DNA from: an uncultured delta proteobacterium
GTDB taxonomy: Bacteria; Desulfobacterota; Binatia; Binatales; Binataceae
DNA: 64,000 nucleotides
Assembly: GCA_963808235.1 (NCBI GenBank)
Contig: CAWEEQ010000004.1
Location: 1,088,001 to 1,152,000 of the forward strand
Direction: 5' to 3'
This document shows positions 1-64,000 of the stretch, one piece after another. The translations under genes and the position numbers were made by a program. The notes beneath the pieces are model-generated. The model saw only the letters and a program-made list of their open reading frames with translations, was not told the DNA's origin and ran no database searches. How positions within the stretch are numbered: the first letter of the stretch is position 1; every line of letters starts with the position of its first letter.

Positions 1-1119
1 CGCGCGGAAATGCTCGGCGAGCTGCTCCGGATGGCGAAGCTCGGCGTCGCAGTCGCGGGCACTCATGGCAAGACGACCACCACCGGCCTTATCGCGCTGA
101 TAATGGAGGAGGCCGGCCTCGATCCCACCGTCGCCGTCGGCGGTAATATCCGCAACACCGGCACCAACGTGCGCCTCGGACGCGGCGATTTTATGGTCGC
201 GGAAGCGGACGAGAGCGATGCGTCTTTTCTACTTTTGATTCCGACCATCGCAGTGGTGACCAATATCGATCCCGAGCATCTCGATCATTACGGCACGATG
301 GATCGGGTGCGCGAGGCGTTCCTGGATTTCATCAACCGGGTGCCGTTCTATGGCGTCTGCGTGCTCGGAATCGACAGTGTCAACGTGCGCGGGCTGGTCG
401 CGTCGATACGCAAGCCGATGGTGACCTACGGAGTTGCGCAGGACGCGGATTTGCGCGCCGAGAAGATCGTGATCGACGGACTCTCGACGACCTTCGAGGT
501 AGTTGCGCGGGGCGAGCGGCTCGGCACAGTGACGATTCCGACGCCCGGGATTCACGTTGCGTTGAATTCGATTGCGGCGATCGCGGTTGCGATGGAAATT
601 GGAATCAGTTTCGAGCAGGCGAGGGCGGCGCTCGCGAAGTTTGGCGGAATCAGCCGGCGCTTCGAGATCAAGGGCGAGGCCGCGGGACGAATCGTGCTCG
701 ACGACTATGCGCATCATCCGGCAGAAGTCCGCGCGACGCTTGCCGCGGTTCGTGCTTCGTTCAAGCGACGCGTAGTAGCGGTTTTCCAGCCGCATCGGTA
801 CACGCGGCTGCGCGATCTGTTCGACGATTTTCTTTCCGCCTTCGATGACGCCGACGTTCTCTACCTGTTCGAGGTCTATCCCGCGGGCGAAGAACCAATC
901 GCCGACGTCTCCGCGCGCCGCCTTTACGAAGCGCTGCGCGCACGAGGGCATCTCGAGGTTCATTACCTTGGCGCGGAGGAGAATCCCGCGGCACGAATCG
1001 CGGCAGGCTCGCGCGCGGGCGACGTGATCGCGACGCTCGGCGCCGGCGATATCTACCGGATGGGCACCGAGATTCTGGACGCACTTGCCGGCGAGGTCAA
1101 AATCCATGAAGGCGCTTGA
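1..1119 (+). CDS. murC: UDP-N-acetylmuramate--L-alanine ligase (5'-truncated by window edge)
   Basis: Motifs AGTHGKTTT, EADESD, DDYAHHP, FQPHRYTR; frame open from base 1; dcw context. Confidence 0.96.
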   Translation, partial: RAEMLGELLRMAKLGVAVAGTHGKTTTTGLIALIMEEAGLDPTVAVGGNIRNTGTNVRLGRGDFMVAEADESDASFLLLIPTIAVVTNIDPEHLDHYGTMDRVREAFLDFINRVPFYGVCVLGIDSVNVRGLVASIRKPMVTYGVAQDADLRAEKIVIDGLSTTFEVVARGERLGTVTIPTPGIHVALNSIAAIAVAMEIGISFEQARAALAKFGGISRRFEIKGEAAGRIVLDDYAHHPAEVRATLAAVRASFKRRVVAVFQPHRYTRLRDLFDDFLSAFDDADVLYLFEVYPAGEEPIADVSARRLYEALRARGHLEVHYLGAEENPAARIAAGSRAGDVIATLGAGDIYRMGTEILDALAGEVKIHEGA

Positions 1120-2015
1120 GCAGGAACTCAGCGCGCGCTTCGGTCCTCGCGTGAAGACCGCGATGCCGCTCAAAACGATGACTTCATTTCAGATCGGCGG
1201 ACCGGCGGATTTGTTCGTTACGGTCGAAGACGAAACCGAGTTGATGCACGCCAAGAGCGCCGCGTATCGTGCCAGCGTTCCGTGCTTCTGTCTCGGCGCG
1301 GGAACCAATCTGCTGATTAGCGATCGCGGGATGCGCGGGCTGGTGGTTCGGCTTGGCGACGGTTTCAAAAAAATAAATTTCGATGGCGACGGCGTCAAAG
1401 TAGTCGCGGGAGCCGCGGCGCAGTTCGGAACCCTGGTCGAGAGCGTGGTCGACCGGGGTTTAGAGGGGCTCGAATTCGGCGAAGGGATTCCCGGCACGGT
1501 CGGCGGCGGGCTGGTCATGAATGCGGGCGCGTTCGGCGGCGAGATCGCGAAGGTCGTCACGCTGGTGCATGGCGTGACCGAGGACGGCAGAGCGCTCGCG
1601 CTGACCAGGGACGACGTGAAGTTCGCCTATCGGCGCACCGAGTTGCCGGCCCATTTCACCATCACGCGAGTGGACTTCGCGCTGGTCCACGGCAATCGCG
1701 AACGGCTGATGGCAAGAGTTGCGGAACTCAAGGCCAAGCGTGCGTCGCGGCAGCCGCGCGGGGTTCCGAATGCGGGATCTGATCTTCAAAAATCCTCCCG
1801 GCAATTTTGCGGGACGGTTGCTCGAGGGCGCGGGTTTGAAAGGGACCCGAGTCGGCGGCGCCGCGTTTTCGGATCAGCATGCGAATTTTATCGTGAACCT
1901 CGGCGGCGCGCAGGCGGCCGAAGTTCGCGAACTTATCGAGATGGCGCGGATCAAGGTCAAGGAGCAAAGCGGCGTCTGGCTTGAACCGGAAGTGAAGCTG
2001 GTCGGCGATTGGTGA
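1106..2015 (+). CDS. murB: UDP-N-acetylenolpyruvoylglucosamine reductase, frameshifted near 1780
   Basis: [15 protein letters not shown] in ORF 1085..1984; NAGS|IFKNP and HANFIVN...LEPEV continue in ORF 1719..2015; one extra base, probably a sequencing error. Confidence 0.93.
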
Positions 2016-2044
2016 GGTCCTGAATTTGAACTGATCGGCGACTG

Positions 2045-2879
2045 GTGAGGAAGGTTGTGGCGGTGGCGAGGCGGAGGGAAGAAAAGGTGGTGGCGGGTTG
2101 GAACGCGCGGATGGGCGGGCTGGTGTTGTGCGCTTTTTTTGCGCTCGGCGTCATGACCGGCTTCAGCACCACCGGTCGCGCGGTCGCGCTCAGAACTTCC
2201 GACACTCTCATTTCGTACCAGGGCCGATTCATGAATTCGATCGCACCGGCGCGCGCCGTTGCGTCGAATTATGCCGCCGTGGTTATCGAGTGGGCAGCGC
2301 GGGCCGGACTTTACCATCGTATCGTTCACAGTCCCGGCGCGGCCGCGATATCGGCGCGCGACATGCGCGATGGAGCGATCGCGATTGTCGAGCGGCGCGA
2401 CGGATTCTACCAACTCTTCGCGGGCGGCGAGCTTCGCGGTCCGGTATCGCCCAGTACGCAGACGGACTTGCCGGTGTTGAGCGGGCCGGCGGTCGAAACG
2501 CGCAACCGGAAATCAGATGGTCGAATACGCCGCGGTTCTGGTCCGCGCGGAGACGCAACTTTCAGAAATAATTTCCGAAATGCAGATCGCCGATGACGGC
2601 ACCGGGTCATTGTTCCTCGAGCGCGAGCGAACCGAAGTTGTGATCGATCTTGATCGCGCGCCGGCGGAACTTCAGCGCGCGATTGAAGTTAGATCGCAGT
2701 GGCAGGGACGCGAGAATCTTCTCGCAGCGCTCGATTTGACCACCCCCGGACAGGTCGTGGTGCGGCTCCATGGCGTCGACGACGCCGCATCGAAGCATCG
2801 CAGCGCGATTCGCAAAGTTTCCAATCTGACTCGTGACGTTGACCAAACTGCGGACGCTGGCTTGCGGAGGAGTCCGTAA
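2045..2879 (+). CDS. ftsQ: divergent FtsQ/DivIB-like cell division protein, frameshifted near 2500-2515
   Basis: Lies between murB and ftsA; N-terminal TM segment; DLPVLSG, LSEI and LDL C-terminal pattern split across ORFs 2045..2596 and 2517..2879. Confidence 0.62.
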
Positions 2880-2883
2880 CGCG

Positions 2884-4101
2884 ATGAGAAACCTGCTTAC
2901 CGGACTGGACGTCGGCACCAGCAAAGTCTGCGCACTGATCGGAGAGGCGCTTGCCGACGGACAGCTCGCGACGCTCGGCTACGGAGTCGCGCCGTGCACC
3001 GGCCTGCGCAAGGGCGTGGTGGTCAATATCGAAGCGACCGTCGATGCGATCAAAACGGCGGTCGAGGAAGCGGAGAAGACTTCCGGCGCGCGAATCGGTT
3101 CGGTCGTGGTCGGCGTCGCGGGCCCGCATATCCGGGGCCTCAACAGTCACGGAATCGTCGCGGTGCGCGGCGGAGAGGTTGGCGCGCGCGACGTCGATCG
3201 CGTGATCGACGCTGCTCGCGCGGTCGCGATCCCGCTCGATCGCCAGGTTCTGCATATCCTGCCGCAACAGTTCGCGGTTGACGAACAAGAGGGCGTGCGC
3301 GAGCCGCTCGGGATGGCCGGGGTGCGGCTCGAGGCGCGGATACATATCGTGACCGCCGCGCAGAGTTACGGCCAGAATCTCACCAAGTGCTGCGAGCGCG
3401 CGGGCGTGACGCCGTCGGAGATGGTCTTTCAGCCGCTCGCCTCGGCGGACGCGGCGCTCTTTCCAGAGGAGCGCGAGCTTGGCGTCGCGCTGATCGACAT
3501 CGGCGGCGGCACCACCGACATCATCGTGTTTCACGGTGGCGCCGTGATGCATACCGCGGTGCTGCCAATCGGCGGCAACCATCTTACCAGCGATATCGCG
3601 GCGGGATTGCGCACGCCGATCTCCGATGCGGAGCGGCTCAAGATCACCTACGGCGTCGCCACCAATCTGATCGTTCGGCGCGATGAGATGGTGCAGGTGC
3701 CCGGCGTCGGCGGACGCGAGCCGCGAGTGATCGCGCGCCGGATGCTCGGCGAGATTATCGAGCCGCGGATGGAGGAGATCTTCTCGATGGTCCAGCGCGA
3801 GCTGATGCGCTCGGGCGTGGCCGACGGCCTCGCGTCGGGAATCGTGCTGGTCGGAGGCACTTCGCTGCTCGAAGGCACCCAGGAACTCGCCGAGCGAATC
3901 TTCGGAGTGCCGGTGCGGCGCGGACTTCCGATCAACTTGAAGGGACTGCCCGAAGAGTTGATGAAGCCGATGTACACCACCGCCGCCGGACTGCTGCTTT
4001 ACCAGAGCGCGGCGCGCGGAGTCGGCAACGGCGTTGGCCGCAGCGGGCGCCTTGGCAGGCTGCGATCGCGCCTTAGCGATTGGGTGAGGGACTTCTTTTG
4101 A
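2884..4101 (+). CDS. ftsA: cell division protein FtsA
   Basis: [36 protein letters not shown]; precedes ftsZ. Confidence 0.97.
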
Positions 4102-4169
4102 GTCGTCGCCATAAACAGAAATTAATTGGGCAACAAATTTTGCCGGTAGGTGCTGGAGGAGGATCTGTG

Positions 4170-5445
4170 ATGATTGAGTTGGTGAGTAATCCCGACCCGG
4201 GTGCAAGGATTAAGGTAATTGGCGCTGGCGGATGCGGCGGCAATGCGGTCAACCACATGATTTCGGTGGGCCTGCGCAACGTCGATTTCTGCGCCGTGAA
4301 TACCGATATCCAGGCGCTCCAGAATAATCATGCGCCGCTCAGAATCCAGATCGGCGATGAAATTACGCGCGGGCGCGGAACCGGCGGCAACCCGGAGATC
4401 GGGCGCAAGGCGGCTCTGGAAGACGAAGAGCGGCTTCGCGAAATCCTCGCCGATGCGGAGATGGTCTTCGTCACCGCCGGGATGGGCGGCGGCACCGGCA
4501 CCGGATCGGCGCCGGTCATCGCGCGGATCGCGCGCGAGCTCGGCGCTCTGACCGTCGGCGTCGTCACCAAGCCGTTCCAGTTCGAGGGACGCCGTCGAAT
4601 GGCGCAGGCCGAAGACGGACTCCGCGAATTGAAAAACGCGGTCGACACGCTGATCACGATCCCGAATCAGCGCCTGCTTTCCGTCGCGAGCAAAAACACC
4701 TCGCTCAAGGAATCGTTCCAGAAAGCCGACGACGTGCTGCTACAGGCGGTGCGCGGAATCTCCGAGCTGGTAACCGTCCACGGGCTCATCAACCTCGATT
4801 TCGCCGACGTGCGATCGATCATGGCGGAGATGGGGATGGCGATGATGGGCGCGGCTACCGCGTCGGGTGAAAACCGCGCGGTCGAGGCGGCCCAGCGCGC
4901 GATCTCCAGCCCACTGCTCGAAGACGTTTCAATCAAGGGCGCGCGCGGCCTGCTGATCAACGTGACCGGCGGCTCGGATCTGGCGCTGTACGAAGTCAAC
5001 GAGGCGGCGAGCCTGATCCAGGAAGAGGCGCACGAAGACGCCAACATCATTTTCGGCGCCGTGATCGACGAAGGCATGAGCGACGAAATCCGCGTCACCG
5101 TAATCGCGACCGGATTCGGCGATTTGGAAAAACATTCGTCGCGCTATTCGCCGTCCGGCGCACCGGTCACCACGCCGATCGCGGCGGCCTCGACCCGGCC
5201 GGTCGATCCGATGGAAGTTAAGCCCGCCGCGCCGGCCGCAAGCAGGTCAGGTCCGGATGTTCCCCGGCAACAAGCCGGTGCGCAAAATGGGGCTGATCGT
5301 CGACGACAACGCGCTCGACATCCCGGCATTCAGACGCCGCGGCGAAGAAGGCCTCGCCGAAGGAGAAAGGCTCGAGCCAAATTCGCTGCTCGACGGCGAC
5401 GACAAACTCGACATCCCAACTTTCTTGAGAAAGCATCTCGACTGA
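4170..5445 (+). CDS. ftsZ: cell division protein FtsZ, frameshifted in the C-terminal linker (~5240-5256)
   Basis: GGAGGAGG RBS; GMGGGTGTG signature; INLDFADV; C-terminal LDIPTFLRK found in ORF 5257..5445. Confidence 0.97.
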
Positions 5446-5481
5446 TCGGCGGCAGCGGGTGCGCGACAATCACAGCACCAA

Positions 5482-5523
5482 AAACGCGGCGCCGCGAGTC
5501 CATCGACTCGCGGCGCCGCGTTT
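5482..5523. terminator. bidirectional intrinsic terminator between convergent ftsZ and pckG
   Basis: 19-bp perfect stem aaacgcggcgccgcgagtc / gactcgcggcgccgcgttt with a 4-nt loop. Confidence 0.8.
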
Positions 5524-5546
5524 GCGCCAAAAAATTGAGAACTGTC

Positions 5547-7364
5547 TTACCGGCCGGCTGCGATTCGGCCTTCTGATGGGCCGGCGTTGAGTGCCGCGAG
5601 GATTTTCTTGCGCCGCTCCGTCAATTCTTTCGGCATCGTCGGACCGATCTTTTCGAAAAACTCCGCCGCCGATTCGAGCTCCGCGGTCCATTCCTCGGGA
5701 CGCACTGCGAGCGCTTCTCCCGCACCGCCTTGGGCGCCAGGTCGAGGCCCTTCAGATCGAGGTCAGCTTCGTTGGGCACGATTCCGACCGGCGTCTCGCG
5801 TCCGCCCGCGCGTCCATGGATTCGATCGAGCATCCACTTCAGCACGCGCAGATTTTCGCCATAACCCGGCCAGATGAAATTGCCGTCCGCGCCTTTGCGA
5901 AACCAATTAACCATGAAGATGCGCGGTGGCTTTTTGATCGCAGGCGCGCATCTTGAGCCAATGCGCGAAATAGTCGCCGATGTTGTAGCCGCAGAACGGG
6001 AGCATCGCCATCGGATCGCGGCGCAGCACGCCGACCGCTCCTGAAGCCGCCGCGGTCGTTTCGGAACCCATCGTCGCGCCCATGAAAACGCCCTGCGCCC
6101 AGTCCGTCGACTCGAGTACCAGCGGCACCGTCGAGGCGCGCCGCCCGCCGAAGATGATCGCCGAAATCGGCACACCCTTAGGTTCGTCGGCAGCCGGTGA
6201 CCATGCGGGATTGTTGCGCATCGGAGTCGTGAAGCGGCTATTCGGATGCGCCGCCTTGTCCTTCGACGTTTTGCTCCACGGGCGCCCCTGCCAATCGAGC
6301 ATCCCGTCGACTGCGGGCACGTCCATCCCTTCCCACCACACATCGCCGTCAGCAGTCATCGCGACGTTGGTGAAAATCGAATCGTGCTCGACCATCTTCA
6401 TCGCGTTCAGATTCGATTTCGCGCTGGTTCCTGGCGCCACGCCGAAGTATCCATTTTCCGGATTGATCGCCCACAGACCGCCGTCAGGCCCGACCTTCAG
6501 CCACGCAATATCGTCGCCGACCGTGAAGACCTTCCATCCTTTGAGCTCGGCCGGCGGGGTCAGCATCGCAAGATTGGTCTTGCCGCATGCGCTCGGAAAA
6601 GCCGCCGCGACATAAGTGGTCTCGCCCTCAGGACTTTGCAGGCCGAGGATCAGCATGTGCTCCGCGAGCCATCCCTCGTCGCGTCCGAGCGCACTTGCGA
6701 TTCGAAGCGCGAAACATTTCTTGCTCAGCAGAGCATTGCCGCCGTAGCCGCTGCCCACCGAGATGATCGTATTGTCTTTTGGAAAATGGCAAATCAGCCG
6801 CCGCTCCGGATTCAGGTCGAGCGTGCAATGAATTCCGCGATTGAAATTATTTGACTCGCCGAGTTGCGCGAGCGCCGCGGAGCCCATCCGCGTCATGATT
6901 CGCATGTTCAGCACAACATAGATGCTGTCGGTCAGCTCCACGCCGACCTTCGAGAACGGCGACCCGATCGGGCCCATCACGTACGGCACCACGTACATCG
7001 TGCGCCCGCGCATCGATCCGTCGAGCCATCCACGCAGCTTCGCGTAAGTTTCTTTGGGGTCGGACCAGTTGTTGGTAGGGCCCGCTTCTTCGCGAGTTTC
7101 GGTGCATACGAACGTCAGTTGCTCGGTGCGCGCGACGTCGTTCGGGTTCGATCGATGCAGATAACAGCCGGGACGTTTCGTTTGGTTGAGCGGAATCAGA
7201 ATCCCGGCATCGACAGCTTGCTGCGTCAGGCGATTTCGCTCGGCCTCGGACCCGTCACACCAGACGACGGCATCGGGCCGGGTGAGGAGCGCGACTTCGC
7301 TTACCCAATCGTTGAGCGCTCGGCTGGCTGTCGGAGAATTGTTCTTTTCGGGATTCGGCGTCAC
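5547..7364 (-). CDS. pckG: phosphoenolpyruvate carboxykinase (GTP), two frameshifts (~5945 and ~5715)
   Basis: [42 protein letters not shown]...WPGYGEN.RVLKW; GTG start with GGAG RBS; stop TAA at 5547-5549. Confidence 0.95.
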
Positions 7365-7520
7365 TTCGATTCGCTCCACTTGTGCCTCTATTGTAATTAT
7401 TAGCAACCACACGGCAACCAATCTCGGATCGTAATATCTAGATTAGCAGATCGGAAGAATCAAGGGGACTATTATAAGCGGTTCTTCACGGCCCGAGCGC
7501 ATCAAAAAGCGCCTCGGCAG

Positions 7521-7550
7521 AAAAAAACGCCCCGGAATTACCCGAGGCGT
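7521..7550 (-). terminator. intrinsic terminator of the ferritin-like operon
   Basis: Minus strand reads acgcctcgggtaattccggggcg followed by a T run, just after the stop of 7583..8353. Confidence 0.65.
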
Positions 7551-7582
7551 CTCAAAGAGATCGCGATTTGAAACGGCGCCGA

Positions 7583-8353
7583 TCAGTAAGCCGCGCTCTT
7601 GCGCGCCGATTCAATCAGCCGCTGGATCTCTTCTTCGGTGAATCCCGCCAGCATCCGCGCCTCTTTCGCAATCGACACGACTTGTCCGTCGTCGTTCTCG
7701 ATATCTTCCTGCGCGCGCCGTCCGCCGCGGAAGTTGAAGACCGAATCGACCATCTCCTGGAACTCTTGCGCTTTTTTGAGCCGCTCGGGGTCGCCCTCGG
7801 TCAACTTGCGCATCCACTTCGAGCCCATCCGGACGTGAGTGATCTCGTCTGCGAGTACGTAATCCACCGAGCGCTCGATCACTTCGTCGCCGTTGCGCTG
7901 CGCGATCCGAATCAGCTGATCGAAGACGTCGCACGCAAGTCCCTCGAGTCCGCGATTTATTCCGGCGACTCGCGCCGCGGGATCCATCGCCTGGGTGCAT
8001 CGCCACAAAATTTCCGTCTCGACGTAGTCGCCCGGATGCCCTCCCATGTACTCGACCAGGCGCTGGAAAATCTCGCTGTGGCGCGCTTCGTCCCATACCT
8101 GGCGCGCCATGTCGAGCTGGAATTCCCACGGCGCGTCGGGAAAATCGAACAGCGTGCGTCCGGCCGCCTCCATCGCCTGCAACTCGCCGGTGTAAATCCC
8201 ATGCAGGCGCGAGCGCAGCGTTTCCTCGTCGAAGGGCAGGGGACGTCCACCGTCGAGTCCCTGCTCTTCGCGGATTTCGCGGACTTGGCGGCTGCGCATC
8301 ACGACCCAATTGTCGGGCCGCGCGAGGCGATCAACTGGAATGCACTTCTGCAT
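7583..8353 (-). CDS. ferritin-like diiron protein (DUF455-like), paralog 2
   Basis: Carboxylate diiron pattern: GELQAME, DEARH, LEGLACD, DEITH. Confidence 0.8.
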   Translation of the reverse strand: MQKCIPVDRLARPDNWVVMRSRQVREIREEQGLDGGRPLPFDEETLRSRLHGIYTGELQAMEAAGRTLFDFPDAPWEFQLDMARQVWDEARHSEIFQRLVEYMGGHPGDYVETEILWRCTQAMDPAARVAGINRGLEGLACDVFDQLIRIAQRNGDEVIERSVDYVLADEITHVRMGSKWMRKLTEGDPERLKKAQEFQEMVDSVFNFRGGRRAQEDIENDDGQVVSIAKEARMLAGFTEEEIQRLIESARKSAAY

Positions 8354-8378
8354 AATTCATTTCCTCTGATTCGACGCT

Positions 8379-9179
8379 CTAGTATGCCGAGCTTTTGCCG
8401 AAGCCTTTGACGAGCCGGTCGATCTCTTCTTCGGTGAAGCCCGCGAGCAGACGCGCCTCGCGCGCAATCGTGATACCCGAGTCGATTTCGATTTCCTTAT
8501 CGCCGACGCGCTGCTTGATTTGCCCGGCCTGCTCGACAAAGGTGCGGCCGCCGCCGAAGTTGAAAAGATCGTCGATGCTGTTCTGGAAGTCCTGCGCCTT
8601 TTTGAAACGCTCGGGGTCGCCTTCGGTGAGCTGGCGCATCCATTTCGAGCCCATCCGCACGTGCGTGATTTCGTCGGCCAGCACGTAATCCACCGAGCGT
8701 TCGATAATCGGATCGCCCATCTTCTGCGCAAGCCGGATCAGCTGCTCGAAGACGTCGCACGCGAGCCCTTCGAGTCCGCGATTTATTCCCGCCACTCGCG
8801 CCGCCGGATCCTCGGCCTGCGTGCAAGACCACAATACTTCGCCCTCGGGAAATTCGCCGTAGTAGGACCCGACGTATTCGAGCAGCTTCAAATAAATCTC
8901 CGCGTGGCGCGATTCGTCCCACACCTGGCGCGCCATGTCGAGCTGGAATTCCCACGGTGCGTCGGGAAAATCGTAGAGCGTGCGCCCGGCCGCTTCCATC
9001 GCCTGGAACTCGCCGGCGCAGATTCCGTGCAGGCGCGATTTCAGGAAATCCTCCTCGTACGGCATCGCGTTGGCTGCCGCGAGTCCCTGTTCGGTGCGTG
9101 CGTTTCGCAATCGCTGCGCCGGCAGCAGAACGTGGTCCTCGGGCCGCGCGAGTTTGTCGACGGAAATCATTCGCTGCAT
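8379..9179 (-). CDS. ferritin-like diiron protein (DUF455-like), paralog 1
   Basis: GEFQAME, DESRH, LEGLACD, DEITH; long identical stretches shared with 7583..8353. Confidence 0.8.
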   Translation of the reverse strand: MQRMISVDKLARPEDHVLLPAQRLRNARTEQGLAAANAMPYEEDFLKSRLHGICAGEFQAMEAAGRTLYDFPDAPWEFQLDMARQVWDESRHAEIYLKLLEYVGSYYGEFPEGEVLWSCTQAEDPAARVAGINRGLEGLACDVFEQLIRLAQKMGDPIIERSVDYVLADEITHVRMGSKWMRQLTEGDPERFKKAQDFQNSIDDLFNFGGGRTFVEQAGQIKQRVGDKEIEIDSGITIAREARLLAGFTEEEIDRLVKGFGKSSAY

Positions 9180-9194
9180 GATGATGACGCTCCT

Positions 9195-9581
9195 CTACTT
9201 GGTCCAGGCCGATCGCCGGCCGGTCAAATTCAAAACTTCACGCACCGTCCATCTGCCGGCTTCTTCGCCGAGCCGAAATTGAATTGTGAACGGCTCAACG
9301 TCACTGCCGCTTAAGCGCGCCTTCAAAAAATAATGCTTGGCGACGCGTCCGCGCCCGAGCAGCTCGAACTTATCATAGGCGCCCGGCTTGAGCGCACTCG
9401 TGATTCGCGCGATATCCTCGCGCGCTTGCGCAGTCGTCATGCCTTCGACCGCCGCCAGATCGCCGCGCATCATCGCGGTCAGTAGCTGTCCCGCCGCGGC
9501 GAGCATCGCGGCCGGCGGCTCGACTACTTTGCCGATCGGCTGCGGCCCCATCACGTTGCCGCGATCTCCAAGGTCAGGCAT
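9195..9581 (-). CDS. small hypothetical protein (possible NTF2/cystatin-like fold)
   Basis: ATG overlaps the upstream stop; helix-GD-helix, then beta strands ending RWTVREVLNLTGRRSAW. Confidence 0.65.
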   Translation of the reverse strand: MPDLGDRGNVMGPQPIGKVVEPPAAMLAAAGQLLTAMMRGDLAAVEGMTTAQAREDIARITSALKPGAYDKFELLGRGRVAKHYFLKARLSGSDVEPFTIQFRLGEEAGRWTVREVLNLTGRRSAWTK

Positions 9582-9970
9582 TGCCATTCTCCGCACGCAC
9601 TTGCGCGGCCGCGGCCGCAAGCGTGGGCACGTCGCTCCACGGCGAGCGCTTGTTGGTCGTGTCCTCGACGCCCGCGATCATCCATGTGCCGCCGGCATCT
9701 TTGCGCCATCGATAGAGCACGCGCCGATGCGCCCCCGTGCCAACGATCCTCAGCTTCGAGATATATTGTCCGCCGATCTTCGCGAGCGCCAGCGTCTCGA
9801 CCGCGAGCGGCTTTTGCAGTCGTGCGATCTCCGCCGCAGCTCTGTCGATACGCATCGATTGCATCGCGATGCGCATATTTCTCGGCCCCGCCGATATCGC
9901 CGTCGGCAATCGCCTTCGCATGCGCCGCGATCGTCTCGCGCAATTCCGTCGTGTCGTAGGGTTGCTTCAT
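9574..9970 (-). CDS. small hypothetical protein, paralog of 9195..9581, frameshifted near 9848
   Basis: N-terminus in ORF 9551..9970 and C-terminus in ORF 9574..9921 (TWMIAGVEDTTNKRSPW). Confidence 0.6.
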
Positions 9971-9982
9971 TGGATTCGTAAC

Positions 9983-10603
9983 TTAGCTCCGTCCAACTTT
10001 CCGGCGCGGTTCCGGTGCATCAGTTTCAAAGCCGGTCACTCCGCCCGAAGCGCCGAGCAGACCTTCCAGATGCGATTGCCACTCGGAGGCCCTCCGATGC
10101 TTCTCCTTCGAATCGAGCAACTCCTCCAGCAGCACGTTGCCTCGCTCGACGTGTCCTTTCTCTTCTTCGACCAGCCGCTCCAGGATTCTGAGCGTCGGCG
10201 GCTCGTACACGGGATTCATCGCCGACACGTGAGAGCTGTAATGAGAAATCAGATGCGGCTTCAGCACGCGGTAGATTCCGACCAGCCGCTCGATCGTGTC
10301 CTCCCACTCCTCCTTGTCCTCGATAGCGTTCATGAATGTGACGAACGCTTCGTTAGGCGGCTTGGAGACCTGCGGCTGCGCGCGCAGCTCTGGGAGCCGC
10401 TTTCCGAGCGCGTCGGTATGGAGCGCGTCGTCATACACCTGCTTCGCCATCTCGAGCTTGACCGCGAGTTCCGGCGTCAGCGCGATCCAGCCGGCCATCA
10501 TGCGCATCATCCGTTCTTCGGCGTAGCGGTAATTTTGAATATAGATGACGCTCTGGCGGACGCTGTAAACGCCCTCGAGAGTTCGCCGATCGTATAGTGC
10601 CAT
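9983..10603 (-). CDS. ferritin-like protein with a degenerate metal site
   Basis: YAEE, DDALH, EEEKGH; AGGAG RBS. Confidence 0.7.
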   Translation of the reverse strand: MALYDRRTLEGVYSVRQSVIYIQNYRYAEERMMRMMAGWIALTPELAVKLEMAKQVYDDALHTDALGKRLPELRAQPQVSKPPNEAFVTFMNAIEDKEEWEDTIERLVGIYRVLKPHLISHYSSHVSAMNPVYEPPTLRILERLVEEEKGHVERGNVLLEELLDSKEKHRRASEWQSHLEGLLGASGGVTGFETDAPEPRRKVGRS

Positions 10604-10645
10604 GCCCACGACTCCTGCTTTCGATTTCGCGATAGCGCTCGAGTG

Positions 10646-11314
10646 TCAGCGCCCCAATGGCACGGGCGTCCCTGCCCGTGATCCGTTCCCGAAAAAACGT
10701 CCTTCGACGATCGCCGCAATCTCGCGCCAGTAAGTTTCCTTGTCGGTGCCTTTGAGATTGTTCGCGCCCATCGCCCATCCCGCGCACAACATATGAATCG
10801 CATGGACCGCGCTGCGCGCATCTTCAAAATGAATCTCGCCCATTTGCTTTCCGCGCTCGATAATCTCCGCGACCGCGCCCAGGTAGTCGCGGCCGATCTT
10901 CTTCATCGCGGTGCGATACTGCGCGCGGCGCTCCAGGTAGCGCGCCTCATGATGCAACACATTGAACGCCTCGCGGTATTTGTCGATCACGTCCAGGATC
11001 GCGCGCATCACGTCGATAAGCTCGCGACGCGGGTCGCCCGCAGTGCGCGCGCGAATCGCCGGCAGCATCTCGACAAACTCGGCCACCATCGACTCCGCGA
11101 TCAGCGGAATGATCTCGTCCTTGCTGTCGAGATAAAGATAGATCGAACCCGCGGCGAGCCCCGCCTCGAGCGCAAGCTCCTTGACCGAGGCCTCGTGAAA
11201 CGACTTGCGCGCCAGCACCCGGCAAGCAGCCAGAAAAATCTGCCGCCGCCGCGCCTTGACGAGTTTCCCGTCATCCTGCGCGGGCGTCCGTATAGCTTCA
11301 GCAGTTCGCGCCAT
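10646..11314 (-). CDS. TetR/AcrR family transcriptional regulator
   Basis: N-terminal HTH: RRRQIFLAA...ASVKELALEAGLAAGSIYLYLDSKDEI. Confidence 0.92.
   Translation of the reverse strand: MARTAEAIRTPAQDDGKLVKARRRQIFLAACRVLARKSFHEASVKELALEAGLAAGSIYLYLDSKDEIIPLIAESMVAEFVEMLPAIRARTAGDPRRELIDVMRAILDVIDKYREAFNVLHHEARYLERRAQYRTAMKKIGRDYLGAVAEIIERGKQMGEIHFEDARSAVHAIHMLCAGWAMGANNLKGTDKETYWREIAAIVEGRFFGNGSRAGTPVPLGR
10658..10682. repeat. REP-like palindrome family A (TGGCACGGGCGTCCCTGCCCGTGAT), copy inside the tetR 3' end
   Basis: Identical to the copies at 41002-41026 and 41197-41221. Confidence 0.85.
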
Positions 11315-11370
11315 CGTAAGTGGTAGAGGCCGATCGCCAAGCGCTCGTCCTCAGTCCCTCAAATCTACTG

Positions 11371-11384
11371 AATGAACGTTCATT
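11371..11384. promoter_or_regulatory. putative TetR operator
   Basis: Perfect 14-bp palindrome AATGAACGTTCATT about 57 bp upstream of the tetR start. Confidence 0.6.
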
Positions 11385-11478
11385 TGTCCAGAGGCTTGCC
11401 TCTCCCGCCGGGAGAGGCAAGATTCCCTCTTCACACAACCTTCTAACAGGCGCTCCGCGCCGCATCCTCTTCCTGAAT

Positions 11479-11535
11479 ACTGGGTGCAGGGGTCACCCCT
11501 GCCGAAGGAAGTGTGAAACCCACCGCGGGTTTCAC
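11479..11535. repeat. REP-like family B (ACTGGGTGCAGGGGTCACCCCTGCCG plus a GAAACCC..GGGTTTC hairpin)
   Basis: 26-bp exact match at 46470-46495, also followed by a similar hairpin at 46551-46573. Confidence 0.8.
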
Positions 11536-11608
11536 ATTAAATCAAGTTGTCCCATTCCCTCTCTCCTGCGTTTCTCCCCCGCCGCATCCTTCTTATATGC
11601 TCACCGCT

Positions 11609-12055
11609 ATGCCCGAGAATTTCCAAAAAGAGAGCACTCTCGATCGATTCTTCAACCGCCTGATGGGCCGCCTGCTGCGCCTCGGATTCGCCCCCGGATA
11701 CATGCGACTGCTCGAAGTCCGCGGCAGAAAATCCGGCAAGCTCTTCACCACCCCGGTTAACCTGCTCGAATTCAACGGACGCCGCATCCTCGTCGCCGCT
11801 CGCGGTGAGACCGCATGGGCTCGCAATGCGCGCGCGGCCGGCCGCGTCACTCTCCGCCGCGGCGCCAGTGCTGAATCGCTCACGGTGCGCGAACTCGCCG
11901 ACGCCGACAAGCCCGAAGTCATCAAGGCGTTCCTCGATCGCTTCGCGTCGCAAGTCCAGCGCTTTTTCGAGGTGAAGGCAGGTTCCCCCGCCGCCGATTT
12001 TCGCGCGGTCTGCTCGCGCACTCCGGTATTTGAACTAGTCGCCGACTCCTCCTAA
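11609..12055 (+). CDS. nitroreductase family deazaflavin (F420)-dependent oxidoreductase (DDN-like)
   Basis: LLEVRGRKSGKLFTTPV, W.RNARA.G.V, PVFEL. Confidence 0.85.
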   Translation: MPENFQKESTLDRFFNRLMGRLLRLGFAPGYMRLLEVRGRKSGKLFTTPVNLLEFNGRRILVAARGETAWARNARAAGRVTLRRGASAESLTVRELADADKPEVIKAFLDRFASQVQRFFEVKAGSPAADFRAVCSRTPVFELVADSS

Positions 12056-12058
12056 TAG

Positions 12059-12110
12059 CCTCTCCCTGACAGGGAGAGGTCGCCGCTCGTCTTCGAGCGG
12101 CGGGTGAGGG
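12059..12110. repeat. REP-like family C (CCTCTCCC..GGGAGAGG..GGGTGAGGG double hairpin)
   Basis: Related copies at 11395-11421, 33320-33362 and 43936-43986. Confidence 0.7.
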
Positions 12111-12159
12111 TCCAAATTCCAAATTCCGCGCAAAGCCCGAAGTCACGAAAAGCTCTCTG

Positions 12160-13464
12160 ATGCCAGAAAACCCCGCGCCCGGCACTTCCGACGATCCCAA
12201 TTACGCGATCGCCGCCGCAAAGCGTGAGCGCGCGACGATGCTCGCGTTACTCGCGATGCTCTTCTACCAGGGCTTCGCTGTCTCCATCGACGCGATCGCC
12301 GCAACCTGGATCGGCAAAAGCTTCAACCTCGACGGCGCCGGAATCGCCCGCCTGTTCGCGTGGATTTCCGTCTCGTCTCTCGGTGCGCTCGCGCTCTCCC
12401 GCATGATCGATCGATTCGGCCGCCGCCGCATGATCCTGTGGTGCATCGCCGCGATGCCGCTATGCAGCCTCGCCTCCGCCGCCGCGACCAACCTGATCGT
12501 CTTCACCTCGTTCCAAATCGCACTCTTCGCGTTCGTCGGCGCCGCCGGCGCGGGATGCATCGTGATGCTCTCCGAGGAACTCCCGATCGCACGCCGCGCA
12601 CAGGGGCAAAGCTTCGGCGGGCTGGCAGCCTCGATAGGAGCCGGAGTCTGCGTATTCCTGATGCCGATCTTCGTCGCCTACGGATGGTCGTGGCGATGGA
12701 TGTTCGTCATCTCCGCTGCGGGAATCGCGATGCTTCCCGCGATGGCCCGCCTGCTGCCCGAGAGCGAGCGATGGGAGCGTTCAGACGCCGCGGGTCACAC
12801 CAGCCGCACGAACTTTTACGACGTCTTTCAGCCGCTTTACCGCAAACGATCGATCACGATGATCCTATGCTCGCTGGCCGCCGCGATCTCGACCACCGCC
12901 GCCAACGCATTCGGCTACTACCACGCGGTTTCGGTGGTAGGCCTGTCAGCAGCAGCTACTAGCACTATGACGATCGTAGCAGGCGGAATAGCCTTGGCAG
13001 GTTTTCCACTAGGCGCATGGACCGCGGAAAGATTCGGCCGCGTGCCGACGGTAGTCAGCTTCGGCATCTTAATCACCGCCGGCCACCTATGGTTCTACTG
13101 GGGACCGCCAACACACTTCGCGTGGCCGCTGATGTGGCTGGCGACCGGCTACTTCTGGTTCAACCTATGCGACAACGGCGCAACGGTAGCGAGTAACGCC
13201 GCCGCCACGGAGCTATTTCCAACCGCACTAAGAGGCACGATGATAGGATGGTTCGCACTGGTAGGTGCCATAGGCGCCATATTATCCAACGCAGCAGTAG
13301 CTATGCTGGCCAACGCGGTGGGCGGTCTATCGATCGTAGTAGGCGCGCTATCTATAGTGGGAATCCCCGCAGCAATCCTGTTCGGCATGGTGATCGAAGA
13401 AACCCGCGGCCTAACCTTAGAGATGGCCTCCAAAGAATCCGAGTTCCACCCCCCAGAACAATAA
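12160..13464 (+). CDS. MFS transporter
   Basis: About 12 hydrophobic segments; IDRFGRRR and AERFGR loop motifs; ELFPTALRG. Confidence 0.92.
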   Translation: MPENPAPGTSDDPNYAIAAAKRERATMLALLAMLFYQGFAVSIDAIAATWIGKSFNLDGAGIARLFAWISVSSLGALALSRMIDRFGRRRMILWCIAAMPLCSLASAAATNLIVFTSFQIALFAFVGAAGAGCIVMLSEELPIARRAQGQSFGGLAASIGAGVCVFLMPIFVAYGWSWRWMFVISAAGIAMLPAMARLLPESERWERSDAAGHTSRTNFYDVFQPLYRKRSITMILCSLAAAISTTAANAFGYYHAVSVVGLSAAATSTMTIVAGGIALAGFPLGAWTAERFGRVPTVVSFGILITAGHLWFYWGPPTHFAWPLMWLATGYFWFNLCDNGATVASNAAATELFPTALRGTMIGWFALVGAIGAILSNAAVAMLANAVGGLSIVVGALSIVGIPAAILFGMVIEETRGLTLEMASKESEFHPPEQ

Positions 13465-13504
13465 CGATTTTCGCGTCACTTTGAGAGTTTGTGTCGCTCT
13501 GAGT

Positions 13505-13930
13505 TTGTCGCGTCATTCTGAGTCTTTGTGTCATTCTGGAGTCTTTGTGTCATTCTGAGCAAAGCGAAGAATCCCGGATCTTTCTCAACGTCGATCACCA
13601 CCACACCTAGCGAACGTCAACCGCCACCTCCTAACCGACAACCATAACGCGATTGTTCCCCTTCCCACATGGGAAGGGGATTAGGGGTTGGGTTCCGCGC
13701 CTCGCTCTTTGTGTCATCCCGAGCGTAGCCGAGGGACCCCGAATCTTTCTCGGCTCGGATACGTTCACCTCAGCTTAGGGCTCGCGGAGCCGACTCGCTT
13801 TGAAACTAATTTGAATTGTGTAATCCCGAGCGCAGTCTGCTAAGTCGAGAAAGCAAACTACGATTGTTCCGCTTCTCTCGAGGGAAGGGGTTAGGGGTTA
13901 GGCTCCGCGCCTCGCCCTTCGGGGTGAGGG
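13505..13930. repeat. cluster of REP-like elements and short tandem repeats
   Basis: About three ~19-bp tandem units (tctttgt)gtcattctg(g)ag; TGTCATYCYGAGC..AGC elements at ~13548, ~13712 and ~13817; family D hairpins at 13648-13705 and 13860-13916. Confidence 0.75.
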
Positions 13931-13970
13931 CGCACCCATCCAACTCGATGACGAAAAACCTCACCGCACC

Positions 13971-14534
13971 TCACTCTACACCGCTCGGCGCAGTCGCGGT
14001 CGATGTCGCAGAGGACACAGGGGTTGCGAGGCCTGCCGGAGTGGGGCTCGCCGATGGAACCGGCGTGGACGCGAGAGTCGCCGCCGGCGATGGACTCGCG
14101 GCCTCCGGCGATGGCGTCGGGGTTGGGGTTGCGGACGCCGATGCACTCTGCGGGGTCACGCTCAACAGCGCATCATTCTGGTAGCAGAACCATACCTGCT
14201 TCTTTTCGTTTCTGGTGACGGACTCGGTGGGCGACAGGACGATCTCTGCCAGTCCTATCGTGAAAACATCGGCGGCGAGTTCGGCCACCGCGATTGGCGC
14301 CTTGCCCGCATAGCCGTAGCCGGTGATGTAAAGCAGGTACAAATCGCAGCTCGTGCCGCCGGCGCCGATGCTGGTGGTAACGGGCGTACCCAGCTGATCC
14401 GTGACCGACGCTCGGCTGTCACCGGGATTGAACTTCTGCAGATCGATAGGTGATGGACGCGTCGCCTCCATGTATACGGAGCATCCGGAGAGCACGCACA
14501 AGAGCAGGACGATGTACTTGAGACGCAAACCCAT
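13971..14534 (-). CDS. putative lipoprotein with a Pro/Ala/Ser/Thr-rich tail
   Basis: Signal peptide with lipobox LSGC. Confidence 0.75.
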   Translation of the reverse strand: MGLRLKYIVLLLCVLSGCSVYMEATRPSPIDLQKFNPGDSRASVTDQLGTPVTTSIGAGGTSCDLYLLYITGYGYAGKAPIAVAELAADVFTIGLAEIVLSPTESVTRNEKKQVWFCYQNDALLSVTPQSASASATPTPTPSPEAASPSPAATLASTPVPSASPTPAGLATPVSSATSTATAPSGVE

Positions 14535-14559
14535 ATCCGCAAAACCCCTCTCTACTGGA

Positions 14560-14853
14560 CTACTGGACACTCAAGTACGGCGGCGCGGCGGAGCCGTCGT
14601 CCGGGACGGTGCCGACGCAAACATAGGAGGGAACATAGCCGAAGCTGAAGATAGTCAGCATGAGCTGCCGGCTGTGCTCCACCATCTTGACGTTCGCATG
14701 CGCGAGCTCATCCAGTCGCGATTGGCATCCGTCGAGACCGTAGGCGGCAGCAGTTACGATCTTCTGATGATTGACCGGATCGTTCCGGACCCCTTCCCAC
14801 GCGCTGCATCCATTCAAACAGAACAGCGCAAGAGACAGGGCTAGCACTCGCAT
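14560..14853 (-). CDS. putative small lipoprotein
   Basis: MRVLALSLALFCLNGC lipobox; co-oriented with 13971..14534. Confidence 0.65.
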   Translation of the reverse strand: MRVLALSLALFCLNGCSAWEGVRNDPVNHQKIVTAAAYGLDGCQSRLDELAHANVKMVEHSRQLMLTIFSFGYVPSYVCVGTVPDDGSAAPPYLSVQ

Positions 14854-15012
14854 GTCCGCAACAGGTTGCCACGGCGATAAACCCAAGACAACACCCGCGC
14901 CCGCGCTTCCGCACGAACACACTACGATTGTTCCCCTTCCCTCAAGGGAAAGGGAAGTATAACGAACTTGACACCAGCCCGCCAACGCGCAATAGTTCGC
15001 CGCTAAGGGGAA

Positions 15013-15459
15013 GTGTATAGTCCTGAGAAGGACGATGCACGAATTGCTCAAAAAGTGCCTACGCAGAAGTACGCCGCGCAGCTGGCCGGTGTTAAGAATT
15101 GTCCGCCCAACACCGCGCGGCCCATTCAACGACGCGCGTTCCGTTGGGTCTCCAATCCGATCGATGACTGGAGCTTTAGCACGCCGGCGCGGCGCTTTCC
15201 CGACCGATTTCCAAGCCCGTGCTGTGCTCCGCACGCACTGTCCATGTTCGAGTCCGCAGATCAGGCCCGAGCCGAATATGCAAGACAGCGCGAGAAGAAT
15301 AAAAAGATCGGCGAAGAGTTGGGAAGTCACTTAGCCGAAGTGTCGCTCACAGTCGCTGACGGCGTTCAAACAAAATCGAACGCTAGAGGTCACTTCGCTA
15401 TCCATGAGTATGCGGGCGTTAACCTGAAGACGGCAGCTGTGCTGATAGGGCCATTGTGA
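15013..15459 (+). CDS. hypothetical cargo protein (possible ADP-ribosyltransferase-like R-S-H fold); start may be GTG 15055
   Basis: AFRWV, ALSMF and GHF motifs; stop overlaps the next start (GTGA). Confidence 0.6.
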   Translation: MYSPEKDDARIAQKVPTQKYAAQLAGVKNCPPNTARPIQRRAFRWVSNPIDDWSFSTPARRFPDRFPSPCCAPHALSMFESADQARAEYARQREKNKKIGEELGSHLAEVSLTVADGVQTKSNARGHFAIHEYAGVNLKTAAVLIGPL

Positions 15460-16454
15460 TCGACCTTCGAGAAATTCCCGAAGCCAGAGATGTAGGGGCG
15501 CTGCCCGTGACTTTGGTGCATGTGCGCAACTTGGAAGAGTTTGATGGCCCAAGGCTTGTCCAGTTCAAAAGTTCTCTCGGCGACACTTTTCTGTATCATT
15601 GGTGCGATTTCGACAGGGATCATCGAATGTCTAGATGGATGGTGCTACGCACGCCGCCTCAGAACATAGCTCGGTATCTCGTCAAGGCAATCACACTCAG
15701 AGACCTCATCATCAACTGTCAAGATGGGTTCGTGTATTTAATCGATGTAGATGCGGAGAACCGCACACGTGGCACATTCTTCTTGGGCACGGCCAGTTTG
15801 CCTGATGACTATGTTCCGACCGAGAGATCATACTATGACGCAGAAGCAGAATTATCCACGGAAGCTGAGCAACAGGACATCTTCATAAACGACGATCTAG
15901 CTGTCCAGAAAGTATGGGAAATTCGGCGGAAATACTCTCAGACCTACAATTTTCTTGCCTTGTTTGGTCCTAATGGGCGACCTCAAGAATTACCTAATGA
16001 GAAAATCAGATATAAGATGAAAGGCGGTTGGGTGCGGCATACTCTGTTTTCGGTGTTGGCCAGCTACGTAAAAACAGAAATGCGAGTGTCGTTGGCCGAA
16101 GTTGCAGCAGCTTCTCCTGGGTACGTGCGCTTTCGCGTCCAACCACGGATAGCTTCGGACCTGCGCGATGCTATCACGGACTATCGGAAACCGGACACAC
16201 GTAGGCAGAGTGAACGAACAGCCGAACTACTCAAGGAGTGGCTCAGAGAGAACGAAAAAGGAATGAGCGCGACGTCAGCTCGCAGGCTGTTCCATGAACT
16301 GTGTGCTCCATTCGGGATAAAAAGTGAAAGTTTGCTCGATCACGCAGACATGGACGTAGCGATTAACACGGTGACTGGTTACTTTAATCGGTTAGCCTAT
16401 TTCGACTCCGAAGAGACCGAGCAATCCAGTATGCTTGTAGGTCTGAAGCGCTAG
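15456..16454 (+). CDS. hypothetical cargo protein with a DUF6575-like N-terminal domain
   Basis: FDGPRL..F...G..FLY.W.D...RW......ITLRD...LP.DYVP pattern; 332-aa ORF. Confidence 0.65.
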   Translation: MIDLREIPEARDVGALPVTLVHVRNLEEFDGPRLVQFKSSLGDTFLYHWCDFDRDHRMSRWMVLRTPPQNIARYLVKAITLRDLIINCQDGFVYLIDVDAENRTRGTFFLGTASLPDDYVPTERSYYDAEAELSTEAEQQDIFINDDLAVQKVWEIRRKYSQTYNFLALFGPNGRPQELPNEKIRYKMKGGWVRHTLFSVLASYVKTEMRVSLAEVAAASPGYVRFRVQPRIASDLRDAITDYRKPDTRRQSERTAELLKEWLRENEKGMSATSARRLFHELCAPFGIKSESLLDHADMDVAINTVTGYFNRLAYFDSEETEQSSMLVGLKR

Positions 16455-16591
16455 CGCTTCTTTCGGCGCTTCGCACGCTTCTTTCGTTTTGCTGGATTGA
16501 CCGGCGGAGTCTTGAGCATCCGCGTCAGCACTTCCTCGAAGCTCAGAGGATGCGTAACGACCGGCTTGTCATCTTCTTCTTTTTTTGGCAT
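16451..16591 (-). CDS. small basic protein (46 aa) downstream of the transposase
   Basis: Manual translation MPKKEEDDKPVVTHPLSFEEVLTRMLKTPPVNPAKRKKRAKRRKKR; below the ORF-track cutoff; GAGGTGG-type RBS. Confidence 0.55.
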   Translation of the reverse strand: MPKKEEDDKPVVTHPLSFEEVLTRMLKTPPVNPAKRKKRAKRRKKR

Positions 16592-16678
16592 TCAACCACC
16601 TCTGCCGCCGCATAAATCCAAACTCCAATTGTTTCGGACTGGACGCATGATGCAGAAGCGCCCGCCAGTTCGGACGCC

Positions 16679-17608
16679 TCAGCATCCTCTTAGAGCCGAG
16701 ATGAAAATGTCGGGATCTTTGCGATGATTGAACCGCCACTGAAATTCGTTCAGATACAGCGGCAGATATTTCTTGCTGACGTTGTGATAGGTGCCGATGA
16801 TCCCACGTTTCAGTAACGCCCAAAAGGAATCAATGCTTTGCGTATGAATCTCGCCGCGTACGTATTCTCCTTGACTATGAGAAACCACTTGATGCGGGTA
16901 GGGCGCCCACTTGAGATAACGATAGCCGGAGTGTTCATCGGTCGCGATTAGGTCAACCTTGCTGCTGACGGTTTTCGTTACGAACTTCGTTAGCGTCTCT
17001 GTGTCGGTATTCTCGATCATCTTGCAGACAACGTTGCCTTTGCGGGAGATCGCGCCGATGACAGGAATCTTGCCAGCGGTGCCGCTTCCGCTCTGCTTCT
17101 TATCCCAATGGCGGTTTTTGTTCTTTCCGCCGATGTAGGTTTCGTCAACTTCAACCTGACCCATGAGCGGGCCAAACTCTGGATTGTCGAGCATCGCGCG
17201 CACGCGATGGCAGATGTAGAAAGCAGTCTTGTACGCGGTCGGGCGTCCGCTCTCTGTGAGCATCCGCTGAACCTGCATCGCGCTCATTCCCTTTTTGCTC
17301 TGGCAAATCAGATAGATGACTTCAAACCAGACTGGCAGCGGATAGTTCGTATTCTCGAAGACTGTGCCGACCAACGGCGAGAAGCGATAGCCCTGCTTCT
17401 TGCAAATCTTCACTTCGCCCGTCTGCTTGTCGATTGTCTCCGCGCCACTCTTGCAGACCCAATTCCACGCGCGATGTTTGATCTTGAAAACCTTGTCGGT
17501 TCCGCATCGCGGGCATCGAACACCGTCCGGCCAGCGCAAACTGACCAGCAACGCCATGCACTTGTCTTGGGTGTCGAACTGCTTGTGAATCTGTTGAAGG
17601 CTAATCAT
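16679..17608 (-). CDS. IS1595 family transposase
   Basis: RWPDGVRCPRC Zn ribbon; VEVDETYIGG, TDEHSGY, HTQSIDSFWALLKRGIIGTYH, YLNEFQWRFN. Confidence 0.96.
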   Translation of the reverse strand: MISLQQIHKQFDTQDKCMALLVSLRWPDGVRCPRCGTDKVFKIKHRAWNWVCKSGAETIDKQTGEVKICKKQGYRFSPLVGTVFENTNYPLPVWFEVIYLICQSKKGMSAMQVQRMLTESGRPTAYKTAFYICHRVRAMLDNPEFGPLMGQVEVDETYIGGKNKNRHWDKKQSGSGTAGKIPVIGAISRKGNVVCKMIENTDTETLTKFVTKTVSSKVDLIATDEHSGYRYLKWAPYPHQVVSHSQGEYVRGEIHTQSIDSFWALLKRGIIGTYHNVSKKYLPLYLNEFQWRFNHRKDPDIFISALRGC

Positions 17609-17650
17609 AAACGGACTTTACACCAAATACCGGACGGGTGTCAAGTCCGT

Positions 17651-18250
17651 TTACAGAGGTCCAGTGTAGCCGAAACAGAGACGTGCGGCCATCCTATTCA
17701 GATTGTCGGTCGCGTTATTCGCAGTATTGAGCGCATCGTTGTGCGCTGTTGTTCCTCTGGTTGCGCTCTCAGCGTCAGCAGCACGGTCGTATAATTGTTG
17801 TGCTCCGAGCAGGTCGCTACAATCTTGTTGGGGAATCTTTGCGCAGTTTATAGACGGGCACGCAAAAGATGGGCACGCTGAGGGAACTGGCGAAGCCATG
17901 ATTACTGTGGGTCGCGGTTGCTGTTGCTTGATTCGTTTCAGTCTCGCGTTCTCGGTTCTCAATTGAGCGTTTTCTGTCTTGAGTGCCGTCACTTCCATTG
18001 AGTTGATCGGCAATGGTTGTCCCTGTTCGTGAATTACTATCGTCTTCGGCGCAAAATATGGCGCGAACTTCGGAACGGACATCACAGTGAACACGGCAAC
18101 TCCGAAACAAAGCAGAAGAATATCCGGCCACCTCATGACCGCGTACCACTTCTGGAAAAAGCGGATGATCCATCCGCCATACATGACGACCAACGCTGGA
18201 ATATAGAGAACGTTGGCGACTTCCGACCAGCGCGAGATAAAATCGGGCAT
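17651..18250 (-). CDS. hypothetical membrane protein (2 TM, coiled coil, Cys-containing C-terminus), transposon cargo
   Basis: 199-aa ORF inside the TIRs; hydrophobic N-terminus; LKTENAQLRTENARLK coiled coil. Confidence 0.6.
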   Translation of the reverse strand: MPDFISRWSEVANVLYIPALVVMYGGWIIRFFQKWYAVMRWPDILLLCFGVAVFTVMSVPKFAPYFAPKTIVIHEQGQPLPINSMEVTALKTENAQLRTENARLKRIKQQQPRPTVIMASPVPSACPSFACPSINCAKIPQQDCSDLLGAQQLYDRAADAESATRGTTAHNDALNTANNATDNLNRMAARLCFGYTGPL

Positions 18251-18389
18251 GGCCGGAGTATCACCACGGGTTTACATGGTGTCAAGTTCGTTATACTTCC
18301 CAAGGGAAAGGGGTTAGGGGTTAGGTTTTCGCGGCGCAAGCAAACTTCGCTACCGCCTCTGAGGCGCTATTGTGGCGCGACTTGATGGG

Positions 18390-18842
18390 TTACCTGCGCC
18401 GTAGCACGTGTCTCTTGTGACTCTCGCCGGTCCATTCGATAACCAGTGTCTGCCGCAACAGATACGCGGTATCGGGCTTCGACATCTCGGCGGCAAGCCA
18501 GTTCTTTATCATCGGAAGCACGTCCACCCGGAACTCCTCGGCGGCTTCCGCCGAATAGTCACTCCGACGGACAGGATAAAGGTACAGCTCGGCGCTGCGG
18601 GAGCCGTATAAAACGCCCCGATCGGAAACTCGGTAGTCCATCAAGTTGAGTGCGGCAACGACGGGTCCGGAAAACTTTGGCTGTGGAGAATATCGGGTAT
18701 TCCACCTAAGCGTGATGAAAGATCGTTTCGGTCGGCCAAATCCGACCCAGCCAAGATCGGGCGCCGCGAACGCCGAGCGAACGTCGCGTTCTGAACACGC
18801 AAAGCGCTCGGTCTTTTGAGGTCTGATCGCGCTGATCCGCAC
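18390..18842 (-). CDS. hypothetical protein
   Basis: 150-aa ORF with plausible composition; no recognised family. Confidence 0.5.
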   Translation of the reverse strand: MRISAIRPQKTERFACSERDVRSAFAAPDLGWVGFGRPKRSFITLRWNTRYSPQPKFSGPVVAALNLMDYRVSDRGVLYGSRSAELYLYPVRRSDYSAEAAEEFRVDVLPMIKNWLAAEMSKPDTAYLLRQTLVIEWTGESHKRHVLRRR

Positions 18843-19234
18843 CGGTCATCTCGCAAACGTTCTATCTAATGCACCGAGCGCGATGCGTGAGGTTTCGCAT
18901 TCCGTTTCCGCTGCACGCGCCACCGACCATTAGCAACCGTAATCTTCCAGATAGCCACGAAAGTTCAGGGCTGAACAGTTCAGCCTTACGCAAAACAGGA
19001 CCGCTTGGGACTATGGCTATGTGCATCTGCAAGAAACATCCAACACGCCCAATCTAGCCGACCCAGTACGCTACCCGGCACAGTGGCAAGACGCGGTCGC
19101 ACTCATTTCTACTGAACTATTGAACGTCTCGCCCCAAGGGTTTCACATCGGAACCTCAGCAATCAGCATGGTTTCGGAACAATCATCCGAAATTCCAGCA
19201 CTCCAACTCAGAGCCGGATTCGCAATGATGGCAA

Positions 19235-19705
19235 CTAACGGCAAGCTAGCTGAATTTCGCCAAATTCCTTTTTTTCGGGATCCCACGCGAACGCAGCCGC
19301 GCGCACAAACTTCCCTGATCGAACCGACATCACAATATAAACGGTGTCCGGATAGTCCGGCTCGCTCGGATCAAACGAACAAGCCTGCGCCCGATCTGTC
19401 GCCGAGAAATACGCGTCATGATCGGGATGCGAGTGATAGACGACGCGAAGCTCGAGTTTGCGCCGATCGACTTCGTTCATTACCGCCAGATGCTCCCGCG
19501 GCTCCATCAGGAATGCGGTCCGCGCGTCGCGCGGGAACGCGGCGGGATCCTCGGCATGATTGCGATTCTGGATATTCGTTATCGGGCGGACTTCCTCGGT
19601 CGTCGCGTCGCCGATTACGAAGCCGCAGCACTCGAATGGAAACTCGCGTTCGGCCTGTGCGATCATCGCATCCATGCTCGCGCGGCTTATCGACGCTTCT
19701 TTCAC
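19235..19705 (-). CDS. Mov34/MPN/JAB family metallo-isopeptidase (Mec-like)
   Basis: P.ECCG and JAMM motif YHSHPD....FS.TD. Confidence 0.9.
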   Translation of the reverse strand: MKEASISRASMDAMIAQAEREFPFECCGFVIGDATTEEVRPITNIQNRNHAEDPAAFPRDARTAFLMEPREHLAVMNEVDRRKLELRVVYHSHPDHDAYFSATDRAQACSFDPSEPDYPDTVYIVMSVRSGKFVRAAAFAWDPEKKEFGEIQLACR

Positions 19706-20685
19706 TTTTGCTCCTTGCGCGCGCGTTCGCCCGCTCGAACGAGCCGCGTCAGCATCCGATTGGTCGTTGCGTCGAGGCCGAGCCGCTCCGCCAGCTCGAC
19801 GATCTTTCCGTTCAGCGCGTCTATGTCGGTCCTTCCTCGAACATGAAGATCATGGAGCATGGTCGGGCGATGGTTGAACGTGATCGGAACCAGCTGCTCA
19901 TAGAAAACTTTCAGATATTCTGTATGGCTGGCGAAGGGCATCGCAACGTCGAGCGCGCGCGCGACTGCGAACGCCTCTTCGATCGCGCTATCCATGATCG
20001 GCCGTAATTCGGGATCGGCGGCCAGCGCGCCGTAGTGCAGCTTCAAAATGGCGCCGAGCGGATTCAACGCGACGTTGTAAAGAATCTTGGTCCACAGCAC
20101 CGGCATGATGTCGCCGACGCCGATCGTCGGAATTCCCGCCGCGTCGATCATTTTGGCAATCGCACCGGCACGCAACTCGAGCGCGGCGGAATCCTCGCGA
20201 TGGATTGCGGGCGCCGGACCGATCGCAACCGGCTCGGCGAAAGCGGTCACGTGGGCACTTCCGGGCTGAGGCATTTCGGCGCCGAAGATCACTCGCGCTC
20301 CGAGCACGCGGCGGCGTCCGAATCGATCGATAAGAGCCTCGATATTGCCGAGCCCGTTTTGCATCGAGACGACGACGCCGTCATCGGCCAGATGCTCGGC
20401 GAGCGAGGCCGCGATCGTTTTGGTGTCGTAACTTTTGACGCAGCAGAAGATCACTCGGAAGCGGCGCGTGAGACGAGCGGGATCGTCGGCGAGCGTCATG
20501 CCGGTGACGGTCCGCGCGCCGAGCAACCCGGAAATGTGCAGTCCGTCGCGCGCGATCGCTTCCAGATGAGTGCGGCGGCCGAGCAGGGTCAAGTCGTGAC
20601 CGGCTGCATGAAGCATCCCGCCGATGATCGAGCCGATTGCGCCCGCGCCGGCGATTAGAATGGGAGTGTCGGCCACGTCTTCCAC
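19702..20685 (-). CDS. panE: 2-dehydropantoate 2-reductase family protein
   Basis: GAGAIGS Rossmann motif, VKSYDT, MQNGLGN, W.K...N...NP, TDIDALNG. Confidence 0.85.
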   Translation of the reverse strand: MEDVADTPILIAGAGAIGSIIGGMLHAAGHDLTLLGRRTHLEAIARDGLHISGLLGARTVTGMTLADDPARLTRRFRVIFCCVKSYDTKTIAASLAEHLADDGVVVSMQNGLGNIEALIDRFGRRRVLGARVIFGAEMPQPGSAHVTAFAEPVAIGPAPAIHREDSAALELRAGAIAKMIDAAGIPTIGVGDIMPVLWTKILYNVALNPLGAILKLHYGALAADPELRPIMDSAIEEAFAVARALDVAMPFASHTEYLKVFYEQLVPITFNHRPTMLHDLHVRGRTDIDALNGKIVELAERLGLDATTNRMLTRLVRAGERARKEQK

Positions 20686-20765
20686 GTCTCGAAGTTAGCG
20701 GGCACCGTCGCTGCAAACAACGCCATCGCTTGCCCGCCGCTCATCGCTCGCTGTAGGAAGTAACG

Positions 20766-21609
20766 ATGGAGCGGACTTCGATTCGATTGGGCGGCGTCGA
20801 GATTGCCTCTTCCGTGATGAACGCGTCGGGAGCTCGATCCGCCGAGCGCGGCGAGATCTACGAACTCTGCGCGGTGCATGGCGGAGCCGTGGTCTTCAAG
20901 TCGTGCAACCTCGCGGGACTCGAGATGCCGGAGAACCTGAAGAATCGTGGCGTCGAATATTTTGCGGAGATCGCCGGCGAACTGTCGGCGCGCGGGAAGA
21001 AAATAATCGGCAGCATTGTCGGCACGAGCGAAGAGGAATTCATTGCCGTCGCGAGGACGCTCGATCGTGCGGGCGCGAACATCGTCGAGCTGAACCTGGC
21101 CGACGAATATGTCGGAAATTCGCTGGCGCCGTTCAGCTCGTTCGAGCGTTTGAAATCCCTGCTCGGCCGTATCCGCGGAGAGACACGATGCGTGCTCGCG
21201 GTGAAAGTTCCGCCGCGGGCGCCGTTCGAGCCGCGCGCGGTCGCCGACTTGTTCAAGTCGCTTCGAATCGCGATCGCGGTATGCGCCAACGACCTTCCGA
21301 AAGATCTGGAAATCGAACGTCGCCACCGGCGTGGTGAAGGGTAGGGCGCGAACGCTATCGCAGGCGCATGCTTTCTTTCGCGAGAGTGAAAATCTACTCG
21401 ACGTGGTCGCGGTGGGCGGAATCAACGGCGGGCGCGACGCCTACATCGCGCACCTGGCGGGCGCAAAGGCGGTGCAGGTCGGCTCGGCGCTGATGAAGGA
21501 AGGGGCGGGCGCGCTGGGCAGAATCGATCGCGAGCTCGATTCGATGCTCGCCGAGCATGGCCGCAAATCCGTCTCGGAAATAGTGGGGCAGCTCCGCTTC
21601 GCCGATTGA
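20766..21609 (+). CDS. dihydroorotate dehydrogenase-like FMN protein, frameshifted near 21316
   Basis: VMNASG, VELNL, AVKVPP, VGGI..G.DA...AGA.AVQVGSA; split across ORFs 20766..21344 and 21331..21609. Confidence 0.75.
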
Positions 21610-21772
21610 GGTGAGAACGCGTCGCGCAATCGCAGTCGAATCTATCTGGACACGCTTCGCTACTTGCTATGCTTGCTCCGGCTATGCTTGCTCCGGTTCT
21701 TGCGGCTCTGATAGTTTCGGCTGTCCAGCGCGCGCATCGCGCGCGTTCGTACTTTTGGGTCCGACTCTCATC

Positions 21773-21847
21773 GTCCCCGTCGTCTAGCTCGGCCTAGGAC
21801 ACCGGCCTTTCACGTCGGTAACACGGGTTCAAATCCCGTCGGGGACG
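21773..21847 (+). tRNA. tRNA-Glu (TTC)
   Basis: Acceptor stem GTCCCCG/CGGGGAC; anticodon arm CCGGC-CT TTC AC-GTCGG; T-loop GGTTCAAATCC; CCA not encoded. Confidence 0.95.
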
Positions 21848-21916
21848 CTTTTTAAACCTGACGTGCATCTCGCCAGATTCGTTTTTCACATCCTGTGGAT
21901 TGTTCCCGAACGCACG

Positions 21917-21984
21917 TCACACTCTAGTCGCAAGAAAGAGAATCGCGCCGCTGAGGCCGACTACTCTCGATGCGCACCAGACCG
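21917..21984 (-). pseudogene. degenerate copy of the 3' end of the DUF4337 gene
   Basis: Translates as VWCASRVVGLSGAILFLATRV* versus VWYASIVVGLSGAALFLATRV* at 25533-25600. Confidence 0.8.
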
Positions 21985-22107
21985 CGAGCGGCGCCGGCTT
22001 TTTCGGCCTACCCGTTTGGACACCTCAAGCCAGTGGCCGTCGGCGCGAGAATACTGTAATACCATCGCGAATCCGGGGATTCGAAAATATGGTGGGAGGG
22101 AGCTACG

Positions 22108-23025
22108 ATGAACATGAGGGGCGTTCTGATAGCCGCAACGGCGGCCGTGGTAATGTTTGCATCGGTCGGAACCAACGCGCATGCAGCAGGCGGCGGGGCG
22201 AAATGTGTATCGACTTCTGGCGATGTTCCGAAGACGGGAACGGACGGCAGCACATGCGACGCCGATGTCGCGACCGCCCCCGGAAAGGCGACCGCGACCG
22301 CCTCAGGGGATAGTGGTTCCGGGGCCGATGCCAACAACTCAAGTGTCGCGAACGCGACCGCGAAAAACGAGAGCGAAGCTCTAGCAGATGCCAACAACGG
22401 TTCCAAAGCGAAAGCGACCGCCAGTAACAGCAGTGGAGCAGTTGCAGAGGCAGACACTTCCTCCAAGGCTACCGCTACCGCACGAGCCGGCGGTTTTGGT
22501 GACTCGGTTTCCTCTGGCACCTCTTCTGCGGTGACAAACGCATCGGGTACCGGTAGCGAAGCTGAGGCCGACGCAACGACCGGCGGCAAAGCTACCGCGA
22601 CCATCAAGGATAGTGCGGGGTCCTTACACTCGGAAGCCTTCGCCGAGCACGGTGGCACTGTTACGACGAAAGTCACGAGCGGTGGAATCGCCGGGGCAGA
22701 AGCTGACGCGCAATGCAAGGTAACCGCGACCGCCTCAAATGGCGGCATAGTTGGTGAAACAGGCTGCTTAGCATCAGGCGGTTCGGTAGTAGCAACGGCA
22801 AACCAGGGCGGGACTGTAAGTGCTATTTCCACTGCGGCATGCAAAGTAGAAGGTACCGCCAACGGCATCGGCGCGGAGGCATCCGCTGACTGTTCAATTT
22901 CCGGTTCACTGGTGAAAGCCACGGCACCCGCAGGCGGACATGCTTTCGGTTCGGATACCGCGACTTCCGTCTGTACGGGTGGCGGAAAGGTCAAAAGCCC
23001 TTTCGACGGCGGGTGCTCTAGCTGA
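22108..23025 (+). CDS. secreted Ala/Gly/Ser/Thr-rich repeat protein (probable beta-solenoid)
   Basis: Signal peptide ending AHA; ~11/22-aa repeats GSxAxAxA..GGKATATA; paired Cys near both ends. Confidence 0.8.
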   Translation: MNMRGVLIAATAAVVMFASVGTNAHAAGGGAKCVSTSGDVPKTGTDGSTCDADVATAPGKATATASGDSGSGADANNSSVANATAKNESEALADANNGSKAKATASNSSGAVAEADTSSKATATARAGGFGDSVSSGTSSAVTNASGTGSEAEADATTGGKATATIKDSAGSLHSEAFAEHGGTVTTKVTSGGIAGAEADAQCKVTATASNGGIVGETGCLASGGSVVATANQGGTVSAISTAACKVEGTANGIGAEASADCSISGSLVKATAPAGGHAFGSDTATSVCTGGGKVKSPFDGGCSS

Positions 23026-23123
23026 CCGAGCGATCCTATCGCTGAACTGAGTGGGGTAAGGGACCGGCGAGGACTCCCAGCGGCATCGATCTTCTTCGGG
23101 ACGATGGGTCGCGCGGCTCGTTG

Positions 23124-23175
23124 GCGCATCGCGCGCGTTCGTACTCTTGGGTCCGACTCTCATCGTCCCCGTCGT
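23124..23175 (+). repeat. 52-bp duplicate of the tRNA-Glu leader plus the first 11 nt of the tRNA
   Basis: Matches 21732-21783 with one mismatch. Confidence 0.9.
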
Positions 23176-23490
23176 GCGCGTTTGCGCCCACGGTTCGGGG
23201 CGTGGCTCCTTGCAGGCGTGTACTGGCTCAATCTAAACAGCGGCGCGATACAGGCTCTTACTCCGGTCTTGACGCTTATGAGATTGGCGTCTCGCGCAGC
23301 ACTTGACACGAGCGAGGCTGGTCGGGAAAAGTGGCACCAACGGCGCCGACCGGTCGCCGAGCTTTGGAACATCCGCCCCAGCCGGGGTTCCATTGGCGAA
23401 GGGGAAGCAGCCCTCACGGTCGTCGATATCACAGGCCATCTCTAAATACCGCGTCGCTGGGGGACGAGGGTATAAAGAGGAGGCTTGTCC

Positions 23491-24570
23491 ATGACCAAGC
23501 ACGGCAGTTTCAAGAAGGTTGTCCGGCGCCACGCGCACGACACCGGTCAGCGCTACACCGAAGCGCTCACCGACCTTGAGGGCCTCGGAGAGCCCGGATG
23601 TTCCATCAGCCCGTCGCTGAGCGCCTAGTCGCCCATCTCCGGGATCACTACGGCATCGACGCGGTCGCCGCGACGAAGGTCAGTCAGCACCACGACCACG
23701 TCTTTCGCATCGACCGCCGCGACGGCGACCCCTGGATTGCGCGCGCGTTTCTCGCCGGCTCGCCCGCGGGCCGGCGTTGAAGGCGATGCCGCGATCCTGC
23801 GGTTCCTGGAGCGGCACGACTACCCGGCGGAGCGGCTCGCGATCGACGACGCGGTGTCGGCGTTCGACGACTCGACCGTCCTCGTCACCCGATTCGTCCC
23901 CGGACGGGCCGCTCCCTCGCTGGCCGTCGGCGCGAGGGCAGCGAGAAGTTCGCCATCATGGGTGACCTGCTCGGACGGCTGCATGCCCTGCCATTCGACG
24001 AGTCCGTCAGCCGCCCTGGTGGGGCGAGTGGTGAGGATCCCAGCCGCGAGGGCAGCCCGCGTCAGGACCTGCATGGCGGCGCTCGCGTTCCTCGACGCGG
24101 TCGACACGAAGGTCGCTCCGGCCGATCGCGAGCGATTCGATCGGCTCCGCGACCAGGTGCGCTCGGCCGACGACGGCCAGGGCCTGCCCGAGGCGTTGCT
24201 CCACGGCAACCTCCTCCACGCCCCCGACCACGTGATCGTGAGCGAGCACGGGCCGGTGGCGATCAAGTGGAAGGCGGCCGGGCGCGGCCCGCGCCTCGCC
24301 GACTTCGCCTAGCTGATGTGGGGCACCTGTCTCAATGCGGACTGGATCGACGCTGCCGTGCGCGCATACCGCCAGCACGTCGAGTTGACCGACGATGAGC
24401 TCGACCGGCTCGAGGCGGTGATGTACATACGGCCGCTGTACCTGGTTTGCTTCGGCTACCGGCGTGACCTCGCCAATGGCGGCCCGCCCAGGGAAAGCGA
24501 GTGGTGGTTTGGCAATGGGGTCGAGTACATGAGCAAAGCTGCAGCCGCGATCCGAGCCGCTTGGCGCTGA
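23491..24570 (+). pseudogene. aminoglycoside phosphotransferase/choline kinase-like gene, disrupted
   Basis: GAGGAGG RBS; VFRIDR..G..WIAR, LGRLHALP, LLHGN, GPRLADFA motifs spread over several frames; in-frame TAG at 24310-24312. Confidence 0.7.
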
Positions 24571-24668
24571 TCGCTACTCCCAGTCGCGAGGATCTTTTAA
24601 CCTGATGCGCATCTCGCCCGACTTCGCTTTAACCTGACGCGGATTCGCTTTTCACGGCTTGCCGACAG

Positions 24669-24682
24669 GACCAGATATGGTC
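24669..24682. promoter_or_regulatory. putative TA autoregulatory operator
   Basis: Palindrome GACCA-GATA-TGGTC just upstream of the antitoxin start. Confidence 0.45.
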
Positions 24683-24693
24683 ATGATCAGGTC

Positions 24694-24954
24694 ATGAAAC
24701 AGGTGCGCATCGCTCAGCTCAAGTCTCATCTGAGCGAATACCTTCGGGCAGTTCGTGGCGGCCAGACTATCGCGGTACTGGATCGTGAGACCCCAGTCGC
24801 GCACATCGTCCCGATCAGAGAACGAGCGGCCTTGAAGATTCGGATCCCGACGCCCGGTACTCCTCGGCCTAACCGCGTTGCGTTGCCGAAGCCCCTGAAA
24901 ATCCCCATCGACATCGTCGACCTGCTGCTCGAGGAGCGGCAAATCAATCGATGA
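24694..24954 (+). CDS. Phd/YefM family antitoxin
   Basis: VRIAQLKSHLSEYLRAVRGG.TI.V.DR..PVA.IVP. Confidence 0.9.
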   Translation: MKQVRIAQLKSHLSEYLRAVRGGQTIAVLDRETPVAHIVPIRERAALKIRIPTPGTPRPNRVALPKPLKIPIDIVDLLLEERQINR

Positions 24955-24967
24955 TTGCATACGTGCG

Positions 24968-25384
24968 ATGATTGCATACGTGGACGCGTCGGTTTTGCTG
25001 CGCGTGGTACTTCGCCAGCCGAACGCCTTGCGCGAATGGACGCGAATCGAGCGGGGTGTCTCAAGCACGCTGGTGGTGACAGAGAGTCTCCGCACGCTCG
25101 ATCGTTTGCGACTCCGCGCGCAACTCTCAGATGCCGAAGTCGCATTGCGACGCGAAGCGGTCCTGGCCGTGATCGAGTCGCTCGAACTTATTGAGATCGA
25201 CGCCACCGTGCTTGACCGCGCGGCACAGCCGATGCCGACCGAACTTGGGACGCTCGACGCAATTCATCTGGCCAGTGCGCTCCTTTGGCGAGAGACCACG
25301 GGCGAAACGCTTGCGATGGCGACCCACGATCGGGCGCTTGCGCTCGGAGCGCAGGCACACGGCCTGCGCGTGGTCGGTGTTTAA
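24968..25384 (+). CDS. vapC: VapC/PIN-domain toxin
   Basis: AYVDASVLL, TE, LGTLDAIHLASA, THD..L. Confidence 0.9.
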   Translation: MIAYVDASVLLRVVLRQPNALREWTRIERGVSSTLVVTESLRTLDRLRLRAQLSDAEVALRREAVLAVIESLELIEIDATVLDRAAQPMPTELGTLDAIHLASALLWRETTGETLAMATHDRALALGAQAHGLRVVGV

Positions 25385-25532
25385 CGTGACGTGCATCTCG
25401 CCAGACTTCGATTGCAGTCCGGCAGGTATGGCTCCTGTCCGCGCACACAGGTTCTTTCCAATAGACCCTTAACCTGACGTGCATCACGCCAGGCGCGTTT
25501 TTCTTAACCTGTCGGTTATTCCCGAACGCACG

Positions 25533-26111
25533 TCACACTCTGGTTGCGAGAAAGAGCGCCGCGCCGCTCAGGCCGACTACTATTGAGGCGTACCAGACCG
25601 GGCGCACCCGGGTGAGTGCTGCCACCGCGCCCAGAGCGATAGCGACCTGGAACAGGGCAACGCTGTTGGCAAATCGGTGATGCTGATGCATCAGATGGTC
25701 GGCTTCGTCTGACTTCTTGTCGCGCTCAGCTTCCTTTTCGCGCGCGACCCGCTCGAGTGCAACCTGCTCGCGCGCGTAGCGCTGGCGCTCGTCTGCAAAT
25801 GACGAGGGCGGCTGCTTGCCAAGCGCGATCCATGACGACTCCGATGCTTGCTGGATCGCGGATTTGATCCCCTTTGCCTGGTAAGCCGCCCAATTGTCGG
25901 AGGCCTCGGCCTGCAGCCGGGTTGCCTCGGTCTTCATTACCAGCGCCTCGTTCACGGTGCTGCCCGCGCGCAAGGCCGCGACAGCCGCAAACGCTGCGAA
26001 GAGTGCGGTACTGAGCGCGATCGCCTTCAGTAGCGAGCCACCCCGGCGTTCGAGTTCCTCGTGAATGTTTTCATCGAGTTTGTCGGTCTCGATTTCTGGT
26101 GTCTCGGGCAC
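25533..26111 (-). CDS. DUF4337 family membrane protein
   Basis: A...A.FAA.AA.....G, ASD.W..YQAK.IK, H.RF..SV.LFQ.AI.L pattern; AGGAGG RBS. Confidence 0.8.
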   Translation of the reverse strand: MPETPEIETDKLDENIHEELERRGGSLLKAIALSTALFAAFAAVAALRAGSTVNEALVMKTEATRLQAEASDNWAAYQAKGIKSAIQQASESSWIALGKQPPSSFADERQRYAREQVALERVAREKEAERDKKSDEADHLMHQHHRFANSVALFQVAIALGAVAALTRVRPVWYASIVVGLSGAALFLATRV

Positions 26112-26239
26112 GGATGCACCTCCTGAGTGTCTAACTGGGCTGACCGCATCGCACTTCTGAGCGTAGGCCCGCGGTGCGCGCGCCCGCGGCTTCGAGCTGC
26201 TTTCACCTATTCAGATATCGAAACATCTGCACGTCCGGC

Positions 26240-26590
26240 CTATTGCAGCGCGCTCGTGAAACAGTTCTGCCGGGCAGTGTTCTGTTTGTTGCCGTTGAAC
26301 ATAATCGATCCGAACGAGACGCTTATCGGCTCGTTTTTCTTGAGGCAATCCTTGTACTTGGCGAACGCCTGTTCGTTCGTGGTGCCAGCCGGTAACGCCA
26401 GGTGGTTCACTTGGATTGTCTGCTTGAAGCAGTCCTGCTGGCTCGCCTCCAGCTTCGTCACATCCCAAACAGGGAGCGGAGGAATGCCGTGAATGCAGAC
26501 ATCGTAGGCGTCGAATGGCGGGTTCATCGGAGGCGCCGAGCCTGGACCTACCGGAGTGCCCACCGGACCAGATAGAAGGCAAGCTTCAAT
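26240..26590 (-). CDS. hypothetical Cys-containing protein (start uncertain, possibly truncated)
   Basis: The C-terminal part of ORF 26240..26800 looks protein-like; its N-terminal part does not. Confidence 0.35.
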   Translation of the reverse strand: MEACLLSGPVGTPVGPGSAPPMNPPFDAYDVCIHGIPPLPVWDVTKLEASQQDCFKQTIQVNHLALPAGTTNEQAFAKYKDCLKKNEPISVSFGSIMFNGNKQNTARQNCFTSALQ

Positions 26591-26860
26591 CAGGAGTGAC
26601 AAGGTGATGGCCGGAAAGGTTCGGTAAAGGTCCAGGCGCTGCAAGCGACGCCACGGCTGATCATGGTCCAGGCGCTGGAACAAGCGTCGGAGTGGCGCTG
26701 GGATGGCGCTCATATTGCGCTGGATTCTAGGCTGGCAGAGCGTCAAAAAGAAAACGCCCCGCGATTCGATATCGTGGGGCGTCGGAAAATTTCCGCGCAT
26801 GCGAGGTCCGCCTCGTTGCGGACGTTCAGCAGCTCGGCATATCGGTTCGATCCGCTGCTC

Positions 26861-27301
26861 TTAGTGTTTGTCCCCACCTCCGTGACTTTCTCCGCCTGCT
26901 GCGTGATTGTCCCCGCCTGCGTGACCGCGACCATCGCGCATTTCGTTTCCTTTGAAGTTGGCCACCTTATCAGGACGCTTTTCCGGCTCAGGCTTTTCGC
27001 CGCGCTTTGGCATTGGGCCCTTATAGCCGGCATGAGGATCGTAATGGTTATCTACGTGGCCTCGGAATTCGGGATGGCCATGAAACCACGGGCCGGCGCC
27101 GACGAACACACCATCAGTAAACCATTCCGGGCCGTAGTAGCCGTAGGGAGCGCAATCGTAAGGAGCGACGTCGTAGTAGCCATAAGGGCATTCGGGGGGT
27201 TCCCCGATGTTGATGGTGACCTGAGCCTTGGCTTCAGGAGCGGTCGCCAGGAAGCAGATTCCGGCCACAGCAAGTATCGCAAGAAATTTGAACCGGTTCA
27301 T
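26861..27301 (-). CDS. secreted hypothetical protein
   Basis: Signal peptide AKA|Q; CPYGYY...PY.CAPYGYYGPEWF motif; His/Gly-rich tail. Confidence 0.75.
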   Translation of the reverse strand: MNRFKFLAILAVAGICFLATAPEAKAQVTINIGEPPECPYGYYDVAPYDCAPYGYYGPEWFTDGVFVGAGPWFHGHPEFRGHVDNHYDPHAGYKGPMPKRGEKPEPEKRPDKVANFKGNEMRDGRGHAGGDNHAAGGESHGGGDKH

Positions 27302-27483
27302 AGACTATCCCTCTATCATTTACGGACGTTGTCGATTGCGTGATTGACCGTACGGAACACATACGGTGTTAAGTACGTGACCATAATACTGTACTACGGT
27401 GCATCGGGGCAAAGACGACGCAGCTTGCTTTCACTACGGCTCTTGGAGTCATCGTGGTAGTGGAATAAATCACGACGAATACT

Positions 27484-28527
27484 ATGAGCATCACGACCGA
27501 CACATATCGCTACGAAGAGATCTATCCATCGTTCAAGGCTGCGACCGACGAAAAGGAAAAGACCGCGCGCATCAATGCGGCGTTTCTGAATACTCTCGCC
27601 AACGAGCGCATCGTGCTGACCGGTAGCGAGGCTATCTCAGTTGCCGATATCGGATGCGGCCCGTGCGATACCCTGGTCAAGTATTTGACCGGGGTGAATT
27701 TCGGGCCGGGATTCAGGATTCGCGCAACTGACTACAGCCTCGAGTATGCAGACGAACGCACGGGCGAGGCGCTCAAGACTCTCGCCGACGCGCAAGCATC
27801 GGGAACGCTTCGGCTGGCCGATTTTTCAGCGCATGCGGGCGACTCATTCGCGGGGCATCTGCTCGACTTGCTGGGACGGCGTGGAACATCGGCCCGCGCG
27901 CGCGAATTTCGAATCGTCTTTGCCTCGCATGTCCTTTACCACTGCGAGACTCCGGGCAGTGCCGAGCGCCTGATCGAGGACGTGACGCAAAATGTCCTCG
28001 CCGACGACGGCATTTGCATCCTGTACCATCTTGCCAAAGTGCCATCGAGCTTCCAGGATTTTCGCGCACGCTACGGCAGCAACTCCGCCGCCGCGGCGCA
28101 CAGCAATACGCCGGCTGTCGCGATCGACGATCCTCCGGCGAAGGTCGTCGAAGTTTGCGCCGCGCGTGGAATCCCATGCCTGGTCATGAACTTCACTGCC
28201 GATCTGCGGTTCGCCATACCAGACGCGAAGATTTGGAGTTTCTTTCGCGATCCTGAAAGGTACGCGCAGCTTTGCACGCTTCATCCCGAGGCGGCGGAAG
28301 ATCTGAAACGACTGATGTTCATAACGCAGCGGGCCCCGAATGAGTTTGCCGCGGATCGTTCGCAGACTGGACTTTCCGCGTATCTCGACGAGATCGGCGA
28401 AGTTCTGAAACGCGGCGGCGGTATTTTGAGACTGGCCGAGTCGATGCAGGTGATCTATCGGCCCCGCGCAGCCGCAGACTTCGGCAAGCGTATCGAAGCC
28501 GTACTAGCCGCTACCCGGCACGGATAG
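27484..28527 (+). CDS. class I SAM-dependent methyltransferase-like protein
   Basis: VADIGCGP motif I; IVFASHVLYH. Confidence 0.7.
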   Translation: MSITTDTYRYEEIYPSFKAATDEKEKTARINAAFLNTLANERIVLTGSEAISVADIGCGPCDTLVKYLTGVNFGPGFRIRATDYSLEYADERTGEALKTLADAQASGTLRLADFSAHAGDSFAGHLLDLLGRRGTSARAREFRIVFASHVLYHCETPGSAERLIEDVTQNVLADDGICILYHLAKVPSSFQDFRARYGSNSAAAAHSNTPAVAIDDPPAKVVEVCAARGIPCLVMNFTADLRFAIPDAKIWSFFRDPERYAQLCTLHPEAAEDLKRLMFITQRAPNEFAADRSQTGLSAYLDEIGEVLKRGGGILRLAESMQVIYRPRAAADFGKRIEAVLAATRHG

Positions 28528-30014
28528 TGAGAGCCGCCGCGCTCGTTTTTTTTCTCGCCTGTGCATTCGCGTTCGTACTTCCGGCGCGTGCCTTCGCGCA
28601 GCTATCGATTCCCGGCAAGATGCTGACCTACCGAACCGTGGACCTCGATTCGAAAGAGGAATTGCATCGGTCGCGGAACTGGCAGGTGTCCGATGGGCGG
28701 ATTGAGTCGGAGCTGAACGCGACCAGCTATCCGGCCGGGACTCAAGTCTTGAGCGAGTGCGCGTTTGCCAACGGGTTCGCGCATCCGGCAACGTCCTATC
28801 GATCGATCATGATGAGCCGCGGCGGCGAGCTGGAACGCTCCGACTTCGACACCTTCGATCCGAAGTACTATCCGTTTCTCGCATCGTCGATTGCAGCCGA
28901 CATGCAACCCGGAGCGTGCGTCGCCAGGAGTGCGCTCAAATTGCCGGCGCTGGTGCGCGGCGGTGAAACCTCTACCTGGCTATGGTCCGACTCTGGATTG
29001 ATCGGGGTGATTTTGCGTCCGGAAGAAAACGAGGAGGTGACGGTGCCGGCCGGGAGCTTCGATGCGCTCCGGGTGCGTATCGACGTTGACCTGAGCAAAC
29101 TTTTTCCGCACGTGCCGGCGCTGTTCCTGAGCGTGATCAAGCCGCACTTCACAATCTGGATCGGGCGCGCGGAGCCGTACTACCTGCTCAAGATGGTGGG
29201 ATTTGGCGAGCGCGCCAGCAAGCTGCACAAGAACACGGCGATCGAGCTGGTAGCGATTGGCGACCTGAATCCGAATGAGTCGCGCATCCCTGCGGAGCTC
29301 GCGGATACAGATGCTACCGGTCCGCAGCCGCGTCTCGTCACGGTCAACTCGGGTAGTTGGGCGCAGGGAAATCGTGCCGGCCATGTGACGCTGTCGACCT
29401 CGCCAACGCCCACCGGCGAGCTGCTGGTCACTCACGTCGCGTTCAGCAATGGGCTCGCGACCGAGAGCCGCACGCTGGTCGATCGTCGCGCGTCGCCCGC
29501 GACGGTTTACCTGGACGATCGCAGTTTCGCGACCGGCGGCGCGATCGTTCGCAAACACGTGCTGTTCTTTCGCAAGGCCGCTTTCCCCGACGATCCGGAA
29601 AAAGATCTTCCCGCCGATTTGTATGGAGCGGATACGACGCTCGGCGTGCTGCTGCCGCGCCTGCTTCCCGAGGGAAGCGACGAGGCCACTTTTCACGTGA
29701 TGGATTTTTCAGGTGAGGTGAACCAGCTTACCATTCATCGCGAGGGCCTGATGACGGTCGCACTCGGTGCTGACGACGCGCGCGCGATTTACGCGAAGCT
29801 CGAGCCGATCGTCGATATTCCTCTTCTCCTGCGGCCGCTCGCGTATTTCTTCACGCCTTCGTTCGACGCATACTTCGACGCCGATTCGCCGCATCGCGTG
29901 CTCAAGTTCGTGGGACCGCTCGGCCCGCCGGGAGCGCCGAACGCGACGATGCTCGCCGATGAAAAGGTATCCACTTCGGGCGCAGGCCAGTCGCCGGCTT
30001 CCACGCGCCGTTAG
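28527..30014 (+). CDS. secreted hypothetical protein with an internally duplicated DUF3108-like domain
   Basis: Signal peptide AFA|Q; EEVTVPAGSFDALR motif; second half parallels the first. Confidence 0.65.
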   Translation: MRAAALVFFLACAFAFVLPARAFAQLSIPGKMLTYRTVDLDSKEELHRSRNWQVSDGRIESELNATSYPAGTQVLSECAFANGFAHPATSYRSIMMSRGGELERSDFDTFDPKYYPFLASSIAADMQPGACVARSALKLPALVRGGETSTWLWSDSGLIGVILRPEENEEVTVPAGSFDALRVRIDVDLSKLFPHVPALFLSVIKPHFTIWIGRAEPYYLLKMVGFGERASKLHKNTAIELVAIGDLNPNESRIPAELADTDATGPQPRLVTVNSGSWAQGNRAGHVTLSTSPTPTGELLVTHVAFSNGLATESRTLVDRRASPATVYLDDRSFATGGAIVRKHVLFFRKAAFPDDPEKDLPADLYGADTTLGVLLPRLLPEGSDEATFHVMDFSGEVNQLTIHREGLMTVALGADDARAIYAKLEPIVDIPLLLRPLAYFFTPSFDAYFDADSPHRVLKFVGPLGPPGAPNATMLADEKVSTSGAGQSPASTRR

Positions 30015-30067
30015 GATCTTCGCGAAAATAATTGGTGACAGAGTGCCTGCAAAGAAAGTGAAAAACG

Positions 30068-31711
30068 TCAGAGCTTCTTCGTCAAGCTCGCGACGACGGT
30101 TACCAGCTCGATCGGTTCAATCGGTTTCGGCACATGCATCTGGTAGCCGGTTGACAGTATCTTGAGACGATCCTGTGTGCGCGCATACGCGGTCAGGGCG
30201 ATCGCGGGAATCTGGCCGCGTTTTTCCGCCGGCAGTGCGCGCAGCTGGCGGATCAGATCGTAGCCGTCCTGGCCCGGCATCCCGATATCCGAAATCAATA
30301 CGTCGGGTTTCCATCGATCGATCAGGTCGAGCGCCTGGGTGACCCCTGCCGCCGATGCCACCTCCGCTCCTGCTTCGAGCAGGATCGCAGAGATGACCTC
30401 CCGCGCATCGATCTCATCGTCAACGACCAGGATTCGCAAACCGTCCAGCGAAGGCGAAGTCATCGCCGCGAGGCTTCCTCCCGCGCTCGGATGAACCCTG
30501 GACTCGTCGCTCGGGCCGCTCGATTGAGTCGAAATCAGTATCGGCAGCTGGATGGTGAATTCCGCACCCTTTCCCTCTCCCTCGCTGCGCGCGCCGACCA
30601 CTCCGCCATGAAGCTCGACCAGGTGGCGCACGATCGCCAGGCCGAGGCCAAGTCCGCCGTACTCACGGGTGGTGGTGCTGTCGGCCTGGCGAAAACGTTC
30701 GAAAATGAATGGCCGCACTTTAGGATCGATTCCCTTGCCCGTGTCGGAGACGACAATTTCGACGTGAGAGTTGACTTGCTGCAAGCGGATCTGAACTTTA
30801 CCGCCGCTCGGAGTGAACTTGACGGCGTTGGAGAGGAGATTCCAGAAAACCTGCTGCAGACGGTCGGGATCGCCAACCACGGGTCCTGCCCGAGGATCGA
30901 GGAAAGACTGGACACTAATGGATTTTGCGGCGGCGCTGGGCCGCACCACTTCAATTGCCGCCTCGATCACGGAAGTGAGCTGAAACGGCCTGATGTTGAG
31001 GCGAAGTTGCCCGGAAACAATCCGCGAGACGTCGAGCAGGTCCGCGATAAGCTGGGTCTGCGTCTGCGCATTGCGCAGGATCGTCTCGACCGCACGCGCC
31101 GTCTGATCGTCGAGCTTGCGCATCTTGAGCAGCGAAGCCCATCCGGTGATCGCGTTCAGTGGAGTGCGCAGCTCGTGCGATACAACGGCGAGGAACTCGT
31201 CCTTAAGGCGGTTAGCCTCTTCGGCCTGTTCACGCGCGGCTTTCTCGGAGGCGAGCAGTCGATCGCGTTCCTGTTCGGCCGCCTTGCGGTCGGTTATATT
31301 GCGCGCGATCTTGGACGCCCCAACAATCGTTCCGGTCTGATCCTTAACTGGAGAGACGGTGAGCGACATATTCAGCAAGCGGCCGTCCTTGGCGCGCCGC
31401 ACCGTTTCAAAATGTTCGACCCGCTGACCGCTACGGATTCGCGCGAGGACCTCGTTTTCTTCGGCCCATCGGTCCGGCGGGATGATCAGCGTGATGTGCT
31501 TGCCGACTGCTTCGGCCTCCGTGTAGCCGAATATCCGCTCGGCGGCGGGATTCCAGGAGGTGATTACGCCGTCGAGGGTTTTGCTGACAATGACGTCGTC
31601 GGAAGATGCGATAATGGCGGCCAGATGCGCCGCCACGTCCAGCGGTCGGTTGGGGTCCCTGGGCTTGTTCGGGTCGCTCAACGGCACTCCTGCGCGGGCA
31701 TGATTTCGCAA
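30068..31711 (-). CDS. PAS-domain hybrid sensor histidine kinase/response regulator (start may be slightly downstream)
   Basis: PAS (SWNPAAERIFGY), H-box [24 protein letters not shown] (VVDD..SDIGMP..KP). Confidence 0.95.
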   Translation of the reverse strand: MRNHARAGVPLSDPNKPRDPNRPLDVAAHLAAIIASSDDVIVSKTLDGVITSWNPAAERIFGYTEAEAVGKHITLIIPPDRWAEENEVLARIRSGQRVEHFETVRRAKDGRLLNMSLTVSPVKDQTGTIVGASKIARNITDRKAAEQERDRLLASEKAAREQAEEANRLKDEFLAVVSHELRTPLNAITGWASLLKMRKLDDQTARAVETILRNAQTQTQLIADLLDVSRIVSGQLRLNIRPFQLTSVIEAAIEVVRPSAAAKSISVQSFLDPRAGPVVGDPDRLQQVFWNLLSNAVKFTPSGGKVQIRLQQVNSHVEIVVSDTGKGIDPKVRPFIFERFRQADSTTTREYGGLGLGLAIVRHLVELHGGVVGARSEGEGKGAEFTIQLPILISTQSSGPSDESRVHPSAGGSLAAMTSPSLDGLRILVVDDEIDAREVISAILLEAGAEVASAAGVTQALDLIDRWKPDVLISDIGMPGQDGYDLIRQLRALPAEKRGQIPAIALTAYARTQDRLKILSTGYQMHVPKPIEPIELVTVVASLTKKL

Positions 31712-31939
31712 GCAAACTGGTTGCCAAGACGGTTCGACCGAAATCCTCAGCGAAAATCGCTCGTTAGACGCGGGATAAACGATCCCTACAGAGATGCACT
31801 TTGTGAAAATCGGTAATTCGGTAATATCGTCAGGCCACAGCCGACAGTGGTGCCGATTTCAAAGATTGTGTAATTTTTGCTGTCGCCGACAGTCAGGATC
31901 GGCCGCTCTCGCGACTAGATCGCCGCGATCGGGGAATTA

Positions 31940-32293
31940 ATGGACCTCTTCGAACGCCACCACGAGGCATTGCTGCCGCGCCGCCTGTTCCTATGGCGCA
32001 TGGCGCGAACGGCCGCGGTCGGGAGCGCAGTGATCCTTGGGTCGCTGGCGGCGGGCGTTTGCGGCTATCACTATCTGGATAATCTCTCTTGGATCGATTC
32101 GTTGCTGAATGCGTCGATGATCCTCGGCGGGATGGGCCCGGTCGATCCCGTCACCACGAATGCCGGCAAAGTGTTCGCTTCTTTTTATGCTCTCTACAGC
32201 GGACTTGCCTTGATCAGCGTCGCGGGACTGATGCTCAGTCCGATCATTCACCGATTTCTGCACAAGTTTCACATCGCCGACCGGAAGGACTAG
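31940..32293 (+). CDS. small membrane protein, potassium channel-like (2 TM with re-entrant loop)
   Basis: WIDSLLNASMILGGMGPV..GKVFASFYALYSG. Confidence 0.65.
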   Translation: MDLFERHHEALLPRRLFLWRMARTAAVGSAVILGSLAAGVCGYHYLDNLSWIDSLLNASMILGGMGPVDPVTTNAGKVFASFYALYSGLALISVAGLMLSPIIHRFLHKFHIADRKD

Positions 32294-32471
32294 TTACGCG
32301 CGGAACATAACCGTCATAGGTTGGCTGGTAGTTTCACCGGTAAACTTGATCCTTGACCCGTCGCGCTTTTCCTCGAGGCAATTTATGCAGACGACTCGCG
32401 AATTCGCCTGCCGGCGGGCAAGAACAGAACTACAAACCGGAATAGCCAGTAGGAGGGATCAGGTATTCACT

Positions 32472-32759
32472 ATGAAAAGAAAATTGAGTAATGCGGCGGC
32501 GTTAATTGGTATCGCGTTTATCCTCAGTACCGTCGGCATCGGTTGCGAAAAGGATACTACTACTACCGTGCCGGTCCCGGTCGCCGGCGAACAAGGACCT
32601 CCGGGAGCACCCGGCGCACCTGGCGCTCCGGCCGCAGCCGCATCGCCGGCGCAGGCTTCCGAGAAATCCTCGGAGTCATCGACTACCACTTCGAGCGACA
32701 ACAATCCCGGCGGTTCTGTCACGACCACCGAGAAGACCAAGACTGAAAAGACAAACTAG
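32472..32759 (+). CDS. small lipoprotein with a short collagen-like Gly-X-Y stretch
   Basis: Lipobox GIGC; GEQGPPGAPGAPGAP; Thr/Ser-rich tail. Confidence 0.65.
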   Translation: MKRKLSNAAALIGIAFILSTVGIGCEKDTTTTVPVPVAGEQGPPGAPGAPGAPAAAASPAQASEKSSESSTTTSSDNNPGGSVTTTEKTKTEKTN

Positions 32760-32775
32760 TCGAGTCGATACAATC

Positions 32776-32806
32776 GAGGGGCGGCTCGCGATGCTGGCCG
32801 CCCCTC
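32776..32806. terminator. hairpin between convergent genes
   Basis: GAGGGGCGGC / GCCGCCCCTC 10-bp stem. Confidence 0.55.
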
Positions 32807-32828
32807 ACTCAACGCACGGAATTGTTCT

Positions 32829-33182
32829 TCAATAAGGCGCGGTGCCTGGAGACGCGACCGCCTTATCAACGTCGCTCAGCGGGAAATCCTCGCCCTTGTT
32901 AAGCTTGTCGATCAGCGCCTTGATTTCGTTAATCTTGGTGTCGTAGCCGGCTTGAGTCAGCGGCTCCTGCGACCATCCCGCACGCGCAATCTTGTCGTGC
33001 TTCTTGGCGTCCTCCAGCTTCTTTATCAGCGCAGCCTTGTCCGCCGGCGAGAGACTCGAGGCCATCGGAGCACTCGCCGCAGCCCCCGGCGCCGGCTGCG
33101 CAAATGATACCGCCGGTAAAATCGAAGCGCCGACCCCCGCCAACGCAATCATCGCCACGATCGCGGTCTTCCGCATGCCCAT
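32829..33182 (-). CDS. secreted hypothetical protein
   Basis: Signal peptide SFA|Q; GGGAGGA RBS; helical mature part. Confidence 0.65.
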   Translation of the reverse strand: MGMRKTAIVAMIALAGVGASILPAVSFAQPAPGAAASAPMASSLSPADKAALIKKLEDAKKHDKIARAGWSQEPLTQAGYDTKINEIKALIDKLNKGEDFPLSDVDKAVASPGTAPY

Positions 33183-33390
33183 AGTTTTCTTCTTCCTCCC
33201 CAATAGTGGCGTCCGTTGATCGGCGCGCCAGTTGGCCACTCCTGCCAAACCGAGGTTACCGCGAGATTAACAACAGGTTGAAGCCTAGTGAAAAGTGAAG
33301 TCCTAACCCTCGGATCCGCGCCTCTCCCTTCGGGAGAGGCCGCGCTCTGAGCGCGGTGATGGCGCCTGCATCCAGCTCGACGCCGCCCCC

Positions 33391-34275
33391 TCACTCCTGA
33401 TGCTTGAGGCTCGCGCTTCCGAATCCATAGACCAGCGCCGTCTTGGTCGTGCCGCGTTCCACCCAGTCCGACGCCCGCGACTGGATCGACGTGTAGAAGA
33501 ACTCCGAGAGCTCACGCTGCTTTCGCCGCACCGCCTCGGGGCTGTCGAATTTCAGTTGATAGCCAAACTCAGCGACGATCGGCGCGTTGGTCGTGCGCAC
33601 CCGCCACACCGCAAGCGTCGCCTTCGCCTCGAGCTTGTGCCCGAAGTCCAGCATCCCGAGATCGACCTGGTATTCCTGGATCGAAAGCCCGTTGACCACG
33701 CTGAGCGCGGCCTTGGGATTCGCGTCGATCTTCTTCAGCGCCGGAAATGCCGCCGCGGTCGTCTCGAAGCGCTGCGTCAATATGATGTTCGGTGTGTCGA
33801 GCTCGCAGTTGTGCGAATAGACCAGCCGCATCCCGAGCGCGCCGTCCTTGGGCAGCAGGATCTCCTCCTTGAACTTCAGCGTATACGCACACGGCAGCAG
33901 GGGACGGGGATCCACCGCCAGCGCCACCTGCTTGTCCGGATGACGGAACTTGAGCACCAGTTCGTGTCTCGGCTCAGGAAGCCCATGATGGTAGAACGTG
34001 CGCTTGCGCAAAATGAATCCGTGATTGTACAGCTTGAAATGCGGCGTGTCGTAAAAAACCACTTCGCGCTGATGCGGCTTCACCGACTCGTCGAGCTTGC
34101 CGAGCTTGATCCCCAGCGACTTGGCCGCGTGATGCGCTATTTTCCAGAACTTGTGAAACCCCTTCTCGTCGGGAAATCGGTCGGGCTTCAGCAACAGTTT
34201 GTATTCGCGATATTGAATCTGGTCCGACGGTACGATCGGTTCGTAGAACCCGGAACGATCACCTTGCGTACTCAT
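33391..34275 (-). CDS. CYTH-like (triphosphate tunnel) domain protein
   Basis: REYKLLL, FYDT, GFILRKR, LVLKFR. Confidence 0.7.
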   Translation of the reverse strand: MSTQGDRSGFYEPIVPSDQIQYREYKLLLKPDRFPDEKGFHKFWKIAHHAAKSLGIKLGKLDESVKPHQREVVFYDTPHFKLYNHGFILRKRTFYHHGLPEPRHELVLKFRHPDKQVALAVDPRPLLPCAYTLKFKEEILLPKDGALGMRLVYSHNCELDTPNIILTQRFETTAAAFPALKKIDANPKAALSVVNGLSIQEYQVDLGMLDFGHKLEAKATLAVWRVRTTNAPIVAEFGYQLKFDSPEAVRRKQRELSEFFYTSIQSRASDWVERGTTKTALVYGFGSASLKHQE

Positions 34276-34499
34276 CGAAGTTTGTTGCGGCAGGCAACCA
34301 TCTTTCCACCCACATCCGCCGACGGGCGCCGGCGCCCCCTACCTCCACGTGATGCCATCGAACTACCAGTCCTCCAGAGCGCGGTCAATTCCGGACAGTT
34401 TTTCCACCAAGGCCCAATCTGTTACTTGAGCTTAAAACTAGAAGTTAGGTTCCCCTTCCCTCGAGGGTCAGGGGCTAGGTTGTCTGAAGAAGGCTGACG

Positions 34500-35270
34500 T
34501 TACTTCCCCACGAACCGCGCCGCCCGCTTCTCAATAAATGCTCGCACCCCTTCCTTGGTATCCGCACTGCGATTCGTCTCGAGTAGTTCGCGCGCCTCTG
34601 CGTCGAGCGAGTCGCTGAGATAATTCTCGAGCCCATGATTCAGCAACATCTTGTTGCTGCCAATCGCTCCCGTCGGCATCTCTGCCAGCCGCTGATTGAA
34701 CTCTTTGACTCCCTTCTCAAACTCCGCCTCCGGAAACACCCGCGTCAGCAGTCCCCATTCGAGAGCATCGCGAGCGCTTATCTTGTTGCCAAGCAACAAA
34801 ATCTCCGCCGCGCGACCGACTCCGACGTAACGCGGCAGCCAGTACGCCGCTCCCGACATCGAGTTGATCGCGCGATTGATCCTGATGTCGCCGACAAACG
34901 CGCTCTCGGCCGCCAGCCTGAAGTCGCAAGCGAGGATCAAATCGAACGCGGCGCCATACGCATAGCCCTGTATCGCCGCGACCACGGGGATTCGCATCGC
35001 GCGGATTCGCTTGATCATCGCATGATGGCCAGCGCGCATCTCTTCCAGCGGATGCCGCGTGCCGCCCATCCCCGCCAGATCGTCCCCCGCCGAAAACGCG
35101 CGCCCACCTCCGCGAAACACTACGACGCGCGCATCGTTCACCTCGCGATTGAGGACCTGGTTCACCTCCGCGAGCATCTTGAAAGTGAATGCGTTGAGCT
35201 TCTCGGGACGGTTGAAGGTGATCGTCAAAACGCCCGCGGATTTATCCAGATTTATCTGCTGATAAGCCAT
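34500..35270 (-). CDS. enoyl-CoA hydratase/isomerase family protein
   Basis: ITFNRPEKLNA, AFSAGDDL, G.A.GA..DL.LACDFR, EGVRAFIEKR. Confidence 0.92.
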   Translation of the reverse strand: MAYQQINLDKSAGVLTITFNRPEKLNAFTFKMLAEVNQVLNREVNDARVVVFRGGGRAFSAGDDLAGMGGTRHPLEEMRAGHHAMIKRIRAMRIPVVAAIQGYAYGAAFDLILACDFRLAAESAFVGDIRINRAINSMSGAAYWLPRYVGVGRAAEILLLGNKISARDALEWGLLTRVFPEAEFEKGVKEFNQRLAEMPTGAIGSNKMLLNHGLENYLSDSLDAEARELLETNRSADTKEGVRAFIEKRAARFVGK

Positions 35271-35363
35271 TTTTGAGGTTTCCCCGGAGATGGTTGAAGC
35301 GCCTTCTTTCCTATGTTACGTTCGCATGCACGTGAATTTCGTCCCCCGTTCAGCTTAGTCCTC

Positions 35364-36274
35364 ATGGCAAGAGAACGCTCGCTCAGACTGCCCGATGTAA
35401 TCGGAGTCGGATTGCCGCGCACGGGATCAACCTGGCTTTACGATGCGTTGCGTGACTCAGTCGACATGCCCGCCGGCACTAAGGACACGCACTTCTTCTA
35501 CCGCTTCCGTGACAAGGGAATCGAGTGGTACGCTCGTCACTTCCGCTACGCGACGGGTGAGCGAAAGATCGTCGAGATTTGCCCGGGGATTTTTTTCAGT
35601 CCGTCGGCGCGCGAGCTTATCAAGACTCACATTCCGAACTGCAAGATCATCGCGACCATGCGCGATCCTGTCGATCGAGTTTATTCCGTCTACAAGATGC
35701 TCCGTCATTTCGGGAATGTGCGCAGACGGAGCTTCGATCAGGTTTTGAATACGTGGACCGATCTGGCCGGGGACAACCGCTACGCGCCGCTTCTCAAGAC
35801 GTGGTTCGAGAGTTTCGGCCGCGAAAATGTCCTGGTCACAATGTACGATGAATTGCGCGCGGAGCCACAGAAATTTGTGAATCGGGTGACCGACTTCATC
35901 GGCATCGAGAAAATCGTGCTCTCCGAGCGGCCCAAAATCGGCACCAACGTCAATGCCTTCGCGCGTGCGCCCAGAAATGGCAGGCTCGCGCGCAGAGCGA
36001 CTACGATCGAGTACTGGCTGAACGTCGCCAGGCATATGGCGTGGTCAACTTCTTCGAACGCTCCGGCGCGTTGGATTTCTGCCGGGGAGGCGGCGACACC
36101 TTTCCGCCGCTGACTCCGGAACAGGACGCGCGCTTGCGCAAGCGCTACCTTCCCGAAGTTGAAGCGCTGGAAGATCTTCTGAGAATCGATCTTTCCGCGT
36201 GGAAGAAGGCACGTGCGCCGCGCAACTTCGAAACCGCGGCAGGCAGCGCAGTGCCAAGAATGGCCCACGCATGA
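35364..36274 (+). CDS. sulfotransferase 1, frameshifted near 36024
   Basis: 5'-PSB GLPRTGSTWL; 3'-PB RDPVDRVYS; C-terminus in ORF 36041..36274. Confidence 0.85.
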
Positions 36275-37185
36275 GCGCAAACATCAAGCGCCGGCTTCCA
36301 TCGATCATCGCCGCGGGTCCCGGACGCACCGGCACCACCTGGCTGCATCAAGTGCTCGAAGGCCACGTCAATCTGCCTTACGGCATAAAAGAGACGCAGT
36401 TCTTCAGCCACTTCTACGACAAGGGCCTCGACTGGTACGCGCGCCATTTTCGCTACGCAACCGACGATCGCCCAATCATGGAGATTAGCCCTCCGTACTT
36501 CTTCAAGCCGGAAGCCGTCGAGCGCATAAAGAATGACATCCCGAACTGCAGGATCATCACCACGATGCGCGATCCGGTCGATCGTGTGTACTCGAAGTAC
36601 AAGCTGGTTAAGCATACCGGCACCGCGCGGCGCGGAACTTTCGAACAAATCCTGAATGCATGGCCAACCATCTCGGGCGGCGGCCGCTACGCGCAACATC
36701 TCGAGGGATGGTTCGAGAAACTCGGCCGCGAAAATGTTCTGGTCACGCTTTACGATGAATTGCGCGCCGAGCCGCAGAAATATTTAAACCGCGTCACCGA
36801 CTTCATGGGCGTGGAAAGAATCTCCCTCTCCGAGCGGCCCCAAATCGGCAGCGACGTAAATACCTTCGCGCGCGCCCCCAAGAATCGCCACCTAGCGCGC
36901 AGAGCGACCAGGTTCAAGTATTGGCTAAGGGGCCGCCAGGCTTATGGCACGCTCACCATGCTCGAACGCGTAGGCTTCTTTGAATTCTGCTACGGACGCG
37001 GCGAGCTGTTTCCACCGCTGACCTCCGAGCAGGACGCGAGCCTGCGCGAGCGCTTTCGCCCCGACGTAGAAGCGCTCGAACAATTGCTCGCAATCGATCT
37101 CTCCGCATGGAAAAAACCGCGCGCGCCGCGCACCGTCGAGGACTCGCCGGCGGCGCCGCGTCTCCAGCGCCTCGCCAGCGGATAG
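36271..37185 (+). CDS. sulfotransferase 2
   Basis: GPGRTGTTWL, KETQFF, RDPVDRVYS; ATGA overlap with the previous gene. Confidence 0.9.
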   Translation: MSANIKRRLPSIIAAGPGRTGTTWLHQVLEGHVNLPYGIKETQFFSHFYDKGLDWYARHFRYATDDRPIMEISPPYFFKPEAVERIKNDIPNCRIITTMRDPVDRVYSKYKLVKHTGTARRGTFEQILNAWPTISGGGRYAQHLEGWFEKLGRENVLVTLYDELRAEPQKYLNRVTDFMGVERISLSERPQIGSDVNTFARAPKNRHLARRATRFKYWLRGRQAYGTLTMLERVGFFEFCYGRGELFPPLTSEQDASLRERFRPDVEALEQLLAIDLSAWKKPRAPRTVEDSPAAPRLQRLASG

Positions 37186-37233
37186 GCGTAATAGCAAAAT
37201 TGTCCGGATTAGTTATCGACGATTGATATCCAG

Positions 37234-38148
37234 ATGACCACCAGCGTTAACCGCCGGCTCCCGTCGATCATCGGCGCCGGTCCCGGACGCACCGGCACGA
37301 CCTGGTTGCATCGCGTGCTCGAAGGCCACGTCGATCTGCCTTATGGCGTCAAAGAGACCCAGTTTTTCAGCACCTACTACGACAAGGGCATCGATTGGTA
37401 CGCGCGTCATTTTCGTTACGCGACTGGCGAGCGGCCGATCGTCGAAGTATGTCCTTACTTGTTGGATCCGCGCGCACCCGATCGCATCAAGACGCACATT
37501 CCCAACTGTCGCGTCATCACGACTCTGCGCAATCCGATCAACGTCGCATTTTCGGCGTACAAGATGCTCGCCCACTACGCGTGGGTGCGCGGCTCGTTCG
37601 ACGAGGTGCTCAAATCCCGGCCCAATCTTGCCGGCGGCAATCGCTATGCGTTCCATCTGCGCAAATGGTTCGAGACTTTCGGCCGCGCGAACGTGCTCGT
37701 CACCAGCTACGACGAATTGCGCGCCGACCCGCAGAAATATCTGGACCAGGTCACCGGCTTCATCGGCATCGAGCGAATCGCGCTGAACGAACGGCCCGAG
37801 ATCGGCGCAGACGTTCATTCCTTCGATCGCGCGCCAAAAAGTCGCCGCCTCGCTCGCCGCGCAACCCGCCTGATGTACTGGCTCAAGGCCCGCCAGGCAT
37901 ACGGCGCGATCAATTTTCTCGATCGCATCGGCTTGTGGGATTTCTGCCACGGCCGCGGCGAACCGTTCGGCCATCTCACCCCCGCGCAAGAAGAGCTGCT
38001 GCGCAAGCGCTATCTCCCCGAAGTCGAAGCCGTCGAGGAATTGCTCTCGATCGATCTGTCCGCGTGGAAAAAACCGCGCCCACCGCGCGCCGCCGGTGAC
38101 GCTGCCGATTTCCGCTCCTCGACAGTTCTGCGCACGGCCAGCCTCTGA
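37234..38148 (+). CDS. sulfotransferase 3
   Basis: GPGRTGTTWL, KETQFF, RNPINVAFS. Confidence 0.9.
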   Translation: MTTSVNRRLPSIIGAGPGRTGTTWLHRVLEGHVDLPYGVKETQFFSTYYDKGIDWYARHFRYATGERPIVEVCPYLLDPRAPDRIKTHIPNCRVITTLRNPINVAFSAYKMLAHYAWVRGSFDEVLKSRPNLAGGNRYAFHLRKWFETFGRANVLVTSYDELRADPQKYLDQVTGFIGIERIALNERPEIGADVHSFDRAPKSRRLARRATRLMYWLKARQAYGAINFLDRIGLWDFCHGRGEPFGHLTPAQEELLRKRYLPEVEAVEELLSIDLSAWKKPRPPRAAGDAADFRSSTVLRTASL

Positions 38149-38158
38149 CGCCGGTCCT

Positions 38159-39088
38159 GTGACATCTTCAAATAGCAAATCTCAACCGAAACTCCCCGAT
38201 TTCATCGCGGTCGGCCCCGGCCGCACCGGCACGACCTGGCTTCACGAGGTCCTCAAAGGCCGCGTCAACCTGCCTGAGGGAATCAAGGAAACCGATTTCT
38301 TCACCACCAACTTTTACAAGGGCGTCGATTGGTACGCGCATCACTTCCGCAACGCCGACAACCGCCGCCCGATCGGCGAAGTGAATCCATACTTCGGCTT
38401 TCCCGAAGCAGCCGAGCGAATCGCGCGGCTCATCCCGCGCTGCAAAATCATCTGTACGTTTCGCCACCCCGTCGAGCGCATCTACTCGGAATACAAACTC
38501 TGGCGTCACTATACGCAGACCAAATTTCCCATCGATGAGTTCCTGGTCAAGGTTCCCCAGGTGATCGAGGTGACCCGCTACGCAAAGCATCTGCCCGATT
38601 GGCGCGCGCGCTTCGGCGACGACCGCGTGATCGTCTGTCTCAACGACGATCTCCACTCAGACCCGCAAGCGTATCTCGATCGAGTTTGTGATTTTATCGG
38701 GATCGAAAAATATCCCGTGCCCGCCGCCGCAGCCGAGGGTGAGCTGATCAATTCGATAAATGACCTGCCCCGGTTCCCGCGCTTCGCCCGCAAGATGCGT
38801 CATTTCATGTACTGGCTCGAGGAGAAACAGGCGTACGCCACCAGCAATTTTCTCGAGCGCGCGGGCTTCTGGAAATTCTCTTTCGGCGGCGGCGCAAAGT
38901 TCCCGCCGCTCGATCCCGCCACTGAGGCCCATCTCCACGAGCTGATGCGCCCCGAGATCGACGGGCTCGAGCGTCTCATCGGGCGCGACCTTTCCGCGTG
39001 GAAGCAACCCCGAAACCGGACGGCCGGCGATGCGAGCGCGGGCGTCTCGCCTGAGATAAGCTATCCGCGATGGCAAAAGTCACGGTAG
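38159..39088 (+). CDS. sulfotransferase 4
   Basis: LPDFIAVGPGRTGTTWL, KETDFF, RHPVERIYS. Confidence 0.9.
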   Translation: MTSSNSKSQPKLPDFIAVGPGRTGTTWLHEVLKGRVNLPEGIKETDFFTTNFYKGVDWYAHHFRNADNRRPIGEVNPYFGFPEAAERIARLIPRCKIICTFRHPVERIYSEYKLWRHYTQTKFPIDEFLVKVPQVIEVTRYAKHLPDWRARFGDDRVIVCLNDDLHSDPQAYLDRVCDFIGIEKYPVPAAAAEGELINSINDLPRFPRFARKMRHFMYWLEEKQAYATSNFLERAGFWKFSFGGGAKFPPLDPATEAHLHELMRPEIDGLERLIGRDLSAWKQPRNRTAGDASAGVSPEISYPRWQKSR

Positions 39089-39988
39089 TAATCCCGGCGT
39101 GGAACGGCGCGCGGACTCTTCCGCGCGCACTCGCGAGCGTCTTCGCCCAGTCATACACCGACTATGAAGTCGTGGTCGTCGATGACGGCTCGACCGACGA
39201 TACCCGAACCGTGCTCGCCGGCTACGGAGATCGAATCCGCATCGTCAGCCAGCCCAACCGCGGCGTCTCCAGCAGCGCGCAATGCCGGCGTCGGCGCGTC
39301 CAGCGGCGAGTACCTGGCCTTTCTCGACGACGACGACGAATGGATGCCCGAGCATCTTGCGCGATGCGTCCCGGTTCTCGATCAAGATTCGAATTGTGTG
39401 CTGGTCTACACCGCGGCGTTCAAAATCGATCTGGCCGGCCGCGCGATGCCCAATCAGGAGAGCCAGACCTGGGGCCTCGATTCGCCAACTCCCGCGCAGA
39501 TGTTCGAGCGTCCATGGAACGTTCCGCCGAGTCAGTTCATGGTGCGCCGCGCGACCTTCGCACGATGCGCCGGCTTTGACGAGCGCCTGAGCAACGGCCA
39601 GACCGAAGACATCTTCTTTCTGCTACGTGCGCGTGAGTACGGATATTTCCGATCCGTGCCCGAGGTTCTGGTGCGCAAGACCACGCGCCCGCATTATCCC
39701 AAGGCGCTCGAGCGCGAGCAGGGATGCGAGCTGTTCGTGCAAGCGGTCCGCGAGCGCTACGGCGCCGCGGCGATCGATCTGATCAGGGAATTCCGCCGCA
39801 ACCGTTTGAAGCTCATGATCCATATGGCCCACGTCCTGACTCAGGAGGGACGCCCCAAGGATGCGCGCCGATGTCTTGCCCGCGTCATTCACTATCAGCC
39901 CACCTCGCCGAAAGCCTATCGTCGATATCTGAAAACCTTCCTGCCGGCTCGAGCGCCGCGCCAAACTTCGCGCACAGACGAAGCTTGA
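39070..39988 (+). CDS. glycosyltransferase family 2, frameshifted near 39271
   Basis: VVIPAWN, VDDGSTD, ARNAG, FLDDDD. Confidence 0.88.
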
Positions 39989-39998
39989 GCTTAACTTC

Positions 39999-40952
39999 AT
40001 GACTTCAGCGGCAGGACCAGGTTCGCAACCCGGCGATCGCTCGCCGCTCGTGTCCGTCATCATTCCGGTTTACAACGGCGCTGCCACGATCGGCCGCGCG
40101 CTTCAGAGCGTCTTCGCGCAAACCTTTACTGATTTCGAAATTATTTGCGTTGATGACGGCTCGACCGACAACACGGCGTCAGTCCTGGCCACCTTCGGAT
40201 ATAGAATCCGAATCGTCAGCCAGGCCAACCGCGGATTTCCCGGCGCCCGCAATGCCGGCGTCGCGGCGTCCCGCGGCGAGATGCTCGCGCTGATCGATCA
40301 CGACGACCAATGGGCGCCGGATAAGCTCGAGCTCTCCGTCGCGGCGCTCCAGGGTAATCCGGGCGCATCGCTCGTTTACTCGGATCTGGTAGTGGTCAAC
40401 GAAGCGGGTGAGGAGTCGCGGCCGTCACCGATTGAGTCCGACACCGCGCATGCGCCCTCGATGGACGAGATGCTCTCGCGGATCTGGCCGATCATGCCGA
40501 GCACTGTCGTGATGCGTCGTCCCGCCTTCGATCGCGCCGGTGGATTTGGCGAGGACCTGAAAGAAGACCTCGACTTCTGGCTGCGGATGCGAGAGCAGGG
40601 CGACTTCATCTACATCCCCGACAAGCTGATTCGGTTTACCTTCGGCCAGCTCTATCCAAAGGTTTTGAAGCGCGACATCGGTCCCCGGCAGATGATCGAT
40701 CTGGTCCGCGCCCGCTATGGCTCCCGCGCCGCCGGATGGGTACAAGATTTCATCCAGCACAAAGTCAGGATGATCGCCTACGCCGGCGTCGTCGAGATGA
40801 GCCGCGGCAACATGGTCGGCGCGCGCCGATGCTTCATGCAGGTGCTGCGCTACGATCGCCTTCACCTAAAGACTTACCTGCGCCTGGCTCGAACACTTCT
40901 CCCCGAGCGCGCCCGCCGCGCCCTAAGCGGCCGCGCCGCCCGCGGCGCATGA
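39999..40952 (+). CDS. glycosyltransferase family 2
   Basis: VSVIIPVYN, VDDGSTD, ARNAG, IDHDD, EDLDFWLR. Confidence 0.92.
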   Translation: MTSAAGPGSQPGDRSPLVSVIIPVYNGAATIGRALQSVFAQTFTDFEIICVDDGSTDNTASVLATFGYRIRIVSQANRGFPGARNAGVAASRGEMLALIDHDDQWAPDKLELSVAALQGNPGASLVYSDLVVVNEAGEESRPSPIESDTAHAPSMDEMLSRIWPIMPSTVVMRRPAFDRAGGFGEDLKEDLDFWLRMREQGDFIYIPDKLIRFTFGQLYPKVLKRDIGPRQMIDLVRARYGSRAAGWVQDFIQHKVRMIAYAGVVEMSRGNMVGARRCFMQVLRYDRLHLKTYLRLARTLLPERARRALSGRAARGA

Positions 40953-41000
40953 TCGGAACTAACAGTGGCAGAATCAGCAGTAGCACCTGCAGAAAAAATA

Positions 41001-41221
41001 GTGGCACGGGCGTCCCTGCCCGTGATGTCGATAGCGTCTTCGCAACCTTTACCCTCTACAAGATCATGTCGGCGCGCCCCGTGATAACCACGCGATTGTT
41101 CCCCTTCCCACATGGGAAGGGGTTAGGGGTTAGATTATCAAGGCTCAAGCAGCCCGTTCGCACTTCTCAAGCCCCCTCTTCCTTTTCCTATTCCCGTGGC
41201 ACGGGCGTCCCTGCCCGTGAT
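41001..41221. repeat. intergenic REP cluster (two family A copies flanking a family D hairpin)
   Basis: 41001-41026 and 41196-41221 are identical; 41090-41133 matches 13648-13692. Confidence 0.85.
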
Positions 41222-41241
41222 TGAACTGAACCACTGAAAAA

Positions 41242-42465
41242 ATGCCCCGCGTCTCAGTAATCATCCCGGTCCACAACGGCGCCCGCACCGTCGCCGCCGC
41301 GCTCGACAGCGTACTCGCGCAGACCTTCACCGACTACGAGATCATCGCGATTGACAACAACTCAACCGACGCGAGCCGCGAGGTGCTCGCGCGCTACGCC
41401 GACAAGGTGAAAATCCTCGAGGAACCAAAACGCGGCCCCTCCGCGACTCGCAACACCGGCGTGCGCGCGTCGTCGGGCGAGTACCTCGCCTTCCTCGACG
41501 CCGACGATTGGTGGCGGCCCACGATACTCGAGCGCACGGTCGAAGTCCTCGACCGCGACCCCGAATGCGCGCTTGTGTACACCGATCTCGCGCTCGCCGA
41601 CAGCACCGGCCGCGAGCAGATGGCTTCGCTCGCCGGCAACAGCCATCCCCCGACCGTCGATGACATGCTCAAACAGTTATGGCCGATTCTACCCAGCGGA
41701 GTCCTGATGCGCCGGCGCGCGTTCGATCTCGCCGGCGGTTTTCCCGAGGATCTGATCGCATTCGAGGACGTCTACCTCTGGCTCCGCGCCCGCGAGCACG
41801 GAACCTTTCAGTATCTGCCCGAGCCGCTTGCAGTATGGCGCTTCGCACTATTTCCGGATCCCCTGAAACCCGCAGGAGGCCAGGACGAAGCAGGCATAAT
41901 CTTCGAGCAGATGGTCCGCGAGCGCTACCACACCGAAGCGCATCACCACGTGCTCGCTCGTCGACGCGCTCCCCGCAGCATCCTCGGCTACATCGGCCTC
42001 CGCGCCCTAAGAGAGGGCGATCGATCGTTAGCGCGTAGCAGTTTCGCCCGCGCAATCCGCATCGACCCACTAAGAATCAAAAACTATTTGCGATTCTCAA
42101 GAACTCTGCTGCCAGAGGCGATCGCGCGAGCCCTCAGCGGCCGCTCGCGCAGCGAGTCCGCCGCCGACGAGCGGCCATCGCGTCACCTTTGGCTATGGGG
42201 GCTATTGACACTGTTTATCTTCATTCTCGGTCAGCACTACTTAAGACCAACGGACTTTGGAGTCTTCAAGGACCTGTTTGCAATGGGGTTCGGACTGCTC
42301 TGCGCGATTCGCAACGAGGACGCGGCAAGGCAAGCCGCTCAACCAAATAAGTGGCTCGGGCGCAAAGATACTTCCGATAAGATTCCCCTGTACAGGTGGG
42401 CATACGCCGTTGGCGGCGTGTTTTTTGTGATTTTTGGAGTAGTCGATCTTTTCTTCAGGCTCTGA
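41242..42465 (+). CDS. glycosyltransferase family 2 with a C-terminal membrane extension
   Basis: VSVIIPVHN, IDNNSTD, FLDADD; about 100 extra hydrophobic residues after the paralog end point. Confidence 0.88.
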   Translation: MPRVSVIIPVHNGARTVAAALDSVLAQTFTDYEIIAIDNNSTDASREVLARYADKVKILEEPKRGPSATRNTGVRASSGEYLAFLDADDWWRPTILERTVEVLDRDPECALVYTDLALADSTGREQMASLAGNSHPPTVDDMLKQLWPILPSGVLMRRRAFDLAGGFPEDLIAFEDVYLWLRAREHGTFQYLPEPLAVWRFALFPDPLKPAGGQDEAGIIFEQMVRERYHTEAHHHVLARRRAPRSILGYIGLRALREGDRSLARSSFARAIRIDPLRIKNYLRFSRTLLPEAIARALSGRSRSESAADERPSRHLWLWGLLTLFIFILGQHYLRPTDFGVFKDLFAMGFGLLCAIRNEDAARQAAQPNKWLGRKDTSDKIPLYRWAYAVGGVFFVIFGVVDLFFRL

Positions 42466-42520
42466 TCGAGAAAGTAATCGCGCACTGAGCGGCCGCACCC
42501 GCTAGCCGGAGTTTCACTTT

Positions 42521-42982
42521 TCACATCTTGCCGCCGGCATGCACGGCCGGAATCTCCTCTCGAACCGTCAAGACTGGGCACGTTGCTTTGCGCACCACCG
42601 CTTCGGTAACGCTGCCTAGAAACATGCGCGCAAGGCCTCTCCGACCATGCGTCGCCATCACGAGCAAGTCGGGCTGAAGCTTGGCCTGCGCCGCGAGGAT
42701 CGAGGCGATCACGTCGCCAGTGTAGACATGCGCTTCATGCTTCAACCCGCCGAGTTTCTGCTTCGCGATGTCGGCCAGCTTTGCTTGTGCGTCTTTTTCC
42801 TGATCCTCGTAAAGCGCCATCGGCGGGGGGACTTCGCCGAGCGCAACGATCAACGGCAGCACGTGCACCAGTACGATGCTGCTTTTGAGGTGTCGCGCGA
42901 TCTCGACTGCCTTGTCGAGGGCAGCGAGCGAGTTCTCGTCGAAGTCGACCGGACAGAGAATCGTTTTGTACGGGAATGCCAC
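42521..42982 (-). CDS. universal stress protein (UspA family)
   Basis: TILCPVDF, LLVMATHGRRG...LGSVTEAVVRKATCPVLTV. Confidence 0.93.
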   Translation of the reverse strand: MAFPYKTILCPVDFDENSLAALDKAVEIARHLKSSIVLVHVLPLIVALGEVPPPMALYEDQEKDAQAKLADIAKQKLGGLKHEAHVYTGDVIASILAAQAKLQPDLLVMATHGRRGLARMFLGSVTEAVVRKATCPVLTVREEIPAVHAGGKM

Positions 42983-43073
42983 AGTTTAAAGTACCTCCAT
43001 CCAAGCGGTAACAATATTTTGCAATCGGCGCCCTCAATTGACAATAAAGCCGGGAATACTGACACTTGCCGTC

Positions 43074-43658
43074 ATGCGATTGGCTGCCATCTGCTTCTTG
43101 ATGTCCGCGTTGATCCCCTCAGTGAGCCTGGCGCAGGATGTTCCTGTTTTTGTGATCACCCCGGTAGAAAGCTCGATTAAGTTCGACGTCCAGGCCTCGG
43201 TGGCTATCGACGGCAAGTTCGACAAATGGAACGCCACCCTGAAATTCGCGTCTCCAGACGTGACCACAGGAGTTCTGAACGTCGAGATTCAGGCTGCCAC
43301 CGTGGATACCGGAAGCGGATTGAAGAACGGCAAGCTGAAGGGTCCGGACTTCTTCGATGTCGTCCAGAATCCATTGATCACTTTCAAATCAACGAAACTC
43401 GTACCGACTGGTCCCAACCTCTTCCAAGTGTATGGCAACTTCACGATCCGCGGAGTTACAAGATCCGAGCAGCTTGCACTTACCGTGTCCGGCAAGGGGA
43501 CCGGCTCAGGCACGATTAGCGGGACACTGTACTTCGACCGTAAGGACTACGGGATGAACAGCGGCATCCCTTTCATCAAAATCGCTAACCGCGTCGAGGT
43601 GACCGTCGCCCTCAAGGGAACGCGAGTAAGCGGTCCTCCGTTGGTCTTCAAGCAGTAG
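43074..43658 (+). CDS. YceI family periplasmic lipid/isoprenoid-binding protein
   Basis: Signal peptide; S.IKF, LKGPDFFDV..P.ITFKST, G.FTIRGVT, DRKDYGM. Confidence 0.88.
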   Translation: MRLAAICFLMSALIPSVSLAQDVPVFVITPVESSIKFDVQASVAIDGKFDKWNATLKFASPDVTTGVLNVEIQAATVDTGSGLKNGKLKGPDFFDVVQNPLITFKSTKLVPTGPNLFQVYGNFTIRGVTRSEQLALTVSGKGTGSGTISGTLYFDRKDYGMNSGIPFIKIANRVEVTVALKGTRVSGPPLVFKQ

Positions 43659-44128
43659 CCGGCCGGTTAGAAGTGCGTTCGCCGAACGCCCCGTCCTATC
43701 ATCCTTGTATGTCGTTGATGAAGCGGAAATGAATGGAGCGGAAGGAAGGCCCTCGGACTTCGCGCCCATCTGTCATCCTGACCTACGCTCGCGGACGCGA
43801 GCGGAGCGGACATGGCTCCTGGCCTCCGGACAGCTTCGCGCCAGCGAAGCCGGTTCCGGTTTCGAGTCGCCGCATCCCAATGCTGAAAAAACCTCGCCCC
43901 AGTTCGGATGTCGCGTTCCGCGCCACCCGTTACTTGCCTCTCCCGCTTTGTTGCGGAAGAGGCCGCGCCACACGCGCGGGTGAGGGTGACCTTTTACGGG
44001 CGAGGCGGCCGGCCGCTCAGCGGCCGGTAGGTGATGGTGCCGCCGACCCAAGCAATCCGCCTGACAGCGCACACCACCACCGGCGCTCTCTCTCCTTCCT
44101 GAAATAGCCTCAGCGGTCTGAGGCCTTA

Positions 44129-45319
44129 TCAGACCTGAGTTTTCACCCACGACGACTCTGCCCGCGGGAGCGAGCGTACCGATCGCCATTCCATTTCCTT
44201 GGCCTCCGCTTCGACTTTGCCTTCGGCGATCCCCTTCTGATGAATTGCTTCAAGCCCGGCAACTTCCCGATCCACCGTCAGGACATACGGAGCCACCTGC
44301 TCGAATGCCTCTGGCGCGACGAAGATCGGCGCGCCTGCGCGCAATGCAAGCGAGATGGCGTCGCTCGGGCGCGCGTCAACCTCGGAGGTCCCGCCCCTGG
44401 CATCGATCCACATGGTTGCGATGAAGGTTTTCCCGCGGAGCCCGACCACCGCCACCTTCTCGATCTTCATCTCGCCGACCTCGAGCAATCGCGCGGTCAA
44501 ATCGAACGTCGTCGGCCTCACCACCGCGATGTTGGCAAGCAGCATCGCGATGATGTCCCCCTCGCCGGCTCCGACCCAGATGGGCAGGACCCGATTGCCC
44601 GAGCGCTCCTTCAGCAGGATGACTCTGGTGAAGCCGAGTTTGTAGTCTTTGCCATCAGCCAGCCATTTCGCTTCCTCGTTCTTGGGCGAGCGTGCCACGA
44701 CGTCGTCTACAGTTACTTCGATCATGGAATCTCCTCCTCTTCGTTCGCGATTCGGCGCGAGCCCGATTTCAGATTCGAGCACGATCCGTAGTCGCTCTCG
44801 CGCGCGATGAATACGAGCCTTGACCGTGCCGAGCGGCACTTCGATCAACACCGCGATCTCGCCCAGCTTGAGCCCTTCCACGTAGTGGAGACGGACGGCC
44901 TCCTGCATTTCCTTCGGTAGCGTGCCGACCGCGTCGGAGATCATACGGTGCAGCTCGCGGGCTTCCTGAACAAACTCCGCTGACGGCGCGGCGTCTTCGA
45001 GGCGGAAGCCGGCAATCGCGCGCCCACCATAGCGGTCGTCGAAGTATCCTTCGCGTCGGAGTCTGAGCCGCGTCCGGCATAGATTGATCACGATGCCAAG
45101 CAGCCATGGTTTGAAACGCTCCGGCGCGCGCAAGTCTTTGAGCGCGAGAAACGCACCGATGAGGGCGTCCTGTACAACATCCTCTGCATCTGCACGCATC
45201 ACCAGCCGCCGAGCAAAGGCGACCGCGCCCGCTCGATGGCGATCGATCAGGACTCCGAAGGCGGACTTATCGCCGGTCAGAACCCGCGCGATCAACTTGG
45301 CATCGTCATCAGCGACCAT
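44129..45319 (-). CDS. ECF sigma factor fused to a bifunctional nuclease (DUF151) domain
   Basis: sigma2 (DAEDVVQD, F.PWL..I..N), sigma4 (EIA.....GTVKARIHRAR), then LPIWVG..E, RPTT.DL, DARPSDAISLA. Confidence 0.88.
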   Translation of the reverse strand: MVADDDAKLIARVLTGDKSAFGVLIDRHRAGAVAFARRLVMRADAEDVVQDALIGAFLALKDLRAPERFKPWLLGIVINLCRTRLRLRREGYFDDRYGGRAIAGFRLEDAAPSAEFVQEARELHRMISDAVGTLPKEMQEAVRLHYVEGLKLGEIAVLIEVPLGTVKARIHRARERLRIVLESEIGLAPNRERRGGDSMIEVTVDDVVARSPKNEEAKWLADGKDYKLGFTRVILLKERSGNRVLPIWVGAGEGDIIAMLLANIAVVRPTTFDLTARLLEVGEMKIEKVAVVGLRGKTFIATMWIDARGGTSEVDARPSDAISLALRAGAPIFVAPEAFEQVAPYVLTVDREVAGLEAIHQKGIAEGKVEAEAKEMEWRSVRSLPRAESSWVKTQV

Positions 45320-45628
45320 ACTTCAATTAATAGTCGTTTCCCGGCGGAAAAAGGTTGCAGTCGGAGGGGCCGTGCTTTTCCGAGACGACCGCTTGCGGCC
45401 GCGGCGGAGCGAACGCTCATCGACCTTGAGTTAGCAGAACCGCCGCGCGACCGACAAATGGCGGACACAGAATGGCGTAGCCTCGTCCGCTGATGTGTCT
45501 TCTTGTGTCGGAGGCGAACCGTAACCAAAATGGTCTCCCGCCGTTCTGTGATCAGCGTTGTTGAGATACGAGGCTTTGGCCGCGATGCCACAGTATTTGC
45601 GCTAGTAGCCGCGTTTGGAGGTCTTTCG

Positions 45629-46393
45629 ATGTCGAACCTACCGCTTACGCAGAATCAAATCGAAAAGAAGCTCACCGACGAGAACCTCGATGAGTTGTTG
45701 CACTTGTGGTGGGCTGAGCAGGGCGATGCCAAGCGCCGCGACTTGGAGTTGATCGCCTCAGCCATTCCCTTCTCTTCGAACGAAGGGTTGATTGTTCTCG
45801 ACTTGGGTTGCGGTCCCGGTGACGTCGGACGAGCTATTTGGTCGCGCTTCCCGCACTCACGCGTCGATTGCCTCGATCGCGACCTGTTTCTCATCTCGAT
45901 GTGTATCGGGCTGAACCGGCGCGAAGGCGTTCCGGGAAAGACCTTCGTACGCGACTTATCGAACAGCGACTGGTGCACTGGTCTGTCGCGGGATTACGAC
46001 GTAGTGGCAACCGCGAACGCGCTTCATTGGCTCGATGCTCGACGGGCAGGGGAGCTGTTCACGGAAGTCTTTCGAGCACTCCGTTCCGGCGGGGTATTTC
46101 TGTTCGTGGAGCCCGCCTGCGCGGAGAAGATATTCGCCCCGGGGTTTATCGAATGGAAGGCTAAGCAACCGGCCCGTTACGTTGCGGAGAATTGGGAACG
46201 ATTCTGGTCGCGGGCCAATGCCATCCTCGGCTACGATCATACGAAGCTGCTCGGCTCTCGCGATACGCCCCGGATCGGCGATGAGATGCCTGTCTCGGGC
46301 TGGATTCAACTTCTAAAGAACGCGGGTTTCGAATCGATCGACGTGCTTCTTCGCGATTCCGACGAGGTGATTCTGGCGGCCACAAAACGCTAG
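45629..46393 (+). CDS. class I SAM-dependent methyltransferase
   Basis: GGAGG RBS; VLDLGCGPG; ALHWL; LRSGGVF. Confidence 0.88.
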   Translation: MSNLPLTQNQIEKKLTDENLDELLHLWWAEQGDAKRRDLELIASAIPFSSNEGLIVLDLGCGPGDVGRAIWSRFPHSRVDCLDRDLFLISMCIGLNRREGVPGKTFVRDLSNSDWCTGLSRDYDVVATANALHWLDARRAGELFTEVFRALRSGGVFLFVEPACAEKIFAPGFIEWKAKQPARYVAENWERFWSRANAILGYDHTKLLGSRDTPRIGDEMPVSGWIQLLKNAGFESIDVLLRDSDEVILAATKR

Positions 46394-46587
46394 CCCTCGC
46401 CCACGAGGGCTAATCTTTCGACACGCCGAAAGCAAAAGACCGTCCGCGGGATTTTGCGATTGAATGGACACTGGGTGCAGGGGTCACCCCTGCCGCCCCG
46501 CGCGCAGCGGTCCTGAATCTCGACTTCTCTTCCGCTGAGCCGGCCCCGAACCGAAACCCAGCGTGGGTTTCGGCTATCCTGCGGCTT

Positions 46588-47781
46588 CTATGCCTTCTGC
46601 ACGGCCGGCTTGCGGAACGTCCGGTAGCTCCGGCCTTCGGCCAGTCCGAACCGATTCAGCATCCGATAAACCGTGTAACGCGACACGCCCAGGAGCTCTG
46701 CCGCTCGATGGCAATTGCCCTGCGTCGCCTGCAGCGCCCGTATCAGCGCCAGCTTCGATGCCTCCCGGATTACCGCGTCGAGCGAGTAGGGCCAATCCTT
46801 ATCCGCGCGCGCCTCGGTATCTTCAGCCACGATCGGAGCGCCATCGGGGAGCACCGCATCGGCCGACTCCGTCAGCGTCGTTGGCGAGCTGCCGTCAGTA
46901 AGATGCATCGGCAGATCGTCGAGCGTGATTCGGTCCCCTTCGGTCATCAGGACCGCGCTCTCGAGCGCATGTCCAAGCTCGCGCACGTTGCCGGGCCATG
47001 GATGCGCGCATAGAGCGTCGAGCGCCGGGCGCGCAACCAGCTTAACGTCTTTCCCGAACAGCCGGTTGTAGTGCTCGATAAAATGCGCGACGAAAGCCGG
47101 AATAGCCTCACGACGTTCGCGAAGCGGCGGAACCAGGATTGCCGCCGCGTGCAGGCGATAGAAGAGGTCGTCGCGGAACTGGCCCGCCTTGACCATCGCG
47201 CGAAGATCGCGATTGGTCGCCGCGACCAGCCGGATATCGACCTTGTAGCTGTGCGACGAGCCGACCGGCTGAATCTCGTGCGTCTCAACCGCTCGCAACA
47301 GCTTGGGCTGAAGGCGCAGTGGCAGCTCGCCGATTTCGTCGAGAAACAGCGTGCCGCCGTTGGCCGAGCGGAAGTATCCGAGCGAATCTTCGCGCGCGTC
47401 GGTAAACGCTCCGCGCACGTGCCCGAACAGTTGCGATTCGGCCAGCGACTCGACCAGGTTGGAACAGTTGAAGGTTACGAACGGCCCCCCCGGTGCCGGG
47501 CCGAGCGTATGCAACGCGCGGGCAACCAGCTCTTTGCCGGTGCCCGACTCCCCGTTGATGAGGACGCTTGCTTTGTAGGGACTTAAGCGTGAAATGGTTT
47601 TCAGGACCTTGCGCACTTGCGCCGATCTCACCACCATCCCCCCAACCCGCTCCGATCCGAGCGCAAGATGCTCCAGGCTGAGCCATTCGCACGCGGCTGC
47701 CACCGGCTCTCCGCGATGACTCTGCATCGCGGCGGCCGGCGTTCCATTCGCCGTGTACTCTTGAGGACGCATCTTTGACAA
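46588..47781 (-). CDS. sigma-54-interacting (NtrC/Fis-type) transcriptional activator without a receiver domain
   Basis: GESGTGKE, GAFTDA, LFLDEIGE, WPGNVREL, C-terminal HTH. Confidence 0.92.
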   Translation of the reverse strand: MSKMRPQEYTANGTPAAAMQSHRGEPVAAACEWLSLEHLALGSERVGGMVVRSAQVRKVLKTISRLSPYKASVLINGESGTGKELVARALHTLGPAPGGPFVTFNCSNLVESLAESQLFGHVRGAFTDAREDSLGYFRSANGGTLFLDEIGELPLRLQPKLLRAVETHEIQPVGSSHSYKVDIRLVAATNRDLRAMVKAGQFRDDLFYRLHAAAILVPPLRERREAIPAFVAHFIEHYNRLFGKDVKLVARPALDALCAHPWPGNVRELGHALESAVLMTEGDRITLDDLPMHLTDGSSPTTLTESADAVLPDGAPIVAEDTEARADKDWPYSLDAVIREASKLALIRALQATQGNCHRAAELLGVSRYTVYRMLNRFGLAEGRSYRTFRKPAVQKA

Positions 47782-48414
47782 CTCCCCCTGTCCTATCCTT
47801 GACCTACAGTCGGTAACTTATGTCTACCTACAGATTGTAGGGTCTGGGATATATTCGAGTAGTGGTCGATATGTCAAGCAGCACGAGGCAGATTTTAGCC
47901 TCTCCGTTATCCAAATGCGAGCGACGTTGCGTTCTATCATCTCCTGTTCGGCGCGTCTCCGGAGTGACAGCGGCATCTGCGGCCGCCCAATTGTGCTCGC
48001 GTTGCACAGTTCGCCAGCCGGATCGAACGGCGCTGCAGGCAGATCCGGGAATCGCATAAGTGCTTGAATAATCGAATGTTTTGCGCGACGAGCCGGATCG
48101 AGGTGCAGCGGCCGATACAAAAAGTAGGAATTTTTTGTTATTCCGGAGATAGGATTCGGGCCGGTCGGGCTGTGCGATACGATCAGATGATCAGACATAT
48201 TAGTCGGCAAAGCACATTGAGCGTCAGGGGCCACAAAAGAATTAACCATCATCTGATAGCATCTTTAAAGGCCTTATTGAAAGCGCTCAAGACATTTTCT
48301 ACCGGGATTCAGCAATTTTTCAGCAAACTCGTGCCGAGACTTGCCGAGATTTATGATAAGTCAGGCGCCTGATTCGGATAAGCGTGGAAGGTCCAATCGA
48401 CGGAGGAACATTGG

Positions 48415-48795
48415 ATGAGAATCGTCACGATCGTCGCTCGTATTCTTTTGGGTTTGGTTTTCCTGATCTTCGGACTGAATGGATTTTTTCATTTCATGCC
48501 GAATCCGCCGCCGACGCCCGCAGCCGGCGCGTTTTTCGGCGCGCTCTTCGCGACCGGATACATGTTCGGGCTGATCTTCGGCGCCCAGGTAATCGGAGGG
48601 GCGTTGTTGCTGCTCGGCCTGATGGTTCCGTTCGCGCTGATGATACTCGCGCCGGTAATCGTGAACATCATCGCCTTTCACATTTTTCTGTCGCCGGTTC
48701 CAATGCAACTGGTGATCGCCTTCATCGTCACCGCGCTCTGGCTGATCCTGGCCTGGAACTATCGCGCCGCATTCGCGCCGCTGTTCAAAACATGA
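48415..48795 (+). CDS. DoxX family membrane protein
   Basis: ARILLGLVFLIFGLNGF; LAPVIVNI..FH. Confidence 0.8.
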   Translation: MRIVTIVARILLGLVFLIFGLNGFFHFMPNPPPTPAAGAFFGALFATGYMFGLIFGAQVIGGALLLLGLMVPFALMILAPVIVNIIAFHIFLSPVPMQLVIAFIVTALWLILAWNYRAAFAPLFKT

Positions 48796-48845
48796 CGACT
48801 ATTTCCAATGCTTTGAATTCTCTGTAAGCATTGAAATCCTCGGGA

Positions 48846-48918
48846 GAGCCGTTAGCTCAGGTGGTAGAGCATGTGACTTTTAATCACAGGGTCCCGGGTT
48901 CAAGTCCCGGACGGCTCA
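48846..48918 (+). tRNA. tRNA-Lys (TTT)
   Basis: Acceptor stem GAGCCGT/ACGGCTC; D-arm TAGCTCAGGTGGTAGAGC; anticodon arm TGTGA-CT TTT AA-TCACA; GGTTCAAGTCC. Confidence 0.96.
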
Positions 48919-48970
48919 CGAATTTCACACCACGGGGAGAACGACCAGGCGCACTTGAGACTCCGGCCGC

Positions 48971-50131
48971 CTACGCCGCCAGCCGCAGGCCCGCGACGAT
49001 CGTCCTGCGGATCGCGAACCAGCCCGGAACCAACGCGCTCAATACTCCCACCAACCACGCAAGACCGATCCCGAGCGGTATGATCGCTTTGCTCATCGGC
49101 AGCGGTACGTTCACGCCGGGGAGCGAGGGCGCATAACGCCCCAGTACCAGCCAGGTGATCAGGCCTCCGAGAATCCCGCCGGCGATCGCTACGAGCGAGG
49201 CTTCCGATACCAGATAGACCAGCACGCTACCCGGGCGAAATCCGATCGCCCGCATCACCGCGAGTTCGCGACCACGTTCTCGAATCGACATCGCCGCGGT
49301 GTTGGCCGCCACCAGGGTAACTACTCCTACGACGATCACGCCGAGGACCGCTGCCAGCGTGAAGATCGACGCGAGGCTGCTGAAGACGTTGCGCGTGAAT
49401 TGTCCTTCTGCGTCGGTCTTCGTCTGATGCTCGGAGTTTGAGAACGTCTCATCGATCGAAGCGATCACCGGGTCGATCGAAGAAAGGCTATCTGTCTCGG
49501 CCCAGATGAGCGTCACCAACCCGGGATTGCCTTTGAGAGATTCAAAGTAGTCGCGGCGGAACACCAACATGTTCAGGGGGCCGGTGGACGAGGGTCCCGG
49601 ATGCAATTCGCCTACAATCCGCACCGGGACGTCGAGGGTCGGGAGCGTACCGCGCACGATGATCTGCTGGCCGAGATGCCATCGGTGACGACGCATCAGG
49701 TCGGGGCCGACCAGCGCCGCCGTCCTTTGATGTTCGAATGCTGCCGCCGCGGAGCTTGAGACGCCCCATTCCGGCCAAAGTTCGTGCATGTCGACTGGAT
49801 CGACTGCATAGCTGAGAAACTGATCCGAGGCGCCGGCGAACTGAGAGGGCATAAATTCCCACGCCTGCACGACCTTGACGTGCGGCAGCACGGAAATCTT
49901 CCGTGTGTAGGACTCAGGCAGCCAGTACGTCATCCCCGCGGCGTTGCTGCAGACCAGCCGGCGCGAGCCCGCACTGCCGCGCATCAGGAGCGCGGGAATC
50001 TCCGCGATGCTCGCAAGGCCGCAGAACATGAAGATCGAGATTGCGATCGAGAGGGCGGTAAGGATATTGCGTCGGCGATTGCGGCGCAGGTTTCTCCAGA
50101 TGAGCCAAATGAATTTCACGATTGCCGCCAC
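48971..50131 (-). CDS. ABC transporter permease (MacB/FtsX family), orphan
   Basis: RNLRRNRRR.ILT.L.I; SIRER.RELAVMRAIGF; no ATPase gene adjacent. Confidence 0.85.
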   Translation of the reverse strand: MAAIVKFIWLIWRNLRRNRRRNILTALSIAISIFMFCGLASIAEIPALLMRGSAGSRRLVCSNAAGMTYWLPESYTRKISVLPHVKVVQAWEFMPSQFAGASDQFLSYAVDPVDMHELWPEWGVSSSAAAAFEHQRTAALVGPDLMRRHRWHLGQQIIVRGTLPTLDVPVRIVGELHPGPSSTGPLNMLVFRRDYFESLKGNPGLVTLIWAETDSLSSIDPVIASIDETFSNSEHQTKTDAEGQFTRNVFSSLASIFTLAAVLGVIVVGVVTLVAANTAAMSIRERGRELAVMRAIGFRPGSVLVYLVSEASLVAIAGGILGGLITWLVLGRYAPSLPGVNVPLPMSKAIIPLGIGLAWLVGVLSALVPGWFAIRRTIVAGLRLAA

Positions 50132-50261
50132 TGGATCATGGGATCATGGCGACCCCAGGGACAAGAGGCAGCTGCGTGCGCGCTCCGCAAGGACGAAAAA
50201 TTTTCTTTCGCTCCGCTGCTACGCATATCGTTTCGGATTCCGAAGGCACATAATCGCCGAC

Positions 50262-50795
50262 ATGGACGACGACCAGCTGAATATTCTTCTCGAAAAGGTG
50301 GCCACAGCTTGGCACGATGTAATGGCGCTCTACGGTCACGCGATGCTCAGTGCGCAAGTTCTCGAAGGCGAGCTAGTTTGGGTATTGGGGGCTCTGCGAA
50401 CAAAAATCGGCGAACTCAAGGACAACGATTTCGATTGGGCGTATGAACAAATGCGGCGGGCCAAACCGCTTGATCTGTTGAATTTGATTCGAGGAAGTGG
50501 AGGCAATCTTTCGGCGGATAATCTGGAAGTCATCTGCAAGGCTATTCGCGCAAGAAATTTTCTCGCCCACAGATTCTTTCATCAATACAGTCCCATAACG
50601 GGCGTGCTGAAAAGTCGGCAGTGCGCTACAAAGCTCCGAAAGATCAAGTCAGAACTCGAGGCTGCCCACAGCCTCCTCCTACCCCTTCGACTGAAACTGG
50701 AAGGAGAGCTTGGCCACTCAGAGGAACTAAAGGCGATTGATGACGACTTTTGGAAACGAGCCACACAAGCGATTCTGTCGTTTGACGAGGAGTAG
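50262..50795 (+). CDS. hypothetical protein (helical, RN..AH HEPN-like motif)
   Basis: YG.AM..AQ.LE, ARNFLAHRFF. Confidence 0.6.
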   Translation: MDDDQLNILLEKVATAWHDVMALYGHAMLSAQVLEGELVWVLGALRTKIGELKDNDFDWAYEQMRRAKPLDLLNLIRGSGGNLSADNLEVICKAIRARNFLAHRFFHQYSPITGVLKSRQCATKLRKIKSELEAAHSLLLPLRLKLEGELGHSEELKAIDDDFWKRATQAILSFDEE

Positions 50796-50995
50796 AGGTC
50801 GGTACCCTGGCACGCGAATCGCTTAAATGAACGCCCGATCATCGCCAAGCCTCTGCAACCCTGTGACTAAAGGTCACAGAATGGGGGCTTTGTGCTGACT
50901 TTGGCGGCTCCTGCGGGCGAAGACGCACCACCGCACCGCGCCCAAAAGCGACCGAGTACTTGAGTGTCAAACTTTCGTGCCTATGATCTTGAAAT

Positions 50996-52186
50996 ATGAG
51001 ATTCGGTGGAAACCCTAGCGCTGATGATGTCCTGGACCTGGTGAAGAACGCCGTCCATGAAGACCGAGAGCTCGATTATAAGCAAACCCTCCCCGGCAAC
51101 TCTCCAGACTCCCATCGCGATTTTCTCTACGACGCCGCATCGCTGGCGAACGCGGCGGGCGGTCTGCTCATATTCGGAGTTCGTGAACGCCGAGATGACG
51201 CGGGCAAGCCGACCGGCGAGCCGGAAGCGGCCCCGGGGTTGGCGGGTTTCAACCAAGACGCGGCTATTCAGCGGCTGGAATCGATGTTGCGCGATGGGAT
51301 TGAACCGAGGCTCCCTGGCGTGAGGGCGCACGTCGTTTCGGGACTAAGCGACGGACCAGCGCTCGTGTTCGCAATTCCCAGGAGCTGGGCGGGGCCGCAT
51401 ATGGTTAAGTATGGCGGCATGGCTCGATTCTATACCCGTAATAATCGCGGCAACGAACCAATGAATTACCAGCAGATAAGGGACGCATTCGCAGCGTCGT
51501 TGGACGTGATCGAAAAAGCGCGCAACTTCCGCGGTAAGCGGATCCGTCAAATTGAATACGGAGGGCGTCTTCCAACAGCTCTTCAAGGCTCTGCGCGCTC
51601 GGTCCTTCACTTGATTCCGCTGTCAACGATTGGCCAAGCCGACGCCGTCGACTTACCCCGTCCACGCCGGGAAATCGGCCTAATGCCTCCTCCAGGCTGG
51701 AGAGAGGCACGCTCAATGGGCGAAAGAATGAACTTTGATGGGTATGCGCGAACCGACGAGAGGGTTTCGTATGTACAGCTTTTCAGATCCGGCGCTCTCG
51801 AGGCGGTTGATTCGCACCTGCTGAACTTTGCGCCCATGCCCAACAAGATTCCCTGGCCGACTCTGGGGAAAGAGTTAATAGAGCAATCCCGACGTTATTT
51901 GAAGTGTCTAGACGCCTTAGGGTGCGATCCGCCGCTCGCCATCGCAGTGAGTTTGATCAATGTGCAAAATTTCTCGATCGGGCGGGATGGCGGACCTTCC
52001 TTCCCTCCTACGCGAGAGCTCGATCTTCGCATTCTTTCGATACCCGAGGTGGTAATCGAGAGTCTCGAAGTTGATGTGCCACGCGTAATGCAGCCGATCT
52101 TCGATATCTTGTGGCAATCCTGCGGACGTGATCGTTGCGACAACTACGATCCGGCCGGCAATTGCAACATTGTGCTCGAAGACTAA
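50996..52186 (+). CDS. Schlafen/AlbA_2 domain protein
   Basis: EDRELDYKQ, SLANAAGGLLIFGVRE, IPRSW.GPHM, FYTR. Confidence 0.85.
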   Translation: MRFGGNPSADDVLDLVKNAVHEDRELDYKQTLPGNSPDSHRDFLYDAASLANAAGGLLIFGVRERRDDAGKPTGEPEAAPGLAGFNQDAAIQRLESMLRDGIEPRLPGVRAHVVSGLSDGPALVFAIPRSWAGPHMVKYGGMARFYTRNNRGNEPMNYQQIRDAFAASLDVIEKARNFRGKRIRQIEYGGRLPTALQGSARSVLHLIPLSTIGQADAVDLPRPRREIGLMPPPGWREARSMGERMNFDGYARTDERVSYVQLFRSGALEAVDSHLLNFAPMPNKIPWPTLGKELIEQSRRYLKCLDALGCDPPLAIAVSLINVQNFSIGRDGGPSFPPTRELDLRILSIPEVVIESLEVDVPRVMQPIFDILWQSCGRDRCDNYDPAGNCNIVLED

Positions 52187-52319
52187 CGGCCCAAATGAAT
52201 CGGAGGAAGCGTCGTAAGCAGATAAACTACTACGGCCACCATTACTTCGAGGGCGACGCAGTGCGGGCGCTCGCGCCGAAGTCCCGGACGGCTCATGCAC
52301 TCCTTGCCCGAAAATTTCC

Positions 52320-52844
52320 GTGAAGATTGATACATCGCGGCTGAGCGTCGTGATGACGGAGCATCCGGGCGAGCTTATGGATCCGGCGGCAGTGATGCGC
52401 GTCTTCAACAGCAATCCGGATTTTATTGATGACTCCGAAGGGCGGGTCGGGAAGTTTGCGTATGCGCTCGACGAAGTGGCGGGGTGGGCGATGTTCCGGG
52501 AGCCGGTCAGAGAGCATCAGCGGTACTTTGCGATTCGGCCGCTCGGCAGCGATGAGTTGATTGGGATGGGCGATATGCTGACGCCGCATCCGAGCGGCAA
52601 CTGGGCGGCGCTGGGCCTGCTGATATTGCATCGCGAATGGCAGGGCCGCGGGCTGGGCCGCGAGGCTGCCGAGGCGATCGAAGCGATGCTCGCGGCGGAG
52701 CGATGGCCCGAAGTGGAACTGGTGGTGCTGCAAGTGCGGCCGCGCTCGCGTCGCTTCTGGGAGAGTTGTGGGTATCGGTATTTCCGGGATTCGGCCAATG
52801 AGACGAATCAACCGGTCTGGGTGCTCCGCAAGCCGCTCGGCTGA
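52320..52844 (+). CDS. GNAT family N-acetyltransferase
   Basis: WQGRGLGR acetyl-CoA motif; RRFWESCGY. Confidence 0.88.
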   Translation: MKIDTSRLSVVMTEHPGELMDPAAVMRVFNSNPDFIDDSEGRVGKFAYALDEVAGWAMFREPVREHQRYFAIRPLGSDELIGMGDMLTPHPSGNWAALGLLILHREWQGRGLGREAAEAIEAMLAAERWPEVELVVLQVRPRSRRFWESCGYRYFRDSANETNQPVWVLRKPLG

Positions 52845-52905
52845 TACGGTCCTAAGTCGCCGATTCAGATCGCATTTTTTAGGAGACCGCTTTAAGATTC
52901 GGCGC

Positions 52906-54204
52906 ATGCGCCGAACAGCCCGAATCGCGTTTATGTCGGTTGCGGCGATGTTGGCCGCAGGATGGGTCGAGGCGTACGCGCAGACTGGCGCGGCGGCTTC
53001 GCCGATCGCATCGCCAGGCCCCGCCGCGGCGGAGACACTGAAGCCCGGTACGATCGTTGGCGCGGACAACGCCGAACAATACGCGCGCTATCTTCCAGCC
53101 GCCGGCAAGTTTGCTATCGCGCATGGGTTCCGGATGCGGATCACGCCCGAGCGCCGGATCGAGTGGTCCGCGGGCTTCCGGCACGCGACCGAAAAATACT
53201 CGCCCCAAGTCACGCTCGACAGCGACGACTACATCAAGAATTACATAGCCGGGATGCCTTTTCCGCTGGTCGATCCAACCGATCCGAAAGCCGCGGTCAA
53301 AGTCGCTTACAACTGGCACATGGGACCGTTCATGCCCGACGATTTCTCGCTCGCACCATGGAGCAGCAACGGTTACGCGCCCGATCCCGCCAACCCAAAT
53401 CGAATCGTTCCGAAAAGCGACAAGGATTATGTCTGCGAGCAGTTTGAATTTCTCCGCTACGCGCATCGCACCGACGTCGATCCGCGCCCGACCATGGGCG
53501 ACAACGCGAACGGCTTCGAATGGAAGGCGAGATGCAATCGATGGGAAAGCGATCTGTCCGACAATCAGACCGGCGAAGGCGCGGGAATCTGGATCCGCTA
53601 CCTGGACCCGAAGCGTCCCGACGAATTTTTCGCTTTCATTGAGGCCACCCGCCGGGTCCGCCGGCTCGCGGTGAACCTCGACTATCCCAATGAATTCTGC
53701 CGCGGATGTCATCAGCCGTTCTGGGCCTATGCGTTGCCCAAGACCGAGAAGTATTTGTACCGCCTGCTCGGCACCACGACCCTGCTCGCATGTCTTGCGG
53801 CGGACGACGAACCGGCCGGATTCAAGAACGGGGCGAACGGGATGGTGCTCAGCGAGGAACCCTTCGAGCTTCGACACGCATACATTATCGAGATGAGACC
53901 GCGATTTCCCGACGCGACCTCGCAGGGCCTGAGGACCATCGTCTATGTGGACAGCGAAGTGTACGTATGGCTGGCGGCTGAGTTTTATGAATCGAGCGGG
54001 CTGACTGCGACTGCGATGCCGCTATGGCGGATGCGTCCGGCGGCCGAAGGCGGAAACCTGTTCGATCTTGCCGGCAGCTTCTACCGTCCCGAGCGCGACG
54101 GTTCATATTTCCGCTCGCTGATCCCGGCGCACAATGAATTCAAGCAGATAATAAACAGCGGCGACGTGTCGGAAAGCGCGTTCAATCCCCAGATGATGCA
54201 TTGA
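52906..54204 (+). CDS. DUF1329-like secreted protein
   Basis: Signal peptide AYA|Q; I.NY.AG.PFP..DP.DP.AA.K...N; RRVRRL. Confidence 0.75.
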   Translation: MRRTARIAFMSVAAMLAAGWVEAYAQTGAAASPIASPGPAAAETLKPGTIVGADNAEQYARYLPAAGKFAIAHGFRMRITPERRIEWSAGFRHATEKYSPQVTLDSDDYIKNYIAGMPFPLVDPTDPKAAVKVAYNWHMGPFMPDDFSLAPWSSNGYAPDPANPNRIVPKSDKDYVCEQFEFLRYAHRTDVDPRPTMGDNANGFEWKARCNRWESDLSDNQTGEGAGIWIRYLDPKRPDEFFAFIEATRRVRRLAVNLDYPNEFCRGCHQPFWAYALPKTEKYLYRLLGTTTLLACLAADDEPAGFKNGANGMVLSEEPFELRHAYIIEMRPRFPDATSQGLRTIVYVDSEVYVWLAAEFYESSGLTATAMPLWRMRPAAEGGNLFDLAGSFYRPERDGSYFRSLIPAHNEFKQIINSGDVSESAFNPQMMH

Positions 54205-54240
54205 GGCGACGGCCGCAACCGTCTTCAAACTTCCCGAGCG

Positions 54241-54636
54241 TCACGGCGAACGATGCTCGTCGCAGGTTTTGCGAATAATCGCCAGCAGGCGGTCGACTTC
54301 GACCGGCTTTGGAAGAAAAGCCTCGACACCTTCGAGCGGCATCGGTGGCACCACGCTGCCCGAAACCACCACCACCGGAATCTGACGCAGCGCCGGATCG
54401 GCGGCCCGAAATTTCAGGAATTGGCGGCCGTCCACGACCGGCATCGCCAAATCCAGGACCACCATGCAGGGAGGTTGCGGAACGCTTTTCAGCACATCGA
54501 GCGCTTTCCGGCCATTTTCAGCTTTCAGAACGGAGTAGCCCTTCTCGTCGAGCAACTCCGATAGTGATTCGCGAATGAACGGATCGTCGTCCACCACCAT
54601 AACAGTTTCGTTCGCTCGCTTTTTGCGTCGAGGCAT
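54241..54636 (-). CDS. stand-alone response regulator (REC)
   Basis: VVDDD, VLDLAMPVVDG, IPVVVVS, LPKP. Confidence 0.9.
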   Translation of the reverse strand: MPRRKKRANETVMVVDDDPFIRESLSELLDEKGYSVLKAENGRKALDVLKSVPQPPCMVVLDLAMPVVDGRQFLKFRAADPALRQIPVVVVSGSVVPPMPLEGVEAFLPKPVEVDRLLAIIRKTCDEHRSP

Positions 54637-55344
54637 TGCCAGGAATCTCCAACATTCAGGTGAAAAGTGAAAATAAGTGAGCAAGGACCAAGCCGCGGGA
54701 TAACTTCAGGTGGCGATTTGTTCTCTAGCGTACATTTCCATAGCTAAAGCCGAATACCGGCGTCAAAAATGCCTGCGCTAAATCGGCCGCGACTTGTGTC
54801 GATTACGAGAAACCGTCGTTCCAATACGCATCGGCGGAGCACCGCAACTCGTCCCGACCGAAGCACGGGAAGTCGAATGCCTCGGCGCGCGGGCGAGGGA
54901 CACTCGGAAAATGTTCGAATCTGACTATAGAGTTCCCTTTGAGAAGTGTGAAGCGGGTAAAAACTTCCTTCACATTTTACCGACGCCCATGGAATTCTCG
55001 GCGCGTTTTCAGACGCCACGGCTGATAATCGCTCACTTATCAGAATCAACGATCAATTTTATGCATTGGCGCGTATTTTGCGTCTTGCGGACCACAATGG
55101 TTCTGCGCGTAACGGACTGGGGAGACCGTACAGACAGTTGAAGCCTGAATACGCTCAATCGCCGACGCTAAGCTATTCCTTTCACACCCCCGCCTCTTTG
55201 TACTCGTGGGCTGCGATCGCCGACGACAAGAAGTGCCCAATCTGCGGCATCCGGCATGACGCGCCCAGGGTATCGCTCCCGGCAAAGCAGTCTATCGGCT
55301 CCCCATCCAACCCAAGCCATTGATTCGCCGCGACCGCTCTTTTT

Positions 55345-58300
55345 GTGGAGGGAAAAATCGTGGATTCTGACGAAACCACTCGTGAACCCGTGGCGCCCAA
55401 GCGCAGCCGCTCCCGCAACGGCAATGGTGTCGAAGCTGCGGGCCCAGCGGAACATCCCGCGCCTGCCGTCGAAGGCGATGGCCGCCCAGCTCGCAACGGG
55501 AAGAATGGCGCCGGCGCCCGCAGCCTCGACCAATCGCATCTGAACAAGCTTCTCAGCGCGATGTCAGCGGCCGGCGATGGCGATTTCACGGTGCGGCTGC
55601 CGGTCGGCGCCGACGACGGAATCCTCGGCAAGCTGGCCGAAAAGTTCAACGAAGTAGTCGAGCGCAACGAGGCGATGGCGCGTGAGATCACGCGCGTCGA
55701 GCAAGCAGTCCGGCACGAAGGCTTGATGACGGAGCGCGCGACGTTGCATGGCGCCAACGGCGGATGGCGTCTGATTTTAAGTTCGATCAACTCGCTGATC
55801 GGCGGCCTGGTGCAGCCGACCACCGAGGTTGCCCGCGTTATCAGCGCGGTTGCCGAAGGCGACTTGAGCCAGAAGATGGCGCTCGAGATCGATGGGCAAC
55901 CGGTAAAGGGCGAGTTCCTGCGGATTGGGACCACGGTTAACGTCATGGTCGATCAGCTGAACTCATTCGCATCAGAAGTTACCCGCGTGGCGCGCGAAGT
56001 CGGCACGGAAGGAAAACTCGGCGGCCAGGCCGACGTCAAGGGCGTTTCGGGAGTCTGGAAGGATCTAACCGACAACGTCAACGTGCTGGCCGGCAACCTG
56101 ACCGACCAGGTGCGAAATATCGCGAAGGTCACGACCGCAGTCGCGAACGGAGACCTCTCGCAGAAGATCACGGTCGATGTAAAAGGCGAAATCCTCGAGC
56201 TGAAAATCACTATCAACACGATGGTGGATCAGCTCCGCTCCTTCGGCGCGGAAGTTACCCGGGTGGCGCGCGAAGTCGGCACCGAAGGGAAGCTCGGCGG
56301 CCAGGCCGACGTGCGCGGCGTTTCGGGGGTCTGGAAGGACCTGACCGACAACGTCAATCTGATGGCCTCCAACCTGACCACCCAGGTCCGCGGCATCGTG
56401 AAAGTTATCACGGCGGTTGCCAACGGCGACCTGTCACCGAAATTGGAAGTGTCGGCCAAGGGCGAGGTCGCGGCTCTGGCCGATACGCTCAACGGGATGA
56501 CCAAGACGCTCGCGATCTTCGCCGAGCAGGTTACCGACGTGGCGCGCACGGTCGGCGTGGAAGGAAAGCTGGGTGCGCAAGCAGAGGTTCCGGGGGTCGC
56601 AGGAACCTGGAAGGACTTGACCGACAACGTCAACGTGCTCGCGCGCAACCTGACCGACCAGGTGCGAAATATCGCGGAAGTTACGACCGCAGTCGCCAAT
56701 GGCGACCTGTCGAAGAAGATCATCGTCGATGCGAAGGGCGAGGTGCTCGAGCTGAAGAGCACGATCAACGCGATGGTCGATCAGCTTAGCTCGTTCGCCG
56801 ATGAAGTCACCCGCGTGGCAAAGGAAGTCGGCACCGACGGCAAGCTTGGCGGCCAGGCGCAGGTCCGGGGCGCATCGGGAACCTGGAAGGACTTGACCGA
56901 CAACGTTAACGTGCTGGCGCGCAACCTGACCGACCAGGTGCGAAATATCGCGGAAGTTACGACCGCGGTCGCCAAAGGCGATCTGTCCAGGAAGATCTCG
57001 GTCGACGCGCGCGGCGAGGTGCTGGAGCTGAAAAACACCATGAACGTCATGGTGGATCAGCTCAATTCGTTCGGCGCGGAAGTTACCCGCGTGGCGCGCG
57101 AAGTCGGCACGGAAGGAAAGCTCGGCGGCCAGGCGGAAGTGCAGGGCGTGTCAGGGACCTGGAAAGACTTGACCGACAACGTTAACTCGATGGCGTCGAA
57201 CCTCACGACCCAGGTCCGAAATATCGCGCAGGTTACGACCGCGGTCGCGAGCGGCGACCTGTCGAAGAAGATCACGGTCGATGTCAAAGGGGAGATCCTC
57301 GAGCTGAAGAACACGATCAATACGATGGTGGATCAGCTCAATTCGTTCGCCTCGGAAGTTACCCGCGTGGCGCGCGAGGTCGGCACCGAAGGACGCCTCG
57401 GCGGCCAGGCGGAAGTGCGCGGCGTTTCGGGGGTCTGGAAGGACCTCACCGACAACGTCAACTTCATGGCGAGAAACCTTACCACCCAGGTCCGCGGGAT
57501 CGTCAAAGTCGTGACCGCGGTCGCCAACGGAGAACTGAAACAAAAGCTGGTCGTCGAAGCGGCGGGCGAGGTCGCCGCGCTGGCCGAGACGATCAACAAC
57601 ATGACCGACACGCTGAGCACCTTTGCCGAGCAGGTCAGCACGGTGGCTCGCGAGGTCGGCGTGGAAGGAAAACTGGGCGGCCAGGCGCGAGTGCCCGGCG
57701 TCGCAGGAACGTGGAAGGATCTGACCGACAACGTCAATTTCATGGCCTCGAACCTGACCACCCAGGTCCGGGGAATCGTCAAGGTCGTGACCGCGGTTGC
57801 CAATGGCGACCTGAAACAGAAGCTGGTCGGAGTGGAAGCCAAGGGCGAGATCGCGGCCCTGGCCGACACGATCAACAGCATGACGGACACGCTCGGAATC
57901 TTCGCCGACCAGGTCACCACGGTGGCGCGCGAAGTCGGAATCGAAGGGAAGCTCGGCGGACAGGCGAAGGTGCCTGGCGCGGCCGGCACGTGGCGCGACT
58001 TGACCGACAACGTCAATCAGCTCGCAGGAAACCTGACTGCCCAGGTCCGGGCGATCTCCGACGTGTCGACCGCAGTTACCAAGGGCGACCTGACCCGATC
58101 GATTCGGGTCGAGGCGGCGGGCGAAGTCGCCGCGCTGTCGGACAATATCAACCAGATGATCGTCAATCTGCGCGAGACGACGCAGAAAAACACCGAGCAG
58201 GACTGGCTCAAGACCAACCTGGCGCGGTTCTCCAGTATGATGAGCGGCCAGAAAAACCTGGAGTCGGTGTCGCGAATGATCATGTCGGAACTGACCCCGC

Positions 58301-60183
58301 TGGTGTCGGCGCATCATGGCGCATTTTTCCTGATGGACACCGACGACGACGAAGAAGTCCTGAAGCTGACCAACACTTACGCCTATCGGCAGCGCAAGGG
58401 AGTCTCAAACCGATTCGCGCTCGGCGAGGGTCTGGTCGGCCAGTGCGCGCTCGAGAAGAAGAGCATCCTGGTGAGCGGCGCGCCGGGCGACTACATCCAA
58501 ATCAGCTCGGGTCTCGGCGAGGCGCCGCCGGTCAACATCATCGTGCTGCCGATCCTGTTTGAGGGAGAGGTCAAGGCGGTAATCGAGCTGGCGTCGTTCA
58601 ATCCGTTCAGCGCGATCCATCAGATTTTCCTCGACCAGCTGAGCGAGAGTATCGGCGTCGTGCTGAACATGATCATGGCCAATATGCGCACCGAGCAACT
58701 GCTGCAGCAGTCGCAAGGCCTGACCCAGGAACTGCAGAATCAGTCGAACGAGCTGACTTCGCAACAGGACGCGTTGAAGCAGACCAACAACGCACTGGAA
58801 CGGCAGGCGCTCGAACTGGAAGAGAAAGCAAAACTGCTCGAGGAACAGAACGCCAAGGTCGAGGTCAAGAACCGCGAAGTCGAGCAGGCGCGCAAATCGT
58901 TGGAGGAAAAGGCCGAGCAGCTCGCGCTGGTATCCAAGTACAAGTCGGAATTCCTTGCCAACATGTCGCATGAGCTGCGCACGCCTTTGAACAGCCTGCT
59001 GCTTCTTTCCAAGGTGCTTTCCGAGAACAAGGAAACCAACTTGAGCGAGAAGCAGATGGAGTACATCCGCACCATCTACAGTTCCGGCACCGATCTGATG
59101 AAGCTCATCAACGAGGTTCTCGATCTGTCGAAGGTCGAAGCCGGAAAGATGGAGCTGGAGCCGCGCGATCTTCCTGCCTCGGATATTATCGACTTCGTCC
59201 GGCGGAGCTTTGGGCCCCTGGCGGAGCAGAAGAACCTGAAATTCAGCGTCGAGATGGCGGCCGGAGTTCCAGAAGAAATCCGCACCGATCAGCAGCGCCT
59301 CGAACAGGTCCTCAAGAACCTGCTCGCCAACGCGTTCAAATTCACCGAGGAAGGTTCGGTGCGATTCCGCGTCGAGATGGCGCCGCCGACCAAGTACTTC
59401 GAGAGCGAATCGTTGAAGATCGCGGGCAAGGTGATCGCGATGTCGGTGACCGATACCGGCATCGGGATTGCGCGCAACAAACACCGGCTGATCTTCGAAG
59501 CCTTCCAGCAGGCGGACGGCAGCACCAGCCGCAAATACGGCGGCACCGGACTCGGACTTTCGATAAGCCGCGAAATCGCGCAGGCGCTGGGCGGCGAGAT
59601 CCAGGTCCAGAGCGACTTGGGCGAGGGCAGCACGTTTACGCTGTACCTGCCGATCAGATATCAGGCGGCCGCAGGAGTGCCGGCGCGTCGCGATACCGAG
59701 TTGGACTATCCGTCGAAATCGCAGGCGCTGAGCGAAAGTTTGCGGACCGGCTCTGCGACGGTGGCCGAACTGCAAAAGGCCGACTACTCACTCACCGGCA
59801 AAACGGTTCTGATCGTGGACGACGATCCGCGCAACATTTTCGCGATCACCAGCCTGCTCGAAGGCGAGGGCATGAAGGTGCTGTCGGCGGAAAATGGCCG
59901 CGCCGGAATCGACATGATCGAGCAGCATCCGGACATCGACATCGTGCTGATGGACATCATGATGCCCGACATGGACGGCTACGAGACCATGAAGATCATC
60001 AGGAGCGATCCGAAGAAGCGATACCTGCCGGTGATCGCGGTGACTGCCAAGGCGCTCAAGGCCGATCGCGAACGCTGCATGACGGCGGGAGCTTCGGACT
60101 ACCTGTCGAAGCCGGTCGACGAGTCGCAGTTGGTTGATTTAATCGGAATCTGGGCCAGTGGCGCGCGGCCGCAGTCGGTATAG
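55345..60183 (+). CDS. poly-HAMP + GAF hybrid histidine kinase (NIK1/Os-1/OsaA-like)
   Basis: Eight W[KR]DLTDNVN ~92-aa repeats plus one degenerate repeat; GAF; [14 protein letters not shown]; GGTGLGL; C-terminal REC. Confidence 0.95.
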
Positions 60184-60221
60184 GCAATAGCTATAGCCAG
60201 TAGCTATATGTTCCTGCGCAC

Positions 60222-62255
60222 ATGCGACGCCGCAGAAGGCATTCGGAAGAGCAGACGAGGCGCGGACCGGTGAAGGTAGTAAGTTCACTAGCAACGCGAA
60301 TGGGACCGGCGGAAGCGACGGCCAGCATCCTGCTGGTCGATGATCGCCCGGCGAATCTGGTCGCACTCGAAGCCATCCTGGATCCGCTCGAGGCGCGACT
60401 GGTCAAGGCGAATTCCGGCGAAGAGGCGTTGCAAAAGATCACCGAGCATGACTTCGCGGTCATCCTGATGGATGTGCGGATGCCAGGGATGGACGGACTG
60501 CGCGCGATCGAATTGATCAAGCAGCGCGAGGAGTCCGCGCGGATACCGATCATCCTGCTCACCGCGGTATCGATCGACAGCTCCGACATATCGGGCGGCT
60601 ACGCGCTCGGCGCGGTGGACTTTATTCTGAAGCCGTTTGATCCCGTGATTCTGCGCTCGAAGATTTCCGTTTTCGTCGACCTCTATCTGAAAGAGCAGAT
60701 GATCAAGCGGCAAGCGGAATTGCTCCGCCAGCGCGAACGGGAGGCATTCGAGCGCCGCAGCGAGCAGCGGTTTCGGGCTTTGATGGACGCGCTTCCGCAA
60801 TGTGTGTGGGCAGCGCGATCGGACCTGGAGTTCTACTACTGGAACAAGCGCGCCGCGGAATATTCGGGTGAGCCCGGCGATCAACCCGTCGCCCATAGCC
60901 GGCTACTCGCGCAGGTGCATCCCGACGATCAGGCGCTCGCGGCCGCGGAATGGGAAGCCGCAACCAAGTCCGAACGCGACTCTACCTGCCAGGTGAGACT
61001 CCGGCGTCAGCGCGATGGCGCGTTTGCGTGGTTCCTGGTCCGGATAGTGCCGCTGCGTGAATCTGAAAGGCTGACGGGATGGATCGTGGCGGCGACCGAC
61101 ATCGACGTGCAGCATCACGCATTGGAGCAGGCTGAGGCCGCGAACCGGATGAAAGAGGAGTTCCTGGCGGTCGTCTCGCACGAGTTGCGCAATCCGCTCA
61201 ACGCGATCAAGGTTTGGACCCATCTCCTGCGCCAGGGGAAGCTCGATCCGAAAAAAAGAGAAAAAGCGATGGAGACAATCGAGCGCAACGTCGATCTCCA
61301 GACGTCGCTCGTCGAAGATATCCTCGACGTTTCGAGCATCGTTCGCGGCAAGGTGAAGTTGACGCTGCGCCCGCAGCGGCTTTCCCCGATAATCGGGGCC
61401 GCGATGACGGTGGTGAGGCCTGGCGCCGAGGCCAAAGGAGTGGAACTCGAGTACGAGTGCGAAGCTCCCGAGGAGGTAATAAGTGCCGACGCCGAGCGCC
61501 TGCAGCAGGTCTTCTGGAACCTGCTCTCGAATGCGGTGAAGTTCACGCCTCACGGCGGCAAAGTGACGGTTCGCCTCAGCCGGCAGGGGCATCAAGCGCT
61601 CGTGATGGTGCGCGATAACGGGCAGGGAATCAGTCCGGAGTTTTTGCCGTATGTGTTCGACCGATTCCGTCAGGCCGAAAGTCCCTACACTCGAATCAAC
61701 GGAGGACTCGGGCTCGGGCTCGCGATCGCGCGGCAACTGGTCGAGCTCCATGGAGGCAATGTGACCGCGGATAGCGAGGGTACGGACAAGGGCTCAACCT
61801 TCTGGATTTTATTGCCGATCAAGGAAAAAGCCGCCGAGGCTCATCCAGATGACCGTCACATCGACGAGCGCGCGGGGCATCTAAGCGAACTGTCCGTGTT
61901 GGTCGTGGAAGATCAACTGGATTCGCGCGAAGCGTTGGCGGAGGCACTCGAGAGTCTCGGCGCGCGGGTGAAGACGGCGGCATCGGTGCCCGATGCGTTG
62001 CGGTGTCTGGAGAAGGAAACGCCGAGCCTGCTAATCAGCGACATCGCGATGCCGCTGGCGGACGGCTTCGAGCTGATCCGCAAAGTGCGCGAGTTCATAC
62101 CGAGCGAGAAAATGCCCGCGATTGCGATCACCGGACTCAGCAGGCTCGCGGAGCAGGAGAAAGCGCTCGAGGCCGGCTTCCAGGTTTGCATCGTGAAACC
62201 GGCGTCTCTGGAGCTATTGTCGGAATCGATACAGCGGCTGACTACGCACGAGTAG
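60222..62255 (+). CDS. REC-PAS-histidine kinase-REC hybrid sensor (start may be downstream)
   Basis: LVDD..MDVRMP; VHPDD PAS; SHELRNPL; GGLGLGL; second REC. Confidence 0.93.
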   Translation: MRRRRRHSEEQTRRGPVKVVSSLATRMGPAEATASILLVDDRPANLVALEAILDPLEARLVKANSGEEALQKITEHDFAVILMDVRMPGMDGLRAIELIKQREESARIPIILLTAVSIDSSDISGGYALGAVDFILKPFDPVILRSKISVFVDLYLKEQMIKRQAELLRQREREAFERRSEQRFRALMDALPQCVWAARSDLEFYYWNKRAAEYSGEPGDQPVAHSRLLAQVHPDDQALAAAEWEAATKSERDSTCQVRLRRQRDGAFAWFLVRIVPLRESERLTGWIVAATDIDVQHHALEQAEAANRMKEEFLAVVSHELRNPLNAIKVWTHLLRQGKLDPKKREKAMETIERNVDLQTSLVEDILDVSSIVRGKVKLTLRPQRLSPIIGAAMTVVRPGAEAKGVELEYECEAPEEVISADAERLQQVFWNLLSNAVKFTPHGGKVTVRLSRQGHQALVMVRDNGQGISPEFLPYVFDRFRQAESPYTRINGGLGLGLAIARQLVELHGGNVTADSEGTDKGSTFWILLPIKEKAAEAHPDDRHIDERAGHLSELSVLVVEDQLDSREALAEALESLGARVKTAASVPDALRCLEKETPSLLISDIAMPLADGFELIRKVREFIPSEKMPAIAITGLSRLAEQEKALEAGFQVCIVKPASLELLSESIQRLTTHE

Positions 62256-62301
62256 CATCCCGAGTTCGAATCGTCTACGGGTCTGCTCGGACCGCGCGGA
62301 T

Positions 62302-62508
62302 TCAGCTGCCGCTCTTTTTGGGGACTTTGCCGCCTGCCTTGCGAGCTTCCGAAAGTCCGATCGCGATCGCCTGTTTTCGGCTCTTGACCGTTTTTCCGGA
62401 TTTGCCCGACTTCAATTGTCCCCGCTTCATTTCATGCATCGAGCGTTCGACCTTCTCGGAGGCTTTCTTTCCGTATTTTCTTCCAGTCGATTTCCGTGGC
62501 ATGGACAT
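62302..62508 (-). CDS. small basic protein, DUF6496-like
   Basis: MHEMKRGQLKSG..G..VKSRKQAIAIGLSEARKAG. Confidence 0.8.
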   Translation of the reverse strand: MSMPRKSTGRKYGKKASEKVERSMHEMKRGQLKSGKSGKTVKSRKQAIAIGLSEARKAGGKVPKKSGS

Positions 62509-62739
62509 TTACCTCGATTGAAATATCGACAGCGCGCAAAACTCGTGACGCGCTGCCGTGTCGTTAATCAGCAACCTGCGTGCCGCTCGGAGAATGCAAC
62601 GGTCTCTTCATGACCAGATCGAAAAAATTGAAAACTCTGAAAGATTTTCCAAGATCTTCAGAGACTGCGCACGCGGCGTCGCTGAAAAAGGGGTTTTCCC
62701 GATTCGCCTGGTGGGATAGACCATGCGCACGGTTGTTCG

Positions 62740-63981
62740 ATGGCGCCACCGATCAATAGTTGGTTTCCACGCTCCGCGACGGCGGACGGCAAGTTGCTGC
62801 TCGTGACGCGCGCACTCAGGGGGCTCGCCGACGGAGCAGTCAGCGTTCTGTTGCCAGGCTACCTGACCGCGATCGGATTCAGTCCGCTCCGAGTCGGCGC
62901 GATCGTTTTTGGAACCTTGCTCGGTTCCGCCGGATTGACGCTATGGGTCGGACTTGCGACCGACCGGCTCGGACGCCGACGCGTTCTGCTCGCGGCATGC
63001 GCGTTGATGTTGCTCACCGGACTCGGATTCTCCGCCATGACGAGCTTCTGGCCGCTGTTTGCGGTCGCGATAGTCGGCACGCTCAATCCGTCGGCCGGCG
63101 ACGTCAGCCTGTTCCTGCCGGTCGAGCAAGCGGCGTTGGCGCAGGCCGCGGCAGTAGGCGAGCTGACCTCGATGTTTGCGCTGTACAATGTTGCGGGCGC
63201 GATGGCGGGCGCACTGGGAGCGCTCGCGAGCGGAGTGCCCGCGGTACTCGCGGCGCGTCATGGATGGGCGCTCGCGTCGGCACTGCGCTCGGGCTTCGTT
63301 GCGTACTCGATCATCGCGGTGATCGCATTCATGGTGTATCGCAGACTCTCGCCGGCGGTCGAAGCGATGCACGGGCCCGGAAAATCCGCACCGCTCGCGA
63401 AGTCGCGCTCGATCGTGCTGCGACTGTCGGCGCTGTTCAGCATCGACGCCTTTGGCGGCGGCTTCGTGGTGCAATCCCTGCTCGCGCTGTGGCTGTTCCG
63501 GCGCTTCAACATGTCGATCCAGGTGGCGGGTTCGTTCTTTTTCGTTGCCGGCTTGTTCGGCTCGCTGTCACAACTAGTCTCGTCGGCGCTGGCCGCGCGC
63601 TTCGGGCGGATCAACACAATGGTCTTCACGCATCTCCCGGCGCAGGCGCTGATCATTCTGGCCGCACTGATGCCCAATGAGCACCTGGCGATCGCGTGCC
63701 TGCTCGGACGCTCGCTGCTTTCCTCGATGGACGTTCCCGCCCGCCAATCGTACGTGATGGCGATGGTGCCACCCGAGGAGCGTGCAGCGGCGGCGACAGT
63801 AACCAACGTCCCGCGCAGCCTCGCAACCGCGCTCGCGCCGCTGCCCTCAGGCGCAATGCTAGACCACTCGACCTTCGGCTGGCCCCTAATCTGCGCCGGC
63901 GCCCTCAAAACGCTCTACGACATCTTGCTGCTGATGCAGTTCCGCGCAGTAAAGCCGAGCGACGAACAGTCCGAATCCTAA
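62740..63981 (+). CDS. MFS transporter
   Basis: TDRLGRRR, ARFGRINTMVFTH, MDVPARQSY; multiple TM segments. Confidence 0.9.
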   Translation: MAPPINSWFPRSATADGKLLLVTRALRGLADGAVSVLLPGYLTAIGFSPLRVGAIVFGTLLGSAGLTLWVGLATDRLGRRRVLLAACALMLLTGLGFSAMTSFWPLFAVAIVGTLNPSAGDVSLFLPVEQAALAQAAAVGELTSMFALYNVAGAMAGALGALASGVPAVLAARHGWALASALRSGFVAYSIIAVIAFMVYRRLSPAVEAMHGPGKSAPLAKSRSIVLRLSALFSIDAFGGGFVVQSLLALWLFRRFNMSIQVAGSFFFVAGLFGSLSQLVSSALAARFGRINTMVFTHLPAQALIILAALMPNEHLAIACLLGRSLLSSMDVPARQSYVMAMVPPEERAAAATVTNVPRSLATALAPLPSGAMLDHSTFGWPLICAGALKTLYDILLLMQFRAVKPSDEQSES

Positions 63982-64000
63982 AAATCCTAATCACCTCTAC

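Follow-up and report, generated by a model that had tools for sequence, protein, structure and literature searches.

The phenylacetyl-CoA epoxidase PaaABC(D)E acts on a CoA thioester. One of its ferritin-like subunits has a full metal site, a homologous one has lost it, and there are small accessory subunits. In the hydroxylases of the bacterial multicomponent (soluble diiron) monooxygenases, (alpha-beta-gamma)2, catalysis lies with the ferritin-like alpha subunit; the beta subunit is a degenerate homolog of it, and the gamma subunit is small. In the multi-subunit Rieske ring-hydroxylating dioxygenases, the small beta subunit has the NTF2 fold and is not catalytic, and the catalytic partner is a Rieske/mononuclear-iron alpha subunit. 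The cyanobacterial aldehyde-deformylating oxygenase draws on general ferredoxin. BioE cleaves acyl-CoA/ACP; it is encoded by a two-gene bioE-bioL module under a ligand-dependent repressor of the MocR type, and the description of the module names no reductase gene (PMC12704756). Both the aldehyde-deformylating oxygenase and BioE are stand-alone ferritin-like diiron oxygenases with fatty-acyl substrates; they are single-subunit or homodimeric, without a degenerate partner or NTF2 subunits.

Here, we describe an operon from an uncultured soil bacterium of the family Binataceae. It was found in a 64-kb stretch of DNA, called the window below. The ORF list of the window shows six co-oriented genes on the minus strand, in the order TetR-X-s1-s2-Da-Db, see Table 1. 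The best reading of this operon, to which we assign a probability of roughly 0.55, is a new multi-subunit diiron-carboxylate enzyme under the control of a FadR-like TetR regulator. X, s1, s2, Da and Db probably form one iron enzyme of an uncharacterised family.

Table 1. Features of the operon; positions are those of the window.
Feature	Positions	Strand	Description	Basis
Promoter-like site	11362..11390	-	sigma-70-type; -35 TGGACA (11390-11385), -10 TAGATT (11367-11362), 17-nt spacer	promoter scan
Palindrome	11371..11384	.	perfect, 14 bp, AATGAACGTTCATT; candidate TetR operator	inside promoter spacer
TetR	10646..11314	-	TetR-family regulator, FadR-like, 222 aa	Pfam, NCBIfam
X	9983..10603	-	degenerate ferritin-like protein, 206 aa, distant DUF455 homolog	BLASTP to Da
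s1	9574..9970	-	small protein, frameshifted in this assembly; reading through gives about 132 aa	ortholog comparison
s2	9195..9581	-	small NTF2-fold protein, 128 aa	AF2 model, Foldseek
Da	8379..9179	-	DUF455 ferritin-like protein, 266 aa, full diiron-type ligand set	PF04305
Db	7583..8353	-	DUF455 paralog of Da, 256 aa, full ligand set	PF04305
Terminator-like hairpin	7518..7553	-	intrinsic type, 13 bp, then U-run	folding

The genes are tightly packed. The gaps are 42 nt between TetR and X, 12 nt between X and s1, 15 nt between s2 and Da and 25 nt between Da and Db, while s1 and s2 overlap by 8 nt (ATGCCTGA) in the start-stop geometry of translational coupling. The hairpin lies 29 nt past the last stop of the operon and is followed by UUUUUUU. 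Folding of the full 74 nt gives -28.5 kcal/mol (z = -1.94), which 9 of 200 shuffles match, and a scan for consensus terminators did not pick up the hairpin after Db. The co-orientation, tight spacing and single terminator given for these six genes in a preliminary description, made from the sequence alone, are thus borne out. Of the two scanned divergent neighbours, one resembles F420H2-quinone reductases and the other is an MFS transporter (Pfam/NCBIfam); FtsZ and PEPCK were recognised by eye in the ORF list. The operon has no effector gene (ORF list, Pfam). As the preliminary description had stated, there is no ferredoxin or reductase gene: no such domain was found by Pfam or NCBIfam in the six operon genes or the two scanned neighbours. 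We consider this absence real, yet not decisive for the oxygenase reading, as the BioE paper describes only the bioE-bioL module for a ferritin-like diiron oxygenase.

Searches of Pfam, NCBIfam, PDB and the literature found no characterised family, solved structure or paper that matches the operon proteins, and no multi-gene DUF455 system with X and NTF2 partners was found described in the literature. In design the operon is like the phenylacetyl-CoA epoxidase, whose thioester substrate would also fit the FadR-like regulator. However, none of the five proteins matches PaaA_PaaC (PF05138) or PaaB at E <= 0.1 in Pfam/NCBIfam, the small subunits have the NTF2 fold, there are two catalytic paralogs where Paa has one, and neither a PaaE-type reductase nor other paa genes are present. 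The plan of catalytic, degenerate and small subunits also resembles that of the multicomponent monooxygenases, but no window protein matches PF02332, the operon subunits are much smaller, and a MmoB/DmpM effector, a Rieske ferredoxin and a reductase are all missing from the operon. The first impression, by eye, had already been that these sequences do not look like PaaABC or the soluble diiron monooxygenases. Membership of the Ferritin/bacterioferritin/Dps family was also considered; at 206-266 aa, X, Da and Db exceed a cage-subunit size of about 150-180 aa, and the window proteins have no PF00210 match at E <= 0.1.

Da and Db belong to Pfam DUF455 (PF04305), a family without known function that the preliminary description had not named, with 105.1 and 93.6 bits against a curated gathering cut-off of 34.3. 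They are 65% identical, and both hold E57, E62, E89xxH92, E137 and E170xxH173, so that the full E..ExxH..E..ExxH set that had been read in two close paralogs is present. Ten positions (E57, E62, D88, E89, R91, H92, E137, D169, E170 and H173) do not vary among the orthologs of Da (71/71) or of Db (67/67), and the same positions are at least 90% conserved over 88 sequences that include distant fused forms. The AF2 model of Da (pLDDT 84.5) is a helical bundle, and its structural matches are ferritin-like proteins only. These are PaaC/PaaA, bacterioferritin and the aldehyde-deformylating oxygenase, at a TM of about 0.45-0.52; the PaaAC/PaaABC entries 3pvr and 4iit are the top matches (TM about 0.5, E about 2e-3), and no solved structure matches at E <= 1e-3. 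The modelled helical bundle and the E...ExxH...E...ExxH motif place Da and Db among the ferritin-like diiron-carboxylate proteins, in which a site for two iron (or Mn/Fe) ions would be expected. BioE is set beside Da by its description. The ligand motif of Da and Db also occurs in ferritin-like proteins that are not oxygenases, ferroxidases and rubrerythrins among them.

X is related to Da (24% identity over 158 residues, BLASTP E = 7e-10), but it scores only 17.4 bits against DUF455, below the cut-off of 34.3, and is therefore a distant homolog and not a member. The degraded site noted earlier in this third ferritin-like gene is confirmed: X carries DDALH, and Lys115 stands at the position of the third Glu. 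In the orthologs E29, H62, K115, E148 and H151 are invariant (78/78), while position 59 holds D in 60 of them and C in the other 18. The homologs, 205-206 aa long, favour the ATG at 10603 over the GTG at 10609 as the start of X. In one public source some X homologs are named 'YciE', and X homologs are also labelled 'phenylacetyl-CoA epoxidase catalytic subunit'.

The two small proteins match no Pfam or NCBIfam family. They had been described as two paralogous ORFs of ~130 aa, and the paralogy stands (24% identity over 84 residues, E = 6e-6). The upstream ORF is however not intact, which had been missed: judged against an intact 131-aa ortholog (L001:918-1310), s1 has a surplus base near 9838-9842, which divides it between an ORF of 139 aa and one of 115 aa in another frame. 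s2 has a conserved N-terminal GxRxNVMGPQP peptide and its homologs are 128 aa long. Its AF2 model (pLDDT 87.2) contains three helices and four long strands, which fits the NTF2-like superfamily, an alpha+beta cone fold in which three helices lie against a curved antiparallel sheet. Foldseek against PDB gave 19 matches at E <= 1e-3, the best being 3fka (TM 0.60-0.63). Most of the matches listed are NTF2-like or ketosteroid-isomerase-like; the few exceptions include a penicillin-binding protein and a cystatin-fold protein. As a paralog of s2, s1 can also be placed in the NTF2-like fold. The beta subunits of the Rieske dioxygenases offer a parallel, but the catalytic partner here is a ferritin-like bundle and no sequence similarity to those small subunits was detected (no Pfam match). 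The Atlas gives a lead to DUF4864 with a score of 0.90.

Could the operon instead handle iron or oxidative stress? The products would then be a hetero-oligomeric ferroxidase, mini-ferritin or rubrerythrin-like peroxidase with the NTF2 proteins as scaffolds, and no substrate would be oxidised. We regard this as unlikely. Bacterioferritins are the best PDB sequence-profile matches (E = 3.4e-5) and among the top structural ones, the profile matches being confined to about 36-39 residues in a single helix region. Two-domain ferritin-like proteins in which one site is better conserved than the other are described as ferroxidases (bioRxiv 10.1101/2025.09.13.676036), and the 'YciE' name of some X homologs points the same way. 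However, the published double ferritins are set apart by their description in that preprint, as they come from the Ferritin/Dps domain and bind heme via conserved Met residues. Further, Da and Db, at 256-266 aa, have extra N- and C-terminal elements and are not cage subunits of 150-170 aa, neither PF00210 nor a rubrerythrin model matches a window protein at E <= 0.1, and the regulator is a FadR-like TetR and not an iron or peroxide sensor.

Quite unlikely, in our view, is a role in secondary metabolism and outside lipid/acyl-thioester metabolism, in which the enzyme would be a tailoring oxidase or would N-oxygenate small molecules with chemistry like that of AurF, CmlI or VlmB. Db has a match to AurF (E = 0.0023), the DUF455 profile weakly matches 6d9f, the structure of a 'putative VlmB homolog' (E = 7e-5), and VlmB is a diiron-dependent oxygenase in azoxy formation according to a review (PMC11705231). 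Nevertheless, the AurF and VlmB matches are all under the family thresholds (17.6 bits against a cut-off of 29.6 for AurF), no gene among the F420H2-quinone-reductase-like, MFS, FtsZ and PEPCK neighbours looks biosynthetic, and the position of the cluster is fixed in 80 Binataceae loci.

For one multi-subunit diiron enzyme, evidence comes from gene neighbourhoods, domain fusions and a complex model. The six genes are conserved as a unit, which answers the call for a gene-neighbourhood check made in the preliminary description: TetR, X, s1, s2 and two DUF455 genes are found in this order in 56 of the 67 loci (out of 80) that have at least 750 nt upstream and at least 3000 nt downstream. Four loci were scored without s1, although in one of them (L070) an s1-like ORF is visible by eye. 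The cluster is reduced to X-s2-Da in L025, L027 and L032 and has one DUF455 gene in L037 and L042; L041 was also scored with one, its matches being fragmented. Thus, not all five proteins are obligatory. As all 80 loci are from Binataceae, the synteny partly mirrors shared ancestry.

In other phyla, the same domains are found fused. Among the best 150 X-family representatives at 50% identity, scored with HMMs built from the loci, 38 join X to DUF455, 37 of them plainly and one through a split hit, and 13 join X to an s1-like domain. Pfam DUF455 was found in the C-terminal half of 14/14 long proteins tested, in 13 of them above the cut-off. The C-terminus of one X-s1-like protein, P0244, matches s1 (39% identity, E = 6e-11) but not s2. 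The X domains of fused relatives have sub-threshold matches to Phenol_Hydrox (PF02332).

Modelling of a complex had been proposed for all five proteins; it was run with X, Da and s2, and in this form it supports a contact between s2 and Da. With s2 as the partner the score is 0.83, while the best control, in which Da was replaced, reaches 0.36. A score of 0.83 is attained by 116 of 157 solved complexes and by 2 of 215 mismatched pairs, a calibration that is only rough here because of custom alignments and three chains. Contact agreement between runs is at least 76%, the partner pLDDT is at least 83, and nearly all confident contacts are made to Da. The fusions elsewhere and the model with its controls give independent support to a physical association. 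That they are neighbours by descent only and act separately, with misleading fusions and complex model, has little to recommend it, for although a single family supplies all loci, PEPCK, with no evident link to the operon, follows it nearly as often (53/67) and 7 of 44 blindly chosen neighbours passed in the complex-prediction tool's own test, there are two independent kinds of fusion in other phyla, the s1-s2 overlap suits translational coupling, the five proteins fall into just two families, both of them represented by paralogs within the cluster, and the complex score is well over the controls.

The promoter-like site is the only one found upstream of the operon, and the palindrome occupies the spacer between its two hexamers. 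The perfect 14-bp palindrome of the preliminary description is there, and it is the sole site with at most 2 mismatches in the window (shuffle mean 0.07). In the 150 nt that precede the TetR start, it is perfect in 59 of 68 loci, with one mismatch in 3, two in 3 and four to six in 3. In an alignment of 10 intergenic sequences the only strongly conserved block consists of TTGACA/TGGACA, the palindrome and CAGTAGAT. The palindrome thus behaves as a conserved operator within a promoter, and we predict that it is bound by TetR. PF00440 (38 bits, cut-off 24) marks an N-terminal HTH in the regulator, whose C-terminal ligand domain is of the TetR_C_24 type (PF17932, 31 bits, cut-off 26.4). Its closest solved chains, 5gp9, 3whb and 1vi0, match across both domains at E about 5e-10, and Bacillus FadR (YsiA), an acyl-CoA-responsive TetR repressor, is its closest solved relative and best NCBIfam model (NF053878 equivalog). 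The score of 60.5 bits is far under the cut-off of 200, so it is not assigned to that equivalog, and acyl-CoA as its ligand is a lead only. The B. halodurans FadR operator, as quoted in PMC5397183, shares AATGAA/TTCATT half-sites with the palindrome. The Bacillus operator is a 21-bp pseudo-palindrome that takes two dimers, unlike the 14-bp perfect palindrome here. Also unlike Bacillus FadR, the operon TetR controls no beta-oxidation genes here.

The earlier interpretation, an uncharacterised hetero-oligomeric diiron oxygenase/oxidase induced by a TetR ligand, is thus supported in part. We suggest that the operon products form one hetero-oligomeric machine with the ferritin-like four-helix bundle as its basis. 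Da and Db would bind the metal and carry out catalysis at a carboxylate-bridged dinuclear site that is most likely diiron. X would be a homologous subunit with a partly dismantled site, in which one Glu has given way to Lys and the first ExxH begins with Asp or Cys, and most likely acts as a structural or regulatory partner. Of the NTF2-fold accessory subunits, s1 would pair with X, and s2 would dock on a DUF455 subunit at its N-terminal arm and its 101-114 loop. The enzyme probably activates O2 and oxidises a hydrophobic substrate, with electrons from a general cellular donor. TetR, encoded by the first gene, would bind the spacer palindrome and repress its own operon until a small molecule releases it, most likely a lipid-like compound and perhaps an acyl-CoA. 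In this picture the gene content, homology, conserved residues, synteny, fusions and conserved operator are observed, the s2-Da contact comes from modelling, and iron binding, O2 chemistry, substrate class, TetR ligand and repression are what we infer.

More tentatively, it can be speculated that DUF455, a degenerate X and NTF2-fold subunits define a new class of multi-component diiron oxygenases, occurring in Binatota, Chloroflexota, Actinomycetota and Bacillota, in most cases with two domains fused into one protein. In this class the NTF2-fold subunit might hold a hydrophobic (acyl) substrate or deliver it to the metal site. If this is true, such chemistry and architecture lie outside the Paa, multicomponent monooxygenase, desaturase, aldehyde-deformylating oxygenase and BioE enzymes. 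The only functional context found for DUF455 is a lanthanum-induced protein of this family mentioned for Methylobacillus (PMC9988556).

There is good support for reading the operon as a multi-subunit ferritin-like system that is conserved, under repressor control and part of an uncharacterised family. Its six genes encode a TetR regulator, the degenerate ferritin-like protein X, two small proteins (s1 and s2) and two DUF455 paralogs (Da and Db), with intergenic gaps in gene order of 42, 12, -8, 15 and 25 nt. The gap of -8 nt, between s1 and s2, is a start-stop overlap ATGCCTGA. A terminal hairpin of 13 bp followed by seven U is located 29 nt past the stop codon of Db; the consensus terminator scan did not pick it up. 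The sole promoter-like site upstream is TGGACA-17-TAGATT (11390-11362), and the perfect palindrome AATGAACGTTCATT (11371-11384) takes up 14 of its 17 spacer bases and is unique in the 64-kb window at up to two mismatches. The layout given in the preliminary description, i.e., six co-oriented, tightly spaced genes with one terminator and a perfect 14-bp palindrome upstream, is thus retained.

Coordinates of the operon, its genes and the adjacent genes in the window
Feature	Position	Strand	Basis
Operon, six genes	7583-11314	minus	ORF listing
TetR regulator	10646-11314	minus	
X, degenerate ferritin-like protein, 206 aa	9983-10603	minus	
s1, small protein	9574-9970	minus	
s2, small protein	9195-9581	minus	
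Da, larger paralog (DUF455)	8379-9179	minus	
Db, larger paralog (DUF455)	7583-8353	minus	
GTP-dependent PEPCK (presumed)	5621-7421	minus	by eye, from translation
F420H2-dependent quinone-reductase-like protein (deazaflavin-dependent nitroreductase family)	11513-12055	plus	Pfam/NCBIfam
MFS transporter	12160-13464	plus	Pfam/NCBIfam

In the regulator, Pfam recognises the HTH and TetR_C_24 domains. Among NCBIfam models it scores best against the Bacillus-type FadR, the acyl-CoA-responsive TetR repressor, at 60.5 bits, which is far under the 200-bit cut-off. The closest solved relatives are 5gp9, 3whb and 1vi0 (E ~5e-10), of which 3whb is titled 'fatty acid metabolism regulator protein'. The palindrome in the window has half-sites in common with the B. 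halodurans FadR operator GATGAATGAATACTCATTCAT, as quoted in the available excerpt of PMC5397183. Among 68 related Binataceae loci with a usable TetR start, the palindrome is perfect in 59, while three have one mismatch, three have two and three have 4-6. When ten upstream regions are aligned, the block of -35 box, palindrome and -10 box is the only invariant part.

DUF455 is widespread in bacteria and eukaryotes and contains a textbook diiron motif; in the Pfam copy used it has no assigned function. Da and Db, which are 65% identical, score 105.1 and 93.6 bits against this family (Pfam cut-off 34.3), and no NCBIfam model names them. The residues E57, E62, D88, E89, R91, H92, E137, D169, E170 and H173 are invariant in 71/71 Da and 67/67 Db orthologs from 80 related loci, and in an alignment of 88 sequences that extends to distant fused relatives their conservation is at least 90%, in agreement with the full diiron ligand set proposed earlier for two close paralogs. 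X scores 17.4 bits against DUF455, under the cut-off, and aligns to Da in BLASTP with E = 7e-10 (24% identity, 158 residues); judged from sequence, it is distantly homologous to Da and Db. The degraded site previously noticed in X recurs throughout its orthologs: in 78/78, E29, H62, E148 and H151 are kept and Lys115 occupies the place of the expected third Glu, and the first ExxH begins with Asp in 60 of them and with Cys in 18. Conservation in more distant X relatives is limited to E29, W39, K49 and several non-ligand positions.

In the AlphaFold2 model of Da (pLDDT 84.5, pTM 0.83), a long bundle of helices carries an arm at the N-terminus and a hairpin at the C-terminus. Searched against the PDB with Foldseek, the model matches ferritin-like proteins only, including PaaC/PaaA, bacterioferritin and aldehyde-deformylating oxygenase, at TM-scores of ~0.45-0.52 and none at E <= 1e-3. 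At the level of sequence and profile, the PDB offers weak matches only, which are to bacterioferritin, R2-like oxidases, desaturases and a VlmB homolog. The bacterioferritin matches in fold and profile searches would fit iron handling or peroxide defence, as would the double ferritin-fold ferroxidases recently described in the available excerpt of a preprint (bioRxiv 10.1101/2025.09.13.676036). However, the regulator is FadR-like, the Da and Db subunits are larger with extra elements, and Pfam gives no PF00210 or rubrerythrin match, so we consider such a role unlikely.

In its design, the operon is similar to PaaABC, the phenylacetyl-CoA epoxidase, and to the alpha-beta-gamma hydroxylases of multicomponent monooxygenases, where a catalytic ferritin-like subunit is combined with a degenerate homolog and small subunits. 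Membership in these families fails, because the operon is without PF05138, PaaB, PF02332, an effector and a reductase. The earlier view of a like design outside both families is therefore confirmed, and Pfam and NCBIfam likewise find no reductase in the operon, where no ferredoxin or reductase gene had been seen. The missing reductase does not exclude an oxygenase, since BioE, a ferritin-like diiron oxygenase cleaving acyl-CoA/ACP, belongs to a two-gene module with only its repressor according to the available excerpt of PMC12704756. As anticipated, searches of Pfam, NCBIfam, the PDB and the full-text literature gave no match to a characterised complex. In the full-text literature, whose coverage leaves out subscription journals, no paper characterising DUF455 (PF04305/COG2833/IPR007402) or this gene set was found; the family is mentioned in passing in the available excerpts of PMC9988556 and PMC4520260.

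The two small proteins are paralogous to each other (E = 6e-6) and belong to no Pfam or NCBIfam family. The model of s2 (pLDDT 87.2) has three helices on a curved four-stranded sheet and resembles NTF2-like proteins; the PDB yields 19 hits at E <= 1e-3, the best TM-score being 0.60-0.63. NTF2 folds tend to hold hydrophobic ligands. Among multi-subunit ferritin-fold metalloenzymes, the NTF2-fold subunits are an unusual feature, and the matches listed from the full-text literature include no instance of an NTF2-like protein alongside diiron or ferritin-like proteins. The s2 orthologs have the N-terminal peptide GxRxNVMGPQP in common.

As assembled, s1 is not intact: the frame opening with MKQPYDTTELRE and the frame closing with TWMIAGVEDTTNKRSPW, a motif given in the preliminary description, are off by one base, and alignment with the intact 131-aa ortholog of a related locus, L001, places one extra base near 9838-9842. 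Of the two ~130-aa paralogous ORFs described earlier, the paralogy thus stands, but the intactness of both does not, as the frameshift had been missed. Either an indel in the assembly or a frameshift specific to the strain would account for the split. The gene downstream of the operon, which we take from its translation to encode a GTP-dependent PEPCK, is disrupted as well and is read as two ORFs (504 and 240 aa) that overlap. Its counterpart in L001 is an intact ORF of 605 aa, relative to which the gene in the window has one surplus base near 5944 and two near 5720. That a further frameshift occurs within 4 kb of the one in s1 points to indel errors in the assembly.

A genome scan with one genome per species gave 251 confirmed loci. 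The best 80 of these 251 were analysed, all from Binataceae-like MAGs with X identities of 73-96%, and gene content was tallied in the 67 with at least 750 nt upstream and at least 3000 nt downstream, leaving out 13 with short flanks. TetR, X, s1, s2 and two DUF455 genes are found in the order of the window in 56/67 loci, so the neighbourhood conservation that the preliminary description proposed to check is present. An s1 hit at E <= 1e-5 is absent in four loci, in one of which (L070) a diverged s1-like ORF is visible, and a TetR hit is absent in one. Three loci have a single DUF455 gene: L037 and L042, where it is of the Db type, and L041, which is riddled with frameshifts. The last three are reduced to X, s2 and one DUF455 gene, without TetR, s1 and the second DUF455 (L025:7001-8843, L027:7001-8840 and L032:3783-5634); the neighbours in L025 (a split MFS, an adenylate cyclase domain, a BNR repeat and an HTH) give no functional clue. 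The named homologs of X and s2 are Candidatus Binataceae or Binatus. Homologs of s2 form a small family of 160 clusters at E <= 1e-3; that of X is larger and comprises 1890 clusters at 90% identity, or 844 representatives at 50%.

The presumed PEPCK gene follows the operon in 53/67 loci, so the synteny is in part simply due to shared ancestry. An N-oxygenase or tailoring oxidase appears improbable, as it is unsupported by the setting, conserved across the loci, beside the PEPCK gene and what we identify by eye as FtsZ. What speaks for it is confined to sub-threshold matches to AurF and to the VlmB homolog (PMC11705231, available excerpt).

Fusions were surveyed in the 150 best X-family representatives, scored with HMMs built from the loci. 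X alone is found in 98 (many of them fragments), X followed by DUF455 in 38 (one a split hit), X followed by an s1-like domain in 13 and DUF455 followed by X in one. Independently, Pfam places DUF455 in the C-terminal half of 14/14 long proteins tested, 13 over the cut-off and one, P0322, at 31.3 bits. In another representative, P0244, the C-terminal domain resembles s1 (39% identity, E = 6e-11) but not s2. The fused protein P0255 has 457 relatives at E <= 1e-3; the few named ones are from Chloroflexia, Chloroflexota, Thermomicrobiales and Syntrophorhabdaceae, and Atlas leads extend the taxa with fused proteins to Bacillota, Actinomycetota and Verrucomicrobiota. Through the fusions, X is linked both to a DUF455 subunit and to s1. 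That the proteins are mere neighbours acting separately is hard to reconcile with two kinds of fusion and the start-stop overlap, and we give it little credence.

Long representatives with X only (TetR_C+X, X+glycosidase and PGM+X) are probable chimeric gene calls and were not counted as fusions. We also weighed whether the X-DUF455 fusions might be the double ferritin-like ferroxidases, but these are set apart by their description in the preprint excerpt (Ferritin/Dps origin, ~290 aa, heme-binding Met). In P0357, P0370, P0373 and P0388 an X fragment is joined to biotin carboxylase pieces (Biotin_carb_N, CPSase_L_D2), probably because gene calling read through; in that case, some lineage has a gene for an acyl-CoA carboxylase next to X.

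The complex model of X, Da and s2, with s2 as the partner, scores 0.83 compared with 0.36 for the best control. The mark for this score is reached by 116/157 solved complexes and 2/215 mismatched pairs, a calibration that applies only roughly here, as the model was built from three chains with analyst-made alignments. Between runs, at least 76% of contacts agree, and the partner pLDDT is at least 83. Almost all confident s2 contacts are to Da, where residues 7-44 and 101-114 face the sheet, the N-terminal peptide and the C-terminus of s2. The model supports a predicted binding of s2 to Da.

Most likely, the operon encodes one hetero-oligomeric ferritin-fold enzyme. We suggest that Da and Db would carry dinuclear metal sites, while X, a dismantled paralog, could be a structural or regulatory partner that pairs with s1, and s2 would dock on a DUF455 subunit. 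Bound to the operator in the promoter spacer, TetR would keep the operon repressed until it is released by a small ligand. From the FadR resemblance, the FadR-operator half-sites and the hydrophobic-ligand habit of NTF2 folds, it can be guessed that this ligand is lipid-like, possibly an acyl-CoA. The ligand set and the nearest folds point to an O2-dependent oxidation by the complex. Of the preliminary interpretation, the multi-subunit system under a repressor stands, whereas the diiron oxygenase is kept as a candidate, the best reading of sequence and models.

For DUF455, the operon and its fused relatives define a set of partners, namely subunits of NTF2 fold and a degenerate paralog, together with a conserved operator and a plausible inducer class. 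They offer a way into DUF455 function, by which an orphan domain becomes open to experiment. If the enzyme is an oxygenase, it would be a new subunit architecture for diiron enzymology and may account for an oxidative step by which the uncultured Binataceae, abundant in soil, metabolise lipids or hydrocarbons.

Upstream, the F420H2-dependent quinone-reductase-like gene and the MFS gene are divergent from the operon. Where at least 6.8 kb of upstream sequence is available (59 loci), the former is found upstream in 43, directly adjacent at less than 500 nt in 21, and the latter is found in 30; their linkage to the operon is loose. The quinone-reductase-like protein is a possible electron donor.

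The same intergenic region contains two further perfect inverted repeats, at 11395-11421 (13-nt arms, 1-nt spacer) and at 11512-11536 (10-nt arms TGTGAAACCC/GGGTTTCACA, 5-nt spacer), the latter kept in most aligned loci. A hairpin-forming element with the core ACTGGGTGCAGGGGTCACCCCTGCCG has two copies in the window (11482-11503 and 46473-46494), compared with 0 expected by chance, and recurs, sometimes inverted, in intergenic regions of related loci (upstream of L003, L010, L014, L022, L026 and L029). It has no Rfam match and looks like a REP-like repeat or a regulatory hairpin. An Rfam scan of 7000-14000 gave nothing at gathering level, the lone hit being sX6 at 17.5 bits (threshold 40 bits).

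In the plasmid collection X has no match, and Da finds 16 distant single DUF455 genes. One of them, on the Geobacillus conjugative plasmid pGS18 (NC_010420.1, 5476-6609), encodes a 377-aa 'DUF455 family protein' between transposase genes; the surroundings, in this one plasmid region inspected, are uninformative on function. The match to Da covers only the C-terminal half of this protein, which may therefore be another two-domain form.
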